From NCBI GenBank assembly GCA_036507005.1, contig DASXQT010000010.1, forward strand, positions 285-64,284: DNA of 64,000 nucleotides, read 5' to 3'. The stretch is from Candidatus Eiseniibacteriota bacterium (GTDB taxonomy: Bacteria; Eisenbacteria; RBG-16-71-46). A program made the position numbers and the translations under genes. The notes beneath the pieces were generated by a model. That model did no database searches and was not told where the DNA came from. It saw nothing but the letters and a program-made list of their open reading frames with translations. The stretch's first letter is position 1; each line of letters begins with the position of its first letter. Shown piece after piece: positions 1 through 64,000 of this stretch.

Positions 1-163
1 AGCCCTCCGCCAGGTAAAGCCTGCGCTCGTCGATCTCGGCGATGCGGGTGAGGATCACGGCGAACGACTTGCGATCGTGCGCGACGCGCTGGCCGAAGTC
101 GAGCAGCAGGGCCTGGTTGCTGAAATGGGAAGTCGCGAAGGGATTGGCTGTACAGGCATTCAT
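1..163 (-). CDS. DUF222-like protein, N-terminal part (HNH endonuclease 13E12-family N-domain); partial, continues beyond the window
   Basis: ATG at 163..161 on the minus strand gives MNACTANPFATSHFSNQALLLDFGQRVAHDRKSFAVILTRIAEIDERRLYLAEG. The I-A-E-I-D-E-R-R-L-Y-L-A-E-G segment resembles the DUF222 L-x-E-L-D-R-R-R-x-W-x-x-x-G signature. The ORF runs off the window edge. Confidence 0.4.
   Translation of the reverse strand, partial: MNACTANPFATSHFSNQALLLDFGQRVAHDRKSFAVILTRIAEIDERRLYLAEG
68..115. repeat. ~48-nt repeat; inverted copy at 28008..28055 (2 mismatches)
   Basis: CTTGCGATCGTGCGCGACGCGCTG-gc-CGAAGTCGAGCAGCAGGGCCTG here matches the reverse complement of 28008..28055. This copy lies in the 5' coding end of the DUF222-like gene. 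Confidence 0.7.
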
Positions 164-494
164 GGCCCGAAACTCCAGCGGGGGCTGGGTGTGATCTCGG
201 GGCCGCGGGGCACACACGTTGTATCACGGCATATTTCGGCGCACGCAGAGCCGCGGGGAACGCATATCAGGCAGCGCCACGAGCTTTTTCCTGCCGCGCA
301 GAGAAACACGCTGCGTGCGGGCATCCTGCGCGCGCTGGTGCGCGATGGCGACAACGGCGGCGCGCGTGGGATCCGGCGCGCGCGCAGGCCGTCAACACAA
401 GTCTTCGTCAACTCGACGGCGCTACGCGTGCCGAGCCCGAGACCATCCATCCCCCGATCCAGAAGCGTCCGAAGCTGCCCGGGGATCGCGAGCG

Positions 495-2675
495 TCAGGG
501 CTGCAGGGTCCTCACTCGCCTCAGGCGCGAGCGGAAGTACTCGAGCGCGGGCGCGACGTGGCTGGCCTCGAGGCCGTCGCGGGCGTTCGCATGCGCGCCC
601 GCGACCTGCACGAGATCGCGGATCGCGCGCAGCTCCCGTGCGATCGAGTCGGCCTCGGCCAGCGCTCCGGCCGCGTCGACCACCGCCGCGCCGCGATCCG
701 CAAGCGCGAGCCGCAGCAGCCGGTCGTAGAGCCCGAACGTCAGCTCGCCGTACCGGAAGCGCGCGGCGTCGTCCGCCATGCGCGCGGCCTCGCCCGGGTC
801 GCGGGCTGCGGCCTGGGCCCGATCGAGCGCCGCCCGCGCGCCCTTCATCGCCGCCACGATCTCGAGCCATGCGGGCGCCGCGTTCGCATCCCGGCCGCGG
901 GGCTCGTACGGCAGATGCTCGGTCACGAACAGCCGCATCTTCCGAGCGGCGAGGCGGCCAGGGGGGAAGCCCGCCACGCCGAACACTCCTCCCACCGTCA
1001 GCTCCACGGCGAAGATGTTCGCGCTCGCGGCCTCGAGCGCGCGATAGAAGTCGGCCATCTCGCGCGTCGCGTGGGGGAACGCGCGCCCGCAGTAGTCCTC
1101 GAGGAGCGAGTCGACGTCCACGCCCGGCGACCACAGGGATTCGGACAGCACGAGGTGGTCGAGCCGCCAGCTCCCCCAGCGCGACGTCGGCGGGTGCATG
1201 TAGCAGAAGAACCGCGCGCCCGCCGCACGGTAGTCCGCGATGTCCCGCGCCATCACGTGCGGGAACACCAGGGGCAGCGACTTGAACCAGCTCACGTTGT
1301 AGTACTCGCACACGCCGACCGGGCCGGCGTAATGCCGGCCCGGCGCCCGGGACCAGCCCTCCCATGCCGACTCGATGCGCCGGTTCAGCTCGGCGCAGCC
1401 CGGATCCGCGAGCGCGTGCGCGTAGCAGCGGTAGTACGGGTAGAACGTGATCATCAGATCGTCCGCGTTCACCGGGACCGGGCGCGTCGGCGGCTCAATC
1501 GTCTCCATGTAGGCGGCGGCCGACAGCACGACCTCGCGGCTCAACTCGCCGCGGCGCCGCGCCTCCGCGACCGCCGCGGCCAGCCGCCGGGCCAGGTCGA
1601 GCGCCCGGTCCGAGGGCGTGCCGAGGGCGCGGCACGCCTCGCACTCGCACCATCGCCCGCCGTCGATGGTCCACAGGTTGACGAGATCGGCGTTGCGCAG
1701 CGCTCCGCCCTCCAGGCTCGCCACCAGGTGACGGGCGAGTGTCGCGACCGCCTCCGCGTTCGACGTGCAGAAGTTGTCGCCGTGCTCCGCGGTCAGGTGG
1801 GGGCTGCGGCGGCCGCCGTGCAGGCCGTACCACTCGGGGTGCGCGTCGAAGTTGGTGCGCCGGCCGCCGTCGCTCGCGGCGCGCGGGCTCAGGTAGTCCG
1901 CCTGGAGCGAGTGTCCGCCGGCGGTGAGACGGATCCCCAGCTTGCGGAGCAGCGGGACGCCGGGCTCCGCCGCCGTCCACAGATTCATCCGCCGCCGCGC
2001 CATCCAGCGGAAGAACGCGGGGCTCCCGCGCGGCTCCCAGGCCCAGAAGCCGCGGTACTCGAACGCCGGAGCGGAGGCGATGTCGAGCTTCGCGGGCAGC
2101 TCGACCGGGTCGCGCGGCAGCACCGTCTCCGAGTCGGCCGGGCCGTAGAAGCGCACGCCCAGGCGCTCGAGCAGCGCGTAGGCGCCGTAGAGCGTGCCCG
2201 TCCGGCTCGCGCCCGACACCACCCACACGGTGCGGCCGCCGCGGCGCACGGCGCGAATCCGGAACGCGTCGCGGGAGGTCGTGTCGGCCACCGCATCTCG
2301 CAGCAGCTCGCGCGCGAGCGAGCTTCGGTTCCCGAGCACGATCGCGTCGCCCGCGGTGGGAAGGCGCCCGTCCCCGGCCAGAGTGATCGGGCGCGCTCCC
2401 ACGCCGGGGCAGTGCCGCAGCCCGCTCGCCAGCTCGAGCGCGGCGTAGGACTCGGTGCAGGCGTCGTCGTCGGCGGGGTCGGCGTCGGTCCAGATCACGG
2501 AGGACTCGGCGGCCGCAGCCGCCTCGACGCTCGCGAACGGAGCGCAGCGCGCCACGATGGTGAGCGGGGCGGGGGACCGGGGCGCGCAGCCGGCGGCGAG
2601 CCCGAGGGCGCACGCGAGCCCCGCCCATGCGACGGCCGCGAGCGCCGGGCGAGGTGGTCGGGACGAGGCTCTCAT
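495..2675 (-). CDS. DUF4838-domain lipoprotein (putative glycoside-hydrolase-like)
   Basis: Start moved to the internal ATG at 2675 (MRASSRPPRPALAAVAWAGLACALGLAAGC), which gives a lipobox LAAGC. The body matches the DUF4838 pattern (FYGPAD..AFEYRGFW..DYLSP..YMHPP). The six-frame ORF extends upstream to 2903. Confidence 0.75.
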   Translation of the reverse strand: MRASSRPPRPALAAVAWAGLACALGLAAGCAPRSPAPLTIVARCAPFASVEAAAAAESSVIWTDADPADDDACTESYAALELASGLRHCPGVGARPITLAGDGRLPTAGDAIVLGNRSSLARELLRDAVADTTSRDAFRIRAVRRGGRTVWVVSGASRTGTLYGAYALLERLGVRFYGPADSETVLPRDPVELPAKLDIASAPAFEYRGFWAWEPRGSPAFFRWMARRRMNLWTAAEPGVPLLRKLGIRLTAGGHSLQADYLSPRAASDGGRRTNFDAHPEWYGLHGGRRSPHLTAEHGDNFCTSNAEAVATLARHLVASLEGGALRNADLVNLWTIDGGRWCECEACRALGTPSDRALDLARRLAAAVAEARRRGELSREVVLSAAAYMETIEPPTRPVPVNADDLMITFYPYYRCYAHALADPGCAELNRRIESAWEGWSRAPGRHYAGPVGVCEYYNVSWFKSLPLVFPHVMARDIADYRAAGARFFCYMHPPTSRWGSWRLDHLVLSESLWSPGVDVDSLLEDYCGRAFPHATREMADFYRALEAASANIFAVELTVGGVFGVAGFPPGRLAARKMRLFVTEHLPYEPRGRDANAAPAWLEIVAAMKGARAALDRAQAAARDPGEAARMADDAARFRYGELTFGLYDRLLRLALADRGAAVVDAAGALAEADSIARELRAIRDLVQVAGAHANARDGLEASHVAPALEYFRSRLRRVRTLQP

Positions 2676-2851
2676 GCGGGCCGGCGAGACTACCCCGGCG
2701 CCGGGGTGGGCTCCAGCCCGCCGCGCCCGCGGGCCGGGCGAATCGCAGGGGTGCCGCGCCAGCCGCACCAGCGCCCGTTCCGCGAGAGCAGGCCTTTGGA
2801 GTATCCTGACGGTGCCCCTGCACCCATGAGAGCGCGCACACGGGAGATCGC

Positions 2852-3361
2852 ATGTTGTACTTCGCGTACGGATCGAACCTGGATCCCGAGCAGATGGAGT
2901 CACGCTGCCCGGGAGCGACGGTCGTCGGCCTCGCGGCGCTCCACGATCACCGCCTCTCCTTCCCGCGCAACTCCGACCGCTGGGGCGGCGGCGTCTCCAG
3001 CCTCCAGCTCGCGCACGGCCACACGGTGTGGGGGATGCTCTTCGACCTGACCGAGGAGCAGATCGCGGCGCTCGACCGCTACGAAGGCTTCGTCGGTCCC
3101 GGGAACCAGCACAACGTCTACGATCGCGAGCAGGTCACGGTCGAGCTGACGCGGCCCGACGACGGCTCGTTCCCGCGCCGGGTGCGCGCCTGGGCCTACC
3201 TCGCGCGCCCATCGAATCCTTCGCCGCCCTCGCGGCGCTACATGGAGACCGTGCTGCGCGGCGCGCGCCACCATCGGCTGCCCGAGGAGTACGTCGCGAA
3301 GCTGGCCGGGGTGACGACGGCGCCCGAGCCGACGGAGCCCGCGGGCGGCGCGACCCGGTGA
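2852..3361 (+). CDS. gamma-glutamylcyclotransferase family protein (AIG2/GGACT-like)
   Basis: MLYFAYGSNLDPEQMESRCPG...YEG is the canonical YGSNL and E-x-x-E-G pattern of the GGCT fold. The stop TGA at 3359-3361 overlaps the argJ GTG start. Confidence 0.8.
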   Translation: MLYFAYGSNLDPEQMESRCPGATVVGLAALHDHRLSFPRNSDRWGGGVSSLQLAHGHTVWGMLFDLTEEQIAALDRYEGFVGPGNQHNVYDREQVTVELTRPDDGSFPRRVRAWAYLARPSNPSPPSRRYMETVLRGARHHRLPEEYVAKLAGVTTAPEPTEPAGGATR

Positions 3362-4551
3362 CGGGCGCGATCACGGCGCCCCGCGGATTCCGGGCCGCGG
3401 GCGTCGCGTGCGGCATCAAGCCCGGCCGGCCCGATCTCGCGCTCGTCGCCGCCGAGCGCGCCTGCGCGGCCGCCGCAGTCTTCACCACCAACCTCGCGCC
3501 CGCTGCGCCGGTCGTGCTGTCGCGACGACATCTCGCTGCCGGCCGGGCGCGCGCGATCGTGGCGAACGCGGGCTGCGCCAACGCCGCTACCGGCGCGCGC
3601 GGGCTCGCCGACGCGGAGCGCATGGCGGCCCTGGTGGGCGAGGGGCTCGGATGCCCGCCCGCCGAGGTGGTGGTGGCCTCGACCGGCGTGATCGGCGTGA
3701 TGCTCCCGATGGACCGCGTCAGCGCCGGCATCGGGGCGGCGCTCGGGGCGCTCTCGAAGGACGCGGGCGGCGAGGCCGCGCGCGCCATCCTCACCACCGA
3801 CACGCGCCCCAAGGAAGCGGCCGCCGAGCTCGCGCTCGGGGGGCGGCGCGCCTGCATCGGCGCCATGGCGAAGGGCGCGGGCATGATCGCGCCCCGCATG
3901 GCGACGCTGCTCGCGTTCTTCACCACCGACGCCTCGATCGAGCCCGGGCCGCTGCGCGCGGCGCTGGTCGCGGCCGTGGGGGAGAGCCTGAACCGCGTCA
4001 CCGTGGACGGCGACACCTCGACCAACGACATGGCGGTGATCCTGGCGAGCGGCGAGGCGGGGAACGATCCGATCCGCGGGCCCGGGCCGGAGTACGACGC
4101 CTTTAGCACCGCGCTCGAGGGCGTGGCGCGCGAGATCGCCGGGATGATCGTGCGCGACGGCGAGGGCGTGACCCGCGTCTCCGAGGTGCGGGTCGAGGGG
4201 GCGCGCGACGCCGAGGAGGCCGACCGCATCGCGCGCACCGTGGCCGAATCGCTGCTGGTCAAGACTGCGCTCCACGGCGGCGATCCCAACTGGGGCCGCA
4301 TCCTGGCCGCGGTCGGGCGCTCGGGCGTCGCGGTGGACGAGAGCCGCGTGGACATCTTCCTCGGCGACGTGTGGGTGGCCGAGGGCGGAAGCGCGCGTGA
4401 CTACCCCGAGGATCGCGCCCGCGCGGCGCTGGTCTCGGAGGATCCGGTCCGCATCCGCATCCGGCTCAACGCCGGCACCGCCTCGGGCTGGATGCTGACC
4501 TCGGACCTCAGCAAGGCGTACGTGGACATCAACGCCAGCTATCGGAGCTAG
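3358..4551 (+). CDS. argJ: bifunctional glutamate N-acetyltransferase / amino-acid acetyltransferase ArgJ
   Basis: GTG at 3358 (VTGAITAPRGFRAAGVACGIK). The conserved ATLLAFFTTDA autoprocessing threonine region, TVDGDTSTNDM and a C-terminal LSKAYVDINASYRS are present. The stop/start GTGA overlaps the upstream gene. Confidence 0.9.
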   Translation: MTGAITAPRGFRAAGVACGIKPGRPDLALVAAERACAAAAVFTTNLAPAAPVVLSRRHLAAGRARAIVANAGCANAATGARGLADAERMAALVGEGLGCPPAEVVVASTGVIGVMLPMDRVSAGIGAALGALSKDAGGEAARAILTTDTRPKEAAAELALGGRRACIGAMAKGAGMIAPRMATLLAFFTTDASIEPGPLRAALVAAVGESLNRVTVDGDTSTNDMAVILASGEAGNDPIRGPGPEYDAFSTALEGVAREIAGMIVRDGEGVTRVSEVRVEGARDAEEADRIARTVAESLLVKTALHGGDPNWGRILAAVGRSGVAVDESRVDIFLGDVWVAEGGSARDYPEDRARAALVSEDPVRIRIRLNAGTASGWMLTSDLSKAYVDINASYRS

Positions 4552-4575
4552 GCCGAGGCCGGGCCCCGGAGCGGC

Positions 4576-5805
4576 TCAGCGATTCTTCCCCAGTCCCTTC
4601 ACCTCGCGTGCGATCGCGGCCTCGAGCGCGCGCCACGCCGCCGCGATCTCGCGCCCGTTGGCGCGGCAGTAGGCGAGGGCGACGCGCGGGTCGCTCGCGG
4701 CGAGCCGGGTCATGCCGCGGAAGCCGGGCCCCGAGAGCCCGCGCCGCGCGGCCGCGCCGCCCACGGTGGCGAGCGCGCGCGAGACGAGGTAGGGCAGGTG
4801 GCTGGTGCGCGCCAGCGCGCGGTCGTGGTCCGCCGCCGTGACCGTGAGGGCGCGCGCGCCGAGATCGCGCACCAGGGCGCGCACCACGGCCGGCACCGCC
4901 CCACACGCGGGGAGCAGCGCGAAGGTCGAACCGGCGAAGAGGTCGGCGCGCGCGGCGGCGATGCCGCGACCCTCGCTCCCCGCGATCGGATGTCCGCCGA
5001 CGGCGCGCACGCCGCGTGCGGCCGCCTGCGCGAGCGCCGGCGCGAGCGCTCCGCGGGCGCTCCCGGTGTCGAGCAGCGCGGCGCCGCGCGGCAGGACCGC
5101 GGCCGCGCGCTCGATCACGGCCGGCAGCGTGTCCACCGGCGTGGCGAGCACCGCCAGCGCCGCGCCGCGACACGCCGCATCCAGCGAGGGCGCGATCTCG
5201 TCGACCGCGCCCGCCGCGAGCGCGTCCCGTCGCGCCGCACGCGAGCGGTCCCAGCCGATCCGGCGCCACCCGGGACGCCGCCCGAGCGCGAGGCCGATGG
5301 ACCCGCCGATCTGCCCGAGCCCGACGATCGCGACCGGCGCGTCGTTCGCCTGGGCGGCCCGAGCGCGCGCCGGCGTCGCTCCGCGCCGCGCCGCAGGGGA
5401 GCCGGCCGCGGCCAGGTCGGGGCGCAGCGCCGCGGCGCCCTCGAGGTAGACCGGCTTGAGGCGCGCGCCGCTTCGCACTCCCTGCACCGTGAGCAGGACG
5501 CGCACCACCCGCGGCAGCGCCCCGGGCACGCCCATCTCGCGGGCGCCGAGGAGCGGGACCTCGGTCCAGCCCAGGCGGCGCGCGGCGTGCGCGGGGAAGT
5601 CGGCGTCGAGGTCGGGCGTGGCGGTGAAGACCGCGCTCACGATCTGGGCGGGCTCGAGACGGTTCGCCTCGAGCAGCGCGATCAGCAGGCGCGCCGTGGC
5701 CTCGCGGATGTCCGCGGCGTTGTTCGCCGCGACCTGCACCGCCCCGCGCACCGCCGCAACGCCCGAGCCCTGGCTGCGCGCCCTCGCCTTCGCCTCGCGC
5801 TTCAT
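4576..5805 (-). CDS. bifunctional chorismate mutase (AroH-type) / prephenate dehydrogenase (TyrA)
   Basis: The N-terminal ~115 aa resemble AroH chorismate mutase (ADIREATARLLIALLEANRL...VFTATPDLDADFPAHAARRLGW). The remainder is TyrA-like with a Rossmann VAIVGLGQIGGSIGLAL. Confidence 0.85.
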   Translation of the reverse strand: MKREAKARARSQGSGVAAVRGAVQVAANNAADIREATARLLIALLEANRLEPAQIVSAVFTATPDLDADFPAHAARRLGWTEVPLLGAREMGVPGALPRVVRVLLTVQGVRSGARLKPVYLEGAAALRPDLAAAGSPAARRGATPARARAAQANDAPVAIVGLGQIGGSIGLALGRRPGWRRIGWDRSRAARRDALAAGAVDEIAPSLDAACRGAALAVLATPVDTLPAVIERAAAVLPRGAALLDTGSARGALAPALAQAAARGVRAVGGHPIAGSEGRGIAAARADLFAGSTFALLPACGAVPAVVRALVRDLGARALTVTAADHDRALARTSHLPYLVSRALATVGGAAARRGLSGPGFRGMTRLAASDPRVALAYCRANGREIAAAWRALEAAIAREVKGLGKNR

Positions 5806-5874
5806 GCACCGTTCAGGCTAGCCTTGGCTCGAAACGGAGGTCAACGGCGGCATGGCCTGGACGTGGAGCGGAGG

Positions 5875-6420
5875 ATGAAGCCGGCGGTCGACGGAGAGCA
5901 CTTCGACGCGCTCATGGAGGCGCTGGACGGCGCCGCGGCCGAGTTGATCGCCGCCTTCGAGCGCGACGCCGCGCGCTGGACCAAGGGAAGGCCGGGGAAG
6001 TGGACCGCGGGCCAGCACACGGCGCACGTGGCCATCACCCTGGCCGTCACCGCGGACGCGTTCGAGGAGCGGCTACCGCAGGTCCTCGCCGGCACGCTCG
6101 GCCCGCCGCCGCGCCGCGGGCCGCTCCAGTGGCTGTGGGTCTCGTTGGTGGTGGGACGCGCGACGCTGCCGCGCGGCCTGCGCACGCCGCGCCGCTTCGA
6201 GCCCGGCCAGGGCCCCGAGCGCGCGGCGACGCTCGAGCGCGTGCGCCGCGAGCTGGAGCGCCACCGCGCCGTGGGCCGGCCGCTCACCCCGGCGCAGCGC
6301 GACCGGCTCTGGATCCGCAGTCCCTTCGTGAGCCGCTGGCACTACAGGCTCCCCGAGATTATCCGCGTCCAGGCGGTGCACGTGCGGCATCACCTCCGGC
6401 AGATCGAGGAGATCCCGTGA
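5875..6420 (+). CDS. DinB-family (DinB_2/DUF664-like) protein
   Basis: The ATG at 5875 lies in the frame of the long ORF. WTAGQHTAHVAITLAV and a C-terminal HVRHHLRQIEEI are typical of DinB-fold metal-binding four-helix-bundle proteins. Confidence 0.65.
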   Translation: MKPAVDGEHFDALMEALDGAAAELIAAFERDAARWTKGRPGKWTAGQHTAHVAITLAVTADAFEERLPQVLAGTLGPPPRRGPLQWLWVSLVVGRATLPRGLRTPRRFEPGQGPERAATLERVRRELERHRAVGRPLTPAQRDRLWIRSPFVSRWHYRLPEIIRVQAVHVRHHLRQIEEIP

Positions 6421-6433
6421 CGGACGCGCAGGC

Positions 6434-8035
6434 TCAGTCGACGGCGGCGCGCTTCCCCGCGTAGAGCTTGGCGAAGTAGTCGGTCACCATGCGATGCGAG
6501 GTGAAGCGCTCCTCCGCCATCCGCAGGCTCGCGAGCATCATCTTCTTCCAGCGCGCGCGGTCGGCCCAGGCCGGCAGGACCTCGCGCTCCAGCGTGCCGA
6601 ACAGCGCCTCGTGATCGCTCGCGTCGTCGGTGGGGCGGCCGTCGCCGATCGCCCAGCCGTTCACGCCGTGCTCGCACGCCTCGGCCCACCATCCATCGGG
6701 GATGCTGAGGTTGAGCACCGCGTTCAGCGCCGCCTTCATGCCCGAGGTGCCGCAGGCCTCGAGCGGCAGGATGGGGTTGTTGAGCCACACGTCGCAGCCG
6801 CGCGTGAGCAGCCGCCCCAGCTCCATGTCGTAGTTCTCGAGGAACACGACGCGCCCCGGGTACTCGGCGCGCGCCTGGGCGAGGCGCGTCAGGATCGCCT
6901 TCCCGTGAGGGTCGTCGGGGTGCGACTTGCCGCTCAGCACGAGCTGCACGCGGCTCTCGCGCAGCAGCTTCGCGAGGCGCGCGGGGTCGCGCAGGATGAG
7001 GTCGCCGCGCTTGTAGGGCGCGGCGCGGCGCGCGAAGCCGATCCACGGCCCCCCGGGATCGAGCCGGACGCCGGTCGAGCGCTCGACCGCGAGCGCCAGA
7101 TCGTCGCGGTGGGCCGCGTGCGCCGCCCACAGCGCGTCGGGGTCGTGGCGCGCCGCGCGGATCTCCTCCGACTGCCAGGTCGGCGGGTGCACGCCGTTCG
7201 TGATCGCGAGGATCGGCGGGGCGCCATCGACCCCGGCCCACATGGTGCGCGCGGTCCGGCCGTGCAGCTCGGACACCGCGTTCGCGGCGCGCGCGAGCCT
7301 GAGCCCCGCCGCGGTCATGCTGAAGGGGTCGCCGCCCAGCGCGCGCATCTCGGCGGCCGAGAGCTCGAGCGATGCCCCCATGCGCTGCAGGTCCTTGAGC
7401 GAGTGCTCCTCGTTCCCGGCCCGCACCGGCGTGTGGGTGGTGAACACGATGCGGACGCGCACATCCTCCCACGCCTCCTCGAACGACATGCCCGCCGCCA
7501 TGCGCTCCGCGATCATCTCGACGCCCGCGAACACCGCGTGGCCCTCGTTGAAGTGGTAGGTCCCGATCGGGGTGGGCAGCCAGTTGAGCGCGCGCAGCCC
7601 GCCGATGCCGAGCAGCATCTCCTGCGCGATGCGCACGTCGCTGCCCGATTCGTAGAGCCGGTGCGTGATCCAGCGATCCTCGGCGCGCAGCGGCTCGATC
7701 AGATAGAGCGGCACGTGGCCGAAGCGGTCGGTGACCCAGACCATGCACGGCACCTCCTTGCGGCGCACCCGCACCCGCACGCGCACCCGCGTGTCGCGCA
7801 GGAAGGAGTGGTCGTAGCCCGGGAACTCCTCGAAGAGCTGGCCGTCCTCGCCGATCCGCTGCACGCAGTAGCCGCGGTCCCAGCGCAGGCCCACCGCGAC
7901 CACCGGGAGATCGAGGTCATGCGCCGACTTGATGAAATCGCCCGCCAGGATCCCGAGGCCCCCCGAGTAGATGGGGAACGACTCGTGCAGGCCGAACTCC
8001 ATGCAGAAGAACGCGACGTGTGGGACTCGGGGCAT
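6434..8035 (-). CDS. glgP: alpha-glucan (glycogen/maltodextrin) phosphorylase, GT35 family
   Basis: MPRVPHVAFFCMEFGLHESFPIYSGGLGILAGD matches the GT35 N-terminus. EACGTSGMKAALNGV is the PLP-lysine motif region. Confidence 0.85.
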   Translation of the reverse strand: MPRVPHVAFFCMEFGLHESFPIYSGGLGILAGDFIKSAHDLDLPVVAVGLRWDRGYCVQRIGEDGQLFEEFPGYDHSFLRDTRVRVRVRVRRKEVPCMVWVTDRFGHVPLYLIEPLRAEDRWITHRLYESGSDVRIAQEMLLGIGGLRALNWLPTPIGTYHFNEGHAVFAGVEMIAERMAAGMSFEEAWEDVRVRIVFTTHTPVRAGNEEHSLKDLQRMGASLELSAAEMRALGGDPFSMTAAGLRLARAANAVSELHGRTARTMWAGVDGAPPILAITNGVHPPTWQSEEIRAARHDPDALWAAHAAHRDDLALAVERSTGVRLDPGGPWIGFARRAAPYKRGDLILRDPARLAKLLRESRVQLVLSGKSHPDDPHGKAILTRLAQARAEYPGRVVFLENYDMELGRLLTRGCDVWLNNPILPLEACGTSGMKAALNAVLNLSIPDGWWAEACEHGVNGWAIGDGRPTDDASDHEALFGTLEREVLPAWADRARWKKMMLASLRMAEERFTSHRMVTDYFAKLYAGKRAAVD

Positions 8036-8096
8036 GCGGGGGGCTCTCGTCGAGGGCCGGCGACGGATCGTAGGCGGACGGGCGGCTGCGGTCCGC

Positions 8097-9419
8097 TCAG
8101 TCCGCCTTCGCCGCCGGCTCCTCCACCACCCAGCGCACCGCGCGCGAGCACGGGCAGGTGCCGCCGACGCGCTTCAGGCGCGGCATCTTCATGATCGCGT
8201 CCTTCACCGTCATCTCGCCCGCCACCACCTTGCGCAGGGTCTCCACGTACATGCGCATGTCGCGAGTGGTGAGGTAGGCCTCGGGCAGGTGCTTCGCGAG
8301 GTGGCGGACGTACTCGTCGAGGTCGCGGAGCTCCTCGCCCTCGACGCCCACCATGGTCCAGGCCGGCTCGCCCTTGCGGCGGAAGAAGCGGCGGTCGGGC
8401 ACGTGGACCAGGTCCGCCCACGCCACGCCGTCGTGGCGGCCGCGGTCGCGCTCGAGCTCGTCCAGGACCTGCTCGACCTTCTCGGGGCCGTAGGCGGGGA
8501 AGCGCGCGCGCAGGTAGCGCGCGTTCAGGTCGCGCACCATGCGGCGGATCTCCTCGATGTAGAGATCCTGGGCCTCGCGGTTCTTCATGTCCTTGAAGCC
8601 GAACTTCACGTTGGTATCGCCGCCGCGCTCGTCGCCGAACATCTCGAGCCCGCGCGGCAGCCACTTGTTGATCGACTTCTGGATCACCTGCATCGTGACC
8701 AGGGGATCGCCCTTCGCGGCGCGCTGCGCCCAGCGCCGCAGCGGGATCACGCCCGCCGCGAGGTGGAACGCCTCCTCGCGCAGCATGGGCGGCATCGAGT
8801 CGGCCATCGGCTTGTAGGCGCACACCTTCTGCATGGTGAGCTGGTACTTGCCGACGCGGTCGATGATGGCGGCGAAGCAAATGTTGTCGATGAACGAGTC
8901 GTACTCGAGGTTGAACGCGTCGAGCACGTGCGAGCCGGTCTGCATGGAGAGAATCTCCTCGACCATCTCCTCGCCCTTCACGCCGCCCGAGACGTGGGTC
9001 CAGTCCTGCGACAGGAGCAGGTGGAACATCTGGTAGCCGTGGCGCAGCTCCTCGGCCATCACCCGCAGCACCCAGAAGCGGTCCTCGTCGTCGGCGGCGC
9101 GGTGCAGCGTGCCGGCGTGCTGCTGGATCGAGCCGAACTCGGTCGAGGCCTGCGCGCGGATGATGGCGAGCAGGTGCTTGGCCTGCTCCTCGGTCAGCTC
9201 GTCGGGCCGGAGCCGCTTCTTCTCGCCCTTGTGGTCGCCGATCTGCACCAGGCTCGCGGTGCCGAGCTCGAGCTTGGCGCACAGGCAGAACGGCTCGTCC
9301 TTGGGGAAGTAGCGGTCCCATTCGGAGAGCAGCGAGTCGTAGTCGGGCATCCAATGGCGGCGCCAGTGCTCGACCGCGTCGTGGTACTTCCTCTCCAGCG
9401 TGACCTGCCCGACCTTCAT
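8097..9419 (-). CDS. BoxB-like di-iron oxygenase (benzoyl-CoA 2,3-epoxidase component B family)
   Basis: Start at internal ATG 9419 (MKVGQV). VMAEELRHGYQMFHLL, LDAFNLEYDSFIDNICFAAIIDRVGKYQL and PMLREEAFHLAAG resemble the BoxB regions VNVEEGRHLWAMVYLL, FNEKTPDWL..DRDGKFQL and FMLTEEAHHLFVG. These are E-x-x-H di-iron ligands. Confidence 0.7.
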   Translation of the reverse strand: MKVGQVTLERKYHDAVEHWRRHWMPDYDSLLSEWDRYFPKDEPFCLCAKLELGTASLVQIGDHKGEKKRLRPDELTEEQAKHLLAIIRAQASTEFGSIQQHAGTLHRAADDEDRFWVLRVMAEELRHGYQMFHLLLSQDWTHVSGGVKGEEMVEEILSMQTGSHVLDAFNLEYDSFIDNICFAAIIDRVGKYQLTMQKVCAYKPMADSMPPMLREEAFHLAAGVIPLRRWAQRAAKGDPLVTMQVIQKSINKWLPRGLEMFGDERGGDTNVKFGFKDMKNREAQDLYIEEIRRMVRDLNARYLRARFPAYGPEKVEQVLDELERDRGRHDGVAWADLVHVPDRRFFRRKGEPAWTMVGVEGEELRDLDEYVRHLAKHLPEAYLTTRDMRMYVETLRKVVAGEMTVKDAIMKMPRLKRVGGTCPCSRAVRWVVEEPAAKAD

Positions 9420-9427
9420 CCCGCTCC

Positions 9428-9889
9428 TCAGCTTCCCGGCGCGATGCGCATCTCGAGCGCCTCGAGCGTGGAGGGCGCAAAGCCCAGCGCCTTCAGGAAC
9501 CCGGCGATCGCGGGATCGCGGCGATCCACCAGGGTCCGCACCGCGACGGCGCCCGAGGCCTGGAAGTGCCGGCAGATGGCCTCGAACATAAGCTTTCCGA
9601 AGTCCCGGCCGCGATAGTCGGGGTCGATCCCGAATCGCTCGATCCATCCGCTCGGCTCCTCGAGCCCGAACTCGCCCGCCCGCAGGTCGCCGAGCAGGAA
9701 ACCTACCACCCGGCCACCGACTTCGGCGACCTGGGAAGCGCCGGGGTCGCGGCGGAGGTAGTAGCCCACCCGCCGCTCCCAGACCTCCGGGCGGTAGACC
9801 CCGGTGATCCTCTCGTCGATCTTCACGATGCCGCCGATGTCCAGCTCGTCCAGCGGCCGGATGCGGGCAGGGGCTTCAACCTGGGGCAT
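9428..9889 (-). CDS. GNAT family N-acetyltransferase
   Basis: Start at ATG 9889 (MPQVEAP). The acetyl-CoA binding pattern VVGFLLG..RGRDFGKLMFEAICRHFQASG is present. Confidence 0.75.
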   Translation of the reverse strand: MPQVEAPARIRPLDELDIGGIVKIDERITGVYRPEVWERRVGYYLRRDPGASQVAEVGGRVVGFLLGDLRAGEFGLEEPSGWIERFGIDPDYRGRDFGKLMFEAICRHFQASGAVAVRTLVDRRDPAIAGFLKALGFAPSTLEALEMRIAPGS

Positions 9890-10258
9890 GGAACCGACCT
9901 CGGGCCAGGGCGAACGCAGGGGCGTCGCCAGCGTAGCAGGTTCCCGGCGCCGACGGCAGGCGAAGTGCGCCGAAGGTCCCCGCCGGCAGAGCGGATCACC
10001 GCCCGGGACCGTCGCGCTCGAGGTTGCCGGCGCTAAACCCGGTCCGAGGCGCCACAGGCCCCCGTTCAAGGCCACTTTCGGCTTGAATCGGGGCGCGTGA
10101 TCTGACATATTCCTGTGGTCGATTCCCAGGCGGGATCCCCCCCGTCTCTCCGCGAATCAGTGGTCGCCAGCCTCCGCGAAGGCGCGGCCGCTCCGCAGAG
10201 AGATGCCTGCCCGACGCATCTCAGGCCACGTCACCCAGAATGGATCGGGAGGTACCTC

Positions 10259-11185
10259 ATGGTGCGAAATCGGATACTCGGCAACGTTCTCGCCTGTGCA
10301 CTGCTCACCACGATCGCAGGCGTTGCTTTCGCGCAGGGCCAGTACGACGCTCCGTCGCTCACGCTCGTCGACCGCGGGTATTACCGACTCACCTTCAGCG
10401 TGACCGCGGGCCCGAGCGGCGCCCCCAACGGCTACGCGATCCAGTGGATGAAGAGGGCCAACTACGAGCTCTACGGCGGCTGGCCTGCGGACGGCAGCAA
10501 CGTCGTGTACTGCGACTTCGTCGGCGCGCCCACGCTCAACCTCTGGGCCGGATCCCCGCTCCTCGGTCCCAACGAGACCGCCTCCTTCCAGGCCGGCGAC
10601 CTCTTCGATGAGACCAACATCGAGGGGTACTCGAACGACACCTACCTGAGCTTCACCGACGAGCTCGCGCACCACACCGACTACGTTTTCCGCGCGTACG
10701 CGCGGGGCGACGCGAACAACGATGCGAGCGCCTTCTCGTCCACGGTCTTCGCGAGCACCCTGCTCGCCGAGTGCACCCAGGGCTTCTGGAAGAACCATCC
10801 GGAGCTCTGGCCGCCGGGCTGCACGCCCATGCTCCTCGGCACGGTGTCCTACACCCAGGCCGAGCTGCTCAAGATCTACAGCACGCCGGCGAACGGCAAC
10901 GGCCTGATCTCGCTCGCGCATCAGCTCATCACGGCCAAGCTCAATCTCTGCAACGGCTCCACGTATCCTGCGGAGGTCCAGCAGGCGGTCAACGACGCCG
11001 ACGCGCTGATCGACGGCCAGGTGGTGCCGACGGTGGGCAGCGGCTTCCTGGCTCCGAGCCAGACCAGCGATCTCACCGAGACGCTGGACGACTACAACAA
11101 CGGTCTCCTCGGCGGCGTGGCGAACTGCCCGACCTCGGTGAAGAACAACACCACCTGGGGCCGGCTGAAGGCGCTCTACCGCTAA
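10259..11185 (+). CDS. secreted hypothetical protein with C-terminal WGRLKALYR motif
   Basis: ATG at 10259 is preceded by GGGAGG. The signal peptide MVRNRILGNVLACALLTTIAGVAFAQG is followed by 6 Cys. The extreme C-terminus is CPTSVKNNTTWGRLKALYR. Confidence 0.7.
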   Translation: MVRNRILGNVLACALLTTIAGVAFAQGQYDAPSLTLVDRGYYRLTFSVTAGPSGAPNGYAIQWMKRANYELYGGWPADGSNVVYCDFVGAPTLNLWAGSPLLGPNETASFQAGDLFDETNIEGYSNDTYLSFTDELAHHTDYVFRAYARGDANNDASAFSSTVFASTLLAECTQGFWKNHPELWPPGCTPMLLGTVSYTQAELLKIYSTPANGNGLISLAHQLITAKLNLCNGSTYPAEVQQAVNDADALIDGQVVPTVGSGFLAPSQTSDLTETLDDYNNGLLGGVANCPTSVKNNTTWGRLKALYR

Positions 11186-11202
11186 GATCGGCTTTCGACG
11201 GC

Positions 11203-11237
11203 AACGGGCGGGGTCTCCTTGACCCCGCCCGTTTTGC
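11203..11237 (+). terminator. intrinsic terminator hairpin
   Basis: AACGGGCGGGG-tctccttga-CCCCGCCCGTT followed by TTTGCTGG, 18 nt after the stop at 11185. Confidence 0.7.
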
Positions 11238-11562
11238 TGGGTGCGCCCGCGACACCTGAACGCGACGATCGCGACCCGGGCTGCCTCCGGAAGCGGGGCC
11301 CTTCGGCGCGGCGCCCCCGGTCCCGACTGCGCGGATCGCGTGTCGGCCTGCGGATTGGGCTTGAGCGTGGAATCCGCCTCCTGTAGACTTCTGGACCTGC
11401 GGCGACCTGCCCTCACCCCCTCAGGGCGATCTTCCCGGGCGCGGAGCCCGGATGACGTTGCGCCGGAAGATGGTCGGACCCAGCTTGCGAAGTCGACATC
11501 GGTGCCTGCCCTGCGCGTCCACACCCCCACGGACGACCCGGGCGCAGTGAGGAGCCCTCGCT

Positions 11563-12171
11563 ATGCGCCTGACTACCCGCCTCGCCGTTGTGTCCCTTCT
11601 CCTGCTCGTCGCCGCGCCAGTTGCACGCGCCACTCCGCCGAATCCGTCCCACGGCAGCGCCAACGTGGACGGGCTCTACGGGGAGTGGGACCTGGTCAAC
11701 GACTTCTTCTCGCTCATGTACCGCGCCGGAAACCCGACCAAGCCGGTCGAGTCCAAGGCGTACCTGCGGTACGACTGCACCACGCAGACCATGTACGTGC
11801 TGGTCCTGATGGAGCCCGGCCACATCGGCTACATCGACCCGCTCCTGCAGACCGCGTGGGTCGCCATCAACACGCAGAACAACAAGGTCGTGACCGAGAA
11901 CTCGGGCGACGACGGGATCCCTCCCGACTTCCAGTGGGTGGGCCAGGGCTTCGACAGCGATCCGCAGCACGTGCAAGGCTACGAGGCCTCGTTCCCGATC
12001 GCTCCCGGGAGCTACAACATCATCTTCCACATCGACGTCATCGATGCGAGCGGCGCGCAGACGTCGGCCTCGCCTGGCTTCCCGGGCACCGGCCCGGCGG
12101 TGATCATCGACTGCAGCCCGACTCCCACGGAGCACCGGAGCTGGGGAACCCTGAAGCTGATCTATCGCTGA
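11563..12171 (+). CDS. secreted hypothetical protein with C-terminal WGTLKLIYR motif
   Basis: Signal peptide MRLTTRLAVVSLLLLVAAPVARA. The extreme C-terminus is CSPTPTEHRSWGTLKLIYR, a paralogous tail to the upstream gene. Confidence 0.7.
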   Translation: MRLTTRLAVVSLLLLVAAPVARATPPNPSHGSANVDGLYGEWDLVNDFFSLMYRAGNPTKPVESKAYLRYDCTTQTMYVLVLMEPGHIGYIDPLLQTAWVAINTQNNKVVTENSGDDGIPPDFQWVGQGFDSDPQHVQGYEASFPIAPGSYNIIFHIDVIDASGAQTSASPGFPGTGPAVIIDCSPTPTEHRSWGTLKLIYR

Positions 12172-12190
12172 GCGCGACCTCACACACGGC

Positions 12191-12230
12191 GACCACCCTC
12201 CGTCCCGGCGGGTGGTCGTCGTGTTTCGGG
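12191..12230. terminator. hairpin between convergent genes (bidirectional terminator candidate)
   Basis: GACCACCC-tccgtcccggc-GGGTGGTC then GTCGTGTTTCGGG. It lies between the + gene ending at 12171 and the - gene ending at 12292. Confidence 0.5.
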
Positions 12231-12291
12231 TCGGCCGCCGGAGAGGTGCGCTGTGCGGCGCCCGCGCGGGAAGCCCGCGGTGCCGCGCGGA

Positions 12292-13701
12292 TCAGGCCGG
12301 CTCGGCCAGGCCCGCGCCGTCGCCGCTGCGCTCGGCGGGGGCCGAGCGCTCCACCACCTCGATGCGGTCGGAGTCCGGCGACTTCCACCACCAGCGCCAG
12401 CGCGCCGGGATCGCGCCCGCGGCGGCGTGATTCCACTGCAGCTGCGGCACGTCGCCCGCAAGGGCATCGCCGAAGTCCGCATCCACCGCCTCGGCCGCCC
12501 CCCACGCCCCGTCCATCGTGGCCGCCACGTCCGGCCGGCGCGCCGCGGCCAGATGGCGCTCGAGGTTGCGTGAGAGCCAGCCCACCATCCGGGGCCTGAG
12601 ATCGGCGAGCACGTTGAAGCAGTCGTGCGCGCCGCGGGGGTAGAACACCAGCTCGCGCTCGCAGCGCGCGCCCTCGAAGATGCGCCACGCCTCGCTGCCC
12701 GGCGTGATGAGGTCGTGGCCGCCGCCCGCCAGCATCAGCGGACAGCGCAGGTCGTCGAGCACGCCCGCCAGCGTGATCTTTTCGATGGACGCGCCCATCT
12801 CGGCCTCGGTGATCTCGTAGAGCGAGGCCAGCTCGCGGCGCATGCTGGCGAGGGTGACGTTCCAGTAGATGTCGGCGGAGAAGGGCGGGCTCACGGCCGC
12901 CACCGCCTTGATCCGGTGCTCGTGGGCCGCCATCCGGATCGCGAGGTAGCCGCCGAGGCTCATGCCCATGAAGGCGACCGCCCCCGGATCGAGCTCGGGG
13001 CGGGTCTCGATCTGGTTCAGGATCGCGACCCCCACCGGGCGCGGCTCCGCCACCATGGACATGCGGTGGAACGTCTGGCCCAGTCCCGGCCCGTCGAAGG
13101 TGATGGTGGCGATGCCGCGCTCGAGCATGGCCTCGGACCACCAGTGCATCTCCTCCTTCACCGCGTTGGTGCCGTTGAACAGCACCGCGACCGGCGCCGG
13201 CCGCCGGCCGGGAGGAACCCGCAGCATGCCCTTCATCGGGCGGCGCCGGAACTCGACCTCGAACGGCACCGCCGGGGGCTGGAACAGCGGCGCCGCGAGC
13301 CGGTAGGCGCGCACGCACTCCTCGTGGAGCACGCGCTTGCGCTCGATGTCGAGGAAGATGACGTACTGGGCGAAGTTGTAGGCCGCGGAGGCGGCGAGGA
13401 ACCGGCGTCCGGCGTCCTCGCGGCGCCCGAGCGCGAGCGCGTCCCGCCCGGCCTGCTCGTGCGCGCGCCCCAAGCTCTCCCATTCGTCCGCCCACGACGT
13501 GAGCCCCGAGATCCGGCCCAGGATCCTCTCGAGGTCCGCGGGCGAGACCCCCGCGTTCGTGAACTGGAGCTTCGCCCAGGCCGGCATCTGCTGGGCGAAC
13601 CCCATCTTGAGGCTGATGCTCACGAAGCCGGGCCGCAGGAGCTGGCCGCGCAGCAGGTGCGGAGCCAGGAACTCGAGCCGGCCGCCTTTGACCTTCATCA
13701 T
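12292..13701 (-). CDS. alpha/beta hydrolase (FrsA/esterase-like)
   Basis: Start at ATG 13701 (MMKVKGG). GMSLGGYLA is a G-x-S-x-G nucleophile elbow and the ...GGGHD... region follows. The 632-aa six-frame ORF upstream lacks homology and is rejected as an extension. Confidence 0.8.
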   Translation of the reverse strand: MMKVKGGRLEFLAPHLLRGQLLRPGFVSISLKMGFAQQMPAWAKLQFTNAGVSPADLERILGRISGLTSWADEWESLGRAHEQAGRDALALGRREDAGRRFLAASAAYNFAQYVIFLDIERKRVLHEECVRAYRLAAPLFQPPAVPFEVEFRRRPMKGMLRVPPGRRPAPVAVLFNGTNAVKEEMHWWSEAMLERGIATITFDGPGLGQTFHRMSMVAEPRPVGVAILNQIETRPELDPGAVAFMGMSLGGYLAIRMAAHEHRIKAVAAVSPPFSADIYWNVTLASMRRELASLYEITEAEMGASIEKITLAGVLDDLRCPLMLAGGGHDLITPGSEAWRIFEGARCERELVFYPRGAHDCFNVLADLRPRMVGWLSRNLERHLAAARRPDVAATMDGAWGAAEAVDADFGDALAGDVPQLQWNHAAAGAIPARWRWWWKSPDSDRIEVVERSAPAERSGDGAGLAEPA

Positions 13702-14035
13702 GCGATCCCCGTCGGGCGCCAAGTGCGGCAGCCGCGCTCGGAAGAAGACGAGCCCCGGCGCGCGCCTGCAGACCAGAGTTGCGCCTCCACGCCCCTCGTC
13801 CCTTTGGAGTGCACTTCGCATGCCAAGGTTTCGAACGGATTTTGCCGCGCTCCTCTCCGCTTGGATCCGCCGGCCGCCCGTGCGGCCGTGCGGAAATGCA
13901 GGTCGCAACGCTTCCCTGCAGTGAACGGCCCGGGGCGGTGGCCGGCCGCGGGCGTGCGGCCGAGAGCCGCCATGGGGGAACCCACCCCGTTGCGCGGGTC
14001 CGCGGCCGCAGGCAGGCGCCGGCTCGGCGCGCGGC

Positions 14036-14971
14036 TCAGCCGCCGTGCCGCACCATCCGGCGGTACGCGTCGCGCAGCCTGAGCCCGATCTCCCGGCCGC
14101 GGACCGCGCGGTCCTCCACGGCCGCGACCGGGACCACCTCCTGCACCGAGTTGGTGAGGAACATCTCGTCGGCCTGCTCGAGATCGGCACGCGGGATTGC
14201 CGCCTCGCGCGCCGCGAGGCCGAGAGAGCCGCAGGCCGAAAGCACCCAGGCGCGCACGATGCCGGGCAGGATCCCGCGCGCGAGCGGAGGCGTGCGGACC
14301 TCGCCGCCCGCCACCACGAACAGGTTGCTCACGGCGCCCTCCAGCACCTCCCCGTCCGCGCCCACGAGCAGCGCCTCGTCCGCGCCCATCGCCCGTGCCT
14401 CCTCGCGCGCGAGCGAGTACGCGAGCCGGCTCGTGGTCTTGTGGCGGCCGAGCGGGCCGGGGTGGAACGGGCGCTTCGAGAAGACCACGCGCGCCCCGTC
14501 GCCCCGGGCGCCCTTCCAGAGGCGCGCCCCTTCCGGCTCCACCTCGATCCAGGCACCGCAGCGCGTGGGGCGTCCGCCCGGCACGCCGCGGGTCACGGTG
14601 ATGCGCGTGACCGCGTCCGCGAGCCCCTCGGCCTCGAGCAGCGCGGCGAGCGCGTCGCGCAGCCGCCCGGGCGCGGGCGGAACGGGAAAGCCCAGCTCCG
14701 CGGCCGAGACCACCAGGCGCTCCATGTGGCGCTCCCAGTGGAGCGGCTGGCCTCCGTAGACGCGCAGGGTCTCGAACAGGCCCTCGCCGTCGCGCGCCCC
14801 GCGGTCGAAGAGCGAGAGCGCAGCATCGTCGCCGCGGCAGATGCGCCCGTCGATCCACAGCGCGCGGGCGTGCCCCCGCGGGGGCGCCGGCTCCGGGAGC
14901 GCCGCCCCGCCGCGCCCGCTCAGCTCCGCCATCCCTGGCTCCGCTTCGCTCCTCGCGACGCGCTCCGCCAT
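14036..14971 (-). CDS. pabC: aminodeoxychorismate lyase / class IV aminotransferase (PabC-like)
   Basis: LWIDGRI...EGLFETLRVYGG...FSKRPF..GRHKTTSRL..EALLVGADGEVLEGAVSNLFVV is the class-IV PLP fold. It lies directly downstream of pabB. The start was chosen at the internal ATG 14971 (MAERVARSEAEPGMAEL), after the pabB stop. Confidence 0.75.
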   Translation of the reverse strand: MAERVARSEAEPGMAELSGRGGAALPEPAPPRGHARALWIDGRICRGDDAALSLFDRGARDGEGLFETLRVYGGQPLHWERHMERLVVSAAELGFPVPPAPGRLRDALAALLEAEGLADAVTRITVTRGVPGGRPTRCGAWIEVEPEGARLWKGARGDGARVVFSKRPFHPGPLGRHKTTSRLAYSLAREEARAMGADEALLVGADGEVLEGAVSNLFVVAGGEVRTPPLARGILPGIVRAWVLSACGSLGLAAREAAIPRADLEQADEMFLTNSVQEVVPVAAVEDRAVRGREIGLRLRDAYRRMVRHGG

Positions 14972-15056
14972 CGTGCCTCTCGCGCGTCGCGAGAGCGCGG
15001 CGGGGCGGCGCTCCCGGAGCCGGCGCGAGCGTGGCACGGGTCGCCGCGCCCGGCGC

Positions 15057-16535
15057 TCATCGCGCGTGGACGGCGCCTGGTTCGAGCACCACGGGGCCGA
15101 GGAGATCCCCGAGCGCGAGCCGCACGCCCTCCGCCTTGTGCAGCGTCTCCAGGAATTCGGCCTCGGGGTCCGAGTCGGCGGTGATCGCCCCGCCGGCGGC
15201 GAAGTGGAACGCGCCCGGCGTGACCAGGGCGGTGCGGATCGCGATGTTCCAGTCGGCGTCACCGCGCCAGTCGAGGTAGCCGAGGCTCCCGGTATAGATG
15301 TGCCGCCTCACCGGCTCGAGCGCGTCCAGGATCTCCATCGCCCGGATCTTGGGGGCCCCAGTAATGGATCCGCCCGGGAACGCGGCGTTGAAGAGGTCGA
15401 TGGCGTCGAGCCCGGGCCGCAGCGTCCCGATCACGGTCGAGGTGAGGTGGTGGACCTGGGCGAAGGTCTCGAGCTCGCACAGGGACGAGGTCTCGACCGA
15501 CCCCGTCTCGCACACCCGGCCGAGGTCGTTGCGGAGCACGTCCACGATCATCACGTTCTCCGCCCGATCCTTCTCGCTCGCCAGCAGCTCGTCCATTCGC
15601 GCGCGGTCCTCGGCGGGGTCCGCGCCGCGCGGGCGCGTGCCCTTGATGGGCCGGGTCGTCACGGTGCGGCCGCGCACGGTGAGGAAGCTCTCCGGGCTCG
15701 CGCACGCGATCGCGTGGTCGCCGGCGTCGAAGCAGCCCGCGAACGGCGCAGGCGAGCGGCGCGCGAGCGCTTCGTGGAGCGCAAAGGCGATCGCGCCGGG
15801 CGATTCGGGCGCCACGCCGGCGCGGCCGCCCGCGCCCGGCCGCGCGGGCGCCACGGTCCAGCGCTGCGACAGGTTGGCCTGGAAGATGTCGCCGCGCCGG
15901 ATGTGCTCCTTCACGCCTTCGACCGCGCGCAGGTAGCCGTCGGGGGAGAAGGTCGAGACCGCGTGCGTTGCCACCCCCGGCTCCACGGTCCGCGGGGAGG
16001 CGCGCACGGGGCGCGCGAGCAGGCGCGCGACCTCGTCGAGCCGGGCCTCGGCGCGCGCGCGCCCCGCCTCGCCGTCGAGCGGCAGCCCGCTCGAATACAG
16101 CGTGGCGCGACCTGCGACGTGGTCGAACGCGCCCACCACGTCGTAGAGCCCGAGCACGAAGTCCGGCAGCCCGAGGTCGTCCCGCGCGACCGAAGGGATG
16201 CGCTCGAGCCGGCGCCCGAAGTCGTAGGACCAGTAGCCCACCATGCCGCCGGTGAAGGGCGGCGCCGCGGCCTTCGCCGCTCCGCGCCGCACCCGGCGCG
16301 CGATCCGGCGCCACTCGGCCGCCGCCTCCTGGTAGCGCTCGCCGCGAAACACCGCGAACGGATCCGCGCCGAAGAACGACCAGCGCCCGCGGGCGTCCTC
16401 GATCGCGGAGTGGAGCAGGAAAGCGTGGGGCAGGCCGGCGAGCGCGCGCAGCGCCTGGAGCGGATCGGCGGTGTCGACCGGGCGCTCGATCGGCGGGTCG
16501 GGGGGGATGGGCATGGGAAAAGGGTAGGAGCGCAT
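15057..16535 (-). CDS. pabB: aminodeoxychorismate synthase component I (anthranilate synthase component I family)
   Basis: Chorismate-binding signature FPGGSITGAPKIRAMEILDALE..RRHIYTGSLGYL. The N-terminal domain is typical of TrpE/PabB. Confidence 0.85.
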   Translation of the reverse strand: MRSYPFPMPIPPDPPIERPVDTADPLQALRALAGLPHAFLLHSAIEDARGRWSFFGADPFAVFRGERYQEAAAEWRRIARRVRRGAAKAAAPPFTGGMVGYWSYDFGRRLERIPSVARDDLGLPDFVLGLYDVVGAFDHVAGRATLYSSGLPLDGEAGRARAEARLDEVARLLARPVRASPRTVEPGVATHAVSTFSPDGYLRAVEGVKEHIRRGDIFQANLSQRWTVAPARPGAGGRAGVAPESPGAIAFALHEALARRSPAPFAGCFDAGDHAIACASPESFLTVRGRTVTTRPIKGTRPRGADPAEDRARMDELLASEKDRAENVMIVDVLRNDLGRVCETGSVETSSLCELETFAQVHHLTSTVIGTLRPGLDAIDLFNAAFPGGSITGAPKIRAMEILDALEPVRRHIYTGSLGYLDWRGDADWNIAIRTALVTPGAFHFAAGGAITADSDPEAEFLETLHKAEGVRLALGDLLGPVVLEPGAVHAR

Positions 16536-16859
16536 CCGGGCAGGGTCAATCGCGAAGGCGCGGGGAGGCGCGAGCCGCAGCCTGGTCCGGGTTTCCCCCG
16601 TGGGGCGTTTGAGGGATTCGCCTGATTGCCCGGGGCCCGCCCCCTCCTGAATATCGGGTCCCGTGTGGTCAGGCCGCGCCCATCCCGGAGGCGTGACCCT
16701 CGCGGCTCACGTCGCCCGGAGGGTGACTCCTCGGACCCAGGGAGAATCCAAGGCGCGTGGTGTCGACCATGGGTACCCTGGGCGCGGCATCGCGACCCCA
16801 CCCGCTCCGGGTGGCGCGCGGTTCACGCCGCCCGACCGGGCTCCCGCTCGGGGCGGGCA

Positions 16860-18438
16860 CGGCGGCTCCTCGCCGGGGACCGAGCCATCGCGGCCTATCT
16901 CTCGGCGAGCCTCCTCGCCTGGTCGGGCACGCCGGCGCCCGCCGCGACGTTCTACGTCGACCGGTCCAGCGTGAGCTGCTCCAACTCCGGCACCGGCACC
17001 GAGGCGCAGCCCTATTGCACGATCTCGGCCGCGCTCTCGGCCCGCGCCGGTCCGGGCAACACGATCGTCGTCAAGACCGGCATCTACCCGGAGCAGGTTT
17101 CCGTTCCCGCCTCCGGAGCTTCGGGCAGCCCGCTGATCGTCCAGGCCCAGGGCAGAGTGCTGGTGGATGGCGCCGCCGACTTCACCTCCGCCGGCCAGTG
17201 GGTGCATGACGGGCCCGGCTTCGACGGCCGGATTCGGCATCGGAGACAGCCCGAACTGGATCGCCGGCACCGCCCCCGGCGCCGCCTACCGCTTCAGCGC
17301 CTGGGTGCGCTCGGACAGCTCGCAGGGAGTCGCGAAGATCAAGGTCCGCGAGTACGTGGGCGGGAACCGTGTGGGCGAGATCGATTCGCCCGGGGCGACG
17401 CTCACGCCCGCCTGGCAACGGCTCGAGGTGGACTACGACGCGATCGAGAGCGGATCCACCATCGACATGACCGTGAAGGATGCGCCGCTCCAGCCGTCGG
17501 AGTCCTTCGACATCGACGATGTCTCGATCTGCGAGATCTCAGGCCCCTCTTCCCCCGGGGTCCACGCGGCGCTCGCCGTGATCCCCGCGAGCGTGCGCGT
17601 CACCGACGACCGGGGCGCCGTCGATTCGGCATCGGTCGCGGTCACCGTGGCCGGGTCCTGCGAAGCGAACCTGGTCCACAACCCGTCGTTCGAGACCGAC
17701 ACCTTGGGCTGGAAGGGCGTCGGCTGCACTCTCGCGATCGTCCCGGGCGGCCGGGCCGGCTCCTTCTCGTGCCGGATGACGAGCCCGGACTCGACCGCCG
17801 GCTTCGGGCTCGAGGACAGCCCCAACGTGGTGGGCGGCGCCCTCCACGGCGCGGTCTATCGCTTCCGCGCCTGGGTTCGTTCGGACGCCGCCCACGGGCC
17901 CGCCGAGATCAAGGTGCGCGAGTACCTGAACGACGTCCGGGTCGGAGAGAGGAGCTCGCCGCCGGTGACGCTCTCGCCCGGCTGGCAGCTGCTCGCGGTG
18001 GATTACGTCGCGGTGGAGGACGGATCCACGATCGACCTGACGGTGAAGGAGACGCCGCTCGGCCCGTCGGAATCGTTCGACGTGGACGACATCGAGGTGT
18101 GCGTCCTCTACGGCACCACGGACGTGAGCGGGGAGTACGACCCCGGGAGCGAGCCGCCGGGTGTGATCCGCGCGCAGGTGGCGCCCAACCCGCTCGTCCG
18201 CCGGGGCATCCTGCGCTTCTCCACCGGCCGCCCCGGCCCCCTCCACGTCGCGATCTACGATGCCGCCGGGAGCCGGGTGCGAAGGCTGCTGGACGCCCCG
18301 GACGCGCCCGCCGGCCCCCACGTGCTCTCGCTCGACGACCGCGACGACGACGGCGCACCCCTGACCTCGGGCATCTATTTCTATCGCATCCGTTCCGCCG
18401 CGGGCTCCGACCACGGGCGCTTCCTGATCCTGAGGTGA
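16860..18438 (+). pseudogene. secreted beta-helix + 2x CBM4_9 protein with T9SS-type C-terminal domain; frameshifted near 17190-17200
   Basis: Frame 0 (16860-17200) encodes ATFYVDRSS..NTIVVKTGIYPEQV, a right-handed beta-helix N-terminus. From ~17195 frame +1 encodes two CBM4_9-like repeats (STAGFGIGDSPNW..YRFSAWVRSD..FDIDDVSI, then again STAGFGLEDSPNV..YRFRAWVRSD..FDVDDIEV). It ends in a Por-secretion-type CTD (PNPLVRRGILRF...IYDAAGSRV..SGIYFYRI..GRFLILR). Copy 2 reads uninterrupted across the point where copy 1 switches frame. No clean start or signal peptide is visible upstream. Confidence 0.5.
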
Positions 18439-18648
18439 CCGCCCGCCGCGCGGCGGCGTTTCGGGGCGCGGGCGAGCACGGCCGCGCGAGCGCAGCCGGG
18501 CGAGCACACCCTTGACACCTCCGGCGCGGGATGCCACGGTCGGCCCGAGCATCATGGAGCCGCGCCGAGTGCCCCCCGCACGGATGACGGCGCGCGCGCG
18601 CAGGGAGGCGCACGCCTGAGCACGTTCCTGATCCATTCCGGCACCCTG

Positions 18649-19971
18649 GTGTGCATGGACGCCGCGGGCACCGTCGCGCGCGGCGACCTGCTCACGCGCG
18701 ACGGCGTCATCCAGGCACTGGGCGAGGTGGTGGCCCCCGCCGTCGCGGCGCTGCCCCGCGGCCGCGCCGACGAGAGCTACGACGCGGGCGGCGCCTTCGT
18801 CCTGCCCGGGCTCGTCCACGGACACTTGCATCTGTGTCAGACCCTGTTCCGCGGCCTGGCCGAGCAGAGCGACCTGCTGCGCTGGCTGCGCGAGAGCATC
18901 TGGCCGCTCGAGGCCGCGCACACCGAGTCCTCGATCGCCGCCTCGGCGCGCCTCGGGCTCGCGGAGCTGATCGCGGGCGGCGTGACGAGCGTGAACGACA
19001 TGGGCACCGTGCGCCACACCGAGGCGATCGGCGCGGTGCTCGAAGAGAGCGGCGTGCGCGCGGTCTTCGGGCCGGCGCTCATGGACCAGGGCGCCGGCGT
19101 CCCGCCCGGGCTGCTCGCGAGCCGGCGCGACGCGCTCGAGGGCGCGCTCGCGCTGGCCCGGCGCTTCCACGGTGGGGCGGGGGGCAGGCTCTCGGTCTCG
19201 CTCGCGCCCCGCTTCATCCTGTCGTGCAGCGAGGGCTTGTGGCGCGACGTCGCCGAGGCCTCGCGCGAGCGCGGGCTCATGGTGCACACCCACCTGGCCG
19301 AGAGCCCGGCCGAGGGCCGCGAGGTCGAGGCGGCGGTGGGCGCCAGCGCGGCGCGCTACTTCGCCGCCCACGACGTGCTGGGGGTGCGCTTCGTGGGCGC
19401 CCACGGCGTGTGGCTCGAGGGCGACGAGCTCGCGCGGCTCGCGCGCGCGGGCGCGGCGCTGGTCCACTGCCCGGGCTCGAACCTGAAGCTCGGCTCGGGA
19501 TTCGCGCACGTGCGCCGCTGGAGGGACGCCGGCCTCCGCTGCGGGATCGGCTCCGACGGCGCGGCCTGCAACAACCGGCTCGACACCTTTCACGAGATGA
19601 GCCTCGCGGCCGGGATCGCGCGCGCGCTCCAGCCCGACGACCCGCTCTCGAGCCGCGAGATCCTGGCGCTCGCGACCTCCGACGGCGCGCGCGCGATCGG
19701 GCTCGGCGATGCGACCGGGTCGCTCGAGCCCGGCAAGCAGGCGGACGTGATCGTGGTGGGCGCCGCGGCGCTCCACCACGAGCCGAGCGCTGCGGCCGAC
19801 CCCTGCGCCACGCTGGTGCACGCGAGCCGCGCGGGCGACGTGCGGCTCACCATGGCCGCGGGCCGCGTGCTCTACCGCGACGGCGCCTTCACCACGCTCG
19901 ATCCCGCGCGGGTCGCCGCCGATGCGCGCGCCGAGGTGCGCGGCCTGCTCTCCCGCGCCGGGCTCCGATGA
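18649..19971 (+). CDS. amidohydrolase (MtaD/guanine-deaminase/SsnA-like metal-dependent deaminase)
   Basis: The HGHLHLCQT metal-binding HxH, HTHLAES, and CPGSNLKLGSG..IGSDGAACNN(R) are hallmarks of the amidohydrolase/chlorohydrolase family. Start is GTG at 18649 and the N-terminus is uncertain. Confidence 0.8.
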   Translation: MCMDAAGTVARGDLLTRDGVIQALGEVVAPAVAALPRGRADESYDAGGAFVLPGLVHGHLHLCQTLFRGLAEQSDLLRWLRESIWPLEAAHTESSIAASARLGLAELIAGGVTSVNDMGTVRHTEAIGAVLEESGVRAVFGPALMDQGAGVPPGLLASRRDALEGALALARRFHGGAGGRLSVSLAPRFILSCSEGLWRDVAEASRERGLMVHTHLAESPAEGREVEAAVGASAARYFAAHDVLGVRFVGAHGVWLEGDELARLARAGAALVHCPGSNLKLGSGFAHVRRWRDAGLRCGIGSDGAACNNRLDTFHEMSLAAGIARALQPDDPLSSREILALATSDGARAIGLGDATGSLEPGKQADVIVVGAAALHHEPSAAADPCATLVHASRAGDVRLTMAAGRVLYRDGAFTTLDPARVAADARAEVRGLLSRAGLR

Positions 19972-21188
19972 TCATCGGGCCCTGCACCGTGATGACCGGA
20001 GGTGCTACGCCCCGCGTGATCGAAGGCGCGGCGGTGCGCGTGGTGGGCGCGCACATCGCGCAGGTCGGCCCGGCGGGGGAGGTCGCGGCCGCCCACCCCG
20101 AGGACACGCTGTGGCCCGCGCGCGGCCGCGTGCTGATGCCGGGCTTCGTCAACACCCACGCCCACCTGGCGCGCCACCTGGCGCGCGGCCTCGGGCTCCG
20201 CGGGACGGCGGCGTGGCGGCGCTACGACCGCGCGCTCTCGGCCGAGGACGTGCGCTGGGCGGCGACCGCCGCGCTCGCCGAGGGCGTGCGCCACGGGGTC
20301 ACCACGGTGTGCGACTTCCATCGCTCCGAGTCCTGCCTCGAGCTGTCGCTTTCGGAGATCGCGGGCGCGGCGCGCCAGGTGGGCGTGCGGGTCGCCACCT
20401 GCTACGGGGCCGCCGAGCACGATCCGCCGGCGGAGCGGCGCGCGGCGTTCGAGGAGAGCGCGAGCCTCGCCGCCGAGAGCGCACGCGGGCGCGAGGGGCG
20501 GCTGCGCGGGACGATCGGCGTCCACGCCGCGACGCTCGCCGGCCTCGACGCGCTCGTGGATCGCGCCCTCGAGCACGCGGACGGGCGGCTCGCGGTCCAC
20601 GTCGAGCTCGGGCTCGACCTCACCCCCGGCGAGCGCTGGCGCGGTGGGCGGCAGTGGCGCGAGAGCCGGCCGCCGGCCCTGTGGGCGCATGCCGAGGCGG
20701 CGCCGCGCGGCCTGCTCGGCACGGCGCGGGAGCGCGGCGACGCGCTGTGCGCCATGGGCGCGGTCGCGGCGCTGGTGCGCGAGGCGGAGATCGCGTGGGG
20801 GAGCGACGCCTCGGTGAACGCACCGCCGCTCGCGGACGCGGCCGGCGGCTGGGCGACCGGCGAGCGGGCGCGGCTCCACTACCGGCGCCTGTTCGTGAAC
20901 GGCCCGCGCTGGGCCGCGCGCCATTTCGGCGAGGGCCTGGGAACCATCGAGCCCGGCGCCCCCGCGGACCTCGTGCTCGTGGACTACCGGCCCGCGACCG
21001 AGTTCTCGACCCGCACCCTCTTCGACCACCTCGGGTCCGGCCTGCTGCGCGCCCCGATCGCATGTGTGATGGTGGCGGGCGAGCCGGTGGTGGACAACGG
21101 CGTGCTGGTCACCGCCGACGAGGGCGAGATCGCCGCCCGCGCGCGCGCGAGCGCGGCGCGGGTGTGGGAGAGGATCGCGCGCTCCTGA
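19968..21188 (+). CDS. amidohydrolase family protein (SsnA/chlorohydrolase-like), second tandem copy
   Basis: ATG 19968 overlaps the upstream TGA (ATGA). FVNTHAHLARHL (HxH), VHVELG and GSDASVNAPP are amidohydrolase motifs. Confidence 0.8.
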   Translation: MIIGPCTVMTGGATPRVIEGAAVRVVGAHIAQVGPAGEVAAAHPEDTLWPARGRVLMPGFVNTHAHLARHLARGLGLRGTAAWRRYDRALSAEDVRWAATAALAEGVRHGVTTVCDFHRSESCLELSLSEIAGAARQVGVRVATCYGAAEHDPPAERRAAFEESASLAAESARGREGRLRGTIGVHAATLAGLDALVDRALEHADGRLAVHVELGLDLTPGERWRGGRQWRESRPPALWAHAEAAPRGLLGTARERGDALCAMGAVAALVREAEIAWGSDASVNAPPLADAAGGWATGERARLHYRRLFVNGPRWAARHFGEGLGTIEPGAPADLVLVDYRPATEFSTRTLFDHLGSGLLRAPIACVMVAGEPVVDNGVLVTADEGEIAARARASAARVWERIARS

Positions 21189-21250
21189 GGCGGCGGGCGC
21201 CCGGGCCCGCGACGAGCGCTGCGGAGGGGGGGGTGCTCGCGGCGGAACGA

Positions 21251-21610
21251 TCAGCCCTCCGGCCGCTCCCAGCCGTACTCCCGCTCCACCCGGGTCACGC
21301 GGATGCGGTAGCGGCGGTACCACCTCTCCCGGCCCATCGCCTGCACGAGCCGGTGCTCGGCCACCTGCTTCCACGCGCGGACCGCCTCGAGGCTCGCCCA
21401 GTAGGAGACGGTGATGCCCGCGCCGTCCGCGGCGCGCGCGGTCTCCATGCCGAGATAGCCCGGCTGTTGCGCGGCCAGACGCTCCATCTCGGCCGAGGCG
21501 TGGCCGTACCCCTCGGCGTCCGCCCCGGTGCGGAGCGAGGTGAAGACCACCGCGTAGTAGGGCGGCTCGGGGGTTCGCGCGATGGGGCCCGAGGGCTCGG
21601 AATCGTGCAC
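21251..21610 (-). CDS. antibiotic-biosynthesis-monooxygenase (ABM) domain protein
   Basis: [39 protein letters not shown]...[14 protein letters not shown] fits the ferredoxin-like ABM fold pattern. Confidence 0.65.
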
Positions 21611-21677
21611 GGCGGGTTCCTCCAGTCGGGACCGGGAATCTAGGCGCTCGCCCCGGGTTCCGCTACTCTCGCGGGGC

Positions 21678-22163
21678 GTGCTGCGAGTGGACCCTGCGGT
21701 TTCGCCCGAGGACCTGTCGGAGGTCCGCGCCCTGTTCCGCGAGTACGCGGACTCGCTCGGGATCGACCTCTCCTTCCAGGACTTCGATCGCGAGCTGGCC
21801 GGGCTGCCTGGCGACTACGCGCCGCCCGCGGGGCGGCTGCTGCTCGCGCGCGTGGAGGACCGGGTCGCGGGCTGCGTGGCGCTGCGCGCGCTCGAGCCCG
21901 GAGTGTGCGAGATGAAGCGCCTGTACGCGCGCCCCGAGTTCCGCGGCCGCGGCGTGGGCCGCGGGCTGGCGCAACGCTGTGTTCGGGCGGCGCGTGCGGC
22001 GGGCTACGAGCGCATGCGCCTCGACACGCTGCCCATGATGGCCGAGGCGATCGCGCTCTATCGCGCGCTGGGCTTTCGGCCGGTTGCGCCGTATCGTTTC
22101 AACCCGGTCCCGGGTGCGATGTTCCTGGAGCTGAACCTCAGGGCCGGCGGCGCGGGGCGTTGA
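21678..22163 (+). CDS. GNAT family N-acetyltransferase
   Basis: GTG start at 21678. [52 protein letters not shown] is a classic GNAT motif A/B. Confidence 0.7.
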
Positions 22164-22200
22164 ACCCGCGCCGGAGTCCGCAGGCCGCGAAGGGAGCCTC

Positions 22201-22980
22201 ATGCGCATTCCGCTCTATCAAGTGCACGCCTTCGCCGCCCGCGTGTTCGCGGGCAACCCGGCGGGCGTCTGCCCGCTCCCGCGCTGGCTCGACGACGCCA
22301 CGATGCAGTCGATCGCGGCCGAGAACGCCCTGGCCGAGACCGCCTTCTTCGTGCGCGAGGACGGAGGCTACGACATCCGCTGGTTCACCCCGGTGCAGGA
22401 GATCGACCTGTGCGGGCACGCCACGCTGGCCTCGGGCTTCGTCGTGTTCCACCACCTCGATCCTGCCGCCCGCGCCGCGACCTTCCGCTCGAAGAGCGGG
22501 CCGCTCACGGTGACCCGCGACGGCGAGCGGCTCACCCTCGACTTCCCGGCCCGGCCGCCCGCCGCCTGCGAGCGGCCGGCCGCGCTCGACCGGGCGCTCG
22601 GGCACGCGCCGCGCGAGGTGCTGCGCGCGCGCGACTACCTCGCGGTGTACGGGAGCGAGGACGAGGTGCGCTCGCTCGACCCACGCATGGATGAGATCGC
22701 GGCGCTCGACGCGCTGGGCGTGATCGCCACGGCGCCGGGGAAGGCTTCCGACTTCGTGTCGCGCTTCTTCGCGCCGCGCGCCGGCGTCCCCGAGGATCCC
22801 GTCACGGGCTCGGCCCACTGCACGCTCGTCCCCTACTGGTCGGCCCGGCTCGGCCGGAAGAAGCTCCACGCGTTCCAGGTCTCGCGCCGCGGCGGCGAGC
22901 TGTGGTGCGAGGATCGCGGCGCGCGGGTCCTGATCGCCGGGCGCGCGGTGCCCTACCTTGAAGGCACGATCGAGGTCTAG
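22201..22980 (+). CDS. PhzF-family phenazine-biosynthesis-like isomerase
   Basis: MRIPLYQVHAFAARVFAGNPAGVCPL...TAFFVRE..DIRWFTPVQEIDLCGHATLA...FFAPRAGVPEDPVTGSAHCTLVPYW matches the PhzF/DAP-epimerase-like fold. Confidence 0.85.
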   Translation: MRIPLYQVHAFAARVFAGNPAGVCPLPRWLDDATMQSIAAENALAETAFFVREDGGYDIRWFTPVQEIDLCGHATLASGFVVFHHLDPAARAATFRSKSGPLTVTRDGERLTLDFPARPPAACERPAALDRALGHAPREVLRARDYLAVYGSEDEVRSLDPRMDEIAALDALGVIATAPGKASDFVSRFFAPRAGVPEDPVTGSAHCTLVPYWSARLGRKKLHAFQVSRRGGELWCEDRGARVLIAGRAVPYLEGTIEV

Positions 22981-23929
22981 CCGGCACCGCGCCGGCACCT
23001 CTCTGCTCGCGCTCGGGGCGCTCGCGGCGGGGGGCGGGTGGGGCGCGCGCGATCCCGGCCCCGTCCTGCGCCGCTACTACGCCCCGCTCGCGCGCGTGGA
23101 GCGCCGCGCGGCGCCCGCGTTCGGCGCCGGGGTCGAGCGCTGGAAGCTGATCACCGCGCGCGGCGACACCGTGAGGGCGCTGTGGCGCGCCGCCCGCCCC
23201 GGCCTCCCGCGCCCGTGGACCGCGGTGATGATGGGCGGGCTCCAGACCGGCGATCGCGCCGCGCTGCTCCTGCCCCCGGAGGCCCCGTTCCACGTGCTCG
23301 CGGTGGATTGGCCGTGGCCCGGGTCGCGCACGCTCACGCCGACGGAGTTCGCGCTCCAGCTCCCGGCGATCGAGCGCGCGGCGCTGCGCTCGCCGTCGGT
23401 GCTGGCGCTCGCCGCCGAGGCGGTGGCCCGCGCGCCGGGCGTTGACCCCGCGCGCATCGTGCTCGTGGGCGCGAGCCTCGGCGTTCCGCCGGCGCTGGCC
23501 GCGCTGCGCCTCACCGCCGTGCCGGACGCGCTGGTGCTGGTGGACGGCGCGGCCGACCTCGAGCTGCTGATGCGCCTGGGGCTCGAGCGCCACGGCTGGC
23601 TGCACGCCCCGGCCACGGTCACGGCGGCGCTCGCCTATCAGGCGGCGTGGCCGCTCGAGCCCGCGCTCAACGCGCGCGCCGCCTCGGGCCTGCCGGTGCT
23701 GCTGATGAACAGCGTGCGCGACGAGCGCACGCCGCGCTCGGCGGTGCTCGAGCTCCACGCCTGCCTGCCGCGCGCCACCGTGCGCTGGCGCGGGGATCCG
23801 CACCTGCACCCGAGCCAGGGCGACGTGATCTCGCGACTCGCGGGCGACGCGGACGCGTGGCTCAGAGCCCGCGATCCGGGGCGTGCGGCGGGCCCCGAGC
23901 CGCGCGCAGCGCCGTCCGGCCCGCGCTGA
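22958..23929 (+). CDS. alpha/beta hydrolase (dienelactone-hydrolase-like)
   Basis: The VLVGASLGVPPA G-x-S-x-G motif lies with the surrounding hydrolase topology. The start is uncertain because the ORF overlaps the PhzF end by 23 nt. Confidence 0.55.
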   Translation: MKARSRSSRHRAGTSLLALGALAAGGGWGARDPGPVLRRYYAPLARVERRAAPAFGAGVERWKLITARGDTVRALWRAARPGLPRPWTAVMMGGLQTGDRAALLLPPEAPFHVLAVDWPWPGSRTLTPTEFALQLPAIERAALRSPSVLALAAEAVARAPGVDPARIVLVGASLGVPPALAALRLTAVPDALVLVDGAADLELLMRLGLERHGWLHAPATVTAALAYQAAWPLEPALNARAASGLPVLLMNSVRDERTPRSAVLELHACLPRATVRWRGDPHLHPSQGDVISRLAGDADAWLRARDPGRAAGPEPRAAPSGPR

Positions 23930-24277
23930 TCGTTGCCCCTTCCGGGTCACCCGCGGGCGCTCGGGCTGCACCTTCCGGAACAGATGGCCGCTCGCGCGCG
24001 GCCCCGCTCCCGGCGCGGGTTTCGGCCCCAACTCGTTGGTGCGCAAAGCGCTGTCCGGCAGCCCCCGGCCCACGGCACGCCGCCTGCTCATTGGGCCGCC
24101 GTGAAGCGCGTCGTGTTCGTACGCTCCACCAGTCACCGAGGAGAGAGCCGTGTCGGGTCGGATCCGAAGCTCGTGCGACAAGGCTGGCTGGTAGGGCTCG
24201 AGAACGACGCGCCGCGTCGAACGCGGACCCAGGGGTCCGCAAACGCAGAACCCCGGCTCCTTGTCGTGGAGGAAACC

Positions 24278-24607
24278 GTGAAACGCATCATCGGGATGGG
24301 ACTCATGCTCGCCACGCTGCTGGCACTCACCGCCGGCCTCGCGTCGGCGGGCACCGCGACGCCGCGGGTCAACCGACGTGAGACCCGGCAGCACGCGCGC
24401 ATCCGCCAGGGAGTGGAGAGCGGCCAGATCACGCCGCTCGAAGCCGCGCGGCTCCGAGAGATGCAATGGCACCTCCGCCGCATGGAGCTGATCGCGAAGG
24501 CGGACGGCATCGTGACGCCGACCGAGCGCCTCATGCTCCTGCGGGCGCAGAACCGGCAGAGCCGGCACATCTACTGGCTCGAGCACAACGCGAGGACGAA
24601 GACGTAG
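24278..24607 (+). CDS. small secreted/periplasmic hypothetical protein
   Basis: GTG 24278 is preceded by GGAGGA. The signal peptide is VKRIIGMGLMLATLLALTAGLASAGTA. A strong intrinsic terminator follows. Confidence 0.55.
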   Translation: MKRIIGMGLMLATLLALTAGLASAGTATPRVNRRETRQHARIRQGVESGQITPLEAARLREMQWHLRRMELIAKADGIVTPTERLMLLRAQNRQSRHIYWLEHNARTKT

Positions 24608-24669
24608 AGATCCCGTCGCACCAGCTCGTCGTGTGCCAGGGCAAGGGACTGAGCGAGGTGCGGCGTTGA

Positions 24670-24711
24670 GCCCCCGGCGGAGCGATCCGCCGGGGGCAGT
24701 TTCTTTTGGGG
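24670..24711 (+). terminator. intrinsic terminator
   Basis: GCCCCCGGCGG-agcgat-CCGCCGGGGGC followed by AGTTTCTTTTGGGG. Confidence 0.75.
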
Positions 24712-24751
24712 CGGGCGCGAGGGCATACTCCGGGCGCCCCGGAGGCTTCCC

Positions 24752-25240
24752 ATGAGCTTCGCCGAATCCCTGCTGCCCGAGTTCGACCTGGAGATGGCCA
24801 CGACCCGCCGGCTGCTCGAGCGCGTGCCGGGTGCCAAGGGCGAGTGGAAGCCGCATCCCAAGTCGTTCGCGCTCGCGCACCTCGCGCAGCTCCTGACGTG
24901 GATGCCGGGCTGGATCGCGAACAGCCTGCGCGAAACCGAATACGACTTCATGAAGGCTCCGCGCTACAGCTTCGAGACCACCGAGACGCTGCTCCGCGAG
25001 TTCGACCGCAACGTGCGCGAGGCGCGCGCGGCGATCGCCGCCACGCGCGACGCCGACCTCGGCGTGGCGTGGTCGCTCAAGCGCGGCGACCAGGCCGTGT
25101 TCACCGCGCCCCGCGGGACGGTGGTGCGGAACCACATCAGCCATCTCGTCCATCACCGCGGCCAGCTCTCGGTCTACCTGCGCCTGATCGACGTGCCGCT
25201 CCCGCCGATCTACGGTCCTACGGCGGACGAGAGGCCGTAG
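24752..25240 (+). CDS. DinB-family (DinB_2/YfiT-like) protein
   Basis: LAHLAQLLTWMPGW...HISHLVHHRGQLSVYLRL shows the H..H..H metal triad spacing of the DinB_2 fold. In characterised members (YfiT) this fold supports thiol S-transferase chemistry. Confidence 0.8.
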   Translation: MSFAESLLPEFDLEMATTRRLLERVPGAKGEWKPHPKSFALAHLAQLLTWMPGWIANSLRETEYDFMKAPRYSFETTETLLREFDRNVREARAAIAATRDADLGVAWSLKRGDQAVFTAPRGTVVRNHISHLVHHRGQLSVYLRLIDVPLPPIYGPTADERP

Positions 25241-25257
25241 CTCCGGCCCGGCGCCGC

Positions 25258-25935
25258 GTGGACTTCGAGGTCCGGGTCAAGCTCGCGATCTACGGCATCA
25301 CCGCGCGTCGCGGGCTCCCGCCGCGGCCGGACGAGCTGGCGAGCGAGCTGGGTGCCAGCGCCGACGAGATTCGCGCGGCCTGCGAGGGGCTGGCGCGGCG
25401 CCGCCTGCTCGTGCTCGATGCAGACGGCCGAGGCATCCGCATGGCCCCGCCGTTCTCCGGAATTCCCACCCCGCACCGCGTGCGCGTGGACGGGATCGAC
25501 TACTTCGCCAACTGCGCCTGGGACGCGCTCGGGATCCCCGCGGCGCTTCATCGGCCGGGCCAAGTGCGCTCGTCGTGCGCGCGGTCGCACCAGCCCCTGC
25601 GTCTCGAGATCGGCCTGCGGGGCCCGGCGCGCTCTCCCTGGCTCTTCCACTGCCTGGTGCCCGCCGCGCAGTGGTGGAACGACATCGTCTTCACCTGAAG
25701 CACGATGCTCTTCTTCCGGTCGGAAGCCTTCATCGACGCATGGTGCCGCGAGCGCTCGGTCCCGCGCCGGCCGGCGGTGACCATGGATCAGCTCTGGACG
25801 CTCGCCGTCACGTGGTACGCGACGCGCCTCGAGCCCGAGTCGCGCCGCCCGGCTCCCGACGAGATGCGCGGGATCTTCGCGGGCATCGGCCTCACCGGCG
25901 ACTTCTGGGATCCCAAGGCCGACACGTTCGGCTGA
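25258..25935 (+). CDS. merB: organomercurial (alkylmercury) lyase MerB homolog, interrupted by an in-frame TGA at 25696-25698 (candidate selenocysteine codon, or a pseudogene)
   Basis: GTG at 25258. The MerB N-terminal helix region and the catalytic C-x-x-D (GIDYFANCAWDALGIPAAL, vs R831b MerB ..YAWCALDTLIFPAL with Cys96 and Asp99) are present. After IVFT-TGA-STMLFFRSEAFIDAW the segment aligns to MerB SFCC(159/160)HVHFFASVPTAEDW, so the TGA falls on the Cys159/160 position. Both pieces are in the same frame (25258 and 25705 share a frame; total 226 codons vs 212 in MerB). Hairpin CUUCC-GGUC-GGAAG at 25713-25726, 14 nt after the TGA. Confidence 0.6.
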
Positions 25936-26201
25936 GGCGGGCTCGGGCAAGGCAGCCCGCGGCGGCCACGGCGGCCGCAACCTATTCCACAAAATTTCCC
26001 ACAACTCGTTCTTGCCGCGTTCACGGGCATCGCGGTAGCGTCGATCGCACGAGGAGAGGAAGGGCCGCGCAATCCCGGCCGGGTCGCGCGAAGGAGTCGC
26101 CGATGCGCCGTGCCCTCGACGCCGCTGCAGCCGCCCGTCCCCCGTGCCGCCCCCGCGATCGATCCCCCCGCCCATGGTGGCGTCCGCGCGCCGCCGCGCG
26201 C

Positions 26202-27917
26202 ATGGCGCCGGTTCTCGCCGCGGCGCTGCTCGCGGCGGCCCCCGCCACGGCCGCCCCGGGCGACCCGGGTCACACCGTCACGATCTGGGTGCACGGCTTC
26301 GACACGAATGGCGCGGGCCGTCACGGGACCTACGGCGACGATCTCGCGCTCCGCTCCGCCACGGACAGCCTCGCCGCGCTGGTGGGCCTGCCGACGATCG
26401 AGCCCGGAGAGGCCGCGCCGCCTCCCGACGTGGTCGCGGCCACGACCTACTACGGCGACACGCCTCCGGCCTACTACTCCGCCGCGGACGTCGCCGACGT
26501 CGATGGGATCACCGCCCAATACGGCGGCGGCGTGCCGCGCTACGCCCTGATCGTGGCCAAGTACGCGCGCCAGCTGCTCCGGCGCTCGGGCGCATCGCAG
26601 GCGAACCTCGTGAGCGCCAGCTTCGGCTCGCTGGTCGCGCGCTGGATGATCGAGAAGGACGTCGAGGGGCTCGCGAGCGAAGGCAGGATCGCGCGCTGGC
26701 TGACCGCCGAGGGCGTGCTGTGCGGCAACTGGGCCGCGAGCCGCCCCGAGACCATGAAGCTGCTCGACCTCCCGGGCATCGATTTGATCGACCTGGTCCA
26801 CATGAGCTACGGCTGGATCGAGGCGAACCTGCACTCCCCGCGCACCGAGGCCGACAACCCGCTGCTCGCGGGCATCCTGATCGGGCAGATGGGCTCGACC
26901 GATGACCGCGCGCGCAGCGCGTCGCTCAGCGTGGCCATGGCCGCCTACGGCGAGTTCGCGCCCAACGACGGCGTGCAGGCGCTGCCGGATGCGTACTTCC
27001 ACGACGTGACCGCCGCTTCGCGGCTGCTGGGCCTGCCGCCGACCCTGAGCCTCTACCATGTTGGCCACTTCGACCTCGCGGGCGAGCGCGGCGCGTGGGT
27101 CCAGCTCGCGAGCTTCCTCACCCAGCGGCGCCGCGTCACGGTCACGATGACCTCGGCGCAGGTCTTCGACCTGCACGAGATCGCGCTTCCGTTCTGGGAC
27201 TGGAGGCCGGCCGAGATCACGTTCGAGTCCCGCGTCTACTCGCCGCTCGCGCAGGCGTTGTGGGGAATCTCCGAGCCGCTCTCGACCTGCGAGAAGGACG
27301 GGGCCGCCGCGCCGCTGCGGCTCTATCGCCAGAAGGGCGAGACCCGGAGCTTCCGCCAAGTGGTGTACGACGACTTCGTGATGGAGGGCGAGAGCGATCT
27401 CGTGCTCGAGCTTCACGCCGACGAGATCGATCACGACTGGCGCTACGGCGTCTTCGAGACCACGCAGACGCCCTCCTACGACGCCATGGGCGCCGGCACG
27501 ATCCGGGTCTCGACCCGAACGCCCGGCACCTATGCGTTCAACGCAGGCGATTGGGCGTGCACGCTCGAGGTCGGGGTGGTCGAGTATCCGTTCGGCACGC
27601 TCGCGCACGCGGTCGGCGTGGGTGAGGCCGCAGCGCCCGGCGGGCCGGTGGCGCTCGCGCTCTGGCCGAATCCGTTTTCCTCGAGCGTTCGCATCGCGGT
27701 TTCCGGTCTTGCCCCTTCGGTCGGGCTCTACCCCGCGCGGTTGACGATTCGCGACCTGTCCGGACGATCGATCCGGCGCATGGAGGGAGACGCGGGAGCG
27801 GGCTTCGTCTGGGATGGCCGCGACGACAGCGGCCGCCCCGTCCCGCCGGGCGTATACCTGCACCGCCTGGAGACGGAGGGCCGCGCGCTCGACGGGAGGA
27901 GCCTGCTGCTGCGCTGA
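26202..27917 (+). CDS. secreted alpha/beta-hydrolase-like lipase/esterase with T9SS-type C-terminal sorting domain
   Basis: Signal peptide MAPVLAAALLAAAPATAAPG. The TIWVHGFD oxyanion-hole-like motif and SASFGSLVARW lie in the body. The C-terminal ~85 aa carry the Por_Secre_tail pattern (WPNPFSSSVRIAV...IRDLSGRSIRRM...FVWDGRDDSGRPVPPGVYLHRLETEGRALDGRSLLLR). An alternative start is ATG 26103. Confidence 0.7.
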   Translation: MAPVLAAALLAAAPATAAPGDPGHTVTIWVHGFDTNGAGRHGTYGDDLALRSATDSLAALVGLPTIEPGEAAPPPDVVAATTYYGDTPPAYYSAADVADVDGITAQYGGGVPRYALIVAKYARQLLRRSGASQANLVSASFGSLVARWMIEKDVEGLASEGRIARWLTAEGVLCGNWAASRPETMKLLDLPGIDLIDLVHMSYGWIEANLHSPRTEADNPLLAGILIGQMGSTDDRARSASLSVAMAAYGEFAPNDGVQALPDAYFHDVTAASRLLGLPPTLSLYHVGHFDLAGERGAWVQLASFLTQRRRVTVTMTSAQVFDLHEIALPFWDWRPAEITFESRVYSPLAQALWGISEPLSTCEKDGAAAPLRLYRQKGETRSFRQVVYDDFVMEGESDLVLELHADEIDHDWRYGVFETTQTPSYDAMGAGTIRVSTRTPGTYAFNAGDWACTLEVGVVEYPFGTLAHAVGVGEAAAPGGPVALALWPNPFSSSVRIAVSGLAPSVGLYPARLTIRDLSGRSIRRMEGDAGAGFVWDGRDDSGRPVPPGVYLHRLETEGRALDGRSLLLR

Positions 27918-28007
27918 CGGGACGCGCGAGGCCCTGGGCGCCGGCGGTCTCCGCGCCCGCCGGGGCGTCTCTCGCGGCGCCGCGCTGCCCGCGGCGGATG
28001 CATTCAG

Positions 28008-28055
28008 CAGGCCCTGCTGCTCGACTTCGATCAGCGCGTCGCGCACGATCGCAAG
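28008..28055. repeat. inverted copy of the 68..115 repeat (degenerate duplicate of the DUF222-like gene 5' end), intergenic
   Basis: 48 nt with 2 mismatches to the reverse complement of 68..115. Weaker homology extends over ~27999-28090. No in-frame start codon lies upstream. Confidence 0.7.
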
Positions 28056-28071
28056 CTCGCTCCGGCGTGCT

Positions 28072-28091
28072 CACTCGCTCCGGAGCGAGTG
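28072..28091. repeat. perfect 20-nt palindrome CACTCGCTCCGGAGCGAGTG
   Basis: Self-complementary 10+10 nt. A second near-identical copy lies 81 nt downstream. Confidence 0.8.
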
Positions 28092-28152
28092 AATGCAATC
28101 ATGCCTGACGAACGCATGCATGCCGAAGCGCCTTCGTGGGCCGCCACGCGCC

Positions 28153-28172
28153 CACTCACTCCGGAGCGAGTG
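28153..28172. repeat. near-perfect 20-nt palindrome CACTCACTCCGGAGCGAGTG (1 mismatch)
   Basis: Second copy of the palindromic unit. Both sit in the 27918-28301 intergenic region upstream of a DinB gene. Confidence 0.75.
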
Positions 28173-28301
28173 GATGCGTGCGGGCCGCGCTCGAGCGTGA
28201 CGCCGCTCGCGCACCGCCGCGGCCCGGGGCGCACGATGCCGGCCGCCTGAGATCGCGGCCGGCGTGGCGCCGCGGCCCTGCGCGGCGTATCGTGCCCGCC
28301 G

Positions 28302-28784
28302 ATGATCGCTCCGCTCCCCTACGCGGACCTCGTGGGCTCTCGGGACACGCTGGCGCTCCTCGCCTCCACCCCGGGACGGATCGCCGGCCTGGTGCAGGGC
28401 TGGGACGCGCGGCGCTGGTCCCGCACCTACGCCCCCGGCAAGTGGACCGCGGCCCAGGTCGTGCTCCACCTGGCGCACGACGAGATCGGCTGGGGCAAGC
28501 GCGTGCGCCTGGCGCTCGCCGATGACCACTACGTGGTCCAGCCCTACGACGGCGCGCGTTGGGTGGACGCGGAGCCCGCGACCGATCCGCATGCGGCGCT
28601 CGAGGCGTTCCTCGCGCTCCGGCGCCTCAACCTGAAGCTCTTTGCAGGCATTCCGACGGAGCGGCGGGCGCGGCCGTTCCGGCACCCCGAGATGGGCGAG
28701 ATCTCGATCGACTGGATCCTCCAGACCCTGGCCGGCCACGACCTCCATCACCTCCGGCACCTGGAGGCGATCGCCGCCACGTGA
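28302..28784 (+). CDS. DinB-family protein
   Basis: WTAAQVVLHLAHDEIGWG ... LAGHDLHHLRHLEAI shows the DinB_2 histidine triad pattern. Confidence 0.8.
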   Translation: MIAPLPYADLVGSRDTLALLASTPGRIAGLVQGWDARRWSRTYAPGKWTAAQVVLHLAHDEIGWGKRVRLALADDHYVVQPYDGARWVDAEPATDPHAALEAFLALRRLNLKLFAGIPTERRARPFRHPEMGEISIDWILQTLAGHDLHHLRHLEAIAAT

Positions 28785-28798
28785 CCGGGCCCGCGGCG

Positions 28799-29269
28799 AT
28801 GGATCCACCCGGGATCGACCACCCCGCAAACGCCGCGCTGTGCCGCTGGCTCGCGGGCCGCGCGCGGCCGGGGACGCCCGCCATCGCCCGTCCCGATCGG
28901 TTCCCGCGGCCCTACGAATCGCTCGGCACGCACCCCGATCTAGTCGCGCGGCTGTGGGACGAGATCGCGGCGGTGCTCCCGGTCGACTGCCGCTTCGTGG
29001 TGTTCGGCGCGCCGGCCCTGGTTCGCCCCGACACGGGCATCGTGTTCGGCTTCGCGTGCGGCACCCACGCCTACGCGCTCCGCCTGCCCGAGAACGTGCG
29101 CCGGCAAGCCGTGCTCGCCGGCGCCGGGCGCGTCATGACCTACCCGCGCCAGCCGCCGCTCGATCTCGAGATCATCGGTCCCGAATGGGTGTTCTGTCGC
29201 TGGCTCGCGGGCGAAGAGCTGTGGTGCCGGGCGGCCTTCGAGTTCGCAACAGTCGCCGCGCCCGTGTAG
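28799..29269 (+). CDS. hypothetical protein
   Basis: ATG 28799 follows the DinB stop. An alternative GTG at 28781 overlaps that stop as GTGA. The sequence is cysteine-containing and has no recognised family. Confidence 0.5.
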   Translation: MDPPGIDHPANAALCRWLAGRARPGTPAIARPDRFPRPYESLGTHPDLVARLWDEIAAVLPVDCRFVVFGAPALVRPDTGIVFGFACGTHAYALRLPENVRRQAVLAGAGRVMTYPRQPPLDLEIIGPEWVFCRWLAGEELWCRAAFEFATVAAPV

Positions 29270-29315
29270 GATCGCCTCGCTCCCATCCAAGCCCCGCTCC
29301 TCGAGGAGAGACCCC

Positions 29316-30290
29316 GTGTCCCACCGGGCCGTCACTCTCGTCGTGCTGCTCGTTTCCCTCGCCGCGCCCGCCCTTGCCGCCGACCCGCCTCAGGTGGAAG
29401 AAGGCGTGCGCCTGTTCCAGCAGGGCCGCTACGACGAGGCGCGCGCGGCGCTCACGCCCGCCGCCACCGCCAAGCCCGCCAACCCGACCGCGGTCTTCTA
29501 CCTGGGGCGCGTGGCGCTCGTCACCTCGGACTACAAGGAGGCCGAGCGATGGTTCGAGACCGCAGTCGGCCTCGACGGCGGGAATTCCGCCTATCACATG
29601 TGGCTCGGCCGCGCCTACGGCTCGCGGGCGCAGCGAACGGGCAAGCTGAGCCAGATGTCGCTCGCGGGCAAGACCCGCACCGAGTTCGAGCGCGCGGCGG
29701 CGCTCGATCCTGAGAACCTCGACGCGCGCGATGGCCTGATCCAGTACTACCTCGCAGCCCCGGGCTTCATGGGCGGCAGCGTCGAGAAGGCGCGGGCGCA
29801 GGCGGAGGAGATCCGGAAGCGCGATCGCCTGCGCGGCGCGCTCGCGTTCGCCGCGATCGCCCAGGATCAGCACGACCCGGCGGGCGCGGAGCGCGAGTAC
29901 CGCTCGGCCGCAGCGGCCTTCCCCGAGAGCCTGAGCGTGCGCTACGCGCTCGGCCTGTTCTTCGCGCGCGGCGAGAGGTACGACGAGGCGTTCGCGGTCT
30001 TCGACAGCATCCTCGCCGCCCGGCCTGGGGAGGCGAACGCGCTCTACCAGATCGGGCGCACCGGAGCGCTCTCCGGCCGGCGCCTCGAGCGCGCGGAGCA
30101 GGCGCTGAAGGACTACATCGCGGCGCCGCCGCGCGAGAACGCGCCGCGCCCGGCGGCCGCGCACTGGCGGCTCGGCATGGTCTACGAGAAAGAGGGGCGC
30201 AAGGATCTCGCGCGCGAGGAGTACGGCAAGGCGCTGGCGCTCGAGCCGGAGTTCGCCGAGGCGAAGAAGTCGATGGCCAAGCTGAAGTAG
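29316..30290 (+). CDS. secreted tetratricopeptide-repeat protein
   Basis: Signal peptide MSHRAVTLVVLLVSLAAPALAADP. There are multiple TPR-like units (AVFYLGRVAL..YKEAERWFETAV; AYHMWLGRAYG; ALYQIGRTGA..). Confidence 0.8.
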   Translation: MSHRAVTLVVLLVSLAAPALAADPPQVEEGVRLFQQGRYDEARAALTPAATAKPANPTAVFYLGRVALVTSDYKEAERWFETAVGLDGGNSAYHMWLGRAYGSRAQRTGKLSQMSLAGKTRTEFERAAALDPENLDARDGLIQYYLAAPGFMGGSVEKARAQAEEIRKRDRLRGALAFAAIAQDQHDPAGAEREYRSAAAAFPESLSVRYALGLFFARGERYDEAFAVFDSILAARPGEANALYQIGRTGALSGRRLERAEQALKDYIAAPPRENAPRPAAAHWRLGMVYEKEGRKDLAREEYGKALALEPEFAEAKKSMAKLK

Positions 30291-30293
30291 CGG

Positions 30294-31427
30294 TTACAGG
30301 CCGTCGTACTTCGAGTAGCCGCGCTCGTTCCAGTAGTCGGGCGGCTCGCCCGCAGTGTAGGCGATGCCGGTCACGGCCTTGATGTTCTTGAGCCCAAGCT
30401 TCATGGGCACGAGCAGCCGGAGCGGCGCGCCGTGCGCGAGGGTGAGAGGCCGGCCTCCCTGGTGCGTGGCGAGCAGGGTCTGGGGGTGGCGGGCGGTCTC
30501 GAGGTCGATCGAGACGTAGTAGGGGTGGGGTCGTCCGCGGCCGTCCAGGTTGACCGCCGAGCGCATCGCGGCCCAGCGCGCGCCGGGCGCGGGCGGATAC
30601 GCGGCGAGGAAGTCCGCGAACCGGATGCCGCCCCACCAGGCGACCGCGCTCCAGCCCTCGACGCATACCAGCCGCGTGACCTGCCCGTGGAGCGTGAAGC
30701 GGCCGAGCAGCTCGCCAATGGTGAGGCGCTCGGCGCGGCCGGAGGCGAGCCCGGTCAGCTCGAGCGTCCAGGTGGGCAGGTACTCGGGCCCGGGGGTCTG
30801 CCCGTCGTAGTTGTTGGGCAGCGCGGTCACCTCGGAGCGGGAGTAGGTGCGCACGCGTCGGCCCTTCGAGTAGAGCGCCTCGGCCACGTCGTCGTCGAAG
30901 GTGAGCGCGCGGTCGAGGGCGCTCTCGCGGCGCGCGCGCGAGAGACCCACGCGCGAGGCCATCGAGTCGAGCGCGTCGAACGCCTTGCCCGGCGCGAGCC
31001 GCATGCGTGCGCGGTCGGGGAGCAGCCACCAGGCGCCCGCGGCGGTGGCGAGGACGCCGGCCCCGAGCAGCAGGAAATCGCGCCGCGATTGCGCGGCGAG
31101 CCGCCGCCGCGGCACCTCGATCACGGTCTCGGGGCGCTCGCGCACGGCCTCGAGCCACGGGCTCGGCGCCTGGCGCGGCGCGGGAGCGGGCTCAGGAGCC
31201 GGTGCCGGCGCGGGCTCGGCCGCCGGCGCTGGCGGCGGCCCGGGCTCTGCGGGCGCCGGCTCGGCGGGGGCGGGCGATGCGGGCGTTGTTGCGGCCGCCT
31301 CCGCCGGCGCCGCGGCGTCCGCCTTCATCGGGGCCGGCGCCGGCGCGGCCGGCCGCGCCTGAGCGGGCTCGCCCGCCGCGGGCTCGCCCGGTGCAGGCGG
31401 GGGAGCCTGGTCCTCACGCTCGCTCAC
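30294..31427 (-). CDS. molybdopterin-dependent oxidoreductase, sulfite-oxidase/MsrP(YedY)-like, TAT-secreted
   Basis: The twin-arginine motif SRRDFLLLGAGVLATAAG is followed by the SO-family Moco domain (VCVEGWSAVAWWGGIRFADFL...LLVPMKLGLKNIKAVTGIAYTAGEPPDYWNERGY). A ~95-aa Pro/Ala-rich segment precedes the TAT motif. An alternative GTG start at 31145 (VRERPETVIEVPRRRLAAQSRRDFLL) would give a normal TAT signal. Confidence 0.75.
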   Translation of the reverse strand: MSEREDQAPPPAPGEPAAGEPAQARPAAPAPAPMKADAAAPAEAAATTPASPAPAEPAPAEPGPPPAPAAEPAPAPAPEPAPAPRQAPSPWLEAVRERPETVIEVPRRRLAAQSRRDFLLLGAGVLATAAGAWWLLPDRARMRLAPGKAFDALDSMASRVGLSRARRESALDRALTFDDDVAEALYSKGRRVRTYSRSEVTALPNNYDGQTPGPEYLPTWTLELTGLASGRAERLTIGELLGRFTLHGQVTRLVCVEGWSAVAWWGGIRFADFLAAYPPAPGARWAAMRSAVNLDGRGRPHPYYVSIDLETARHPQTLLATHQGGRPLTLAHGAPLRLLVPMKLGLKNIKAVTGIAYTAGEPPDYWNERGYSKYDGL

Positions 31428-32208
31428 GCGATTCCCCCTTCACCCGGACCGACCAGCCGGTCACCATCGAGCGCAGCGTGTCCCAGCCGTCGGCGATCGC
31501 CAGCACTACGTGCGGGACGATGAACCCCCCGAGCCCGACCATGCACGCGAAGTGGACGATGCGCGCGCCGTCGTAGCTCACGAACATGCGTTCCAGCCAG
31601 CCGAGCTGTACCGGCTTGTGCATGGCCCATCCCGAGAGCACGACCAGCGTGCCGAAGAGCGGCATCGAGAAGTAGGCGGCGCGCTGCAGCGCGTTGTACT
31701 TGCCGCACACCGGAGGGTGCGGCCAGGGCCGCCGCAGGATCGCCATCGGGATCACGCCCAGGTAGTAGCGCATCATGCGGAGCGCGTCCCCGATGTCCGC
31801 GCCGCGCGGCAGCAGGGCGCGCCATCCGCCTCCCGCGATCAGGCCCACCGCGTAGAGCGCGCCGTTCAGCATGAACAGGTAGGCGAGCGCCCAGTGGAGG
31901 CGGAGCCCGGCCGCGAGGTGCCGGGGCCCAAGCCCCAGGTGCTCGTAGACCCACATCCGCGGGTCGCCGCCCCGGTCGTGGAGCAGGGCCGCGATCGCGA
32001 CCCCGAGGTCGCGCAGGTAATCGCGGCTCTGGGTCACGGGGTCCGGCGGATGATGGAACACCGGCGCCGCCCAGTAGATCGAGAGCCCGCTCGCGATCAG
32101 CCCGAGGAGAAGCGGCACGTTGAGCCAGTGGGAGAGGCGCACCAGCCCGTGGTGCTTGCGCACCACGCGCACCGGCGTGTCGCTGCCCGCCTGCCCGCCC
32201 TTCGTCAC
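31414..32208 (-). CDS. cytochrome b / b561-type di-heme membrane subunit (PhsC/MsrQ/HydC-like)
   Basis: Four to five TM helices with conserved His (HWLNVPLLLGLIASGLSIYW..., HLAAGLRLHWALAYLFMLNG..). It overlaps the downstream molybdoenzyme gene by 14 nt, or is separated from it if the GTG start is used. Confidence 0.7.
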   Translation of the reverse strand: MTKGGQAGSDTPVRVVRKHHGLVRLSHWLNVPLLLGLIASGLSIYWAAPVFHHPPDPVTQSRDYLRDLGVAIAALLHDRGGDPRMWVYEHLGLGPRHLAAGLRLHWALAYLFMLNGALYAVGLIAGGGWRALLPRGADIGDALRMMRYYLGVIPMAILRRPWPHPPVCGKYNALQRAAYFSMPLFGTLVVLSGWAMHKPVQLGWLERMFVSYDGARIVHFACMVGLGGFIVPHVVLAIADGWDTLRSMVTGWSVRVKGESRERA

Positions 32209-32290
32209 GGCTCGTTCCTCCAGATCACGTCGGCCAGCCGCCGCGCAACAAGGCTACGGACAACGAGGTCATGGGTGACACCGCCGATCT

Positions 32291-32674
32291 TCAGCCGATG
32301 CGGCCTCCCAGCATGCCGAGCATGACGAAGTGCGCGACCACGGCCGCGAACGCGGTGCCGATCGCAAGCAAGGCCCACTGCCACTGCACCCACGCCGCGC
32401 GCGTCCCCGAGAGCTGGACGAAGATGTCGACCGCGTAGGCCGCGCAGAAGACGACATTGGCGAGCACCGCGAGGCCGAACAGGAAGAGCACCGGGTCCCG
32501 CCCCAGCAGCTCCTTCGAATCCGGCCACGACGCAGCGAAATGAGCCAGCACCACCCCGAGCAGCACCAGGTTGTACAGCGGCCGGCGCCGTTCCCAGTAG
32601 CGGATCGCATCGGACGCCAGGTCCGCGAAACGCGGGCGCTCGCCGGGGGCGGGCGCCTTCAGCTCGTCGGGCAC
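32291..32674 (-). CDS. small integral membrane protein (hypothetical)
   Basis: 127 aa with four predicted hydrophobic helices (LVLLGVVLAHFAASW; VLFLFGLAVLANVVFCAAYAV; WALLAIGTAFAAVVAHFVMLGML). Confidence 0.4.
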   Translation of the reverse strand: MPDELKAPAPGERPRFADLASDAIRYWERRRPLYNLVLLGVVLAHFAASWPDSKELLGRDPVLFLFGLAVLANVVFCAAYAVDIFVQLSGTRAAWVQWQWALLAIGTAFAAVVAHFVMLGMLGGRIG

Positions 32675-32692
32675 GCGGGGGCCACGGGCGGC

Positions 32693-32848
32693 TCAGAAGC
32701 TGATGCCCAGCCAGGAGACGAAGACCAGGCAGAACATCAGCAACTGGAGGCCGAGCAGAAAGCGGGAGAGGACGGACAGCCGCTTGAACTCCAGCGCGAG
32801 GACGACCAGCGAAAGCAGCATGCAAAGGCCGGTGAACACCAGGATCAA
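32693..32848 (-). CDS. very small 2-TM membrane protein (hypothetical; start uncertain)
   Basis: Hydrophobic C-terminal 51 aa (ILVFTGLCMLLSLVVLALEFKRLSVLSRFLLGLQLLMFCLVFVSWLGISF). A possible TTG start lies 6 nt after GGAGG. The longer ORF to 33025 has no support. Confidence 0.25.
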   Translation of the reverse strand: MILVFTGLCMLLSLVVLALEFKRLSVLSRFLLGLQLLMFCLVFVSWLGISF

Positions 32849-33043
32849 GGTCCACCTCCGGTAGTCGGCGGCGCGATCGCGAGCCCGCGGGCGACCGGCG
32901 GCCGGTCGCGCGGGCGCCCAGTTTAGACTCGACCGCGCGGGCGATTCCAGCCCGTGGAGCCTGCGCGCCCGCTGCCGCCGCTGCGGCGGGAACTCTACCG
33001 ACCTCCCATTCGCCCCGGGGCGCAACGTCCCCGCGTGACGTGC

Positions 33044-34090
33044 TTACAGGCCGGCGTCTGCCACGGGCTGGACCGGATCGTGTCTTCCCCGCCCCACGTC
33101 GCGAATGGAACGGCCGGCGCAGTCGAGCCCGGTCTTGATGTTCTCCACCGACTCCATGATGTAGAAGGCTTCCGGCGCGGCGAATCCACTGCCGTTTCGG
33201 AATGCGGAGTCCACGTCGTCGATGATTGCGGAGAGCACGGGGCAGGCGGACCTGTCGTTGCCGGGATTGTCGTCCTTCACGATGTCTTCGGCCCGCTGCA
33301 GGCGGCCGAGCAGGGTGGCCTTCATGCCCGCCGGAAGAACCTGCCCCTCGATCATTCCCTCGATCATCCCCTCGAGGTGACCGATCGCGGCCGGGACGGT
33401 CGTGATGACCTCGATGACGACGCCGGCCGGGGTCGAGGAGCCGCCGAACCCCGAGCCCAGAAACCCGGTCCCGGTGTACGTCGGATCCGCCTCCAGCTTC
33501 ACCCGGAGTCCGAGCCCCGCTCCCCGCAGCCCGGAGACGAGGTCCGATACGTCGAAGGTGAACGTCCGCACGTCTTCGTTGGCGTCCGTCTCGAACGTCC
33601 CGAGCGGAGACGTGGGCCGGTCGATCTCGCTCGTGCTCACGGCGAAGTCGACGTCGGTGTAGGCGGACAGCTCATGGCGATCGGGCGGAAGGGAGTACGC
33701 GGTCCAGGCTCGCGATTCCCGGAGAACGACCCGGGCGCCGAAGAAACCTTCCGAGAACTCGGGGATCGCGAACTCGGCGAAACCCCGCCGGAATTGGCGG
33801 TTGGCTCCCGTCGTCCTGAAGTAGTCCGAAATCATGTCGCCGCGGATGCCGCCGCCGTCGAGAACGCCCATCTCCGGCATGCGCCGGATGGAGGCCATGG
33901 CTTTCGGAAGCAGGATCGTGACGGCGCGGCCGGGCCTGCCGATTCCATCCGTGGCGGAAGGGCCGACCGCCGCGGTCTTGCCGGCCACCGCGGAGGACGA
34001 CGAAGTCGGCAGATCGCGGGAACAGCCGGCCAGGAACAGCGCGAGACTCGTGACGACGGCGGCCGCTCGGCAGACTCGCGGAAGCACCAT
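33044..34090 (-). CDS. lipoprotein, hypothetical
   Basis: Lipobox SLALFLAGCS after MVLPRVCRAAAVVT. There is no recognisable domain. An EGMIEGMIEG micro-repeat is present. Confidence 0.65.
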   Translation of the reverse strand: MVLPRVCRAAAVVTSLALFLAGCSRDLPTSSSSAVAGKTAAVGPSATDGIGRPGRAVTILLPKAMASIRRMPEMGVLDGGGIRGDMISDYFRTTGANRQFRRGFAEFAIPEFSEGFFGARVVLRESRAWTAYSLPPDRHELSAYTDVDFAVSTSEIDRPTSPLGTFETDANEDVRTFTFDVSDLVSGLRGAGLGLRVKLEADPTYTGTGFLGSGFGGSSTPAGVVIEVITTVPAAIGHLEGMIEGMIEGQVLPAGMKATLLGRLQRAEDIVKDDNPGNDRSACPVLSAIIDDVDSAFRNGSGFAAPEAFYIMESVENIKTGLDCAGRSIRDVGRGRHDPVQPVADAGL

Positions 34091-34348
34091 GGAGGTCTCC
34101 CTTCCCCGCGGTTTGCTTGTGCGCGGCGGGAACGCTACACCCGGCCGCGCTCCCGTGACAGCGCGAAGATCAGCGCCAAATCCGGGCTAATCGCGGGCGG
34201 CGCCTCGCGCGTCGTGGGCGATGAGGCCGCCCGGGGGAACTCGCGCGCGACAAGGATTTCACAGACGCCGGACCACCCCCTGAGGTATCCTCCCGCCCCG
34301 CCGCAGATATGCACCACCAGCAAACCTTCGTTCCGAGGGGGATCCCAC

Positions 34349-35776
34349 ATGACGGCTGTGAGCTTCAAGACCAGTTCCGGCGCCGCGACCCCACTCTCCT
34401 CTGAAGCGCTCGACCTGGTGCGCGGCCGGCTGCGCGGGGCGCTGTGCCTGCCCGGCGAGCCCGGCTACGAGCAGGCGCGCACCATCTGGAACGCCATGAT
34501 CGACCGGCATCCGGCGGCGATCGTGCGCGCCGCGGGCGCCGCGGACGTGATCGCGGGGGTCGACTTCGCGCGCCAGCACGGGCTCCTGCTCGCGGTGCGC
34601 GGCGGCGGCCACAACATCGCGGGCAACGCGGTGTGCGAGGGTGGCCTGATGATCGACCTCACGCCCATGAAGTCGGTGCGCGTGGACCCCGCGGCGCGCA
34701 CCGCGCGCGTCGAGCCCGGCGTCACTCTGGGCGAGCTCGACCGCGAGACCCAGGCCTTCGGGCTCGCCACGCCGGTCGGCGTCAACTCCACCACCGGCAT
34801 CGCCGGCCTCACGCTCGGCGGCGGCTTCGGCTGGACCAGCCGCAAGTACGGGCTCGCGATCGACAACCTGCTCGCGGCCGACGTGGTGACCGCAGCCGGC
34901 GAGCTGCTGCACGCGAGCGAGAAGGAGAACCCCGACCTGTTCTGGGCGATCCGCGGCGGCGGCGGCAACTTCGGGATCGTGACCTCGTTCGAGTTCCGCC
35001 TGCACCCGATGGGCCCCGAGGTGCTCTCGGGGCTCGTCGTCCACCCGATCGCGAAGGCCCAGGAGCTGCTCCGCGCCTACCGCAAGCTCGCGGCGGACGC
35101 GCCCGACGAGCTCGCGATCTGGTTCGTGCTCCGCAAGGCGCCCCCGCTCCCGTTCCTCGCGCCCGAGTGGCACGGCAAGGAGATCGTGGCCTTCGCCGCG
35201 TGCTACAACGGCAACCTGGAGGCGGGCCAGAAGGCGCTCCAGCCGCTGCGCTCGCTGGGCAAGCCGGTCGCCGACGTGATCGCGCCGCATCCGTTCACCG
35301 CCTGGCAGACCGTGCTCGACCCGCTCCTCACGCCCGGCATGCGGAACTACTGGAAGTCGCACAGCTTCACGGCCGTGAGCGACGGTGCGATCGACGTGCT
35401 GATCGACTCCGCGATGAAGCTGCCGTCGCCCGATTGCGAGATCGCGTTCGCCCAGCTCGGGGGCGCGATCAACCGCGTGCCCGCGGGCGCGACCGCGTAT
35501 CCCCACCGCGACCTCCAGTTCGCGCTCAACGTCCACACGCGCTGGGGCGACCGTTCCCAGGACAAGGAGTGCGTCGCCTGGGCGCGCCAGCTCTTCGACC
35601 GCATGGCCCCGCACGCCACCGGCGGCGTCTACGTGAACTTCATGCCCGAGGACGAGACCCAGCGGGTGCGCGCGGGAGCGTACGGGCCGAACTACGATCG
35701 GCTGGCGAAGATCAAGGCGAAGTACGACAAGAACAACCTGTTCCGTCAGAACCAGAACATCCAGCCCGCGGCCTGA
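34349..35776 (+). CDS. FAD-binding oxidoreductase (BBE/vanillyl-alcohol-oxidase-like, FAD_binding_4 + BBE)
   Basis: ATG 34349 lies after GAGGGGGA. AVRGGGHNIAGNAV.. and GGGFGWTSRKYGLAIDNLL..AIRGGGGNFGIVTSFEFRLHP form the PCMH-type FAD domain. The C-terminal NYDRLAKIKAKYDKNNLFRQNQNI is the BBE tail. Confidence 0.85.
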   Translation: MTAVSFKTSSGAATPLSSEALDLVRGRLRGALCLPGEPGYEQARTIWNAMIDRHPAAIVRAAGAADVIAGVDFARQHGLLLAVRGGGHNIAGNAVCEGGLMIDLTPMKSVRVDPAARTARVEPGVTLGELDRETQAFGLATPVGVNSTTGIAGLTLGGGFGWTSRKYGLAIDNLLAADVVTAAGELLHASEKENPDLFWAIRGGGGNFGIVTSFEFRLHPMGPEVLSGLVVHPIAKAQELLRAYRKLAADAPDELAIWFVLRKAPPLPFLAPEWHGKEIVAFAACYNGNLEAGQKALQPLRSLGKPVADVIAPHPFTAWQTVLDPLLTPGMRNYWKSHSFTAVSDGAIDVLIDSAMKLPSPDCEIAFAQLGGAINRVPAGATAYPHRDLQFALNVHTRWGDRSQDKECVAWARQLFDRMAPHATGGVYVNFMPEDETQRVRAGAYGPNYDRLAKIKAKYDKNNLFRQNQNIQPAA

Positions 35777-35834
35777 GGCCGCGGCGCTGCGGCGACGTGG
35801 CCGCGACCCTCAACGCCTCGAAAGGAGATAATCC

Positions 35835-36119
35835 ATGTACGTGATTCGCGAGACGTTCACCGCCAAGCCCGGGATGGCCTCGAAGCTGGCGGCCAAGTTC
35901 AAGGAGGTCATGGCGGGGGAGAAGAACGCGAAGGTGCGGATCCTGACCGACGCGGTCGGGACGTTCAACACCGTCGTGATGGAGACCGAGGTCCGGGAGC
36001 TCGGCGAGTACGAGCAGCGCATGAAGGAGTACTCCGAGCGCAAGGACATGGGCGAGCGCATGAAGGGCTACACCGAGATGTACCAGTCGGGGAAGCGCGA
36101 GATCTACAAGGTGATCTGA
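35835..36119 (+). CDS. small hypothetical protein (possible ferredoxin-like/ABM-type fold)
   Basis: A strong SD AAAGGAGATAATCC precedes the ATG. The 94-aa ORF has locally lower GC than its surroundings. Hairpins GCCCGC-ttcc-GCGGGC and GGGGTCGCGCC-tcgg-GGCGCGGCCCC follow the stop. Confidence 0.6.
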   Translation: MYVIRETFTAKPGMASKLAAKFKEVMAGEKNAKVRILTDAVGTFNTVVMETEVRELGEYEQRMKEYSERKDMGERMKGYTEMYQSGKREIYKVI

Positions 36120-36218
36120 GCCCGCTTCCGCGGGCGACGGGCCACGGTGGGGTCGCGCCTCGGGGCGCGGCCCCGCCTTCTCGCTTCCGGGCCGGCCGCG
36201 CGGCGCCCGCCGCGGCGG

Positions 36219-37238
36219 TCAGGGCGCGCTGACCGGGAACGGATCGGCGATGACCAGCAGGCGGCCGCGCGCGGGGTCGGCCACGTAGACCTTGCCCCGC
36301 GCCGCGACGCAATGCGAGGCCGCAGCGCCCGGGTAGGTCCCGAGCAGCGTGAGGGCGCCGCGCGGCGAAACGCCCACGATCGCGAGCTTCGCGGTCCGGG
36401 CGCTCGGCACGTAGAGGTGCCTGCGCTCCGGGTCGTAGGCGATGATGTCGATGCCGCCGCCCGCGGGCAGCGCGCCCAGAGTCTTTCCGGTCCTCACGTC
36501 GAGCGCCGCCACCTTGCCCTCGGCGCATGCCACGAACAGGAACCCGCACTCCACGTCCAGGGCGATCCCGGTCGCCCCCGCACAGCCGTTGGGCCAGCTC
36601 GCGAGCACGCGGTGGGTGCGCGTGTCGAACGCCACGGTCCACGACGCGAGGTGGGTGTAGGCCCGCCGGCGCCTCGGGTCGAACACCAGCGACTCGGGCC
36701 CGCCCGCGGTCGGGATGGTCGAGACCGCCGTGAGCTGTGGCGGCGGGCCGGCCTCCAACCGGAAGATCTCGATGCGCTGCGAGTCCGGCTCCGTCACCCA
36801 CAGCTCGCGGCCGGCCTCGAGCCAGCGCACGTAGTCGGGGCTCGCGCCGAGCGCGGTCTCGCCGACGATCGAGCGCGTCGCGGGATCCACCACGAAGAGC
36901 CGGAGCGCGGTGCGGTCGGTGACGAAGAGCAGGCCCGCCCCTTCCGTCACCGACGTGATGCCGACGTCGTGGCGTCCGGAGAATCCCTCGCGGGCGCTGA
37001 AGCCGGGGATCTCCACGACCTTGCCGGTGGCCGGATCCACCAGGTCGAGGCGCCCGGTGCGACCCGCGGGCACGAGCACGCATCCCAGCGCGGGCGAGTA
37101 CCCGAGGTCGTCGAGGCCGACGCCACCTTCGCCGCCGGGCAGGGCGATGGTGGAGGGCGCGCGGCGCGCCGCGAAGGTCGGGCCGGCGGCGAGCAGCGCG
37201 AGGGCGAGCGTCGCGAGACCGCGGCGGAATCCGATCAT
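36219..37238 (-). CDS. secreted YVTN/YncE-like beta-propeller repeat protein
   Basis: Signal peptide MIGFRRGLATLALALLAAGPTFAA. Repeated G..LYV(A/P)..(D/S)..V.V(I/V)D motifs (LFVTDRTALRLFVVDPATR; LYVPSARTAKLAIVGV; VYVADPARGRLLVIAD) indicate a beta-propeller. Confidence 0.7.
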   Translation of the reverse strand: MIGFRRGLATLALALLAAGPTFAARRAPSTIALPGGEGGVGLDDLGYSPALGCVLVPAGRTGRLDLVDPATGKVVEIPGFSAREGFSGRHDVGITSVTEGAGLLFVTDRTALRLFVVDPATRSIVGETALGASPDYVRWLEAGRELWVTEPDSQRIEIFRLEAGPPPQLTAVSTIPTAGGPESLVFDPRRRRAYTHLASWTVAFDTRTHRVLASWPNGCAGATGIALDVECGFLFVACAEGKVAALDVRTGKTLGALPAGGGIDIIAYDPERRHLYVPSARTAKLAIVGVSPRGALTLLGTYPGAAASHCVAARGKVYVADPARGRLLVIADPFPVSAP

Positions 37239-37272
37239 GGAGCGAACGCTACACCTGGAGAGGACACCGGTT

Positions 37273-38661
37273 CTACTCCCCGAATGGCCCCACCAGATCG
37301 ATCGCGCGCGACCAGGAGAGCGTGAAGCGGGCGGGCTCGCGCCCAGGGCCGAGCGGCCACGCGTAGCTCGCGCGCACGAACCCGGTGGGATCGGGCAGGC
37401 CCGGACGCCAGAGCAGCGACGCCCCGGCCTCGAGCGCCCAGTGCTCGGCGTCCGGCCAGTCCACGCCGCCCCGCCGCGGGCCGCCGTAGGGATCGGCGCC
37501 CCACGCCGAGCCCGCGGCCGCGAATGCCGCGGCCTGGAGCGGGAGCCAGGCGGGATGCGGTAGGCGCGCGAGCGCGAGCAGGTCGTGGGCCTCGATCGCG
37601 TCGAGGCGCGCGAGCGCCAGCCCCTCGCCGCCCCGCGATCCGCCGGGGATCGAGCGCAGGGTGTGCGCGCCGCCGAGGAAGAACGCCGCCTGCGGCACGG
37701 GCTCGCCCGAGAGCCTCCCGTACGAAAGCTGGGGCACGATCGCGAGCCAGCGTCCGGCCGCGAGGTCGGCGGCGAGCGAGACCCGCGTGCGCCGGTACTC
37801 GAAGTCGCTCCCCGCGGCGCGGCTCGAGCTGGCGTGCTCGATCTCGCTCCGCACCGGGAGCCGCGGCCAGCGCGCCGCGGCCTCGATCGCGAACTCGTGG
37901 TTGCGGCCGCGCGCGGCGGCGAGGTTGTCGCGCACCGCGGGTGTGGCGCCCGCGAGGTTCCAGGTGACGCGGGTCGCGAGCGGCGACTCGAGCAGGTCGC
38001 GGAAGCCCGCGGCCGCCCGCCAGGACCGGGCCTCGCGCGCGAGCCGGACCTCGAAGCCGTCGCGGCGCAGGTAGCGCTGGTAGTCCTTGCCGGTGACGAA
38101 GGCGTCCAGCATCGCGAACTGCAGGTCGCCGAAGTCGCGGTCCATGCCGTCCGTGCGCCGTCCGGCCGCGAGCCGCAGCGACCAGGTCGCGTCTCCGCGG
38201 CTCAGCGATCGCAGGAAGGCCGCCCCGCCGAGGAGGTCGTTCGGGCCGCTCGCCCAGCCGATCCGGCCCTCGAGCCGGCCCAAGCCCGAGGCTGCGCCGA
38301 TCGCGGCGGCGGCGCCGTAGCTCGGCCCGTCCACGCGGTTGAATCCGAGCTCGGGGCCGAGCGCGGGCCGGCGACGAGCGCGGGGGCGTGCCGCCCCGCG
38401 GGCGAGACCGGAGGCCAGCGCGCTGTCCAGGCCCGCGGTGTCGGTGGGCGCGGCCGAGAGGCCGAAGTAGGCGTCGGTCGAATCGGAGAGGGTCCCGAGG
38501 AAGCGGTCGAGCGCGGTGTCGGGCGGCGCGGGCTGGGCGATGGGCGCGAGCGCCGCGGGCGCCGCGCCCTCCGCGCGGGCGCCGCACGCGAGCAGCGCGA
38601 GCACCGCCGCGGCCGGCGCGAGTGCGACCGCCGCCGCCCGCGCAATCGGCCGGCGGATCAT
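37273..38661 (-). CDS. secreted/outer-membrane hypothetical protein
   Basis: The ATG at 38661 overlaps the upstream stop (ATGA). The signal peptide is MIRRPIARAAAVALAPAAAVLALLACGARAEG. The sequence is Gly/Ala-rich with alternating-pattern segments that suggest a beta-barrel. Confidence 0.6.
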   Translation of the reverse strand: MIRRPIARAAAVALAPAAAVLALLACGARAEGAAPAALAPIAQPAPPDTALDRFLGTLSDSTDAYFGLSAAPTDTAGLDSALASGLARGAARPRARRRPALGPELGFNRVDGPSYGAAAAIGAASGLGRLEGRIGWASGPNDLLGGAAFLRSLSRGDATWSLRLAAGRRTDGMDRDFGDLQFAMLDAFVTGKDYQRYLRRDGFEVRLAREARSWRAAAGFRDLLESPLATRVTWNLAGATPAVRDNLAAARGRNHEFAIEAAARWPRLPVRSEIEHASSSRAAGSDFEYRRTRVSLAADLAAGRWLAIVPQLSYGRLSGEPVPQAAFFLGGAHTLRSIPGGSRGGEGLALARLDAIEAHDLLALARLPHPAWLPLQAAAFAAAGSAWGADPYGGPRRGGVDWPDAEHWALEAGASLLWRPGLPDPTGFVRASYAWPLGPGREPARFTLSWSRAIDLVGPFGE

Positions 38662-39494
38662 CGCCCGCCCCCGTGCGCCACGAAGATCGAGTCGTCGAGC
38701 CCGGCGTTCACGCGGTACTCGTCGAGCCGGAGCGCGAGGTCGAAGGAGCTGCCGAGGACGGGAATCGGCAGGCTGGTCGCGGCGCGCAGCACCACGCGCT
38801 TCAGCACCCAGTACCCGTCCACGCGCTGGCGCTCGATCACCATGCGGTCCACGCTCTTCAGGAACAGCGGCACCGGCGAGCGGTCGAAGCTCACCTCCTG
38901 GCGCACGATCACGAAGTCGTTGGTGTCCACCCACACCAGCCCGCTCGGCAGCGTGGGATCGAGCGAGGAGCGCGGCTGGAACGCGATGCGGTAGACCAGC
39001 CGGTTCCCGAGCAGGTCGCGCCCCACGATGCGGTAGCGGAAGTCGCGGCGCGCCTCGGGCCGGAACGCAAAGTTCACGATCTCCTCGTCCATGCGCGGGC
39101 GGACGTCGATGCTCATGTCCGCGCGCTGCTTGGGGCGCGGGCTCCAGTCGCGCAGCGTCACGCTCCGCACCTTGTCCGGGCGCTTCTTGTAGACGCGCTC
39201 CACGTGCTCGCGCAGCAGCTCGGGCGGGCGCGCGCCGGCCGGGTCGCGCGTCAGGCGCAGGGTGAGGGTGAACGCCTGGTCGCGCATCATCGAGTCGCGC
39301 CGCGCCTCACCGCGGGCCACGCGGTCCAGGATCTCCTCGAGCGTCACGCGCGGCGCGCGCACCAGGATCTCCGGCACCTCGGTGTGCATCGTGTCCTCGA
39401 CCGCGACCGTGGGCAGCGTCGGGCCGGCGCCGGGTGCGGGGGCCCCGGCGGCGAGCGCGGCCGCGAGCAGCATGGGGATGGGGATGAGGAGCAT
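38658..39494 (-). CDS. secreted hypothetical protein (LolA-like/DUF-type), translationally coupled to the downstream gene
   Basis: Internal ATG 39494 gives the signal peptide MLLIPIPMLLAAALAAGAPAPGAG. The stop overlaps the next start. The upstream ORF extension has no support. Confidence 0.6.
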   Translation of the reverse strand: MLLIPIPMLLAAALAAGAPAPGAGPTLPTVAVEDTMHTEVPEILVRAPRVTLEEILDRVARGEARRDSMMRDQAFTLTLRLTRDPAGARPPELLREHVERVYKKRPDKVRSVTLRDWSPRPKQRADMSIDVRPRMDEEIVNFAFRPEARRDFRYRIVGRDLLGNRLVYRIAFQPRSSLDPTLPSGLVWVDTNDFVIVRQEVSFDRSPVPLFLKSVDRMVIERQRVDGYWVLKRVVLRAATSLPIPVLGSSFDLALRLDEYRVNAGLDDSIFVAHGGGR

Positions 39495-39712
39495 GAGAGC
39501 CTCGAGAAGGGGCGGGACACTAGCACGCGGTGCGGCGGCCCCGCCACGCGCCGCGACATCTCCGCGACGGCCGCGCACCAGATCATGGGACCGGGGCGCC
39601 CGTGTGGGCTATTCTTTCCCGCGCCCGAGCAAGATCCCTTCCGGCACGCTGCGTGCGAAGGAACGCACGTGCTCGCACTTCGAACCCACGCAGCTCGAGC
39701 ACGGAGGTCACC

Positions 39713-40546
39713 ATGAAGCCCAGCCGGATCGCCCTTGCCGCGTTCGCGGTTCTCCACGTCGCCGCGCGCGGTGTGCTGGCCCAGGACTCGCCCGCATCCC
39801 AACCCCTCGATCCCTTCGCCGCCGTGCGCCTCGAAGGCCCGGCCGTCGCGGCGCCCGCCGAATTCTCCGCCGCCCCCGCGGCGCCGGCCGCCTACCGTGG
39901 CGGGCCGCGCCTCGACGCGGTGCGCTATCGCCCGCGCTATCGCGATGGCTACCGCGAGCGCTCGGGCGGGTACGTGCACTCGTCGCCCGCGCAGATCCAC
40001 GCCGGATTCTTCGACCCCGAAGGGAACGGCGCCACCAGCTTCGCGATCGGATTCCGTGGCGGGCCCGCGGTCGACGAGCACATCCAGCTCGGCTTCGGGG
40101 CCGACTGGTATCACAAGTCGGAGAGCCGGCGGGAAGTGCAGGGCACGACGTTCCAGGGCGGGCAGCCCGTCACCGTCACCCGTGTGCTCGCGCGCGCCTC
40201 CTCGAACCTCTTCCCGTTCCAGGCCTACCTGCAGGTGAGCGGCGGCGACAACCTGTCCGTCATCCCCTACTTCGGGGTCGCGGGCGAGTACCAGGTGCTG
40301 CTGCTCTCGGCCACCGACTACCAGACCGGAGCGGACTTCGACGCCACGTTCGGCGGCTGGGGGTGGCAGGTGTGGGGCGGAGCGGCGCTGCCGCTCTCGG
40401 GGCGGTCGCGCATGTTCGGCGAGGTGTTCGTGAACAACGGCGACGTCGAGCGCGACGTCGACGACCCCGCGAGCGGCGTCACGTTCCGCGAGAGCGTGAA
40501 CGCCGACGGCGTCGGAATGCGCTTCGGCCTGAGCTGGGGGTTCTAG
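39713..40546 (+). CDS. outer-membrane beta-barrel protein (OmpA-N/OmpW-like barrel)
   Basis: SD ACGGAGG. Signal peptide MKPSRIALAAFAVLHVAARGVLAQD. The C-terminal aromatic residue (...GMRFGLSWGF) is typical of OM barrels. Confidence 0.7.
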   Translation: MKPSRIALAAFAVLHVAARGVLAQDSPASQPLDPFAAVRLEGPAVAAPAEFSAAPAAPAAYRGGPRLDAVRYRPRYRDGYRERSGGYVHSSPAQIHAGFFDPEGNGATSFAIGFRGGPAVDEHIQLGFGADWYHKSESRREVQGTTFQGGQPVTVTRVLARASSNLFPFQAYLQVSGGDNLSVIPYFGVAGEYQVLLLSATDYQTGADFDATFGGWGWQVWGGAALPLSGRSRMFGEVFVNNGDVERDVDDPASGVTFRESVNADGVGMRFGLSWGF

Positions 40547-40704
40547 CCCCAAGCCGCGCCGGCACGTCCCGCGCCGGCACGTCCTGCCCGCCGACTCAGT
40601 CCTGCGCCGCCGCCGACATTGCCAAATCTTGCCGGCGCCGGTTTTGCCCTATCCCGAACTCGTCACGCTCAAGGCTCGCGAACGCCCGCTTCCGGTCAAT
40701 TCCA

Positions 40705-40735
40705 TTGACAGACATGGGGCGGCTGCTAGCGTTTT
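40705..40735 (+). promoter_or_regulatory. candidate promoter: TTGACA-N16-TAGCGTTTTG
   Basis: TTGACA at 40705-40710. TAGCGT at 40727-40732 is followed by TTTG. A near-identical arrangement occurs at 61034-61064. The intergenic region is lower in GC. Confidence 0.3.
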
Positions 40736-40841
40736 GCGTTCGGCAGTGCGGCGCTCGGGGCGTTGCAGGCATCCAAGTTAGTTCGAGGGGGGGCATCGGT
40801 CCGGCCCAATGCAGCGCGCGAGTCCGGAAGGAGGGACAGCC

Positions 40842-41309
40842 ATGAGGAAAGACATCATCGCGGGTTTCTCGATCATGCTCCTCGCGGGAGTTCTCGGAGC
40901 GAGCGTGGCCATGGCAACAACCGCAGTTCACCGGGCGTCCGGCGGCGGCACGGTGGACTGGCCGCTGGCCCGCGTGACTTACGGGTTCACGGCGGAGATC
41001 GACGCCGATGGAGTCGTCACCGGCGAGGCGGAGTTCCAGCATCGCGACCTGGGCGTCCACAACCACGTCGAGATCACGTGCCTGACCGTGATCGGCAACG
41101 ACGCCTGGATCGGCGGAGTGATCCGGGAGTCGAACATCCCCGAGCTGGTGGGAGTGCAGATCGTGTGGCGGGTCCAGGACAATGGCGAGGGAACTGGGAA
41201 CGTCGACAAGACCAGCATCGTGGTGCCCAACACCACGCTGGGCGACTGCAACCTGATGCCGGCTCTCGGCCTGATTCCCTGGACCAGCGGCAACGTGCTG
41301 GTGAAGTAG
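40842..41309 (+). CDS. secreted hypothetical protein
   Basis: SD GGAAGGAGGG. Signal peptide MRKDIIAGFSIMLLAGVLGASVAMA. Confidence 0.6.
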   Translation: MRKDIIAGFSIMLLAGVLGASVAMATTAVHRASGGGTVDWPLARVTYGFTAEIDADGVVTGEAEFQHRDLGVHNHVEITCLTVIGNDAWIGGVIRESNIPELVGVQIVWRVQDNGEGTGNVDKTSIVVPNTTLGDCNLMPALGLIPWTSGNVLVK

Positions 41310-41412
41310 CGGGCGCGCGCTCGCGGCACCCGCAGTCGCCGAGCTGGCGCCGCCCGCGCACGCGTGGGCCGCGTGTTGCCGGGGGCCGGGGGCTCCGCTA
41401 CGCTCGCGCGCC

Positions 41413-42285
41413 ATGGCTCGCAAGTCTCCGCGCGCGCGACGCAAGTCCGAGTCCCCGCGCATGCCGGGCACCGGCCGGCCGCGCGCCACGCCCGGACGGA
41501 GCCGCTCGAGCGCCAAGCGCACCGCCCGCCGCAAGCGCGTGGCGCATGCGATCCAGGGCGCGCGGCCCGCCGCCCGCCGGACGCAGCGCCGGGCGCGGCT
41601 GGTCGAGGTGCGGGGCCGAAGGCGGGCACGCCCGCGGTTCATGCCGCCCGATCCCGCGCGCGTCGCCGCGCTGCTCGACATCCTCGAGCGCACCTATCCG
41701 GAAGCCACCACCGCGCTCTCGTTCGGCAATCCCCTCCAGCTCCTGGTCGCCACGATCCTCTCCGCGCAGTGCACGGACGAGCGCGTGAACTCGGTCACGC
41801 CCGGGCTGTTCGCGCGCTATCCGGATGCGGCCGCGTTCGCCGCGGCCCCCCAGGCCGAGCTGGAGCAGGCGATCCGCTCCACCGGGTTCTTCCGCAACAA
41901 GGCCCGCTCGATCCGCGAAGCCAGCGCGGACATCGTCGGCAAGCACGGAGGCCGCGTGCCGAGCTCGCTCGAGGCGCTGACAGAATTGCGCGGCGTGGGG
42001 CGCAAGACCGCCAACGTCGTGCTCGGGAACGCATTCGGCATCCCCGGCATCGTCGTGGACACGCACGTGCAGCGCCTGTCCCGGAGGCTGGGGCTCACGA
42101 ACGAGACCGATCCGGTCAAGATCGAGTTCGCGCTCATGCCGATCGTGCCGCGCGAGCGCTGGACCCGGTTCTCGCACTGGCTCATCCTGCACGGACGGAG
42201 GGTGTGCGTGGCGCGCAAGCCGCGCTGCTCGATCTGCCCCCTCGCACCCCACTGCCCGCGCGTGGGGGTGACCACCTCGCAGTAG
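41413..42285 (+). CDS. nth: endonuclease III (DNA glycosylase/AP lyase) with basic N-terminal extension
   Basis: HhH-GPD motif LTELRGVGRKTANVVL.., catalytic D in VVDTHVQRL, and the [4Fe-4S] cluster loop CVARKPRCSICPLAPHC. Confidence 0.9.
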   Translation: MARKSPRARRKSESPRMPGTGRPRATPGRSRSSAKRTARRKRVAHAIQGARPAARRTQRRARLVEVRGRRRARPRFMPPDPARVAALLDILERTYPEATTALSFGNPLQLLVATILSAQCTDERVNSVTPGLFARYPDAAAFAAAPQAELEQAIRSTGFFRNKARSIREASADIVGKHGGRVPSSLEALTELRGVGRKTANVVLGNAFGIPGIVVDTHVQRLSRRLGLTNETDPVKIEFALMPIVPRERWTRFSHWLILHGRRVCVARKPRCSICPLAPHCPRVGVTTSQ

Positions 42286-42305
42286 CGCGCGCCCGGCCCC
42301 GCACG

Positions 42306-44192
42306 ATGAAGCGCAAGCGCAGCGAGCCGGGCGATCCGGAGCGCGGCCCGGCCGCGGACCGCGCGGCGGGCACGGAGCCCCGCGCTGCGGCTCCGGCGCC
42401 CGTGCCGGGCGCGGGGCCGGCGCCCGTTCCACCGACGGCCGCGGACCGCGCGGCGGGCGTGCTGGCCGCGGCGCTCGCGCTGCTCGCGGTCGCGCGCCTC
42501 GCGCTCGGGCTGCGTCCCTCGATGTGGCTGTGGGGGCTCGACGCGCTCGCGTTCGTGCCCCCGGTTCCGGGCTGGCTGCTGTGGGCGCTCGCCGCGCTCG
42601 CGCTGGTCCCGGCGCTCGCGCGCCCGGCGGGCGCGGCGCTCGCGCGCGCCGGAGACGCGATCGCCGACCGGCCCGCGCTCGCGAGCTTGGCACTCGGCGC
42701 GTTCCTGGCTACGACCGTGCTCCTGCTTCCCGATCGGCTCGAGCTGGTGGGTGACTACCTGCTGCGGGTCGGGACCGCGCGCGGCCAGATCCCGACCGAC
42801 ACGGTGTTCCCCCAGGCCCTGCCGCTCGACCTCGCCCTCCACTACACCGTGCCCAGCCTGTTCGCGCACGGCTTCACCGGAGATCCCAACGACGTTTCGC
42901 GCGTCCTCGGCGCGATCGAGGCCGCGATCCTGGCCGCGCTCGCGGTCGCCTTCGCGCGCGCGCTCCGGCTGCGTGGGGCGGCGGCGGCCGCGGCGGTCGC
43001 GACGGTCACCTTCGGCGGGGCGCTCGGCATGTTCACGGGGTTCGCCAAGGTATTCGGCGAGCTGTGCCTGGTCGCCACCGCCTTCGGCGCCTTCGGCATC
43101 ACCGCCGTGCGCGACGGGCGCGGGCTGCTGCCGCTCTCGCTCGCCGTGAGCGCGGGCCTCGTGCTCCACCGCTCGGCGCTCGCGTTCCTGCCGCCGCTCG
43201 CCGTGGTGTGGGCGGCGTGGCTCCGCGCCGACGGCGCGGGCGGAGCGTGGCGGCGCCCGGCCGCGATCGCGGCGCTCGCGCTCCCGCCCGTCACGCTCGC
43301 CCTGATGCTGCCGCGCATCCGCGCGGCGATCGAGAGCACCGACCGCCTGCACTTCGCGCGCGCGGGCGCGGGGCCGGCGCAGATCCTGGGCGCGGCGTTC
43401 CGCGGACTCCACCTCGCCGACCTCGGGAACCTCCTGCTTCTGCTTTCGCCGCTCGCGCTCGCCGGGATTCCGCTCGCGCTCGCGCTCCCGCCCGCGCTGC
43501 GGCGGCGGCCCGAAGCCCTGGTGCTGCTCGCGCTCGCCGTTCCGTTCGCGGGGCTCCTGCTCTTCGTCCACCCGCGCCAGGGCCAGTTCCGCGACTGGGA
43601 CGTGTTCACGCCCGCCGCGGTCGCGCTCTCGCTCCCCGCCGCCTGGCTGATCGGCGAGACGCTGCGCGCGCTGCGCCACGCCTGGCTCGCGGCCGCCGTG
43701 GTGCTCGGAACGCTCGCGCCCGCGGTGCAATGGCTGATGCACAATCACGACCTCGACCGCGGGATGGCGCGGGTCGAGGCCTACATCGCGGGCCCGCCCG
43801 CGCGCGGGGACGACGAGCGCGCCACGCTCCACAACTTCCTCGCGCTGCGCGACGAGGAGTACGGGCGGCTGGACGCCGCGGCGGAGAGCTACGCGCGGGC
43901 CGCCGCGCTCGCGCCGAGCCCGCGCATCCTGCTCGAGTGGTCGCTGGCCGAGACGAATCGCGGGCAGTACGCGAAGGCGCAGGGCATCCTGCGCGGGCTC
44001 GTGGAGCGTGCGCCCGGCCTGATGATGGCGTGGTCGCAGCTCGCCTACGTCTCGTATCAGCTCGGCGACACCGCCGAGTGCGTGCGCGCGGCGCGCGGCG
44101 CGCTCCGCATCGACCCCGGCCTGGCCGAGGCCCGGGGTCTGCTGAGCCGCCTCGCGCCCCCGGAGAGCGCGCATGTCGCGCCCGCTCGCTGA
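42306..44192 (+). CDS. polytopic membrane protein with C-terminal TPR domain, paralog 1 of 3 (unassigned family; glycosyltransferase-like architecture)
   Basis: About 10 hydrophobic helices are followed by TPRs (YARAAALAPSPRILLEWS..; AWSQLAYVSYQLGD). Motifs shared by all three paralogs: SMWLWGLD, VGDYLLR, FPQALPLDLALHY, LHRSALAFLP, GQFRDWD. Confidence 0.75.
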   Translation: MKRKRSEPGDPERGPAADRAAGTEPRAAAPAPVPGAGPAPVPPTAADRAAGVLAAALALLAVARLALGLRPSMWLWGLDALAFVPPVPGWLLWALAALALVPALARPAGAALARAGDAIADRPALASLALGAFLATTVLLLPDRLELVGDYLLRVGTARGQIPTDTVFPQALPLDLALHYTVPSLFAHGFTGDPNDVSRVLGAIEAAILAALAVAFARALRLRGAAAAAAVATVTFGGALGMFTGFAKVFGELCLVATAFGAFGITAVRDGRGLLPLSLAVSAGLVLHRSALAFLPPLAVVWAAWLRADGAGGAWRRPAAIAALALPPVTLALMLPRIRAAIESTDRLHFARAGAGPAQILGAAFRGLHLADLGNLLLLLSPLALAGIPLALALPPALRRRPEALVLLALAVPFAGLLLFVHPRQGQFRDWDVFTPAAVALSLPAAWLIGETLRALRHAWLAAAVVLGTLAPAVQWLMHNHDLDRGMARVEAYIAGPPARGDDERATLHNFLALRDEEYGRLDAAAESYARAAALAPSPRILLEWSLAETNRGQYAKAQGILRGLVERAPGLMMAWSQLAYVSYQLGDTAECVRAARGALRIDPGLAEARGLLSRLAPPESAHVAPAR

Positions 44193-46020
44193 GACGCGGC
44201 CCGGCGCCGCGCGCGCGCGGGCCGCGGGCGCGCGCGGGGCGCTGCCCGCCGAGCCATCGCGACTCGATTCCGCGGCCGCCGGGCGCGCCGCGCTCGCCGC
44301 ATGGGCCGCGCTCGTCGCGCTCGCCGGGGCGCGCGCGGCGCTCGCCTTCGCCCCCTCGACCTGGGCGTGGAGCCTGGCGCTGCTGCGCTTCCTGCCGCCC
44401 GTGCCGGGCTGGGGACTGTGGGCGCTTTCGGCCGTGACGCTCCTGCCCGCCGTCGCGCGGCTCGCCGCTCCGGCGGGCGCGCGCTTGGGCGACGCGGCGG
44501 CGCGTGCGCCCGCGCTCGCGGCTGCGGCGTGGGCCGCGGGCGGCGCGGCGTTGGCGTGGAGCCTTCCCGACCGCGCCGGGTTCGTCGGCGACTTCCTGCT
44601 GCGCGAGAACACCCTCGCCACCCAGGGCGTGTCGCTCGCGGAGTGGTATCCGCAGGCGCTCCCCCTGGACCTCGCGATCCACCACCACTTCGCCCGCGCG
44701 CTCATGCTCGCGACCGGCGCGACCGCGGCCGACGCGGGGCGGCTGATCGGCGCCGGCGACGCCGCGCTCATGGGCTGGCTCGCCGCGCTCTTCGCGCGTG
44801 AGCTCGCGCTGCGCGGGGCGGCCTCGTTCGCCGCGAGCGCCGCGGTGTTCGGGACCGGAGCGCTCACGCTCTTCACCGGCTACAACAAGGCGTTTGCCGA
44901 GATGACGCTGCTGGTCGCGGCGATCGGCATCCTCGGCCTCGGCGCCGCGCGCACCGGGCGCGGGCTCGTGCCCCTGCTCGCCGTCGCGGCCGCGGGCCTC
45001 ACGCTCCACCGCTCGGCGCTCGGCGTCCTGCCCGCGCTCGCGCTCGCGTGCGGGTGGGCGCTGCGCGCGGGCGGCCGCGCGGCGCTGAGGCGGCCCGCGA
45101 CCTGGGTCGCGCTCGCGCTGCCCATCGTGTCGCTCGCGTTCATGGTGCCGCGCATCGTCCACATCGTGCGCCACGTGGACCCGATCCACTTCACGCCCGC
45201 CGAGCCGGGACGGAGCGCCCTGGCCTCCGCGTTCGCGGGCGCGCGCCCCGCCGACATGCTGAACCTGATCGTGATGCTGGCGCCGCTCGCGCCCGTGGCC
45301 CTGGCCGCCGCCTTTGCGCTCGGCCCCGCGCTGCGCCGGCGCGAGGTCGCGCTGCTCGTGGCACTCGCCGCTCCCTTCGTTGCGCTCATCCCGTTCCTCC
45401 ACGCGCAGCAGGGCCTGTTCCGCGACTGGGACGACTTCGCCGCGGGCGGCATGGGCGCAACGCTGCTCTCCGCGTGGATCCTGGCCGAGACCCTGCGCGC
45501 CGCGCGCGCGCGTTCGTGGCTCGCGGTGCCGCTCGCGCTCGCGGCGCTCGCCCCCAGCGCGCAGTGGCTCGTGCACCACACCCAGCCGGAGCGCGCGCTC
45601 GCGCGGGTGCGCGCGTTCGTGGAGGAGCCGCCGTCGCGCACCTCGTTCGAGCGCGCGATGACCTGGCAGTATCTCGGCATGACCTACCTCGCCATGCACC
45701 GCGGCCCGGAGGCTGCGGACGCCTACGCGCACGCCGCCGAGCTGCTGCCGAGCCCGTACATCCTGCGCCAGCTCGGCATCGCCCAGTCGCTCGCGCGCCG
45801 CTACGGGAGCGCCGTCCGGACGTTCCGCACGCTCCTCGAGCGCGTGCCCGGCGACATCACCGCGCTGCGAGGGCTGATGCTGATGAGCCTTCCCGGCCAC
45901 GACACCGCCCAGGCGCGCGCCGCCGCCGAATCGCTGCTGCGCGTCTCGCCGCGGGATCCGCAGGCGATGGAGTTGCTGCGCCAGCTCGAGCGCGGGATCG
46001 GCAATGCGCGGCCGCGGTAG
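44173..46020 (+). CDS. polytopic membrane protein with C-terminal TPR domain, paralog 2 of 3
   Basis: The start overlaps the upstream gene by 20 nt. The same motif set is present (STWAWSL, VGDFLLR, YPQALPLDLAIHH, LHRSALGVLP, GLFRDWDDF). Confidence 0.75.
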   Translation: MSRPLAETRPGAARARAAGARGALPAEPSRLDSAAAGRAALAAWAALVALAGARAALAFAPSTWAWSLALLRFLPPVPGWGLWALSAVTLLPAVARLAAPAGARLGDAAARAPALAAAAWAAGGAALAWSLPDRAGFVGDFLLRENTLATQGVSLAEWYPQALPLDLAIHHHFARALMLATGATAADAGRLIGAGDAALMGWLAALFARELALRGAASFAASAAVFGTGALTLFTGYNKAFAEMTLLVAAIGILGLGAARTGRGLVPLLAVAAAGLTLHRSALGVLPALALACGWALRAGGRAALRRPATWVALALPIVSLAFMVPRIVHIVRHVDPIHFTPAEPGRSALASAFAGARPADMLNLIVMLAPLAPVALAAAFALGPALRRREVALLVALAAPFVALIPFLHAQQGLFRDWDDFAAGGMGATLLSAWILAETLRAARARSWLAVPLALAALAPSAQWLVHHTQPERALARVRAFVEEPPSRTSFERAMTWQYLGMTYLAMHRGPEAADAYAHAAELLPSPYILRQLGIAQSLARRYGSAVRTFRTLLERVPGDITALRGLMLMSLPGHDTAQARAAAESLLRVSPRDPQAMELLRQLERGIGNARPR

Positions 46021-47800
46021 AGGCGCGGCGCCAGCCCGCGCGACGCCGGCCGCCGCGCCCGAGGCGGCCGCGCGCGCCGCGTCGGCGCTCTGGTGGGTGC
46101 TCGCGATCTCCGCGGTCGCGCGGCTCGCGCTGGCGTTCGTTCCCTCGATGTGGCTCTGGGGCCTCAACGTTCAGCGCTTCCTCGCGACGGCGGCGGCGTG
46201 GGCGCCATGGGCGGCCGCCGCGCTGGCGCTTCATCCCGCGGTCGCCCGGGCGCTCCTCCCCGCGCTCGCGCGCGCGGGCAATGCGCTCGCCCGCCCGCGC
46301 GGAGTGGTGGTGGCGGCGCTCCTCGCCGCGATCCTCGTGCTCGCTCTGCCGGACCGCGTGCGGTTCGTCGGCGACTTCCTGCTGCGTCAGGGTACCGTGG
46401 AGCAGGCGGGGCGGCCCGCCGTGCTCTTCCCCCAGGCGCTGCCACTCGACGTGCTCCTCCACTACACGCTGCCGCGCACGCTGGTCGACATGCACCTGCT
46501 CGCCGCCAACGGCGCCGCGCGCGCGCTCGGGGCGCTCGAAGCCGCGCTGCTCGCCGCGCTGGCTGTCGCGTTCGCCCGGGGGCTGGCGATGCGCGACGCG
46601 GCGGCGCTCGCCACCGCCGCCGTCGTGTTCTTTGGTGGCACGCTCACCATGTTCACCGGGCTCGGCAAGGCATTCACCGAGATGGTGCTGCTGGTCGCCG
46701 CTCTCGGCGTCTTCGGCCTGCGCGTGCTGCGTGAGCGGCGGGGGCTCCTGCCGCTGGCCGCGACCCTCGCCGCCGGGCTCGCCCTCCACCGCTCGGCGCT
46801 CGGGCTCGTGCCCGCCGCGGCCCTCGCGTTCGCCTGGGGCGCGAGGCCGCATGCGGCCGAGGGCGAGGCGGTCCTCCGCCATCCGAAGGCGGAGTGGCTC
46901 ACCGCCGTCTCGATCGCGGTCCTCGCGCTCGCCGTGATGCTGCCGCGCATCGTCGCCACCATCCTGCGCTGGGACCCGATCCATCTCACTCCCCCCGAGG
47001 TGCGGGAGCAGGGCGTGGTGCGCGCCGCGTTCGCCGGCACGCGGCCCGCCGACCTGCTGAGCCTGGTCACCGCGCTCTCGCCGCTCGCGCTCGCGATCCC
47101 GCCGGTCGCGATCCTGCTCGGGCGCATCCCCGGTCGCGGGCGCGAGCTGGCGCTGCTCTCGGCGCTCGCCGTGCCCTTCGTGCTCAGCATGCCCCTGCTT
47201 CATCCCGCGCAGGGGCTGTTTCGAGATTGGGACGACTTCGCCGGCGCCGGGGAGGCGCTCTCGCTCGTCGCCGCGTGGCTCGTGGCCGAGACCCTGCGCG
47301 CGGCCCCTGGCCGCGCGTGGCTCGCGAGCGGCGTGACGCTCGCGGCCACCACCGCCGCGCTTCAGTGGCTCGCGCACTTCACGGACATCGAGCGCGGGCT
47401 AACGCGGGTCGAGGCGTTCATGAGCGAGCCGCCGCGGCGCACCGACGTCGAGCGCGGCAAGACCTGGGACTACCTCGGCATCCGCAACTTCCGTCTCGAG
47501 CGCTGGGACGCCGCCGCCCGCGCGTTCGCCCGCGCCGCCGAGACCTCGCCCAGCCCGCGCATCCTGCTCGAGTGGGGCACCGCCGAGCTGCGCCGGGGCG
47601 ACTTCCGCGCCGCGCAGCCCCTGTTCCGGCGCGTGATCGCGGCGAACCCGAAGGACGTCCACGCCTGGTCCGGGCTCGCCGCCGCCGCCATGGCGCTCGA
47701 CCAGCGCGACGAGGCGCGGCGCGCGGCCGAGGAGGTGCTGCGGCTCAGTCCTGGCGATGCGTTCGCGCGGCGGACGCTGGAGCGGCTCGGCGCGCCGTAA
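46004..47800 (+). CDS. polytopic membrane protein with C-terminal TPR domain, paralog 3 of 3
   Basis: The start overlaps the upstream gene by 17 nt. Motifs SMWLWGLN, VGDFLLRQGT, FPQALPLDVLLHY, LHRSALGLVP, GLFRDWDDF. A hairpin CGCCCCCG-n13-CGGGGGCG follows at 47830-47859. Confidence 0.75.
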   Translation: MRGRGRGAAPARATPAAAPEAAARAASALWWVLAISAVARLALAFVPSMWLWGLNVQRFLATAAAWAPWAAAALALHPAVARALLPALARAGNALARPRGVVVAALLAAILVLALPDRVRFVGDFLLRQGTVEQAGRPAVLFPQALPLDVLLHYTLPRTLVDMHLLAANGAARALGALEAALLAALAVAFARGLAMRDAAALATAAVVFFGGTLTMFTGLGKAFTEMVLLVAALGVFGLRVLRERRGLLPLAATLAAGLALHRSALGLVPAAALAFAWGARPHAAEGEAVLRHPKAEWLTAVSIAVLALAVMLPRIVATILRWDPIHLTPPEVREQGVVRAAFAGTRPADLLSLVTALSPLALAIPPVAILLGRIPGRGRELALLSALAVPFVLSMPLLHPAQGLFRDWDDFAGAGEALSLVAAWLVAETLRAAPGRAWLASGVTLAATTAALQWLAHFTDIERGLTRVEAFMSEPPRRTDVERGKTWDYLGIRNFRLERWDAAARAFARAAETSPSPRILLEWGTAELRRGDFRAAQPLFRRVIAANPKDVHAWSGLAAAAMALDQRDEARRAAEEVLRLSPGDAFARRTLERLGAP

Positions 47801-47829
47801 GCCCGCGCGTCACCGATTCCAAACAGGGA

Positions 47830-47859
47830 CGCCCCCGAGTCCTTTCAAGCCCGGGGGCG
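47830..47859 (+). terminator. terminator-like GC hairpin
   Basis: CGCCCCCG-agtcctttcaagc-CGGGGGCG, 30 nt after the stop at 47800. There is no U-tract. Confidence 0.4.
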
Positions 47860-48094
47860 CCTGGTGATCGAGTCCAGCTCTAGACCGCAGCGGCCGGCTG
47901 CTCGGCGCCGTCCTCGATGGTGTGGTGAGGGAGCGCGCGAAGCTCGACCTCGGTCAGCTCGAGGCCGAGACGCCGCTGGGGGTCGAATCCCGGGGGACCT
48001 TTCAAGGCGGGAAGATGTCGGGGCCGGAGTAGAAGGTGCTACGCTCCGTAGCGCAATCGTAACACCCACGTTGAGTCTGTGCAGGAGACCGAGC

Positions 48095-48904
48095 ATGGCC
48101 CCATCGGTGATTGATTCGCTTCAGGGAGTGGTCGTCCATCAAGAGGCCCTGATTCTCGCCCTCAATCATCGTGTCGACTCGCTGCTGGCCGCCGTTCCCG
48201 ACACCGTGCGAGACACCATCTGGGCTGGTTTCATGGACCAGCGACCACATGGACTCGGAATCGCGCCAAAGGACGTGATCGGATGGGTGGTGACTGCTGC
48301 CGGCATTTTCGCGGCAGGCTGGGTCGCGCGGACTGGCTGGAATCGATCAGACAGTGCGGGACGCCGTTTGCAGAAGGATCGTCACGAAACCGAAGAACGG
48401 AGGATGCGCGAGCAACTCGTGCTTCGGATCCGCGGAACACTGGAGACGATGAGAGCCACCGCCGCGTCGACGCTGAAGAAGGACGCCACTCACCCGATCA
48501 ATCCAGAGACCATGAACAACATCCTCGTCGCCTGGAAGCGCTTCGACCGCGTGTCGGACAACTTGTGGCTGCTCAATGACCTCGTGATGCAGGACCGGAT
48601 CGAGACAATCACGGAGTTCGGGCGCATGACTGCCGAAAAGATCAGGGAGGACGAGCAGCGGTTCCGCGAGACCCGCGTACTCCTAGGGCAGAGGTCTCCG
48701 GAGGCGTTGATTGTCCACCCCTCGCTCGTCACGCGGGCCGTGGACCAGCGCACAAAGCTGCTGACGGTCGTGACGAAGCTCCGTGACACGACAGCTGGGC
48801 TTCTGATCGATTTCAACGCCAAATGGCCGCCGGTGGCCGGGCACACTGAGCGCACCGAACCCGAAACTAGCAGCGACGAAATGCCTCCGGTCAATCCGAG
48901 CTAG
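48095..48904 (+). CDS. hypothetical protein (one predicted TM helix), islet gene
   Basis: SD GCAGGAG before ATG 48095. TM segment VIGWVVTAAGIFAAGWVA. No family recognised. The 3' end overlaps the convergent gene by 4 nt. Confidence 0.55.
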   Translation: MAPSVIDSLQGVVVHQEALILALNHRVDSLLAAVPDTVRDTIWAGFMDQRPHGLGIAPKDVIGWVVTAAGIFAAGWVARTGWNRSDSAGRRLQKDRHETEERRMREQLVLRIRGTLETMRATAASTLKKDATHPINPETMNNILVAWKRFDRVSDNLWLLNDLVMQDRIETITEFGRMTAEKIREDEQRFRETRVLLGQRSPEALIVHPSLVTRAVDQRTKLLTVVTKLRDTTAGLLIDFNAKWPPVAGHTERTEPETSSDEMPPVNPS

Positions 48905-49473
48905 CGCCGGACCCCGCGTGAGCGTGACCGTCGGGGAAACCATTGAAGAAAGAGAGGGCCACGGTAGGCGTCCAACTTTCGGCGCAGCGTGTAGAGATCC
49001 CCGATTGCCGTGAGGAACGGCATCGTGCCGAGGGACGAGATGCCCGCTGGAAGCAACGACGTCGGGCTGCCCTCGGGCACAAATGGCAGTTGGGCGGGCT
49101 TGTAGTTCTGCTGTTGCCAGTAGGCGGTCGAGTAGGCGCTCTTGATCTTGTCTCGGATCTCCATCTCGAGCGGCGGGTTCTCGAGTTCAGAGACGCGGGC
49201 TTCCGAATCGACAAGTTCCTTTAGCCACGTAACGCACTGAGACAGGTGCCAAGGCTGGTAATACTGAGCCTGCATCTTCTGTTGGTTCTCAGCTTCCTTC
49301 AATCCGTCGGAGATCTTTCCGAAGTAGTGGTGCAGGTGGCGAGCTGTAGTCTGACGCCTTACGGCTCGTTGAAACCAGTGCCGGAAGTAGATGGCGTACA
49401 CACTCACGGCTGCGCCACCGATGAACGCTGTGATCGTCTTTGGCGTTATCCAAGCGGATAGCCACGACGGCAT
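48901..49473 (-). CDS. hypothetical membrane-anchored protein, islet gene
   Basis: N-terminal TM helix (ITAFIGGAAVSVYAIYF). Lower-GC codon usage. No family recognised. Confidence 0.55.
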   Translation of the reverse strand: MPSWLSAWITPKTITAFIGGAAVSVYAIYFRHWFQRAVRRQTTARHLHHYFGKISDGLKEAENQQKMQAQYYQPWHLSQCVTWLKELVDSEARVSELENPPLEMEIRDKIKSAYSTAYWQQQNYKPAQLPFVPEGSPTSLLPAGISSLGTMPFLTAIGDLYTLRRKLDAYRGPLFLQWFPRRSRSRGVRR

Positions 49474-49794
49474 TGTGTTCGCTCCTCCTTGATCGCATAC
49501 GCCCCCTTTCCCACTGAGAGCGCAGCTTCGAAAGATGGCGGCGAATGAGCCTCGTTAGTTGGCGTTCCAGAGCAGGCCGTAGACCAAGTCGACTGAGCGT
49601 GGGTGGGCCTGGCTTTTGTCTACCCTCGAACTTCAGCCGGTTTTGGTGACGCGGACTCGCTGACGACCGCTAGAGACTGTTTGGGCAACAAGAGTCGGCC
49701 GCGGGATGCAGCCGCGACCAGCTTCTGGCTTCGAAACGGAGTTTTCGTGCTCTGCATCAGCATGCGTTCAGCGTGGCAGGTCCATGGGCGTCGT

Positions 49795-50496
49795 CTAGGG
49801 TGACTTGTCCACAGGCGCCCGTGAGTCCACGATCGACAGCAGATGGCTCGCGAGGATGATCATCTCAACCGACTCCTTCGGTTGAAGGTCGATCGGACGA
49901 TGACTGTGTGGGTTCTTGTACGATCCGATTGCCCCGACAAAGAGGTCTCGCAGCGCCTGTCGCTCGCCACCCTCGCGATCCATGTTAGTCAGCGGACCGC
50001 CTTCGGGATTGAACGCCGCCTTCATAAGGGCGACACCGATGTCCTTGTCATGGAAACCGCCGGCCGCGCGCACCGAAATCTCGACCTCCCGGAACGCCTC
50101 AAACACCGCGTTCTGGTAATCCCCGCGAGCAAATGCCTTCCAAACACGACTCAGAAGCTTCGGATGGAGCAGGTCTTTCGAAAGGAGGGTCGCGAGGCGC
50201 ATATCAGCAAACGACCCCGCAGCAGCGGCCTTGCCTTTCTTCGAGACGGAGTACCAGTCGTCAGTGGACCTCGTGAGGAAGCCCTGGGCTTCGAGAATGC
50301 TCCAAGCTCCCAGGAAGAGCTGCTCGACCCACTCTTCGCGGCCGAATGCTCTCCAACAGTCTCCCCGGAAGTTGTAACGGTTGAGCTTGGCCCTGTTCTC
50401 TTCGCTGGTCACGAGGAAACGTAGCAGCGCTTCGGAAATGTCCTCAGGCGCCAGTTCACGTACCACGGCGACTGGAAAGCTCACTTGCAAGGTCAT
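49795..50496 (-). CDS. TIGR02391 / Hypoth_Ymh (PF09509) family protein
   Basis: The C-terminal region LHPKLLSRVWKAFARGDYQNAVFEAFREVEISVRAAGG...IGVALMKAAF...LRDLFVGAIGSYKNPHSHRP...EMIILASHLLSIVD fits the Hypoth_Ymh consensus (AVFEAFK.VE..VR, G..LM..AF, G.....RNP.AH, ASHLL..VD). The start is taken at the internal ATG 50496. The longer ORF to 50604 would overlap the integrase start head-to-head. Confidence 0.65.
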   Translation of the reverse strand: MTLQVSFPVAVVRELAPEDISEALLRFLVTSEENRAKLNRYNFRGDCWRAFGREEWVEQLFLGAWSILEAQGFLTRSTDDWYSVSKKGKAAAAGSFADMRLATLLSKDLLHPKLLSRVWKAFARGDYQNAVFEAFREVEISVRAAGGFHDKDIGVALMKAAFNPEGGPLTNMDREGGERQALRDLFVGAIGSYKNPHSHRPIDLQPKESVEMIILASHLLSIVDSRAPVDKSP

Positions 50497-50596
50497 CTCT
50501 AGGGCCTTCCTGACACCGACCCTCCTTCGGGGGGGCCCTGTACCGGTTCGTGGAGGCTCGGGAAGGATAGTTCCGATGCCGAAACGACCAAAAAAC

Positions 50597-51150
50597 ATGG
50601 TCAAACACGGGAGAATGTACTACTTCCGCGACAAGGCCGGCGGGCGTGATCGCCGCGTCTCCGCCCCCGGAACGATTACGGCGAAGCACTCGTCCGGTTT
50701 CGATCTTTGAAACGCGGTCGCCGTTCCCGCGGCGACTGCCGAGGATTCAGGAGCGACCGCCGGATCGACTGAGCGACGGCGAGATCGAGCGGGTGTTCTC
50801 GCTCGAGGATCCGTACGGGTTCATCGGACGATTCCTGGTCGGCACTGGCCTGCGGTGGGGCGAGCTGACAAGGGCCCGGTCTTCTGATGTCTCGGGCAGC
50901 CGGCTCCGCCCCTTGCGGAACGCGGACGGCTTCAATGTCCAGATTCGCGGGCGGGCAGGGATTCCGGGCTTCAATGCTCACCAGCTTCGGCACACATTCG
51001 CGTGCGGGTAGCTGGATGCTGGCGGAAGTCTGGCCGCTCTTCAGGAAATCCTCGGGATCGCCTCGATCGTGACGACGCAGCGTTACGGCCGTCTCGGCGA
51101 GGCGCACGCGCAGGCCGAAGCAGCACGATTGCAGGGGACGGCACCTCTCT
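50597..51150 (+). pseudogene. tyrosine recombinase/phage integrase remnant (fragmented: frameshift plus in-frame TAG)
   Basis: Frame 2 encodes the integrase N-terminus (MVKHGRMYYFRDKAGGRDRRVSAPGTITAKHSS). Frame 0 encodes the catalytic-domain pieces (LSDGEIERVFSL, FLVGTGLRWGELTRARSSDV, HQLRHTFACG), then a TAG at 51013-51015, then LDAGGSLAALQEILGIASIVTTQRYGRL (the conserved LLGH.S..TTQ.Y.H tail). The total is far shorter than an intact ~350-400-aa integrase. Confidence 0.7.
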
Positions 51151-51171
51151 AAGTCGTGTACCTACGGCCCC

Positions 51172-51220
51172 GGAGAGGTGCGAGAGCGGCTGAATCGCGC
51201 GGTCTCGAAAACCGCCCAAG
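51172..51220 (+). tRNA. tRNA-Ser(CGA) 5' fragment (acceptor 5' strand, D-arm, anticodon arm); no T-arm or 3' acceptor, so probably a pseudo-tRNA or att remnant
   Basis: GGAGAGG-TG-CGA-GAGCGGCTGAA-TCG... GCGGT-CTCGAAA-ACCGC. U8 and the D-loop GG are present. AGCGGCTGAA and GGTCTCGAAAACC are near-identical to E. coli tRNA-Ser(CGA). Downstream sequence lacks GGTTCGAATCC or the acceptor complement. Confidence 0.5.
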
Positions 51221-51294
51221 AGGACAGATTCGTTCGCCCATGGCCTGCCGACGCCTCCGCCTGCTCGCCGACGCCGCGCCTAGCGGCGGGCGCC

Positions 51295-51978
51295 TCACCA
51301 ATACAAGCTGAGCCCCAGCGTGTACGTCATCAGGTTCCCGCCGATGTGCGCCGCGACCACGCGCGCGTACTCGGCCTCGAGGCCCAGTCCCAGCGACTGC
51401 CGTATCCTGAAGTCGTAACCCGCGGCCGCGGTGGCGGCGAACCCGGCGTCCTGTTGCCATACCCCTCCGGAGCCGGCGGGCGCGAGGGTCTCCACCCGCT
51501 CCTCGCACACTCCGCCGCCGCCGCGCACGTAGAAATGGCGCGCGCTTGGGTACGCCGTGGCGGTCGCGGTGATGATCTCGAGCCGGCGGTCGAGGCCCGA
51601 CTGCGAACCAGTCCAGCCCCTGGCCTGGAACCCCGCGAGCACGCCGGGCGCCACAACGTGTCCGACACGAAACTGCGTCATGGTTCCGGACTTGCGGCCG
51701 AGCGGATCGCCTTCCATGTCCAGGCTGCCGGCGCCCATGTTCAGGCCCAGCACCCAGGCGCTCGGCTTCAGCGGCGTGCGCTCCTTCGGGGCTTTCGGCG
51801 CCTTCGCGACCTTGGGTGCCTTCTCGGCTTTCGGCGCCTTGGGCGGCTTCGGCGCCTTCTCGTGCTTCTCGGCCGCGGGCTTCGACTCTTTCGGGGTCTT
51901 CGACTTTGCCGCCGCCGGCGAAGGAAGCGCGAGGGCGGCGCACAGGAGGAGCAGCAGGGGCAGCGGAATGCGCTTCAT
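51295..51978 (-). CDS. outer-membrane beta-barrel protein with N-terminal Lys/Pro/Ala (KAPK) repeat linker
   Basis: Signal peptide MKRIPLPLLLLLCAALALPSPAAA. KAPKPPKAPKAEKAPKVAKAPKAPK repeats. The C-terminus ...YTLGLSLYW has the terminal aromatic of an OM barrel. Confidence 0.7.
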   Translation of the reverse strand: MKRIPLPLLLLLCAALALPSPAAAKSKTPKESKPAAEKHEKAPKPPKAPKAEKAPKVAKAPKAPKERTPLKPSAWVLGLNMGAGSLDMEGDPLGRKSGTMTQFRVGHVVAPGVLAGFQARGWTGSQSGLDRRLEIITATATAYPSARHFYVRGGGGVCEERVETLAPAGSGGVWQQDAGFAATAAAGYDFRIRQSLGLGLEAEYARVVAAHIGGNLMTYTLGLSLYW

Positions 51979-52111
51979 CGGATTCTCCATGGATCGACGA
52001 TGCCGTGCGCGGCCGGCCGTGGATGCGATAGGATGCGCCGTCCGCCAGTGGTCCGGGAACGTTAGCCCGTGCGGCCCGAGACCTCAAGAAGCCACCGGCC
52101 GAGCGCTCCCC

Positions 52112-53491
52112 ATGCACGATCTCACCACCGGCTCCGTCTCCCGTCACCTGCTCAAGACCACCAGCTTCATGCTGGTGACCATGCTTCTCCAGACCCTCTA
52201 CTACCTGGTCGACCTCTACTGGGTGGGCCGGCTCGGCAAGGAGGCGGTGGCGGCGGTCGGCGTGAGCGGCAACCTGATGTTCCTGGTGCTCGCGCTCTCG
52301 CAGATGCTGGGGGTCGGGACCACCACGCTGGTCTCCCACGCCGCCGGCCGCAAGCAGCACGAGCGCGCGCTGCTCGTCTTCAACCAGGCGCTGGTGCTCG
52401 CCACGATCTCGGGCGTCCTGTTCTTCCTGCTCGCGATCGCGCTGCGCATGCCGTACGTGCACGCCCTGAGCGCCGACACGGAGTCGGCGGGGCTCGCGGC
52501 CGACTACCTCAAGTGGTTCCTGCCGGCGATGGCGCTCCAGTTCCCGATGGTCGCGATGAGCGCGGCGCTGCGCGGCACGGGGAACTTCAAGCCCGGCGTG
52601 GTCGTCCAGGCGGCGACGGTGATCCTCAACATGATCCTCGCGCCGATCCTGATCTTTGGCTGGTTCACGCACCGCCCGCTGGGGGTGGCGGGCGCGGCGC
52701 TGGCCACGCTGATCGCGATCACGGTCGGCTCGCTGTGGCTCACCCTCTACTTCCGGCCGAAGGACGCCTATCTCCGCTTCGTGCCCGCCGACTTCCGGCC
52801 CGACGTCGGCCTGTGGGGGAGCCTGCTCAAGATCGGCCTGCCCGCCGGGGCCGAGTTCGCGTTGATGGCGGTCTACCTCTTCGCGGTCTACATCCTGAGC
52901 CGGCCGTTCGGCGCCGCGGCGCAGGCGGGCTTCGGCATCGGCATGCGCATCCTGCAGGCGGGGTTCATGCCGGTAGTAGCGCTCGGGTTCTCGGTCGCCC
53001 CGGTCGCGGGCCAGAACTTCGGCGCGCGCCGCCCCGAGCGCGTGCGCGAGACCTTCCGCTCCGCGATCCTCATGTCGGTGGGCGCGATGCTGGTCTTCGG
53101 GGCGCTCTGCCAAATCGCGCCCGCGGCCATGATCCGGTTCTTCTCGCCCGACCCCGAGGTGATCGGGGTGGGCGAGGAGTACCTGCGGATCGTCTCCTTC
53201 AACTTCGTGGCCTCGGGCGTCGTGTTCGTGTGCTCGAGCACGTTCCAGGCGATGGGCAACACGATCCCGTCGCTGATGACCTCGCTGGCGCGTGTCACGG
53301 TGGTCATCGTGCCGGCGTTCCTGCTCTCACGGGTCCCGGGCTTCGCGCTGCGCTGGGTCTGGTACCTGACCGTGGTCTCGGTCGCGCTCCAGATGACGCT
53401 GAGCCTGCTGCTCGTGCGCCTCGAGTTCAGGAAGCGGCTGGCGTTCGAGCCCGTGCCCCAGCCGGCCCCCGCGCCCGCGCCCGCGAGCTGA
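52112..53491 (+). CDS. MATE family multidrug/toxin efflux transporter (NorM/DinF-like)
   Basis: 12 TM helices in the duplicated 6+6 MATE pattern (LYWVGRLGKEAVAAVGVSGNLMF..; GLPAGAEFALMAVYLFAVYIL..). Confidence 0.85.
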   Translation: MHDLTTGSVSRHLLKTTSFMLVTMLLQTLYYLVDLYWVGRLGKEAVAAVGVSGNLMFLVLALSQMLGVGTTTLVSHAAGRKQHERALLVFNQALVLATISGVLFFLLAIALRMPYVHALSADTESAGLAADYLKWFLPAMALQFPMVAMSAALRGTGNFKPGVVVQAATVILNMILAPILIFGWFTHRPLGVAGAALATLIAITVGSLWLTLYFRPKDAYLRFVPADFRPDVGLWGSLLKIGLPAGAEFALMAVYLFAVYILSRPFGAAAQAGFGIGMRILQAGFMPVVALGFSVAPVAGQNFGARRPERVRETFRSAILMSVGAMLVFGALCQIAPAAMIRFFSPDPEVIGVGEEYLRIVSFNFVASGVVFVCSSTFQAMGNTIPSLMTSLARVTVVIVPAFLLSRVPGFALRWVWYLTVVSVALQMTLSLLLVRLEFRKRLAFEPVPQPAPAPAPAS

Positions 53492-53534
53492 TCCACAGCG
53501 CGGGCGTCGCGGGCGGGCGCCGCCGCCCGCCGCG

Positions 53535-54290
53535 TCAGCGCGGCTCGAGCCGCGCGGCGAGGCTCTGCGCCCAGCGACTGCGGCCGTCGGCGCGCAGGTA
53601 CTCGCGCGCCCAGCGCTCGGCCTCGGCGCGGCGGCCGAGGCGCTCGAGGAGCGTGGCGCGGTCGTAGAGCGCGTGCAGGTGCACCGGGTCGCCGGCTGCG
53701 ACCGCCGCGAACTGGGCGACCGCCTGCAGCCGCAACGCGCGCTGCTCGAGCAGGTCCGCATCGCCCTCGGCGCGCAGCGCGAGCGCGACGCCGAGGCCCA
53801 GGCGCGCTTCCCCGAAGTGCGGCGCCAGCACCACCGCGCGGCGGTAGCGGCGCTCGGCGTGCACGTACATGTGCCGCGCCAGGTTGAGGTGGGCGCGCGC
53901 GGTGAGGATGCGGGCGTCCGCCGGGCTGCGGGCCTGGGCGCGCGCCAGCAGCTCCTGGGCCTCGGCCGCGGCCGCCGGGTCCGGCTGCGCGATCCCGGGC
54001 TCGGCCTCGCCGGTCAGCTCGGAGCGGAAGCGCAGCTCGCCCAGCCCGATCGGCCTCTGGCCGCGGATCCGCGCGAAGGCGGCCTGCACGTCGGCATCCC
54101 CGGGGATCCCGGCGACGGTGCGCGGCGGGGCGAGGAGCGAGATTGCCGCCACCGCCCCGAGCCCGAGCATCATCGCGGCGAACACCAACAGCGGCACGAA
54201 CCGCCAGCGCAACCGGTGCTCGATCTCCTCGAGGGTGCGCGGCGGGGCCTGGACGCGTGCAGGTTCCGGGCCGGGGCTCACGGCGCGCAT
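53535..54290 (-). CDS. membrane-anchored TPR-like protein
   Basis: TM helix FVPLLVFAAMMLGLGAVAAISLLA, then TPR-like helices (ARAHLNLARHMYVH..; GLGVALALRAEGD..). The start is ambiguous between 54317 and 54290. Confidence 0.5.
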   Translation of the reverse strand: MRAVSPGPEPARVQAPPRTLEEIEHRLRWRFVPLLVFAAMMLGLGAVAAISLLAPPRTVAGIPGDADVQAAFARIRGQRPIGLGELRFRSELTGEAEPGIAQPDPAAAAEAQELLARAQARSPADARILTARAHLNLARHMYVHAERRYRRAVVLAPHFGEARLGLGVALALRAEGDADLLEQRALRLQAVAQFAAVAAGDPVHLHALYDRATLLERLGRRAEAERWAREYLRADGRSRWAQSLAARLEPR

Positions 54291-54432
54291 CCTATCCGCG
54301 GCCGCCGCACCCCACAACTCTTTGCCGGACTAAAGGCTTGCTGCTATTTTGCCGATGATTTGACGAAGCTCGGTGCGGTGCCGGCTTCTGCCCCGGCCCG
54401 ACCGGGACCTTCGTCCGGGAGTTCCTCTCGAC

Positions 54433-55707
54433 ATGGCAGTCGTCCGCTTCCTCCAGGTCTCCGACCTCCATCTCGGCCGCCCGTTCGGCTGGCTCTCGCC
54501 CGAGCGCCGGGCGGAGCGGCGCGCCGACCAGCGCCGCGCTCTCGAGCAGGCGGTGCGCGAAGCCATCGAGCGCGGCACCCACGCCATCCTCCTCCCCGGC
54601 GACCTGTTCGACGTCGAGGGCGCGGACGCGGCGACCATGGCGTTCGCGCTCAACGTGTTCGGCATCTCGGGCTGTCCCCCGGTGTTCATCGCCCCCGGCA
54701 ACCACGATCCGTGGTCCGAGGCGAGCCACCTGTGGAGCCCGCGCCTCCTCAAGGCGCGCGGCTGGGCATGGCCCCCGCACGTGCACGTCTTCACCACCCC
54801 GGGCTGGACCGGGAAGCGCCTGCCGGGGCTCCCGGCGGTGCGCATCTGGGGGCGCGCCTTCACCTCGCACGCCCAATCGAGCGAGCGGCCGCTGCGCGAG
54901 GGCTCGGTGATCCTCGCGGACTCGGCCGACGCCATGGGGCTCGAGGTCGCGGTCTTCCACGGCTCGCGCGAGGGCCTGTGCCCGCCGGGGCAGACGGTGA
55001 CCGCGCCGTTCTCGGACCGCGAGCTGACGAACTCGCCGTTCGGCTACCACGCGGTCGGGCACTACCACGTGCCATCGACCATCGAGCAAAGAGCCGCCGA
55101 GACGAGCGTCTCGACCTCGGGACGGGGCGTGGCCGGCGCCGCCTCGGCCGGCGTCCGCATGGCGTACGCGGGCTCGGCGATCGCGCTCGACACGGGGGAG
55201 ACCGGCGTCCACGGCGCGCTCGAGGTGCGGGTCGAGTACGAGCTGCGCCAGCCCCTGATCGAGATCCGGCCCGTCGAGCTCGACCCGCGCCGCGTGCACG
55301 CGCTCGAGGCCGACGTGACCGGAGCGGCGAGCGCCGAGCAGGTGGACGCGCGCGTCCAGCGCGCGATGGAGGAGGCGGGCGTGACCGAGCGCGACATCGT
55401 GACCGTGCGCCTCACCGGGCGGCTGGTGCACGGCGTGCGCTACGCCGGCCCCGGCGTAGCACTCAGGCCCCATGCGTTCCACCTGCGGGTGGACCTGCGC
55501 GCGGTGCGGCCGGACTACGACCTCGACGCCTACCGGCGGGCCGATCCCACCACCACCGAGGAGCGGTTCGCGGCCACCCTGCTCGCGAACCTCGAGGCCG
55601 AGCCGGATCCCGAGAAGCGGGCGCTGCTCGAGAGCGCCCTCTACTACGGGCTCGACGCGTTCCGGCTGCGCGAGGTGGTCCCGGGCTACGAGGAGCTGGG
55701 GGCGTGA
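54433..55707 (+). CDS. SbcD/Mre11-family DNA-repair exonuclease (YhaO/SbcF-like calcineurin-fold phosphoesterase)
   Basis: Metallophosphoesterase motifs VRFLQVSDLHLG, LLPGDLFD and APGNHD. The stop overlaps the ATPase start (GTGA). Confidence 0.8.
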   Translation: MAVVRFLQVSDLHLGRPFGWLSPERRAERRADQRRALEQAVREAIERGTHAILLPGDLFDVEGADAATMAFALNVFGISGCPPVFIAPGNHDPWSEASHLWSPRLLKARGWAWPPHVHVFTTPGWTGKRLPGLPAVRIWGRAFTSHAQSSERPLREGSVILADSADAMGLEVAVFHGSREGLCPPGQTVTAPFSDRELTNSPFGYHAVGHYHVPSTIEQRAAETSVSTSGRGVAGAASAGVRMAYAGSAIALDTGETGVHGALEVRVEYELRQPLIEIRPVELDPRRVHALEADVTGAASAEQVDARVQRAMEEAGVTERDIVTVRLTGRLVHGVRYAGPGVALRPHAFHLRVDLRAVRPDYDLDAYRRADPTTTEERFAATLLANLEAEPDPEKRALLESALYYGLDAFRLREVVPGYEELGA

Positions 55708-58622
55708 AGATCCACGCGCTCAAGGCCGACGGGTTCGGTGCGCTGCGCGGCGAGTTCCGCTTCGATCCCTCGCGCCTGAACCTGGTGGTGGGCGAGAACG
55801 AGCGCGGCAAGTCCACGCTGCTCGCCGCCGTGACCGCGGCCCTCTACGGGCTCGAGGTCGACCGCCGCAGCCATCGCGTGCTCACCCCGGCCGAGCGCTG
55901 GCGCCCGTGGGACGGCGGCGCCTACCGCCTCGAGCTCGAGGTCGAGCACGCAGGCGAGCGCTACACCATCCGCCGCGACTTCGAGTCGGGCACGGTCGAG
56001 GTGTGGACCGCGGACGGGCAGGAGGTGTCCGAGCGCTTCCGCAGCGGCAAGGAATCGTGGCCGATCGGCCAGCACCTGTTCGGCCTCAACGTCTGGGAGT
56101 TCGAGAAGTGCGCCCTGGTGCGCCAGGGCGAGCTGGAGTCGGTGGTGCCCTCGGACGAGAAGGGGCGCCGCAGCTCGACGCTCCACGCGCGCCTCGAGAG
56201 CGCGGCCGACACCTCGGTCGGGGACACCAACGCGGTCGAGGCCGCGCAGGTGCTCGAGGCGGCGGCCCAGGCCTACAACTGCGTGGAGCTCGGGAGCACG
56301 ATGAGGGTCGAGACCGCGATCGCGCGGCTCGAGCAGAAGCGCCTGGCGCTCGAGGGCGAGATCCAGGCGCTGGAGCGCGACTTCGAGAAGCTCTCGGGCC
56401 CGTTCGACGACCTGGTGCGGCTCGGCGAGAAGGAGGACGGCGCGCGCGAGGCCCTGGCCCGCATCGACAGCGAGCGCCGCGAGACCCTGGCCGCCGACGT
56501 GCGGCGCAAGCTCGCCGACAACGACGAGCGCCGGCGCGAGCTGGACGAGCTGCGCGCCGAGGCCGCGAAGCTCGCCTCGGCCGCGAAGATGCCCACCAAC
56601 GCCGAGGCCGAGCTGCGCGAGACCGTGGCGCGCCACGAGGAGGCGCAGCGCAATCTCGAGCAGCTCGAGACGCGGCGCGACGAGGAGCAGGCGCGCGAGC
56701 GCGGCAGCCTCGCGGCCGAGCTCGAGAGCCTCAAGGCGTACGCCTCGTGCGCGCCCGAGGACGCCGACCGGCTGGTGGCGATGGCGTCCGAGATCCGCCG
56801 CATCGCCGAGGAGGACGGCCGGGCGCGCACCGCGGTGTTCGAGTTGCGCGACTCGCTGGCCGGCCAGGGCCACGTCCCGGAGCGCCTCCAGTTCCTGAGC
56901 GGGCGCTTCCGCACGCTGCCCGAGGCCAAGCAGAAGCTGCTGCGCGGGCAGTTCGACATGCAGCTCCAGTTCCAGACCGAGGTCGCGGAGCTCGAGAAGG
57001 CCCGCACCGAGAGCACCGAGGCGCTGCGCGAGATCGAGGCGATGCGCAACGCCCGCCGCAGCCCGGGCTGGCTGCTGCTGGCGTTCGGCCTGGGCTCGAC
57101 GATCGCCGGCATCGTGCTGCTCGGGCTCCGGCTCCAGCCCGCGGTGTGGATCTCGCTGCTCGCGAGCGGCAGCGTCGTGCTCGGCACCGGCATCTGGCTG
57201 CTCAAGACCGGCGCCAACCTGCGCGAGGCCGATCGCGAGAACGCGTTGAGCCGCCTGGGCGACGCGCAGCGCCGGCTCAACCAGATCCGCATCCAGCGCA
57301 CCGAGAGCGAGAAGACGCTCAACGAAACCTCGCGCGCCCTCGGCTATCGCGACGCGATCGAGCTGATCCGCGACTGGAACGAGTACGTGCGCCTCACCGA
57401 GGAGAGCACGCCGGTGATGCGGGCCCAGGAGACGCTCGCCACCCTCGAGACGCAGCGCAAGCAGGTGCTGCAGGACGCGGGCGCGCTGCTCGCGCGCGCC
57501 GGCGGCGGGACGCCCGACCCCGCCCACCTCGAGCGCGCCGCGGCCGGCATCCGCCACCACCTCGCGGTGCGCCAGCGCCTCGCGGAGATGGAGAAGAGCT
57601 GGGGATGGATCGACCAGGAGAAGGGCGCCAACCAGGGCGCCGCCGCCGGGCTCAAGGAGCGCGCGATCCGCATCCTCCAGTCCGCCGGGATCACCTACGA
57701 CGCCGCGCGCGGCTGGCCCGAGCACATCGCCGAGCTGAGCCAGCGCTCGCGCGGGCGCTCGCGCCACACCACGCTGGTCGACGAGCTGATCCCGCAGGCC
57801 CAGCGCCGGCTGCTGCCCGAGCCGACCGTCGAGGAGCTGAAGAGCCAGCTCGACCTCCTGCTCGCCGAGCGCGGCAAGGGCATCGCCCCGGCCAAGGGCG
57901 CGGCTCCGCCGGCGGCGCGCGCGCAGGCCGAGATCGAGGTCGAGACCCGCAAGAATCGCGAGGAGCTGGAGGAGCTGCAGCGCAAGCGCTCCGACCTCAG
58001 GCTCCAGGTCGAGGAGGCGTGGCGCAAGCACCACGCCGAGCACCCGGAGAAGGTCGCCGAGCTCGAGCGCGTGGGCCGGGCCCTCGAGCGCGCGCGGCGC
58101 TTCAAGCACGCGATCGAGATCGCGCGCGAGACGATCCAGCGCGTGGCGCACGAGACCCACCGGCGCTGGGCCGAGTACCTGAACCAGCGCGTCACCCGGA
58201 TCCTCGCCGACCTCGGCGCGCAGGTCGAGGAGCTGCGCTTCGGCGAGGACCTCGACTTCTCGGTGCGCTTCGCGAACAGCCAGCCCGCGACGCGCGCGCG
58301 CGCCATGCTCCAGCTCTCGACCGGGGCGCGGGACCAGCTCTACCTGGCGCTGCGTCTCGCGATCAGCGAGTACCTGTCGCGCGGTGCCGACCCGCTGCCG
58401 CTGCTCGTGGACGACGCCTTCGCCACCAGCGACGACGAGCGCGCGCGCGAGGGCATGCGGCTCATGCTCGAGCACCTGTCGAAGAGCCACCAGATCATCT
58501 TCGTGACCTGCCACCGCCAGCGCTACGTGGGCTTCGCCGAGCAGGACGCGGCGCTCTACGGCGAGCGCGTCCACTGGCTGGATCCGGTCGCCACCTCGGG
58601 CGTGGCGCCGGAGCAGGGGTAG
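55704..58622 (+). CDS. SbcC/Rad50-like AAA ATPase with central membrane hairpin (YhaN/SbcE-like)
   Basis: N-terminal Walker A NLVVGENERGKSTLL. Long coiled coils flank a 2-TM insert (WLLLAFGLGSTIAGIVLLGL...ISLLASGSVVLGTGIWLL). The C-terminal signature/Walker B/D-loop is LSTGARDQLYLALRLA...PLPLLVDDAFATSDDER. Confidence 0.8.
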   Translation: MKIHALKADGFGALRGEFRFDPSRLNLVVGENERGKSTLLAAVTAALYGLEVDRRSHRVLTPAERWRPWDGGAYRLELEVEHAGERYTIRRDFESGTVEVWTADGQEVSERFRSGKESWPIGQHLFGLNVWEFEKCALVRQGELESVVPSDEKGRRSSTLHARLESAADTSVGDTNAVEAAQVLEAAAQAYNCVELGSTMRVETAIARLEQKRLALEGEIQALERDFEKLSGPFDDLVRLGEKEDGAREALARIDSERRETLAADVRRKLADNDERRRELDELRAEAAKLASAAKMPTNAEAELRETVARHEEAQRNLEQLETRRDEEQARERGSLAAELESLKAYASCAPEDADRLVAMASEIRRIAEEDGRARTAVFELRDSLAGQGHVPERLQFLSGRFRTLPEAKQKLLRGQFDMQLQFQTEVAELEKARTESTEALREIEAMRNARRSPGWLLLAFGLGSTIAGIVLLGLRLQPAVWISLLASGSVVLGTGIWLLKTGANLREADRENALSRLGDAQRRLNQIRIQRTESEKTLNETSRALGYRDAIELIRDWNEYVRLTEESTPVMRAQETLATLETQRKQVLQDAGALLARAGGGTPDPAHLERAAAGIRHHLAVRQRLAEMEKSWGWIDQEKGANQGAAAGLKERAIRILQSAGITYDAARGWPEHIAELSQRSRGRSRHTTLVDELIPQAQRRLLPEPTVEELKSQLDLLLAERGKGIAPAKGAAPPAARAQAEIEVETRKNREELEELQRKRSDLRLQVEEAWRKHHAEHPEKVAELERVGRALERARRFKHAIEIARETIQRVAHETHRRWAEYLNQRVTRILADLGAQVEELRFGEDLDFSVRFANSQPATRARAMLQLSTGARDQLYLALRLAISEYLSRGADPLPLLVDDAFATSDDERAREGMRLMLEHLSKSHQIIFVTCHRQRYVGFAEQDAALYGERVHWLDPVATSGVAPEQG

Positions 58623-58761
58623 GGCAGGCGCGTTCTCGGCAAGGCCGCCGGAGCGGGACTTGCCCGCCAGCAGCACTCACGCCCACACCGGTCCGTCTTT
58701 CTTCATGGTGCCCCGCCCGGGTAGACTGCGCGCCCCACGCGATCCCATGTGGAGGAGAACC

Positions 58762-60957
58762 ATGCGCGCACGCTGGATCCCCGGCTTCTGGTTGCTCGCC
58801 GCCCTCATCGTGGCGCCCGCGCCCTGCGCGAGCGCGGCCGCCACCGGCGCCGACGCCATCTCGGGCTTCCGCGCCGCCGACGCCGCGACCGAGCGCGCGC
58901 GCGAGGCGACGCTCGCGGCCTCGATCCGGCCCGACACGCTGCGCCGCCACCTGCGGGTGCTGAGCGAGGTGCCGCACGTGGCGGGGACACCCGCCGACCT
59001 CGCCACCGCCGAGTACGTGCGCGGGCGGCTCGCTGTCTACGGCTGGGACGCCCGGATCGAGCCGGTCCCGGTCTACCTCAACTACCCGACGGTGTCGCGA
59101 CTCGCGCTGGTCGAGCCGTTCGATCAGGCGCTCGCCACGCGCGAGACCGGCCAGCCATGGGACAAGGACGCCTACGACGGCGCGGCCTTCGACGCGTTCC
59201 ATGGCTACGGTGCTTCGGGGAACGTGACCGCCCCGGCGATCTACGCGAACTACGGCGAGGTGGACGACCTGAAGAAGCTCGCCGAGCTCGGCATCGACGT
59301 GCGCGGCGCGATCGTGCTGGTGCGCTACGGCAAGATCTTCCGCGGGCTCAAGGTGCGCAACGCCGAGCGCGCCGGGGCCGCGGGCGTGGTGATCTTCAGC
59401 GACCCCGCGGACGACGGCTTTGCCAAGGGCGATCCCTACCCGCGCGGCCAGGGGCGCCCCGAGGACGCGATCCAGCGCGGCAGCGTGCAGTTCCTCTCCG
59501 AAGGCCCGGGCGATCCCACCACGCCCGGCTGGGGCTCGGCGGCGGGCGGCAAGCGCCTCAAGCCCTCCGAGGTGCGCGGCATCCCGAGGATCCCCTCGCT
59601 CCCGATCGCATGGGGCGAGGCGAAGAAGATCCTCGAAGCGCTCGAAGGCCCGGTGGTCCCCGCCGGCTGGCAGGGCGGGCTCCCGCTCACCTACCACGTC
59701 GGCCCCGGGCCCGCGAAGCTCCACCTCGAGACCGCGCACGACTACGCGGTGCGCCCGATCTGGAACGTGATCGCGACCTTGAAGGGGCGCGAGGCGCCCG
59801 ACCAGTGGGTGATGTGCGGCAACCACCGCGACGCGTGGACCTACGGGGCGGTCGATCCCAACAGCGGGACCACGACGATGCTCGAGATGGCGCGCGCGAT
59901 CGGCGCGCTCGCGAAGAGCGGGTGGCGCCCGCGGCGGACGATCGTGCTGGGCTCGTGGGACGGGGAGGAGTACGGGCTTCTGGGCTCGACCGAGTGGGGC
60001 GAGGGGCACGCCGAGGAGCTGGCGAAGAAGGCGGTCGCCTACCTCAACGTGGACGTGGCCGTGATCGGGCGGGATTTCGGCGCCTCGGGCGGCCACGCGC
60101 TGCGTGATGCGCTGGCGGAGGCGCTCGCCGATGTGCGCGACCCCGGCAAGGGCGTGAGCCTGATGAAGTCGTGGAGCGACCGGGGCGAGGGCGACCAGCG
60201 CGCCGAGTGGGCCCGCAAGAACCGCGAGCGGCGCTGGCGCGGCGAGCCCGAGCGCGCCTTCGAGATGGACGTCACTCCGCTCGGCAGCGGCTCCGACTTC
60301 ACCTGTCTCGTGGACCACCTCGGGGTGCCCGCGCTCGACTTCGGCTTCGGCGGGCTCAACGGCATCTACCACTCGCTCTACGACGACTTCGAGTTCGTGG
60401 ACCGCGTGCTCGACCCCGGCTTCGCGGTCCACTCCACGATGGTGGACCTGTGGTCGCGGCTCACGCTCAGGCTGGCCGAGGCCGAGGCGGTCCCGCTCCA
60501 CTACTCGCGCACCGCGCAGTTCGTGCTGGACGAGATCCAGTCGCTCGAGGAGCGCGCCGACGACGCCAACGCCGGGATCGCGGACAGCCTGAAGCTCAGG
60601 GCCGACCTCGCGCCGCTGCGCGCCGCGGCCACCCGGCTGCGCGACGCGGCACGCGCGCTCGAAACGCGTACGGCGGCGGCGCTCGGCGGCGGCGCGTGGC
60701 CGGGCGGGAGCGCCGCGGCGCTCAACTCCGCGCTGATCGGCGTGGAGCGCGCCTTCCTCGGCGCCGGGCTTCCGGGCCGGCCGTGGTTCCGCCACGAGAT
60801 CTACGCTCCGGGCCTCAACACCGGCTACGCCGGCACGCCGCTCCCGCGGCTCGCGCAGGCGGTGCTCGACAAGGACCCGAAGGCGTGGCGCGAAGGGGTG
60901 GCGCCGATCCGCGCCGCGCTCGAGCGCGCCGCCGCGGCGATCGAGGGCGTGAAATAG
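58762..60957 (+). CDS. M28-family peptidase with PA domain (glutamate-carboxypeptidase-II/transferrin-receptor-like)
   Basis: SD GGAGGAG. Signal peptide MRARWIPGFWLLAALIVAPAPCASA. The PA domain has AIVLVRYGKIFRGLKVRNAERAGAAGVVIFSDP. Zinc-ligand region HRDAW...GSWDGEEYGLLGSTEW. A TfR-like dimerisation C-terminus is present. Confidence 0.85.
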   Translation: MRARWIPGFWLLAALIVAPAPCASAAATGADAISGFRAADAATERAREATLAASIRPDTLRRHLRVLSEVPHVAGTPADLATAEYVRGRLAVYGWDARIEPVPVYLNYPTVSRLALVEPFDQALATRETGQPWDKDAYDGAAFDAFHGYGASGNVTAPAIYANYGEVDDLKKLAELGIDVRGAIVLVRYGKIFRGLKVRNAERAGAAGVVIFSDPADDGFAKGDPYPRGQGRPEDAIQRGSVQFLSEGPGDPTTPGWGSAAGGKRLKPSEVRGIPRIPSLPIAWGEAKKILEALEGPVVPAGWQGGLPLTYHVGPGPAKLHLETAHDYAVRPIWNVIATLKGREAPDQWVMCGNHRDAWTYGAVDPNSGTTTMLEMARAIGALAKSGWRPRRTIVLGSWDGEEYGLLGSTEWGEGHAEELAKKAVAYLNVDVAVIGRDFGASGGHALRDALAEALADVRDPGKGVSLMKSWSDRGEGDQRAEWARKNRERRWRGEPERAFEMDVTPLGSGSDFTCLVDHLGVPALDFGFGGLNGIYHSLYDDFEFVDRVLDPGFAVHSTMVDLWSRLTLRLAEAEAVPLHYSRTAQFVLDEIQSLEERADDANAGIADSLKLRADLAPLRAAATRLRDAARALETRTAAALGGGAWPGGSAAALNSALIGVERAFLGAGLPGRPWFRHEIYAPGLNTGYAGTPLPRLAQAVLDKDPKAWREGVAPIRAALERAAAAIEGVK

Positions 60958-61033
60958 GCGCGGGCGGTGCGCCGCGCACGCGGCGGAACGAGCAGGCGCC
61001 GAAAGACATGCGCGCCGCGCCCGGAGAATTGAC

Positions 61034-61064
61034 TTGACCCTCGGTCGACGGGAGCTAGCATTTT
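61034..61064 (+). promoter_or_regulatory. candidate promoter: TTGACC-N16-TAGCATTTTG
   Basis: TTGACC 61034-61039. TAGCAT 61056-61061 is followed by TTTG. The motif is shared with 40705-40735, including the GCTAGC(R)TTTTG core. It lies ~100 nt upstream of the phosphoesterase start. Confidence 0.3.
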
Positions 61065-61161
61065 GTGCGCTCGGCTCCGTGTCGAGTGGCCGCATCTGCG
61101 GCTTCACCCCACTTCGAGCCGGTCCCTACTCAGATGCGTGGCCGCGCGTCCGGGAGGAACC

Positions 61162-62301
61162 ATGTGCAAGCTCCCCTCGCTTTATCTCCTGCTGTTCGGC
61201 GCCGCGTTTTCCCCCACCATTTCTGCGGCCGCCGGCCCTCCCGCTCTCGATCACGTGATCGTGGTGGTGATGGAGAACCACACGTACGACCAGGTGCGCA
61301 CCGCTAGCTACACCGCGAGCTTGATCCGGAACTACACCTCCTTCTCCAAGTCCTACGCCCTCACCCATCCTTCCCAGCCCAACTACCTCGCGCTCTGGGC
61401 CGCCACGACGCAGGGCGTCACCAACGACAACTGTCCCGCGCCGGGCTCGCCCTACACCGACGAAAACCTCGGACACGCGATCCAGGTGGCGGGCAAGAGG
61501 TGGAAGGCCTACTCCGAGAATCTGCCGTCGGCCGGCAGCACCGCGTGCACCGCCTCGAGCTCCCTCTACACCCGCAAGCACGATCCCTGGACCAACTACT
61601 CGAACTGCAACCACGCCTGGGAGGTTCCCTATGGCCAGCTCGCCACCGACATCGCCGCCGGCACGCTCCCGGACCTGGCGTTCGTCATTCCGAACAATTG
61701 CGACAACACCCACGATTGCTCGGTCTCGACCGGCGACGCCTGGCTCGCGAGCAACCTGCCGTCGATGATCTCCGCGGTGGGCCCGCGCGGACTGGTCATC
61801 CTCACGTGGGACGAGGACGACAAGAACCACGGCAACCACATCCTCACCGTCTTCGCCGGACCGGTGGTGAAGACGAACTACGTCTCGAGCACCACCATCA
61901 CGCACTACACCCTGGTGCGTACGATCTGCGACGCGCTCGGGATCGGCGCCTTCGCCAACGCGGCGACGGAGAGCGGCGTGAGCGACGTGTGGAACACCAC
62001 CACGGACGTGCCGCCGGCGGTCGTCGCGGGTGCCAGGCTCGGCGAGCCCCGTCCCAACCCCTTCCGCGGCTCGGTCTCGGCCACGCTCGAGCTGGAGGAT
62101 GCGTCCTGGATCGAGGCCGCGATCTACGACCTCGAAGGCCGGCGGGTGCGGTGGCTCGTCTCGGGTACCCGGCAGGGCGCGGTCGAGGTCCAATGGGACG
62201 GGACGCGCGACGACGGCGGCGCGGCGCCCGGGGGCCTCTACTTCCTGCGCGTCGAGGTGGCGGGCGCGGTGCTGGAGAGAAGGCTGGTCCGCGTTCGTTG
62301 A
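61162..62301 (+). CDS. secreted phosphoesterase-family protein (PLC/acid-phosphatase-like, PF04185) with T9SS-type C-terminal sorting domain
   Basis: SD GGGAGG. Signal peptide MCKLPSLYLLLFGAAFSPTISAAAG. DHVIVVVMENHTYDQV and SQPNYLALWAATTQG are phosphoesterase-family motifs. The C-terminal CTD is PNPFRGSVSATLEL...IYDLEGRRVRWL...VQWDGTRDDGGAAPGGLYFLRVEVAGAVLERRLVRVR. Confidence 0.8.
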   Translation: MCKLPSLYLLLFGAAFSPTISAAAGPPALDHVIVVVMENHTYDQVRTASYTASLIRNYTSFSKSYALTHPSQPNYLALWAATTQGVTNDNCPAPGSPYTDENLGHAIQVAGKRWKAYSENLPSAGSTACTASSSLYTRKHDPWTNYSNCNHAWEVPYGQLATDIAAGTLPDLAFVIPNNCDNTHDCSVSTGDAWLASNLPSMISAVGPRGLVILTWDEDDKNHGNHILTVFAGPVVKTNYVSSTTITHYTLVRTICDALGIGAFANAATESGVSDVWNTTTDVPPAVVAGARLGEPRPNPFRGSVSATLELEDASWIEAAIYDLEGRRVRWLVSGTRQGAVEVQWDGTRDDGGAAPGGLYFLRVEVAGAVLERRLVRVR

Positions 62302-62364
62302 CCCGGCTGCGGGCCGGACGTGGGGGCAGGCGCTCACCGCGGACGGTGGTATCCTGATACGACC

Positions 62365-63558
62365 ATGCGTCCCGTGGCCGCCGTACTCTGCCTGCTCGCC
62401 CTCTCGGCCTCCGGCTGCGCCAAGTCGAGATCGCACCCGACTGCTCCGCAGCCGCTGGGCCAGGGCACCCCGCTCGGCGCGGCGGGCGCGTTCCTGAGTG
62501 GCAACCACTTCGTATGGTCGGCGCTCACGAACGAGATCGTAGGATCGGGGGACATTTCCACCCTCTCGCTGGTCGCGATGCACGGGACGACCGGGGCCAC
62601 TCGGGTGCTCGACAGCGCGGCCGCGCTGCTGCCGGTCGCGCCCGCGGCCGGAACGCCGGTGTACTACGAGGCGCTCCTGCTCGACCCTACGCTCACCGGC
62701 AACGACAGCGTTGCGCTGCGACGGGTGTCGCTCGGCGGCGGAGCGCCGGTGCAGCTCGACGCAATACCAGGGCTCGAATTGTATGCCCACGAGATCTCCG
62801 GCGACGGCGACTGGCTGGCCTGGGGGCGCACGATCGGCCTCTTCACTTCCGATTCCCTCGTGATCGAAGCAACCGCGACCGGCGCGCGGAGTCGCATCGA
62901 GCCCGGCTTCCCCATCCTGGTTTCCCCGGACGGTTCGCAGTTTCTCTACCGCACCGATCTCCTGCCCGGCATGAAGCTCCGGGACCGCGTCGCCGGCACG
63001 AGCGCGCCGTTCGACCTCGGATTGCCGGCAGACGCGCGCCTCGCGGGGATGCGGTGGGACGCGGGCGGCCTGCATGCGCTGTACCTCCTGGGCAAGGGGC
63101 AGCTCCACGTCCGGCACCTCGCGAGCGGCACCTCGGAGGCGCTCTATTCGGCGAGCGACAGCCTGGTATCGATTTCGGGCACCTGGTCCCCGAACGGCGC
63201 GCGCGTGGCGCTGTGGAGCGATGTCCCCGCCGTCGAACCGGCGCACACGGTGTCGCTGCACGTCGTGGACGTCGCGGCGAAGAACGGCGCCGTGGTCGCC
63301 ACGGGCAGCGTCACCGCGTCGCCCGGTTTCCCGCTCCTCCTCGGGGCGATCGCGTTCTCGCCCGACTCGAGGCGGGTCGCCTACCAGTACGCCGATCAGG
63401 TGTTCACGCACGATTTTCCGGTGGCGACGGCCGCGGCCCCGGGGTTCGTCTCGCTGGCCGGCGGCGCCGCGCTCGCGGCCCGGTCGCCGAGCGAGGTCGC
63501 GCGGCTCGCGATCGCCAGGGCGCGGGCCGTCTCCGTACGAGCGCGGCTCTCGCCTTGA
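62365..63558 (+). CDS. lipoprotein, TolB/WD40-like beta-propeller (hypothetical)
   Basis: Lipobox LALSASGCAK after MRPVAAVLCL. Repeated SPDG/SPNG/SPDS beta-propeller blade motifs (LVSPDGSQFLY; WSPNGARVAL; FSPDSRRVAY). Confidence 0.7.
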   Translation: MRPVAAVLCLLALSASGCAKSRSHPTAPQPLGQGTPLGAAGAFLSGNHFVWSALTNEIVGSGDISTLSLVAMHGTTGATRVLDSAAALLPVAPAAGTPVYYEALLLDPTLTGNDSVALRRVSLGGGAPVQLDAIPGLELYAHEISGDGDWLAWGRTIGLFTSDSLVIEATATGARSRIEPGFPILVSPDGSQFLYRTDLLPGMKLRDRVAGTSAPFDLGLPADARLAGMRWDAGGLHALYLLGKGQLHVRHLASGTSEALYSASDSLVSISGTWSPNGARVALWSDVPAVEPAHTVSLHVVDVAAKNGAVVATGSVTASPGFPLLLGAIAFSPDSRRVAYQYADQVFTHDFPVATAAAPGFVSLAGGAALAARSPSEVARLAIARARAVSVRARLSP

Positions 63559-63751
63559 CCGGCGCGGCCCCACGTCAAGCCGAGATCAAAGATAGGGCGC
63601 GCCCGCAGGATTTCGTGGTGCGCGGTGCCTCCGTGGCGTAGCTTCCCGCGCGGCCGGAGAACGCCGGGCGAAGGGATGCACGGCGCGACGAACGAGGCAT
63701 GGAAGCGAAGAACGCCGGCGCCGAATCATCGGCCGGCACGGGAGGAACATC

Positions 63752-64000
63752 ATGGCGAAGGTGAGTCCGATTCCCTCGGGGAGCCACTCGATCACCGCGG
63801 GCCTGGTGGTCAAGAACGGCAAGAAGGCGATCGAGTTCTACAAGAAGGCCTTCAGCGCCAAGCAGCTGGGCGTGATGCTCACGCCGGACGGCGGCGTCAT
63901 GCATGCCGAGCTCAAGATCGGCGACAGCAAGTTCTACCTGGGCGACGAGACCCCCGAGATGGGCGCGGTGTCCCCGCAGACGCTGGGGGGCTCCGCGGTG
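63752..64000 (+). CDS. VOC-family (glyoxalase/PhnB-like) protein, partial (runs off the window end)
   Basis: SD GGGAGGA. MAKVSPIPSGSHSITAGLVVKNGKKAIEFYKKAFSAKQLGVMLTPDGGVMHAELKIGDSKFYLGDE matches the PhnB/YecM-type VOC beta-alpha-beta-beta-beta module. Confidence 0.6.
   Translation, partial: MAKVSPIPSGSHSITAGLVVKNGKKAIEFYKKAFSAKQLGVMLTPDGGVMHAELKIGDSKFYLGDETPEMGAVSPQTLGGSAV

Follow-up and report, generated by a model that had tools for sequence, protein, structure and literature searches.

Between two host genes of a Candidatus Eiseniibacteriota bacterium lies a foreign block of ~3.2-3.5 kb, which we regard, with a probability of roughly 70%, as the fossil of a small integrative element. Its tyrosine integrase would have belonged to an uncharacterised clade that targets tRNA genes in the reversed (5') orientation, a mode of tRNA integration that is rare and already known. 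The block was found in a stretch of 64,000 nucleotides, here called the window, and contains a decayed integrase gene, the 5' half of a tRNA-Ser(CGA) and three cargo genes. The half tRNA most likely arrived with the mobile element, since integrases of this family are normally accompanied by the front half of the tRNA that they target.

The interval concerned (47801-51294) extends from the stop codon of a gene encoding a TPR-membrane protein to the stop codon of a gene encoding a 231-aa protein, and the two genes are convergent. Comparison with two related MAGs of Candidatus Eisenbacteria (L003 and L004) shows it to be an insertion: there the flanking genes sit end to end, ~11 nt and ~4 nt apart, respectively, with neither a tRNA nor an island between them. 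In L075/L076, 8 unrelated genes occupy the gap. This third state means that the interval has three different contents among four relatives. No tRNA gene was detected between the flanking genes in 18 related host loci or in L075-L079, so that no resident tRNA is seen at the site. The flanking proteins of the empty-site relatives are only 61-68% identical to those of the window, and at this distance a closer ancestor could still have had a tRNA gene here. The outermost segments of the interval, 47801-48094 and 51217-51294, have no homology to any of the loci compared.

The composition of the block is equally foreign. GC content is 0.736 to the left of it, 0.722 to the right and 0.609 over 48047-51171, and GC3 falls from 0.88-0.98 in host genes to 0.71-0.75 in the island genes. 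Best-fit GC change points are located at 47997 (support 47810-48033) and 50626 (support 50605-51235). A reading made from the sequence only had described a sharp drop in GC and codon usage, which we recover as a decrease from ~0.73 to ~0.61 over ~48.0-51.2 kb together with the lower GC3. It had also proposed a decayed integrative islet, and the deviant composition, the absence from L003/L004 and the presence of a mobility gene, now a pseudogene, establish the block as a horizontally acquired island. The comparison with related genomes that it suggested returned the empty site in these two MAGs, and no relative with a tRNA-Ser(CGA) at this position.

The element body proper spans 48047-51171 (GC 0.61), with a left end that we place within 47997-48047. 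In L026, which has the integrase closest to that of the window, the 10 nt after the break in the tRNA are the same as CGTAGCGCAA at 48047. This match is suggestive of the left junction. Aligned to the P' arms of five attP-type loci, the left end gave nothing significant across the region as a whole, leaving only the anchored 10-nt match to L026. Left-end repeat tests revealed no significant repeat that would define this end of the element, and flanking direct or inverted repeats around the island did not exceed chance-level pairs. To the left of the body, the non-coding stretch 47801-48046 has a high GC content of 0.69 and contains a hairpin after the TPR gene (~47827-47860) and a second, T-arm-like hairpin (47974-47995). 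To the right of the half tRNA, the spacer at 51217-51294 (GC 0.74) continues to the stop codon of the 231-aa gene.

The integrase gene survives on the plus strand at 50576-51152, in fragments only, which carry at least six lesions. Taken separately, these fragments stay below the Pfam cut-off. When joined, they match the catalytic domain PF00589 with 39.7 bits (E=5.7e-10; cut-off 27.1 bits) and find strong homologues, the best at E=3.6e-47. Mapping against a 330-aa relative located the damage. Residues 1-29 are encoded by 50576-50662 and end in a frameshift; residues ~31-44 follow at 50671-50712. Thereafter ~99 residues are deleted, and the match resumes from 50715. A further deletion of 30 residues removes the catalytic-lysine hairpin TKSGKVRRVPL, a TGG codon has become an in-frame, premature TAG at 51009-51011, the LGH motif reads LGI through an H-to-I exchange, and ~35 nt are missing from the 3' end. 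The catalytic arginine (TGLRWGE), the HQLRH motif and the tyrosine (TTQRY) are still present, but neither an intact frame nor the full catalytic set (R, K, H-x-x-R, H/W, Y) is left. The fragmented integrase and in-frame stop noticed in the sequence-only reading are therefore real. With an integrase that has lost its catalytic lysine and N-terminal core-binding domain and acquired a frameshift and a stop, and with the repeat and box region that precedes the half tRNA gone, the element is now immobile.

Downstream of the integrase remnant, on the same strand, the 5' half of tRNA-Ser(CGA) occupies 51172-51216. It consists of the acceptor 5' strand, the D arm and a complete anticodon arm (GCGGT-CTCGAAA-ACCGC), and positions 51172-51214 are identical to the 5' part of real tRNA-Ser(CGA) genes in 42/43 nucleotides, with 0 such matches expected by chance. 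Only tRNA positions 1-44 are represented; the long variable arm, T arm and 3' acceptor are missing. ARAGORN and an Rfam scan detected no tRNA in the window, whole or partial, and a tRNA 3' half is absent throughout the 64 kb. The identification of a 5' half without T arm or 3' acceptor, as first made by eye, is thereby upheld. The match is 5-6 nt longer than in the closest attP-type loci, L026 and L041, as it includes ACCGCC, which finishes the anticodon stem. This additional length would also suit a real tRNA cut off behind position 44. Three Logan contigs end within the half tRNA, which may be due to a repeat that it shares with the real tRNA or to strain variation at an empty site. Between integrase and half tRNA lies a short spacer (51153-51171, plus strand), composed of GTCGTGTAnnnA and 7 further nucleotides. 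In an alignment of 15 loci, the spacer is conserved, as is the end of the integrase gene, and the window lacks the TTGAC box upstream of the spacer as well as both GGnCACA repeats.

The arrangement of integrase, spacer and tRNA 5' end recurs in 20 related loci in all. Fourteen of these have the integrase followed, 8-60 nt downstream and on the same strand, by a complete tRNA. This tRNA is tRNA-Ser(CGA) in L025, L027, L028, L029, L032, L039, L040, L044, L047, L048 and L073, tRNA-Ser(UGA) in L034, L036 and L042, and tRNA-Arg(CCU) in L082/L083. While the target tRNA thus varies within the clade, its anticodon stem, (C/G)CGGT...ACCG(T/G), is nearly constant. In six other loci (L026, L030, L031, L041, L049/L050 and L052) the integrase is followed by a 5' half without a 3' half, and these halves break at or just after the anticodon loop or stem, at position 38 in L026 and L041. 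Together, the loci with complete tRNAs and those with 5' halves indicate that elements of this clade carry the 5' half of their target tRNA, which is directly visible in L026, L030, L031, L041 and L052. The L052 unit lies between a terminase gene and ParB genes and is an attP inside a phage genome. Here, a sigma-70-type promoter (TTGCGA-16-TATGAT) ends 12 nt ahead of the half tRNA; a sigma-70 scan of the Ser-type spacer of L027 returned no canonical promoter. L085 is a candidate attL, in which a tRNA-Ser(CGA) 5' half with no integrase upstream extends as far as CTCGAAA and has a ParA-like gene behind it. A search for the other end of this element was negative.

The ≤10 kb examined upstream of 12 related integrases contain no displaced or second 5' half, and none of the loci compared shows both ends of one element. 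The left end of the island in the window likewise lacks a direct repeat formed by a displaced 5' fragment of the host. Among viral contigs, a scan for complete tRNA-Ser(CGA) yielded 59 loci, none with this integrase. The clade was found only in metagenomes of uncultured organisms from soil, sediment and groundwater, and its integrases are ≤30% identical to any integrase in collections of cultured phages and plasmids. One homologue of the integrase, L084, comes from Eisenbacteria.

These comparisons change how the half tRNA is to be understood. The sequence-only reading had taken it for a degraded resident target and considered that the orientation pointed to a later deletion or rearrangement. 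Neither idea was borne out. An integrase directly upstream of, and co-oriented with, its target tRNA is the native layout of the clade, and the window shares this layout together with the spacer. As, in addition, relatives have no tRNA at the site and integrase plus 5'-half units without a 3' half recur elsewhere, we assign the half tRNA to the element. In other words, 51172-51216 is the element-borne part of the att region.

How an intact element of this kind may work can be modelled from the related loci. In intact relatives, the integrase gene is closely followed, without a change of strand, by the spacer and by an element-owned tRNA copy that reaches from position 1 to the anticodon loop or stem. 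A host gene for tRNA-Ser(CGA), tRNA-Ser(UGA) or tRNA-Arg(CCU) would be the partner, and recombination would occur around its anticodon loop. The joined product would consist of the upstream region and 5' half from the element and the 3' half from the host, yielding a working tRNA, and the 5' half native to the host would end up at the opposite end of the element. The half tRNA of the window would then be an element-borne copy that was never completed, or that has lost its partner, because the element lies between convergent host genes where relatives have no tRNA.

Alternatively, a tRNA-Ser(CGA) gene may once have stood between the host genes. In this scenario the element integrated into it, both the tRNA's 3' half and the 5' half that had been displaced were later deleted, and the integrase gene degenerated. 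Such a history would account for a tRNA match that spans the whole anticodon stem to position 43-44, when the matches in L026 and L041 stop at 38. It would also suit the high-GC spacers of 246 nt and 78 nt, which are missing in L003/L004 and imply that the ancestral intergenic region was different. However, it requires that a tRNA gene was gained and two separate deletions occurred at a site that is free of tRNA in the 18 related loci and in L075-L079. Neither deletion has left a trace: the right spacer shows no similarity to a tRNA 3' half (p=0.40) and the left flank none to a displaced 5' half (p=0.25 and 0.57). Moreover, the loss of tRNA-Ser(CGA) would probably be costly at a GC3 above 0.9. 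We therefore consider this history unlikely and judge it improbable that the half tRNA derives from a broken host gene.

The route of arrival could also have been different. The islet may be a fragment of an element that was integrated in a donor, made up of the cargo and integrase genes and the initial 44 nt of the adjoining tRNA, and may have entered a variable hotspot by illegitimate recombination or flank-mediated replacement and not by its own integrase. The varying contents of the TPR/231-aa interval among relatives fit a hotspot of this sort, as do the failure to detect a flanking direct repeat or att partner and an att core, the whole anticodon arm, that is unsplit at the right end. 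Yet this right end coincides exactly with the end of the anticodon arm, where the attP identity of phage L052 also stops, which would be a coincidence if the breakpoint were random. In addition, the 10-nt match to the P' arm of L026 at 48047 is positioned where a left junction made by an integrase would be expected. We regard this route as decidedly improbable.

A further candidate for the left att site is the T-arm-like hairpin CTGGG-GTCGAAT-CCCGG at 47974-47995, which would represent the other att site in a tRNA-targeting island of the classical, 3' type. The T-loop-like motif GGGGTCGAATCCC (47978-47990), to which the sequence-only reading had drawn attention, does exist and matches a T arm in 12/13 positions. 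The hairpin has a 5-bp stem, and the GC change point at 47997 directly follows it. Its interpretation as the other att remnant did not hold, since the repeat expected for this clade, which duplicates the 5' half and not the T arm, would be a 5' half or anticodon loop, and no such repeat was found at the left end (p=0.57). The sequence on the acceptor side is unlike tRNA-Ser, T54 is mutated, ARAGORN and Rfam are negative, and the shuffle value of p ~0.007, obtained before multiple-test correction, fails over 12 tests. As the hairpin and the anticodon arm are each self-complementary, they are also not hybrid crossover products of each other. A T-arm-like att site is therefore largely refuted and very improbable; only a tRNA in the same genome with a 3' end matching CTGGGGGTCGAATCCCGGGGGACCT would revive it.

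The three cargo genes are intact and encode a Ymh/HEPN-like protein and two membrane-anchored helical proteins. All three had initially been classed as orphans, a description that fits just one of them. The first gene (48095-48904, plus strand) encodes a 269-aa protein from a rare, uncharacterised family with 40 cluster representatives at E≤1e-3; searches of Pfam, PHROGs, NCBIfam and PADLOC gave no match for it. The protein is predicted to contain one membrane helix, and its AlphaFold2 model (pLDDT 88) is an all-alpha bundle without a significant fold match in the PDB, where only generic helical bundles were retrieved. The second gene (48901-49473, minus strand) is the true singleton. Its 190-aa product has an N-terminal membrane helix, and its sole database match is itself, in an Eisenbacteria MAG. 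No significant family was found for it in Pfam (sub-threshold E 0.036-0.14), PHROGs, NCBIfam or PADLOC (DndC E=0.0096). The third gene (49795-50496, minus strand) encodes a 233-aa Hypoth_Ymh protein (PF09509, E=4.6e-24; TIGR02391, 63.8 bits; both above curated cut-offs), which is probably HEPN-like. A homologue with 54% identity occupies the same position upstream of the integrase in L033. In PADLOC the 233-aa protein has weak matches to PD-Lambda-3_B (3.5e-6) and Aga_HEPN (3.7e-4). It shares its family with known Hypoth_Ymh proteins, which are HEPN-like; no partner gene from a known defence system accompanies it. PD-Lambda-3 comprises A and B components, of which only the one weak B-like match is seen here, and the neighbouring genes have no convincing match in PADLOC.

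Classical tyrosine integrases that target tRNA genes, such as those of HP1, P22 and pSAM2, cross over in the anticodon loop, as Williams reportedly laid out in 2002. The clade resembles these systems in its tyrosine recombinase, in an att core at a symmetric tRNA stem-loop and in an identity block that runs from the core to the gene end and restores the tRNA. It differs in polarity: in classical elements it is the tRNA's 3' portion that travels with the element and the 3' fragment of the host that is displaced, whereas the present clade brings the 5' portion together with the region upstream of it. According to section 7 of PMC6563490, which cites Zhao and Williams 2002, elements that recombine with tRNA genes in their 5'-distal part are known, at a much lower frequency than for the 3' part, and attP sites are known to carry replacement gene segments (PMC10111431, section 19). 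By description, the Mesorhizobium element of Zhao and Williams shares with our clade the 5'-distal recombination, the supply of a replacement 5' portion and an integrase beside the tRNA 5' end. Unlike that element, the window copy is a fossil at a tRNA-less site, and the clade is known only from metagenomes. With decayed islets and cryptic prophage remnants the block has in common a foreign composition, a dead integrase, retained cargo and absence from relatives. These, however, usually lie beside the intact tRNA they once targeted, as in L073, whereas in the window the site has no tRNA gene, and nothing but the half brought by the element is present.

Taken together, we see an even chance that an undescribed and widespread clade, of which the window preserves a relic, is at work in uncultured bacteria of soil and groundwater and in their phages, where it systematically substitutes its own sequence for the 5' half and upstream region of tRNA-Ser(CGA), tRNA-Ser(UGA) and tRNA-Arg(CCU), putting host tRNA expression under element control, and that it can also land at, or be moved to, tRNA-less sites, where it leaves orphan half tRNAs that annotation pipelines would misread as broken tRNA genes. 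Island-finding logic and annotators usually assume a duplication of the 3' end of the tRNA target, so that a clade of opposite polarity would be missed or misread, as the earlier puzzlement over its orientation in the window illustrates. The half tRNA described here does not testify to the loss of a tRNA gene by the host. What is left of the element is an islet that can no longer move, of which the three cargo genes are likely the only parts that matter to the host; they may have been kept by selection. If elements of this clade supply both the promoter and the tRNA 5' half, the expression of host tRNA-Ser and tRNA-Arg would come to depend on element DNA, which would explain why integrase stubs persist beside such tRNAs, as in L073.

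The interval at 47801-51294, between a TPR-membrane gene and the convergent gene for a 231-aa protein, contains a block that stands apart in composition from the surrounding DNA. Windowed GC falls to 0.57-0.62 over ~48.0-51.0 kb from 0.74-0.81 outside, in agreement with the sharp drop described in the sequence-only reading. The island body (48047-51171) has a GC content of 0.609, against 0.736 in the left and 0.722 in the right host DNA, and GC3 is 0.71-0.75 in island genes versus 0.88-0.98 in flanking genes. A two-segment likelihood fit places the change points at 47997 (support 47810-48033) and 50626 (support 50605-51235). Three intact ORFs at 48095-48904 (+, 269 aa), 48901-49473 (-, 190 aa) and 49795-50496 (-, 233 aa) are followed by integrase fragments at 50576-51152, a layout that matches the JGI gene calls on the source contig.

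The TPR gene and the 231-aa homologue converge, separated by only ~11 and ~4 nt, in the related loci L003 (68% identity) and L004 (61%). The closest relative found, L075 (1846-6208; also L076; TPR 79%, MATE 84%), holds ~4.3 kb with eight unrelated genes in this gap (NUDIX, amidohydrolase, DUF3788 and others). Since relatives show gene-to-gene joins or other genes here, the DNA of 47801-51294 was inserted at a variable spot, and the content of L075/L076 marks the interval as a variable hotspot in the lineage. We saw no resident tRNA-Ser at the insertion site, and a tRNA is absent from it in L003, L004, L075/L076 and 16 other loci. The left neighbourhood (42306-47800) consists of three tandem membrane-plus-TPR paralogues of 628, 615 and 598 aa, mutually 46-47% identical; two or three such genes also stand in tandem in related Eisenbacteria MAGs (L003, L005, L010, L014). 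The 598-aa protein, next to the island, assigns the host to Candidatus Eisenbacteria. On the right, the 231-aa gene contains a 9-nt-period repeat (51767-51873) coding for a KAPKAPK-like Lys/Ala/Pro-rich linker behind a signal peptide.

The integrase is a genuine pseudogene. Singly, its fragments all fall under the Pfam cut-off; joined, they score 39.7 bits against PF00589 (cut-off 27.1) and retrieve 236 homologues (top E=3.6e-47), with full-length relatives of ~330-340 aa. Mapping against these relatives confirmed that the gene survives only as pieces, with a frameshift, two deletions and an in-frame TAG. Residues 1-29 (50576-50662) are followed by the frameshift and residues ~31-44 (50671-50712); ~99 residues of the N-terminal domain are then gone, and the match picks up at 50715. 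A further 30 residues are missing, among them the nearly invariant TKSGKVRRVPL hairpin, TAG at 51009-51011 replaces an invariant Trp codon, LGI stands in place of LGH, and ~35 nt are deleted at the 3' end.

Downstream, 51172-51216 reads GGAGAGG-T-G-CGA-GAGCGGCTGAA-TCG-C-GCGGT-CTCGAAA-ACCGC, the 5' half of a tRNA-Ser(CGA) without variable arm, T arm or 3' acceptor strand, as had been proposed from the sequence. A 43-nt probe from the bona fide tRNA-Ser(CGA) gene of the clade locus L027 matches it with one mismatch, and matched none of 100 shuffled sequences. ARAGORN and Rfam report no tRNA at this site, and no tRNA 3' half was found in the right spacer or anywhere in the 64 kb. Three Logan contigs (L002, L080, L081; two sequencing runs) end or start within the half tRNA (51168-51193) with a 26-nt overlap. 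Strain variation may explain these breaks, as may a repeat that the half tRNA has in common with the genuine tRNA-Ser(CGA).

The closest full-length homologue of the integrase, P0002 in locus L025, has a complete tRNA-Ser(CGA) 20 nt downstream on the same strand. Further loci of the clade, collected by a metagenome scan and look-ups of other integrase homologues, carry a complete tRNA-Ser(CGA) (L027, L028, L029, L032, L039, L040, L044, L047, L048, L073), tRNA-Ser(UGA) (L034, L036, L042) or tRNA-Arg(CCU) (L082/L083) after the integrase, in all cases co-oriented and 8-60 nt downstream. The orientation, previously regarded as a misfit, is thus the layout of the clade. Fossils of the same clade also occur: L073 (1290-1835) pairs an N-terminally truncated integrase with an intact tRNA-Ser(CGA). 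In L082 (7104-9520; also L083), integrases lie on both sides of one tRNA-Arg(CCU) gene, a 5'-type clade integrase with Replic_Relax and HTH_17 genes upstream and a 397-aa integrase downstream on the other strand; CGCGAAACT is repeated in tandem at 8130-8220.

In six loci the integrase is followed by a 5' half only, and the tRNA match ends at or just past the anticodon loop: directly after it in L026 (...CTCGAAA|cgtagc) and L041 (...CTCGAAA|gtttc), and one and three bases past it in L031 and L030. L049 (7914-8138) and L050 hold a decayed copy, with a 48-aa integrase stub beside a half tRNA with mutated anticodon loop. In the viral contig L052, a tRNA-Arg(CCU) half reaches position 46, and 12 nt separate it from the end of an upstream sigma-70-type promoter (TTGCGA-16-TATGAT). 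Because phage genes flank this unit on both sides (terminase on one, ParB on the other), it represents an attP within a phage genome. The complementary junction may be present in L085, a 73.6-kb IMG/VR viral contig in which a tRNA-Ser(CGA) 5' half (9521-9559, -) has no integrase upstream and breaks after CTCGAAA, with a ParA-like gene beyond. A large 5'-type element may have its attL here; its other end was searched for and not found.

Classically, the replacement part of the target gene that attP brings in is its 3' segment (PMC10111431 section 19). The clade elements, in contrast, are its mirror image, carrying the tRNA 5' end through the anticodon arm. On integration, the host 3' half would become fused to element-derived DNA (the upstream region plus the 5' half that the element brings), and the 5' half native to the host would end up at the opposite end of the element. 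In the loci retrieved, with up to 10 kb upstream of the integrases, no single element showed both of its ends. The anticodon stem is nearly identical in the three target tRNAs, (C/G)CGGT...ACCG(T/G), and we infer that the integrase core site lies at the anticodon stem-loop, which would fit this common stem.

Alignment of 15 loci over the integrase 3' end and spacer (L025-L073; 51102-51171 in the window) revealed two tandem GGnCACA repeats, ~11 nt apart, coding for a ...VT..VT... tail, then a TTGAC/TTGCnC box, TAAGTCGTGTAnnnA and 7 nt before tRNA position 1. All 14 loci other than the window keep this block; the window lacks the repeats and box because of its ~35-nt deletion. A role for the repeats as arm-type binding sites or as a promoter is conceivable; a sigma-70 scan of the Ser-type spacer gave no promoter match.

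How did the element arrive at a site without a tRNA? We weakly favour integrase-mediated insertion at a secondary site, with the element opened precisely at its own att core. CGTAGCGCAA at 48047 is the first 10 nt past the break in L026, the locus of the closest integrase, an anchored match with an estimated chance of ~5e-3, although a region-wide alignment of the left end is not significant. No displaced 5' half was detected in the left flank (p=0.57). Alternatively, the element integrated into a tRNA-Ser(CGA) gene formerly at this site and deletions followed. The one observation in favour of this route is a tRNA match 5-6 nt longer (ACCGCC) than in L026 and L041, but attP may include the whole anticodon stem too, as in L052. 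As a third route, the element may have come in as a fragment through non-site-specific recombination at this variable spot.

A hairpin at 47974-47995 (CTGGG-GTCGAAT-CCCGG) agrees with a T arm in 12/13 positions (shuffle p ~0.007, uncorrected for 12 tests); it sits immediately before the GC change point and had been suggested as the other att remnant. Against an att site, its acceptor side is unlike tRNA-Ser, T54 is mutated and the clade duplicates the 5' half rather than the T arm. Over 47827-48011 in the left spacer, a GC-rich hairpin follows the TPR gene and the 9-mer CCTTTCAAG occurs twice, at 47841 and 47998; the spacer holding both hairpins is 246 nt long and of high GC.

Among the cargo, the 233-aa protein belongs to Hypoth_Ymh/TIGR02391, with weak similarity to HEPN-type defence components, and a 54%-identical homologue lies at the same position beside the integrase in L033. 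The 269-aa protein represents a rare family (40 cluster representatives) and is confidently predicted as a helical bundle (pLDDT 88), for which a fold search gave no informative match; the 190-aa protein is a singleton. None of these three genes is disrupted, whereas at least six lesions have accumulated in the integrase, a contrast suggesting that the cargo may be under selection. Compared with the integrases of 50,697 phage and 72,556 plasmid records, those of the clade reach no more than 30% identity. They were met only in uncultured material, and the clade therefore appears uncharacterised. 5'-type tRNA integration is already known, and the copy in the window is a new, decayed member of this kind.

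Follow-up and report, generated by a model that had tools for sequence, protein, structure and literature searches.

We find that a low-GC islet within the 64,000-nucleotide stretch of DNA analysed here (the window), part of a Candidatus Eisenbacteria contig, is foreign, decayed DNA, and we consider it probable that its genes are independent accessory cargo of the defence-island type carried on a decayed integrative element. A first-pass annotation had described the locus as a three-gene cassette on an integrase-bearing element. Re-reading the sequence recovered the three open reading frames as described (one start is revised below), but neither the cassette nor a working integrase stands.

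Table 1. Features of the islet (window coordinates; a dot marks features without strand).
Feature	Coordinates	Strand	Description
Low-GC islet	47990..51215	.	~3.2 kb; edges approximate
ORF1	48095..48904	+	269 aa; predicted single-pass membrane protein of a rare uncatalogued family
CTAG palindrome	48901..48904	.	holds the stops of convergent ORF1 and ORF2; read from the sequence
ORF2	48901..49473	-	190 aa; ORFan; predicted N-terminal hydrophobic anchor (residues 12-30), then a basic stretch
Terminator-like hairpin	49696..49720	-	75 nt past the ORF3 stop, inside the 321-nt ORF3-ORF2 spacer
ORF3	49795..50496	-	233 aa; N-terminal winged-helix-like domain (~15-100) and C-terminal Ymh/TIGR02391 HEPN-type domain
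Tyrosine-integrase pseudogene	50577..51150	+	divergent from ORF3; located by tblastn
tRNA-Ser(CGA) 5' fragment	51172..51215	+	44 nt; acceptor 5' strand, D arm, complete anticodon arm

The islet has ~60% GC compared with ~76% for the surrounding contig. GC content is 0.57–0.62 from 48.0 to 50.7 kb, 0.75–0.81 upstream and ~0.70 downstream, and GC3 is 0.71–0.75 in ORF1, ORF2 and ORF3 versus 0.93 in the adjoining host gene, a contrast that bears out the first-pass view of the segment as foreign low-GC DNA adjoining an integrase-type gene. We set the left edge by the drop in GC and the right edge at the end of the tRNA-Ser fragment, and a comparison of shared words between 47780–48100 and 51000–51400 revealed no flanking direct repeat or att site of at least 10 nt.

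The integrase region aligns with the intact 327-aa integrase of a metagenomic contig, L008 (tblastn 1e-36, 43% identity), but lacks residues 31–144 of that protein and ~40 residues ahead of the HxLRHTFA box, is frameshifted near 50700, and carries a TAG in place of a W codon at 51009–51011. It gives only sub-threshold matches to Pfam and NCBIfam, and the JGI annotation has no integrase-length gene at this site, where its one call is a 31-aa ORF on the other strand. Similarity of the neighbouring tRNA-Ser fragment to the full tRNA ends at the variable arm, and only this one-sided copy is present; neither ARAGORN nor Rfam detected a tRNA in the window. The fragment region is 89% identical over 66 nt to L008 and to a second metagenomic contig, L092, both with an intact tRNA-Ser(cga), in which an intact HTH_17 gene, an integrase, an ORF1 homologue and tRNA-Ser(CGA) follow one another in that order. 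The two deletions, the frameshift, the in-frame TAG and the missing att repeats led us to reject a functional tyrosine-recombinase element; because the integrase is degraded, the element is not functionally integrase-bearing. Foreign origin and decay thus follow from the GC and GC3 contrast, the integrase pseudogene, the mere remnant of tRNA-Ser and the failure to find an att repeat.

ORF1 begins at an ATG with AGGAG 7 nt ahead, and its membership of a conserved family marks it as a real gene. The first-pass description of a 269-aa protein with one transmembrane helix held, as did its remark that the protein is unrecognised: no Pfam, NCBIfam, PADLOC or PHROGs model matched it. A short N-terminal segment leads into the transmembrane helix (~60–79; most hydrophobic 19-residue window at 60–78), followed by a four-helix bundle and a Pro-rich tail, in a predicted N-out, C-in topology that would place the bundle in the cytoplasm. 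Over residues ~95–245 the AlphaFold2 (AF2) model has a pLDDT of 76–94 per 10-residue block, mostly 85–94. The family alignment gives a signature on the bundle, W-x-R-Y-D-R-[VLM]-[SA]-D, and invariant residues R111, R149, R152, D155, E187 and R219. A search of 5.8 billion proteins yielded seven homologues, and the family comprises 66 representative clusters when 1.84 billion proteins are clustered at 50% identity; 26 members compared with catalogued models produced scattered single matches only, at E>1e-3. The PDB sequence search stayed at E>=0.13 throughout, and Foldseek found nothing at E<0.02 (PDB >=0.069, BFVD >=0.025), all hits being generic helical bundles. As modelled, the ORF1 fold appears to be such a generic bundle with no informative structural match, and on these searches ORF1 appears to define a small, uncatalogued membrane-protein family.

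About ten ORF1-homologue contexts, mostly on short metagenomic contigs, were informative. At locus L001 an AbiJ-like HEPN protein (AbiJ_NTD4/DUF7014/Abi_C) ends 104 nt upstream of the ORF1 homologue on the same strand, with PDC-M54A also near. Elsewhere the homologue lies with type I restriction-modification (R-M) and GmrSD; with Vsr, BamHI and a methyltransferase; with GIY-YIG, a C5-methyltransferase and Vsr, with a 4-nt overlap; with a PD-T7-5-like nuclease and tRNA-Lys; with a Dsr1-like protein and a serine recombinase; and with an integrase and tRNA-Ser. Recombinases are the sole recurring neighbours. Judged by these contexts, members of the ORF1 family appear to be carried repeatedly by tyrosine- and serine-recombinase elements and in R-M and defence islands. 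We raise the tentative possibility that the family represents an anti-phage or entry-exclusion factor not recognised before, which would act by itself at the inner membrane and be spread into R-M and defence islands by tRNA-targeting tyrosine-integrase and serine-recombinase elements; within that reading, family members might cooperate with adjoining HEPN or restriction genes.

ORF2 converges on ORF1 as first reported, with 190 residues and a 4-nt overlap of stops: the TAG of ORF1 occupies 48902–48904 and that of ORF2 is the complement of 48901–48903, within a common CTAG. Its GC1/2/3 of 0.57/0.47/0.73 resembles that of ORF1 and ORF3, AGGAGG stands 10 nt ahead of its ATG, and two independent gene calls include it, which together argue that ORF2 is probably a real gene. 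That it is not a gene, so that the islet carries two genes only, we regard as unlikely. Among 5.8 billion proteins ORF2 matches only itself, its length alone is not significant since 105 of 500 shuffles (21%) of the islet contain 190 or more consecutive codons without a stop, and the annotated starts differ (166 aa by NCBI, 190 aa by JGI); but its codon-position GC pattern is that of ORF1 and ORF3, its Shine–Dalgarno sequence is strong and suitably spaced, all other frames contain at least one further stop, and without ORF2 0.9 kb of the islet would be non-coding. Taken as a gene, ORF2 would be a lineage-specific orphan encoding a predicted membrane protein, without relatives at ORF1-homologue loci, at 80 ORF3-family loci or on viral contigs, and without kinship to ORF1 by hhalign.

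The third gene needed a corrected start. Its end had been placed at 50604, a TTG giving 269 aa; the true start is almost certainly the ATG at 50496, given GGAAGG 8 nt upstream, the 233-aa calls of both JGI and NCBI, and homologues of 228–250 aa that align from residue 1. ORF3 is likewise a real gene by its membership of a conserved family (3099 homologues, mostly full length). Its identification as a TIGR02391/Hypoth_Ymh protein is secure, with both models exceeding their curated cut-offs (Pfam PF09509, 6.4e-24, 84.6 bits, cut-off 25; NCBIfam TIGR02391, 2.2e-17, 63.3 bits, cut-off 39.45). The first-pass statement that such domains are uncharacterised is outdated: a 2013 study placed Ymh (PF09509) in the HEPN superfamily of predicted RNases and also noted fusions, R-M operon contexts and Abi associations (PMC3710099). 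Nor are the N-terminal ~110 residues devoid of a domain, as had been thought; the alignment, a weak match to the AspA winged helix, the AF2 model and Foldseek all point to a conserved winged-helix-like domain there, one that matches no Pfam model. Whole-protein Foldseek returned winged-helix regulators such as IdeR/DtxR at the top (probability 0.99), and the dominance of this domain accounts for the lack of a HEPN structure match. In the AF2 model (pLDDT 88.6) helices span residues 112–123, 127–146, 154–161, 176–193 and 206–226, and an invariant motif, G-S-Y-K-N-P-H-S-H-R (residues 191–200), sits just ahead of the last of them.

Within this motif, K194-N-P-H-S-H199 followed by R200, the N, P and H are invariant and the K is invariant within the subfamily: all 26 subfamily members in the alignment carry K-N-P-x-S-H, in contrast to the R-N-P-x-x-H of distant Ymh proteins. 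On the alignment we take the lysine motif to be a conservative variant of R-x4-6-H and not the canonical HEPN motif, and the replacement of Arg by Lys throughout the subfamily makes RNase activity of ORF3 less certain than for a canonical HEPN protein. The same substitution, uniform in the subfamily while distant relatives keep Arg, would suit a DNA-binding regulator or a non-catalytic HEPN-fold protein, such as a repressor or antitoxin-like factor of the element, as would the resemblance of the N-terminal domain to winged-helix transcription regulators and the position of the gene divergent from the integrase, typical of a regulator. We judge this non-nuclease reading unlikely: G-S-Y-K-N-P-x-S-H-R is the most strictly conserved region, as expected of an active site, Lys for Arg is conservative and an invariant Arg follows the His, and the family has no conserved neighbour to regulate or neutralise.

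The winged-helix plus Ymh subfamily is widespread, with >3000 matches and 277 stretches from bacterial and archaeal genomes, and plasmids, the temperate phage KS9 and nine IMG/VR contigs also carry family members. Some have AbiE, type I and type IIG R-M, GmrSD or integrases as neighbours, and to that extent the first-pass remark that puts TIGR02391 proteins beside restriction or abortive-infection-type loci is right; many others neighbour housekeeping genes, so the family also occurs outside defence islands. The 132 nearest neighbours match 94 different Pfam families, and clustering across 80 loci found no conserved neighbour gene.

These surveys bear directly on whether the islet encodes one system. 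Across 80 ORF3-family loci, the flanking ±8 kb contain no relative of either ORF1 or ORF2. A single multi-component defence or addiction system, with the membrane proteins sensing or anchoring and ORF3 as HEPN effector, is in our view highly improbable. The genes are physically adjacent on a single foreign islet, the convergent ORF1 and ORF2 stops overlap, and HEPN effectors frequently act with partner proteins (PMC3710099). Yet the three genes were not seen together in other genomes, neither among the 80 ORF3-family loci nor among the ~10 ORF1-family loci; ORF2 is without any homologue; the genes do not all share a strand; and ORF3 is separated from ORF2 by 321 nt that include a terminator-like hairpin. 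By a consensus scan, the stem of this hairpin has 9 bp, 7 of them GC pairs, and its tail is T-rich; the spacer otherwise matches nothing in Rfam, shows no more structure than expected (z=+1.5) and contains no credible small ORF. By these comparisons the absent co-occurrence largely refutes the one-system proposal.

A narrower pairing would make an ORF1-family protein and an adjoining protein of N-terminal domain plus HEPN architecture (Ymh here, AbiJ-like in L001) a membrane sensor and RNase module. Such a protein is nearby in two of ~10 ORF1 contexts: in L001 the AbiJ_NTD4/DUF7014/Abi_C protein precedes the ORF1 homologue closely on the same strand, and in the window ORF3 lies 0.9 kb from ORF1. 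We nonetheless consider the module quite improbable, as the eight other ORF1 contexts have no HEPN neighbour, the 80 ORF3-family loci lack ORF1 relatives, ORF1 and ORF3 are on opposite strands with ORF2 in between, and two coincidences are expected because HEPN genes are common in defence islands. The independence of the genes is thus supported by the co-occurrence count, the absence of a conserved neighbour, the 94 Pfam families, the recurrence of recombinases alone, and the hairpin.

In our preferred reading of independent cargo, the islet would be what survives of a small integrative element that has lost its mobility, with ORF1, ORF2 and ORF3 as separate, unrelated accessory genes. By analogy with the HEPN superfamily, ORF3 would most likely be a dimeric, normally silent RNase, released when its winged helix senses a nucleic acid or phage component, following the abortive-infection logic proposed for AbiJ-like proteins. 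ORF1 would most likely be an exclusion or defence factor that works alone at the inner membrane. Our data show the structure of the genes, the families to which they belong, their contexts, the lack of co-occurrence and the decay of the element; that ORF3 is an RNase and responds to a trigger, how the proteins sit in the membrane, and any phenotype in defence are inferred, and guilt by association suggests the defence roles of ORF1 and ORF3. The accessory, defence-type role proposed at first pass is therefore reasonable, as ORF1 and ORF3 relatives occur in restriction, abortive-infection and mobile-element contexts.

The data do not bear out a novel three-gene defence cassette, so the trio should not be taken further as a new system. 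The sole new lead from the islet is the ORF1 family: restriction, Abi and recombinase genes make up the overwhelming majority of its neighbours, the standard signature for nominating defence genes, and the family can be tested as a single gene. The winged-helix plus Ymh HEPN subfamily is large, phylogenetically wide and uniform in carrying Lys instead of the canonical Arg; having no partner gene, it is a simple single-gene candidate for asking whether a HEPN protein with K-x4-H can be triggered to act as an RNase.

Compared with known systems, the islet resembles tRNA-associated islands in its integrase-family gene at the edge, adjoining tRNA-Ser, its deviant GC and its accessory cargo, and differs in that the integrase is a pseudogene, the tRNA ends at the variable arm and att direct repeats are missing. 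The element is also positioned 5' of the tRNA sequence, which is not the usual side for such elements.

A HEPN-MNT toxin-antitoxin pair was rejected, as ORF1 and ORF2 contain no nucleotidyltransferase domain and no conserved neighbour emerged from the 80 loci. PD-lambda-3 comes from the E. coli pangenome screen of Vassallo et al. 2022 (PMC9519451); it acts by abortive infection and served as an Abi control in another study (PMC13190303). ORF3 matches the PADLOC model PD-Lambda-3_B weakly and partially (5e-6, residues 104–243 of the 269-aa version), and component A matches none of ORF1, ORF2 or the integrase fragment; the PD-(D/E)XK nuclease that a review table gives for PD-lambda-3 is absent from the islet. 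We rejected PD-lambda-3 on this weak match to component B and the absence of component A.

The HEPN superfamily is defined by an all-alpha, four-helix up-down core with an R-x4-6-H motif at the start of the last helix and by metal-independent RNase activity. ORF3 shares with the Ymh family (Anantharaman et al. 2013, PMC3710099) a C-terminal region of ~125 residues that matches both models, a predicted helical domain with the motif just ahead of the last helix, a solo architecture with an unrelated N-terminal domain, and relatives of which some lie in R-M, Abi and mobile contexts. It differs in its subfamily motif, K-N-P-H-S-H instead of R-x4-6-H, and in a winged-helix-like N-terminus not found among the partners AbiJ-NTD1/2, AbiTii and paraMORC (PMC3710099). 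The architecture of ORF3 and the logic proposed for it match those of AbiJ-type proteins, in which one polypeptide has a sensing or inhibiting domain at its N-terminus and a HEPN toxin domain at its C-terminus and no antitoxin gene is dedicated to it; the ORF3 family too lacks a conserved partner gene. We rejected ORF3 as a member of the AbiJ family, since neither Abi_C nor AbiJ_NTD models matched it at E<=1; the AbiJ-like protein that adjoins the ORF1 homologue in L001 is not present in the window.

For ORF1 we can offer only a functional analogy, to membrane-anchored single-protein phage defences such as SNIPE (PMC13190303). ORF1 lacks sequence or structural similarity to SNIPE and carries no nuclease, DUF4041 or other recognisable enzymatic domain, but each has one transmembrane helix close to its N-terminus and is predicted to lie mostly in the cytoplasm, and both occur in contexts of the defence-island type.

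The islet lies in a 260,525-bp contig from a metagenome-assembled genome of Candidatus Eisenbacteria, and its GC content is 0.57–0.62 at ~48.0–50.7 kb, compared with 0.75–0.81 before 47.8 kb and ~0.70 after 51.2 kb. The islet holds a single-pass membrane protein (ORF1), an orphan with a hydrophobic anchor (ORF2), and a Ymh/TIGR02391 protein (ORF3), which the first-pass annotation had read as one cassette with an accessory defence or addiction function. The three ORFs and the 4-nt ORF1–ORF2 overlap are present in the sequence as described there, with a CTAG palindrome common to the TAG stops of ORF1 and ORF2. Each ORF has a Shine-Dalgarno-like motif 7–10 nt 5' of its start codon. GC by codon position is near-identical among the three, and their GC3 is 0.71–0.75 versus 0.93 in the adjoining host gene, which sets the ORFs apart from the host as foreign and shows them to be alike in composition. 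The start of ORF3 had been placed at 50604, a TTG; the ATG in the table is likelier, given a GGAAGG 8 nt upstream, identical calls by JGI and NCBI, and homologues of 228–250 aa that align from residue 1 of this shorter version.

Features of the islet and its flanks, in window coordinates
Feature	Position	Strand	Product or description
Host paralogue 1	42306-44192	+	~600–630 aa
Host paralogue 2	44173-46020	+	~600–630 aa
Host paralogue 3	46004-47800	+	~600–630 aa
GC-rich hairpin	47826-47862		3' of host TPR gene
GC-rich interval	47864-47990		between hairpin and loop-region copy
Copy of hairpin loop region	47985-48015		74% similar
ORF1	48095-48904	+	269 aa
CTAG palindrome	48901-48904		ORF1 and ORF2 stops
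ORF2	48901-49473	-	190 aa
ORF3	end 49795, likely start ATG 50496	-	233 aa
ORF3 conserved motif	~49897-49926	-	residues 191–200
Integrase pseudogene	50577-51150		integrase-like
In-frame stop in pseudogene	51009-51011		TAG for Trp codon
tRNA-Ser(CGA) fragment	51172-51215	+	first 44 nt
Right-flank gene	51295-51990	-	231 aa
Tandem repeats in right-flank gene	51767-51873		9-nt (3-aa) units
SbcC/Rad50-like pair	54373-58622	+	444 aa, then ~970 aa

Just upstream of the islet, the three tandem overlapping paralogues (GC 0.75–0.81) code for membrane proteins with several passes and TPR repeats at the C-terminus. They are followed by a GC-rich hairpin (CGCCCCCG...CGGGGGCG, loop TCCTTTCAAG), whose loop region recurs in similar form 157 nt further on, where GC falls; the interval between the two is without a convincing gene. 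Directly right of the islet, a gene whose product begins with a signal-peptide-like segment carries tandem repeats that encode units of the (K/E)APKAPK type. About 3 kb beyond the islet on the same side, where GC is that of the host, an SbcD-like metallophosphatase precedes an SMC/AAA_23 coiled-coil ATPase.

The integrase-like sequence aligns with an intact 327-aa integrase from L008, a locus with an ORF1 homologue (tblastn, 1e-36). Compared with that protein it is missing residues 31–144 and ~40 residues preceding the HxLRHTFA box, carries a frameshift near 50700, and has a stop in place of the Trp codon after HTFAC. The JGI annotation has no gene of integrase length in this region; its one call there is a 31-aa ORF on the other strand. 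Located 22 nt past the pseudogene, the tRNA-Ser(CGA) fragment has one mismatch and spans the 5' acceptor strand, D arm and entire anticodon arm; similarity stops at the variable arm, and ~25 nt upstream of the fragment likewise match the flank of related contigs. An intact unusual tRNA at this site was rejected, as ARAGORN and Rfam find none in the window.

At two related loci, L008 and L092, an HTH_17 gene, an intact tyrosine integrase, an ORF1 homologue and a tRNA-Ser(CGA) occur in that order (tRNA at 2236–2325 and 2241–2330, respectively). This arrangement places ORF1 in a lineage of tRNA-Ser-associated elements, of which the window holds a decayed and rearranged copy. The element sits 5' of the tRNA sequence, an unusual position among tRNA-targeting islands, so the fragment may stem from the attP of the element or may be what is left of a host tRNA that was disrupted. 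A search across both islet edges yielded no att direct repeats. The islet is a decayed genomic island of an ordinary kind. ORF3 is followed 75 nt downstream by a terminator-like hairpin, and a hidden RNA or antitoxin in the 321-nt ORF3–ORF2 spacer was rejected because the spacer gave no Rfam match, no excess structure and no credible small ORF.

The C-terminal half of ORF3 matches Pfam Hypoth_Ymh (6.4e-24) and TIGR02391 (2.2e-17), both beyond the curated cut-offs. Such domains had been described in the first-pass annotation as uncharacterised, but Ymh (PF09509) was assigned to the HEPN superfamily of predicted RNases in 2013 (Anantharaman et al. 2013, PMC3710099), and it occurs as solo proteins, in fusions with paraMORC, AbiJ-NTD1/2 and AbiTii domains, and in restriction-modification (R-M) operon contexts (PMC3710099). 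ORF3 adds a new member to this family, which is already known and characterised by computation. Nor is its N-terminus devoid of an assignable domain, as had been proposed. Most of 3099 homologues cover >90% of the protein, so conservation within this large subfamily extends to the N-terminal ~100 residues. In the AF2 model (pLDDT 88.6), three helices and a beta-hairpin come first and the C-terminal domain is helical; its top Foldseek matches are winged-helix regulators (IdeR/DtxR, probability 0.99; PadR; VanR), with E-values of just ~0.06–0.3, and the sole match of the ORF3 profile to the PDB, a marginal one to the AspA winged helix, covers the same N-terminal segment. Together these comparisons predict a winged-helix-like N-terminus.

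The best-conserved stretch of ORF3, G-S-Y-K-N-P-H-S-H-R, does not vary among 26 diverse members. In distant Ymh proteins, from Halopenitus and Herpetosiphon plasmids, the corresponding residues read R-N-P-x-x-H, the canonical HEPN form, and the winged-helix–Ymh subfamily has K-N-P-x-S-H-R in 26/26 aligned members (alignments A2 and A5) and in gp29 of phage KS9. The subfamily thus has Lys for the canonical Arg throughout in the presumed catalytic HEPN motif, a variant that merits a note.

A pattern scan using one genome per species matched 299 stretches, 277 of which encode ORF3 relatives spanning many bacterial phyla and some archaea. None of 80 fetched ORF3-family loci contains an ORF1 or ORF2 relative within ±8 kb, and clustering the ORFs within ±5 kb of these loci revealed no conserved neighbour, the sole non-ORF3 cluster being common to four loci. 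The 132 nearest neighbours match 94 different Pfam families, most commonly integrases (4), N6 methyltransferases (2), AbiEii (2) and TatD (2), with GmrSD, a staphylococcal-type nuclease and many housekeeping enzymes seen once each; PADLOC detected AbiE, type I and type IIG R-M, HEC-06, mad and capP once or twice each among the same neighbours. ORF3 neighbourhoods are partly, not exclusively, defence or mobile-element DNA. The relative nearest to ORF3, at 75% identity, has other genes beside it, encoding HU and an unrelated protein of 321 aa. Members of the family also occur on plasmids (36 records, 16 near full length), in 9 IMG/VR contigs and, within the temperate phage KS9, in its accessory region. 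This distribution, together with the lack of constant partners, indicates that ORF3 is a mobile, stand-alone gene. In Burkholderia phage KS9 (NC_013055.1 38440–39201), gp29 is a full-length subfamily member with 39% identity, placed beyond the lysis cassette and adjoining an SOS-response-associated peptidase and a DNA methyltransferase. Nitrosospira and Pandoraea carry copies of the gene as well.

ORF1 has no match to Pfam, NCBIfam, PADLOC or PHROGs models, and its family is uncatalogued. A word-indexed search returned only 7 homologues, an exhaustive search with a profile against 1.84 billion representatives yielded 66 clusters (23 at E<=1e-30), and a JGI metagenome scan returned just 3 short loci; viral contigs contained no relatives of the ORF1 family or ORF2. 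Six residues (R111, R149, R152, D155, E187 and R219) do not vary across 26 members, whose signature is W-x-R-Y-D-R-[VLM]-[SA]-D, a pattern that clearly points to a family under selection. In the AF2 model, low-confidence residues 1–60 are followed by one long helix that includes the hydrophobic segment (~60–79) and by a four-helix bundle to ~residue 245 (pLDDT 76–94 per 10-residue block, mostly 85–94). The basic stretch after the hydrophobic segment suggests, by the positive-inside rule, that the bundle is cytoplasmic. Foldseek against PDB and BFVD found only generic helical bundles, de novo designs, FAT domains and tape-measure segments (E>=0.025), the profile matched nothing meaningful among PDB sequences, and longer members (462, 379 and 318 aa) have no recognisable fused domains. 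We rejected a divergent HEPN fold, as ORF1 is without R-x4-6-H and has its conserved motif in the second bundle helix; an hhalign probability of 0.15% against the Ymh profile also counts against it, and profile-profile comparison with the ORF3 family revealed no relationship.

The ORF1 homologues occupy varied contexts. One is flanked by a type I R-M operon and GmrSD (L002), one sits beside Vsr, BamHI and a methyltransferase (L006), and one follows GIY-YIG, C5-methyltransferase and Vsr genes with a 4-nt overlap (P0129 contig). At L007 a tRNA-Lys is upstream and a PD-T7-5/PD-T7-1-like nuclease downstream; the neighbours at L096 are a serine recombinase, an MqsA-like HTH gene and a Dsr1-like protein, at L004 DUF4238, and at L095 unknown genes. 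At L001, an AbiJ_NTD4/DUF7014/Abi_C HEPN protein is directly upstream, preceded by a PDC-M54A candidate defence protein. This soil metagenome contig (1–6867; PDC-M54A match 6e-240) also has a serine recombinase near the ORF1 homologue, common to L096. A functional pairing of ORF1 with HEPN proteins, an association seen in 2/10 ORF1 contexts, has a low probability. Recombinases are the sole neighbours common to different ORF1 loci, which argues that ORF1 is recurrent stand-alone cargo of integrative elements and defence islands.

ORF2 found only itself among 5.8 billion proteins, has no PHROGs match, is unrelated to the ORF1 family by hhalign and has no relatives at any related locus. Its length alone is without significance, since 21% of shuffles give a stop-free run of >=190 codons; the codon-position GC pattern and a strong ribosome-binding site support a gene, probably an ORFan membrane protein.

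The lack of co-occurrence of the genes essentially refutes the proposed three-gene system, and the best-supported reading is that a dead integrative islet retains three accessory genes that are independent of each other. ORF1 would be a membrane-anchored, single-gene exclusion or defence factor, a role suggested by guilt by association in ~8/10 contexts, and the fold gives no mechanism; the family can reasonably be put forward as a candidate new defence gene.

ORF3 has weak PADLOC matches to PD-Lambda-3_B (5e-6) and an Argonaute-associated HEPN model (5e-4), and marginal matches only in PHROGs. PD-lambda-3 behaves as an abortive-infection system (PMC13190303); the islet has no counterpart of its A component. 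The winged helix of ORF3 would sense nucleic acid or a phage factor, and sensing would then relieve inhibition of a dimeric HEPN RNase; the Lys-for-Arg change lowers our confidence in this RNase logic. By analogy, ORF3 would follow the AbiJ-like logic proposed for NTD-HEPN proteins.
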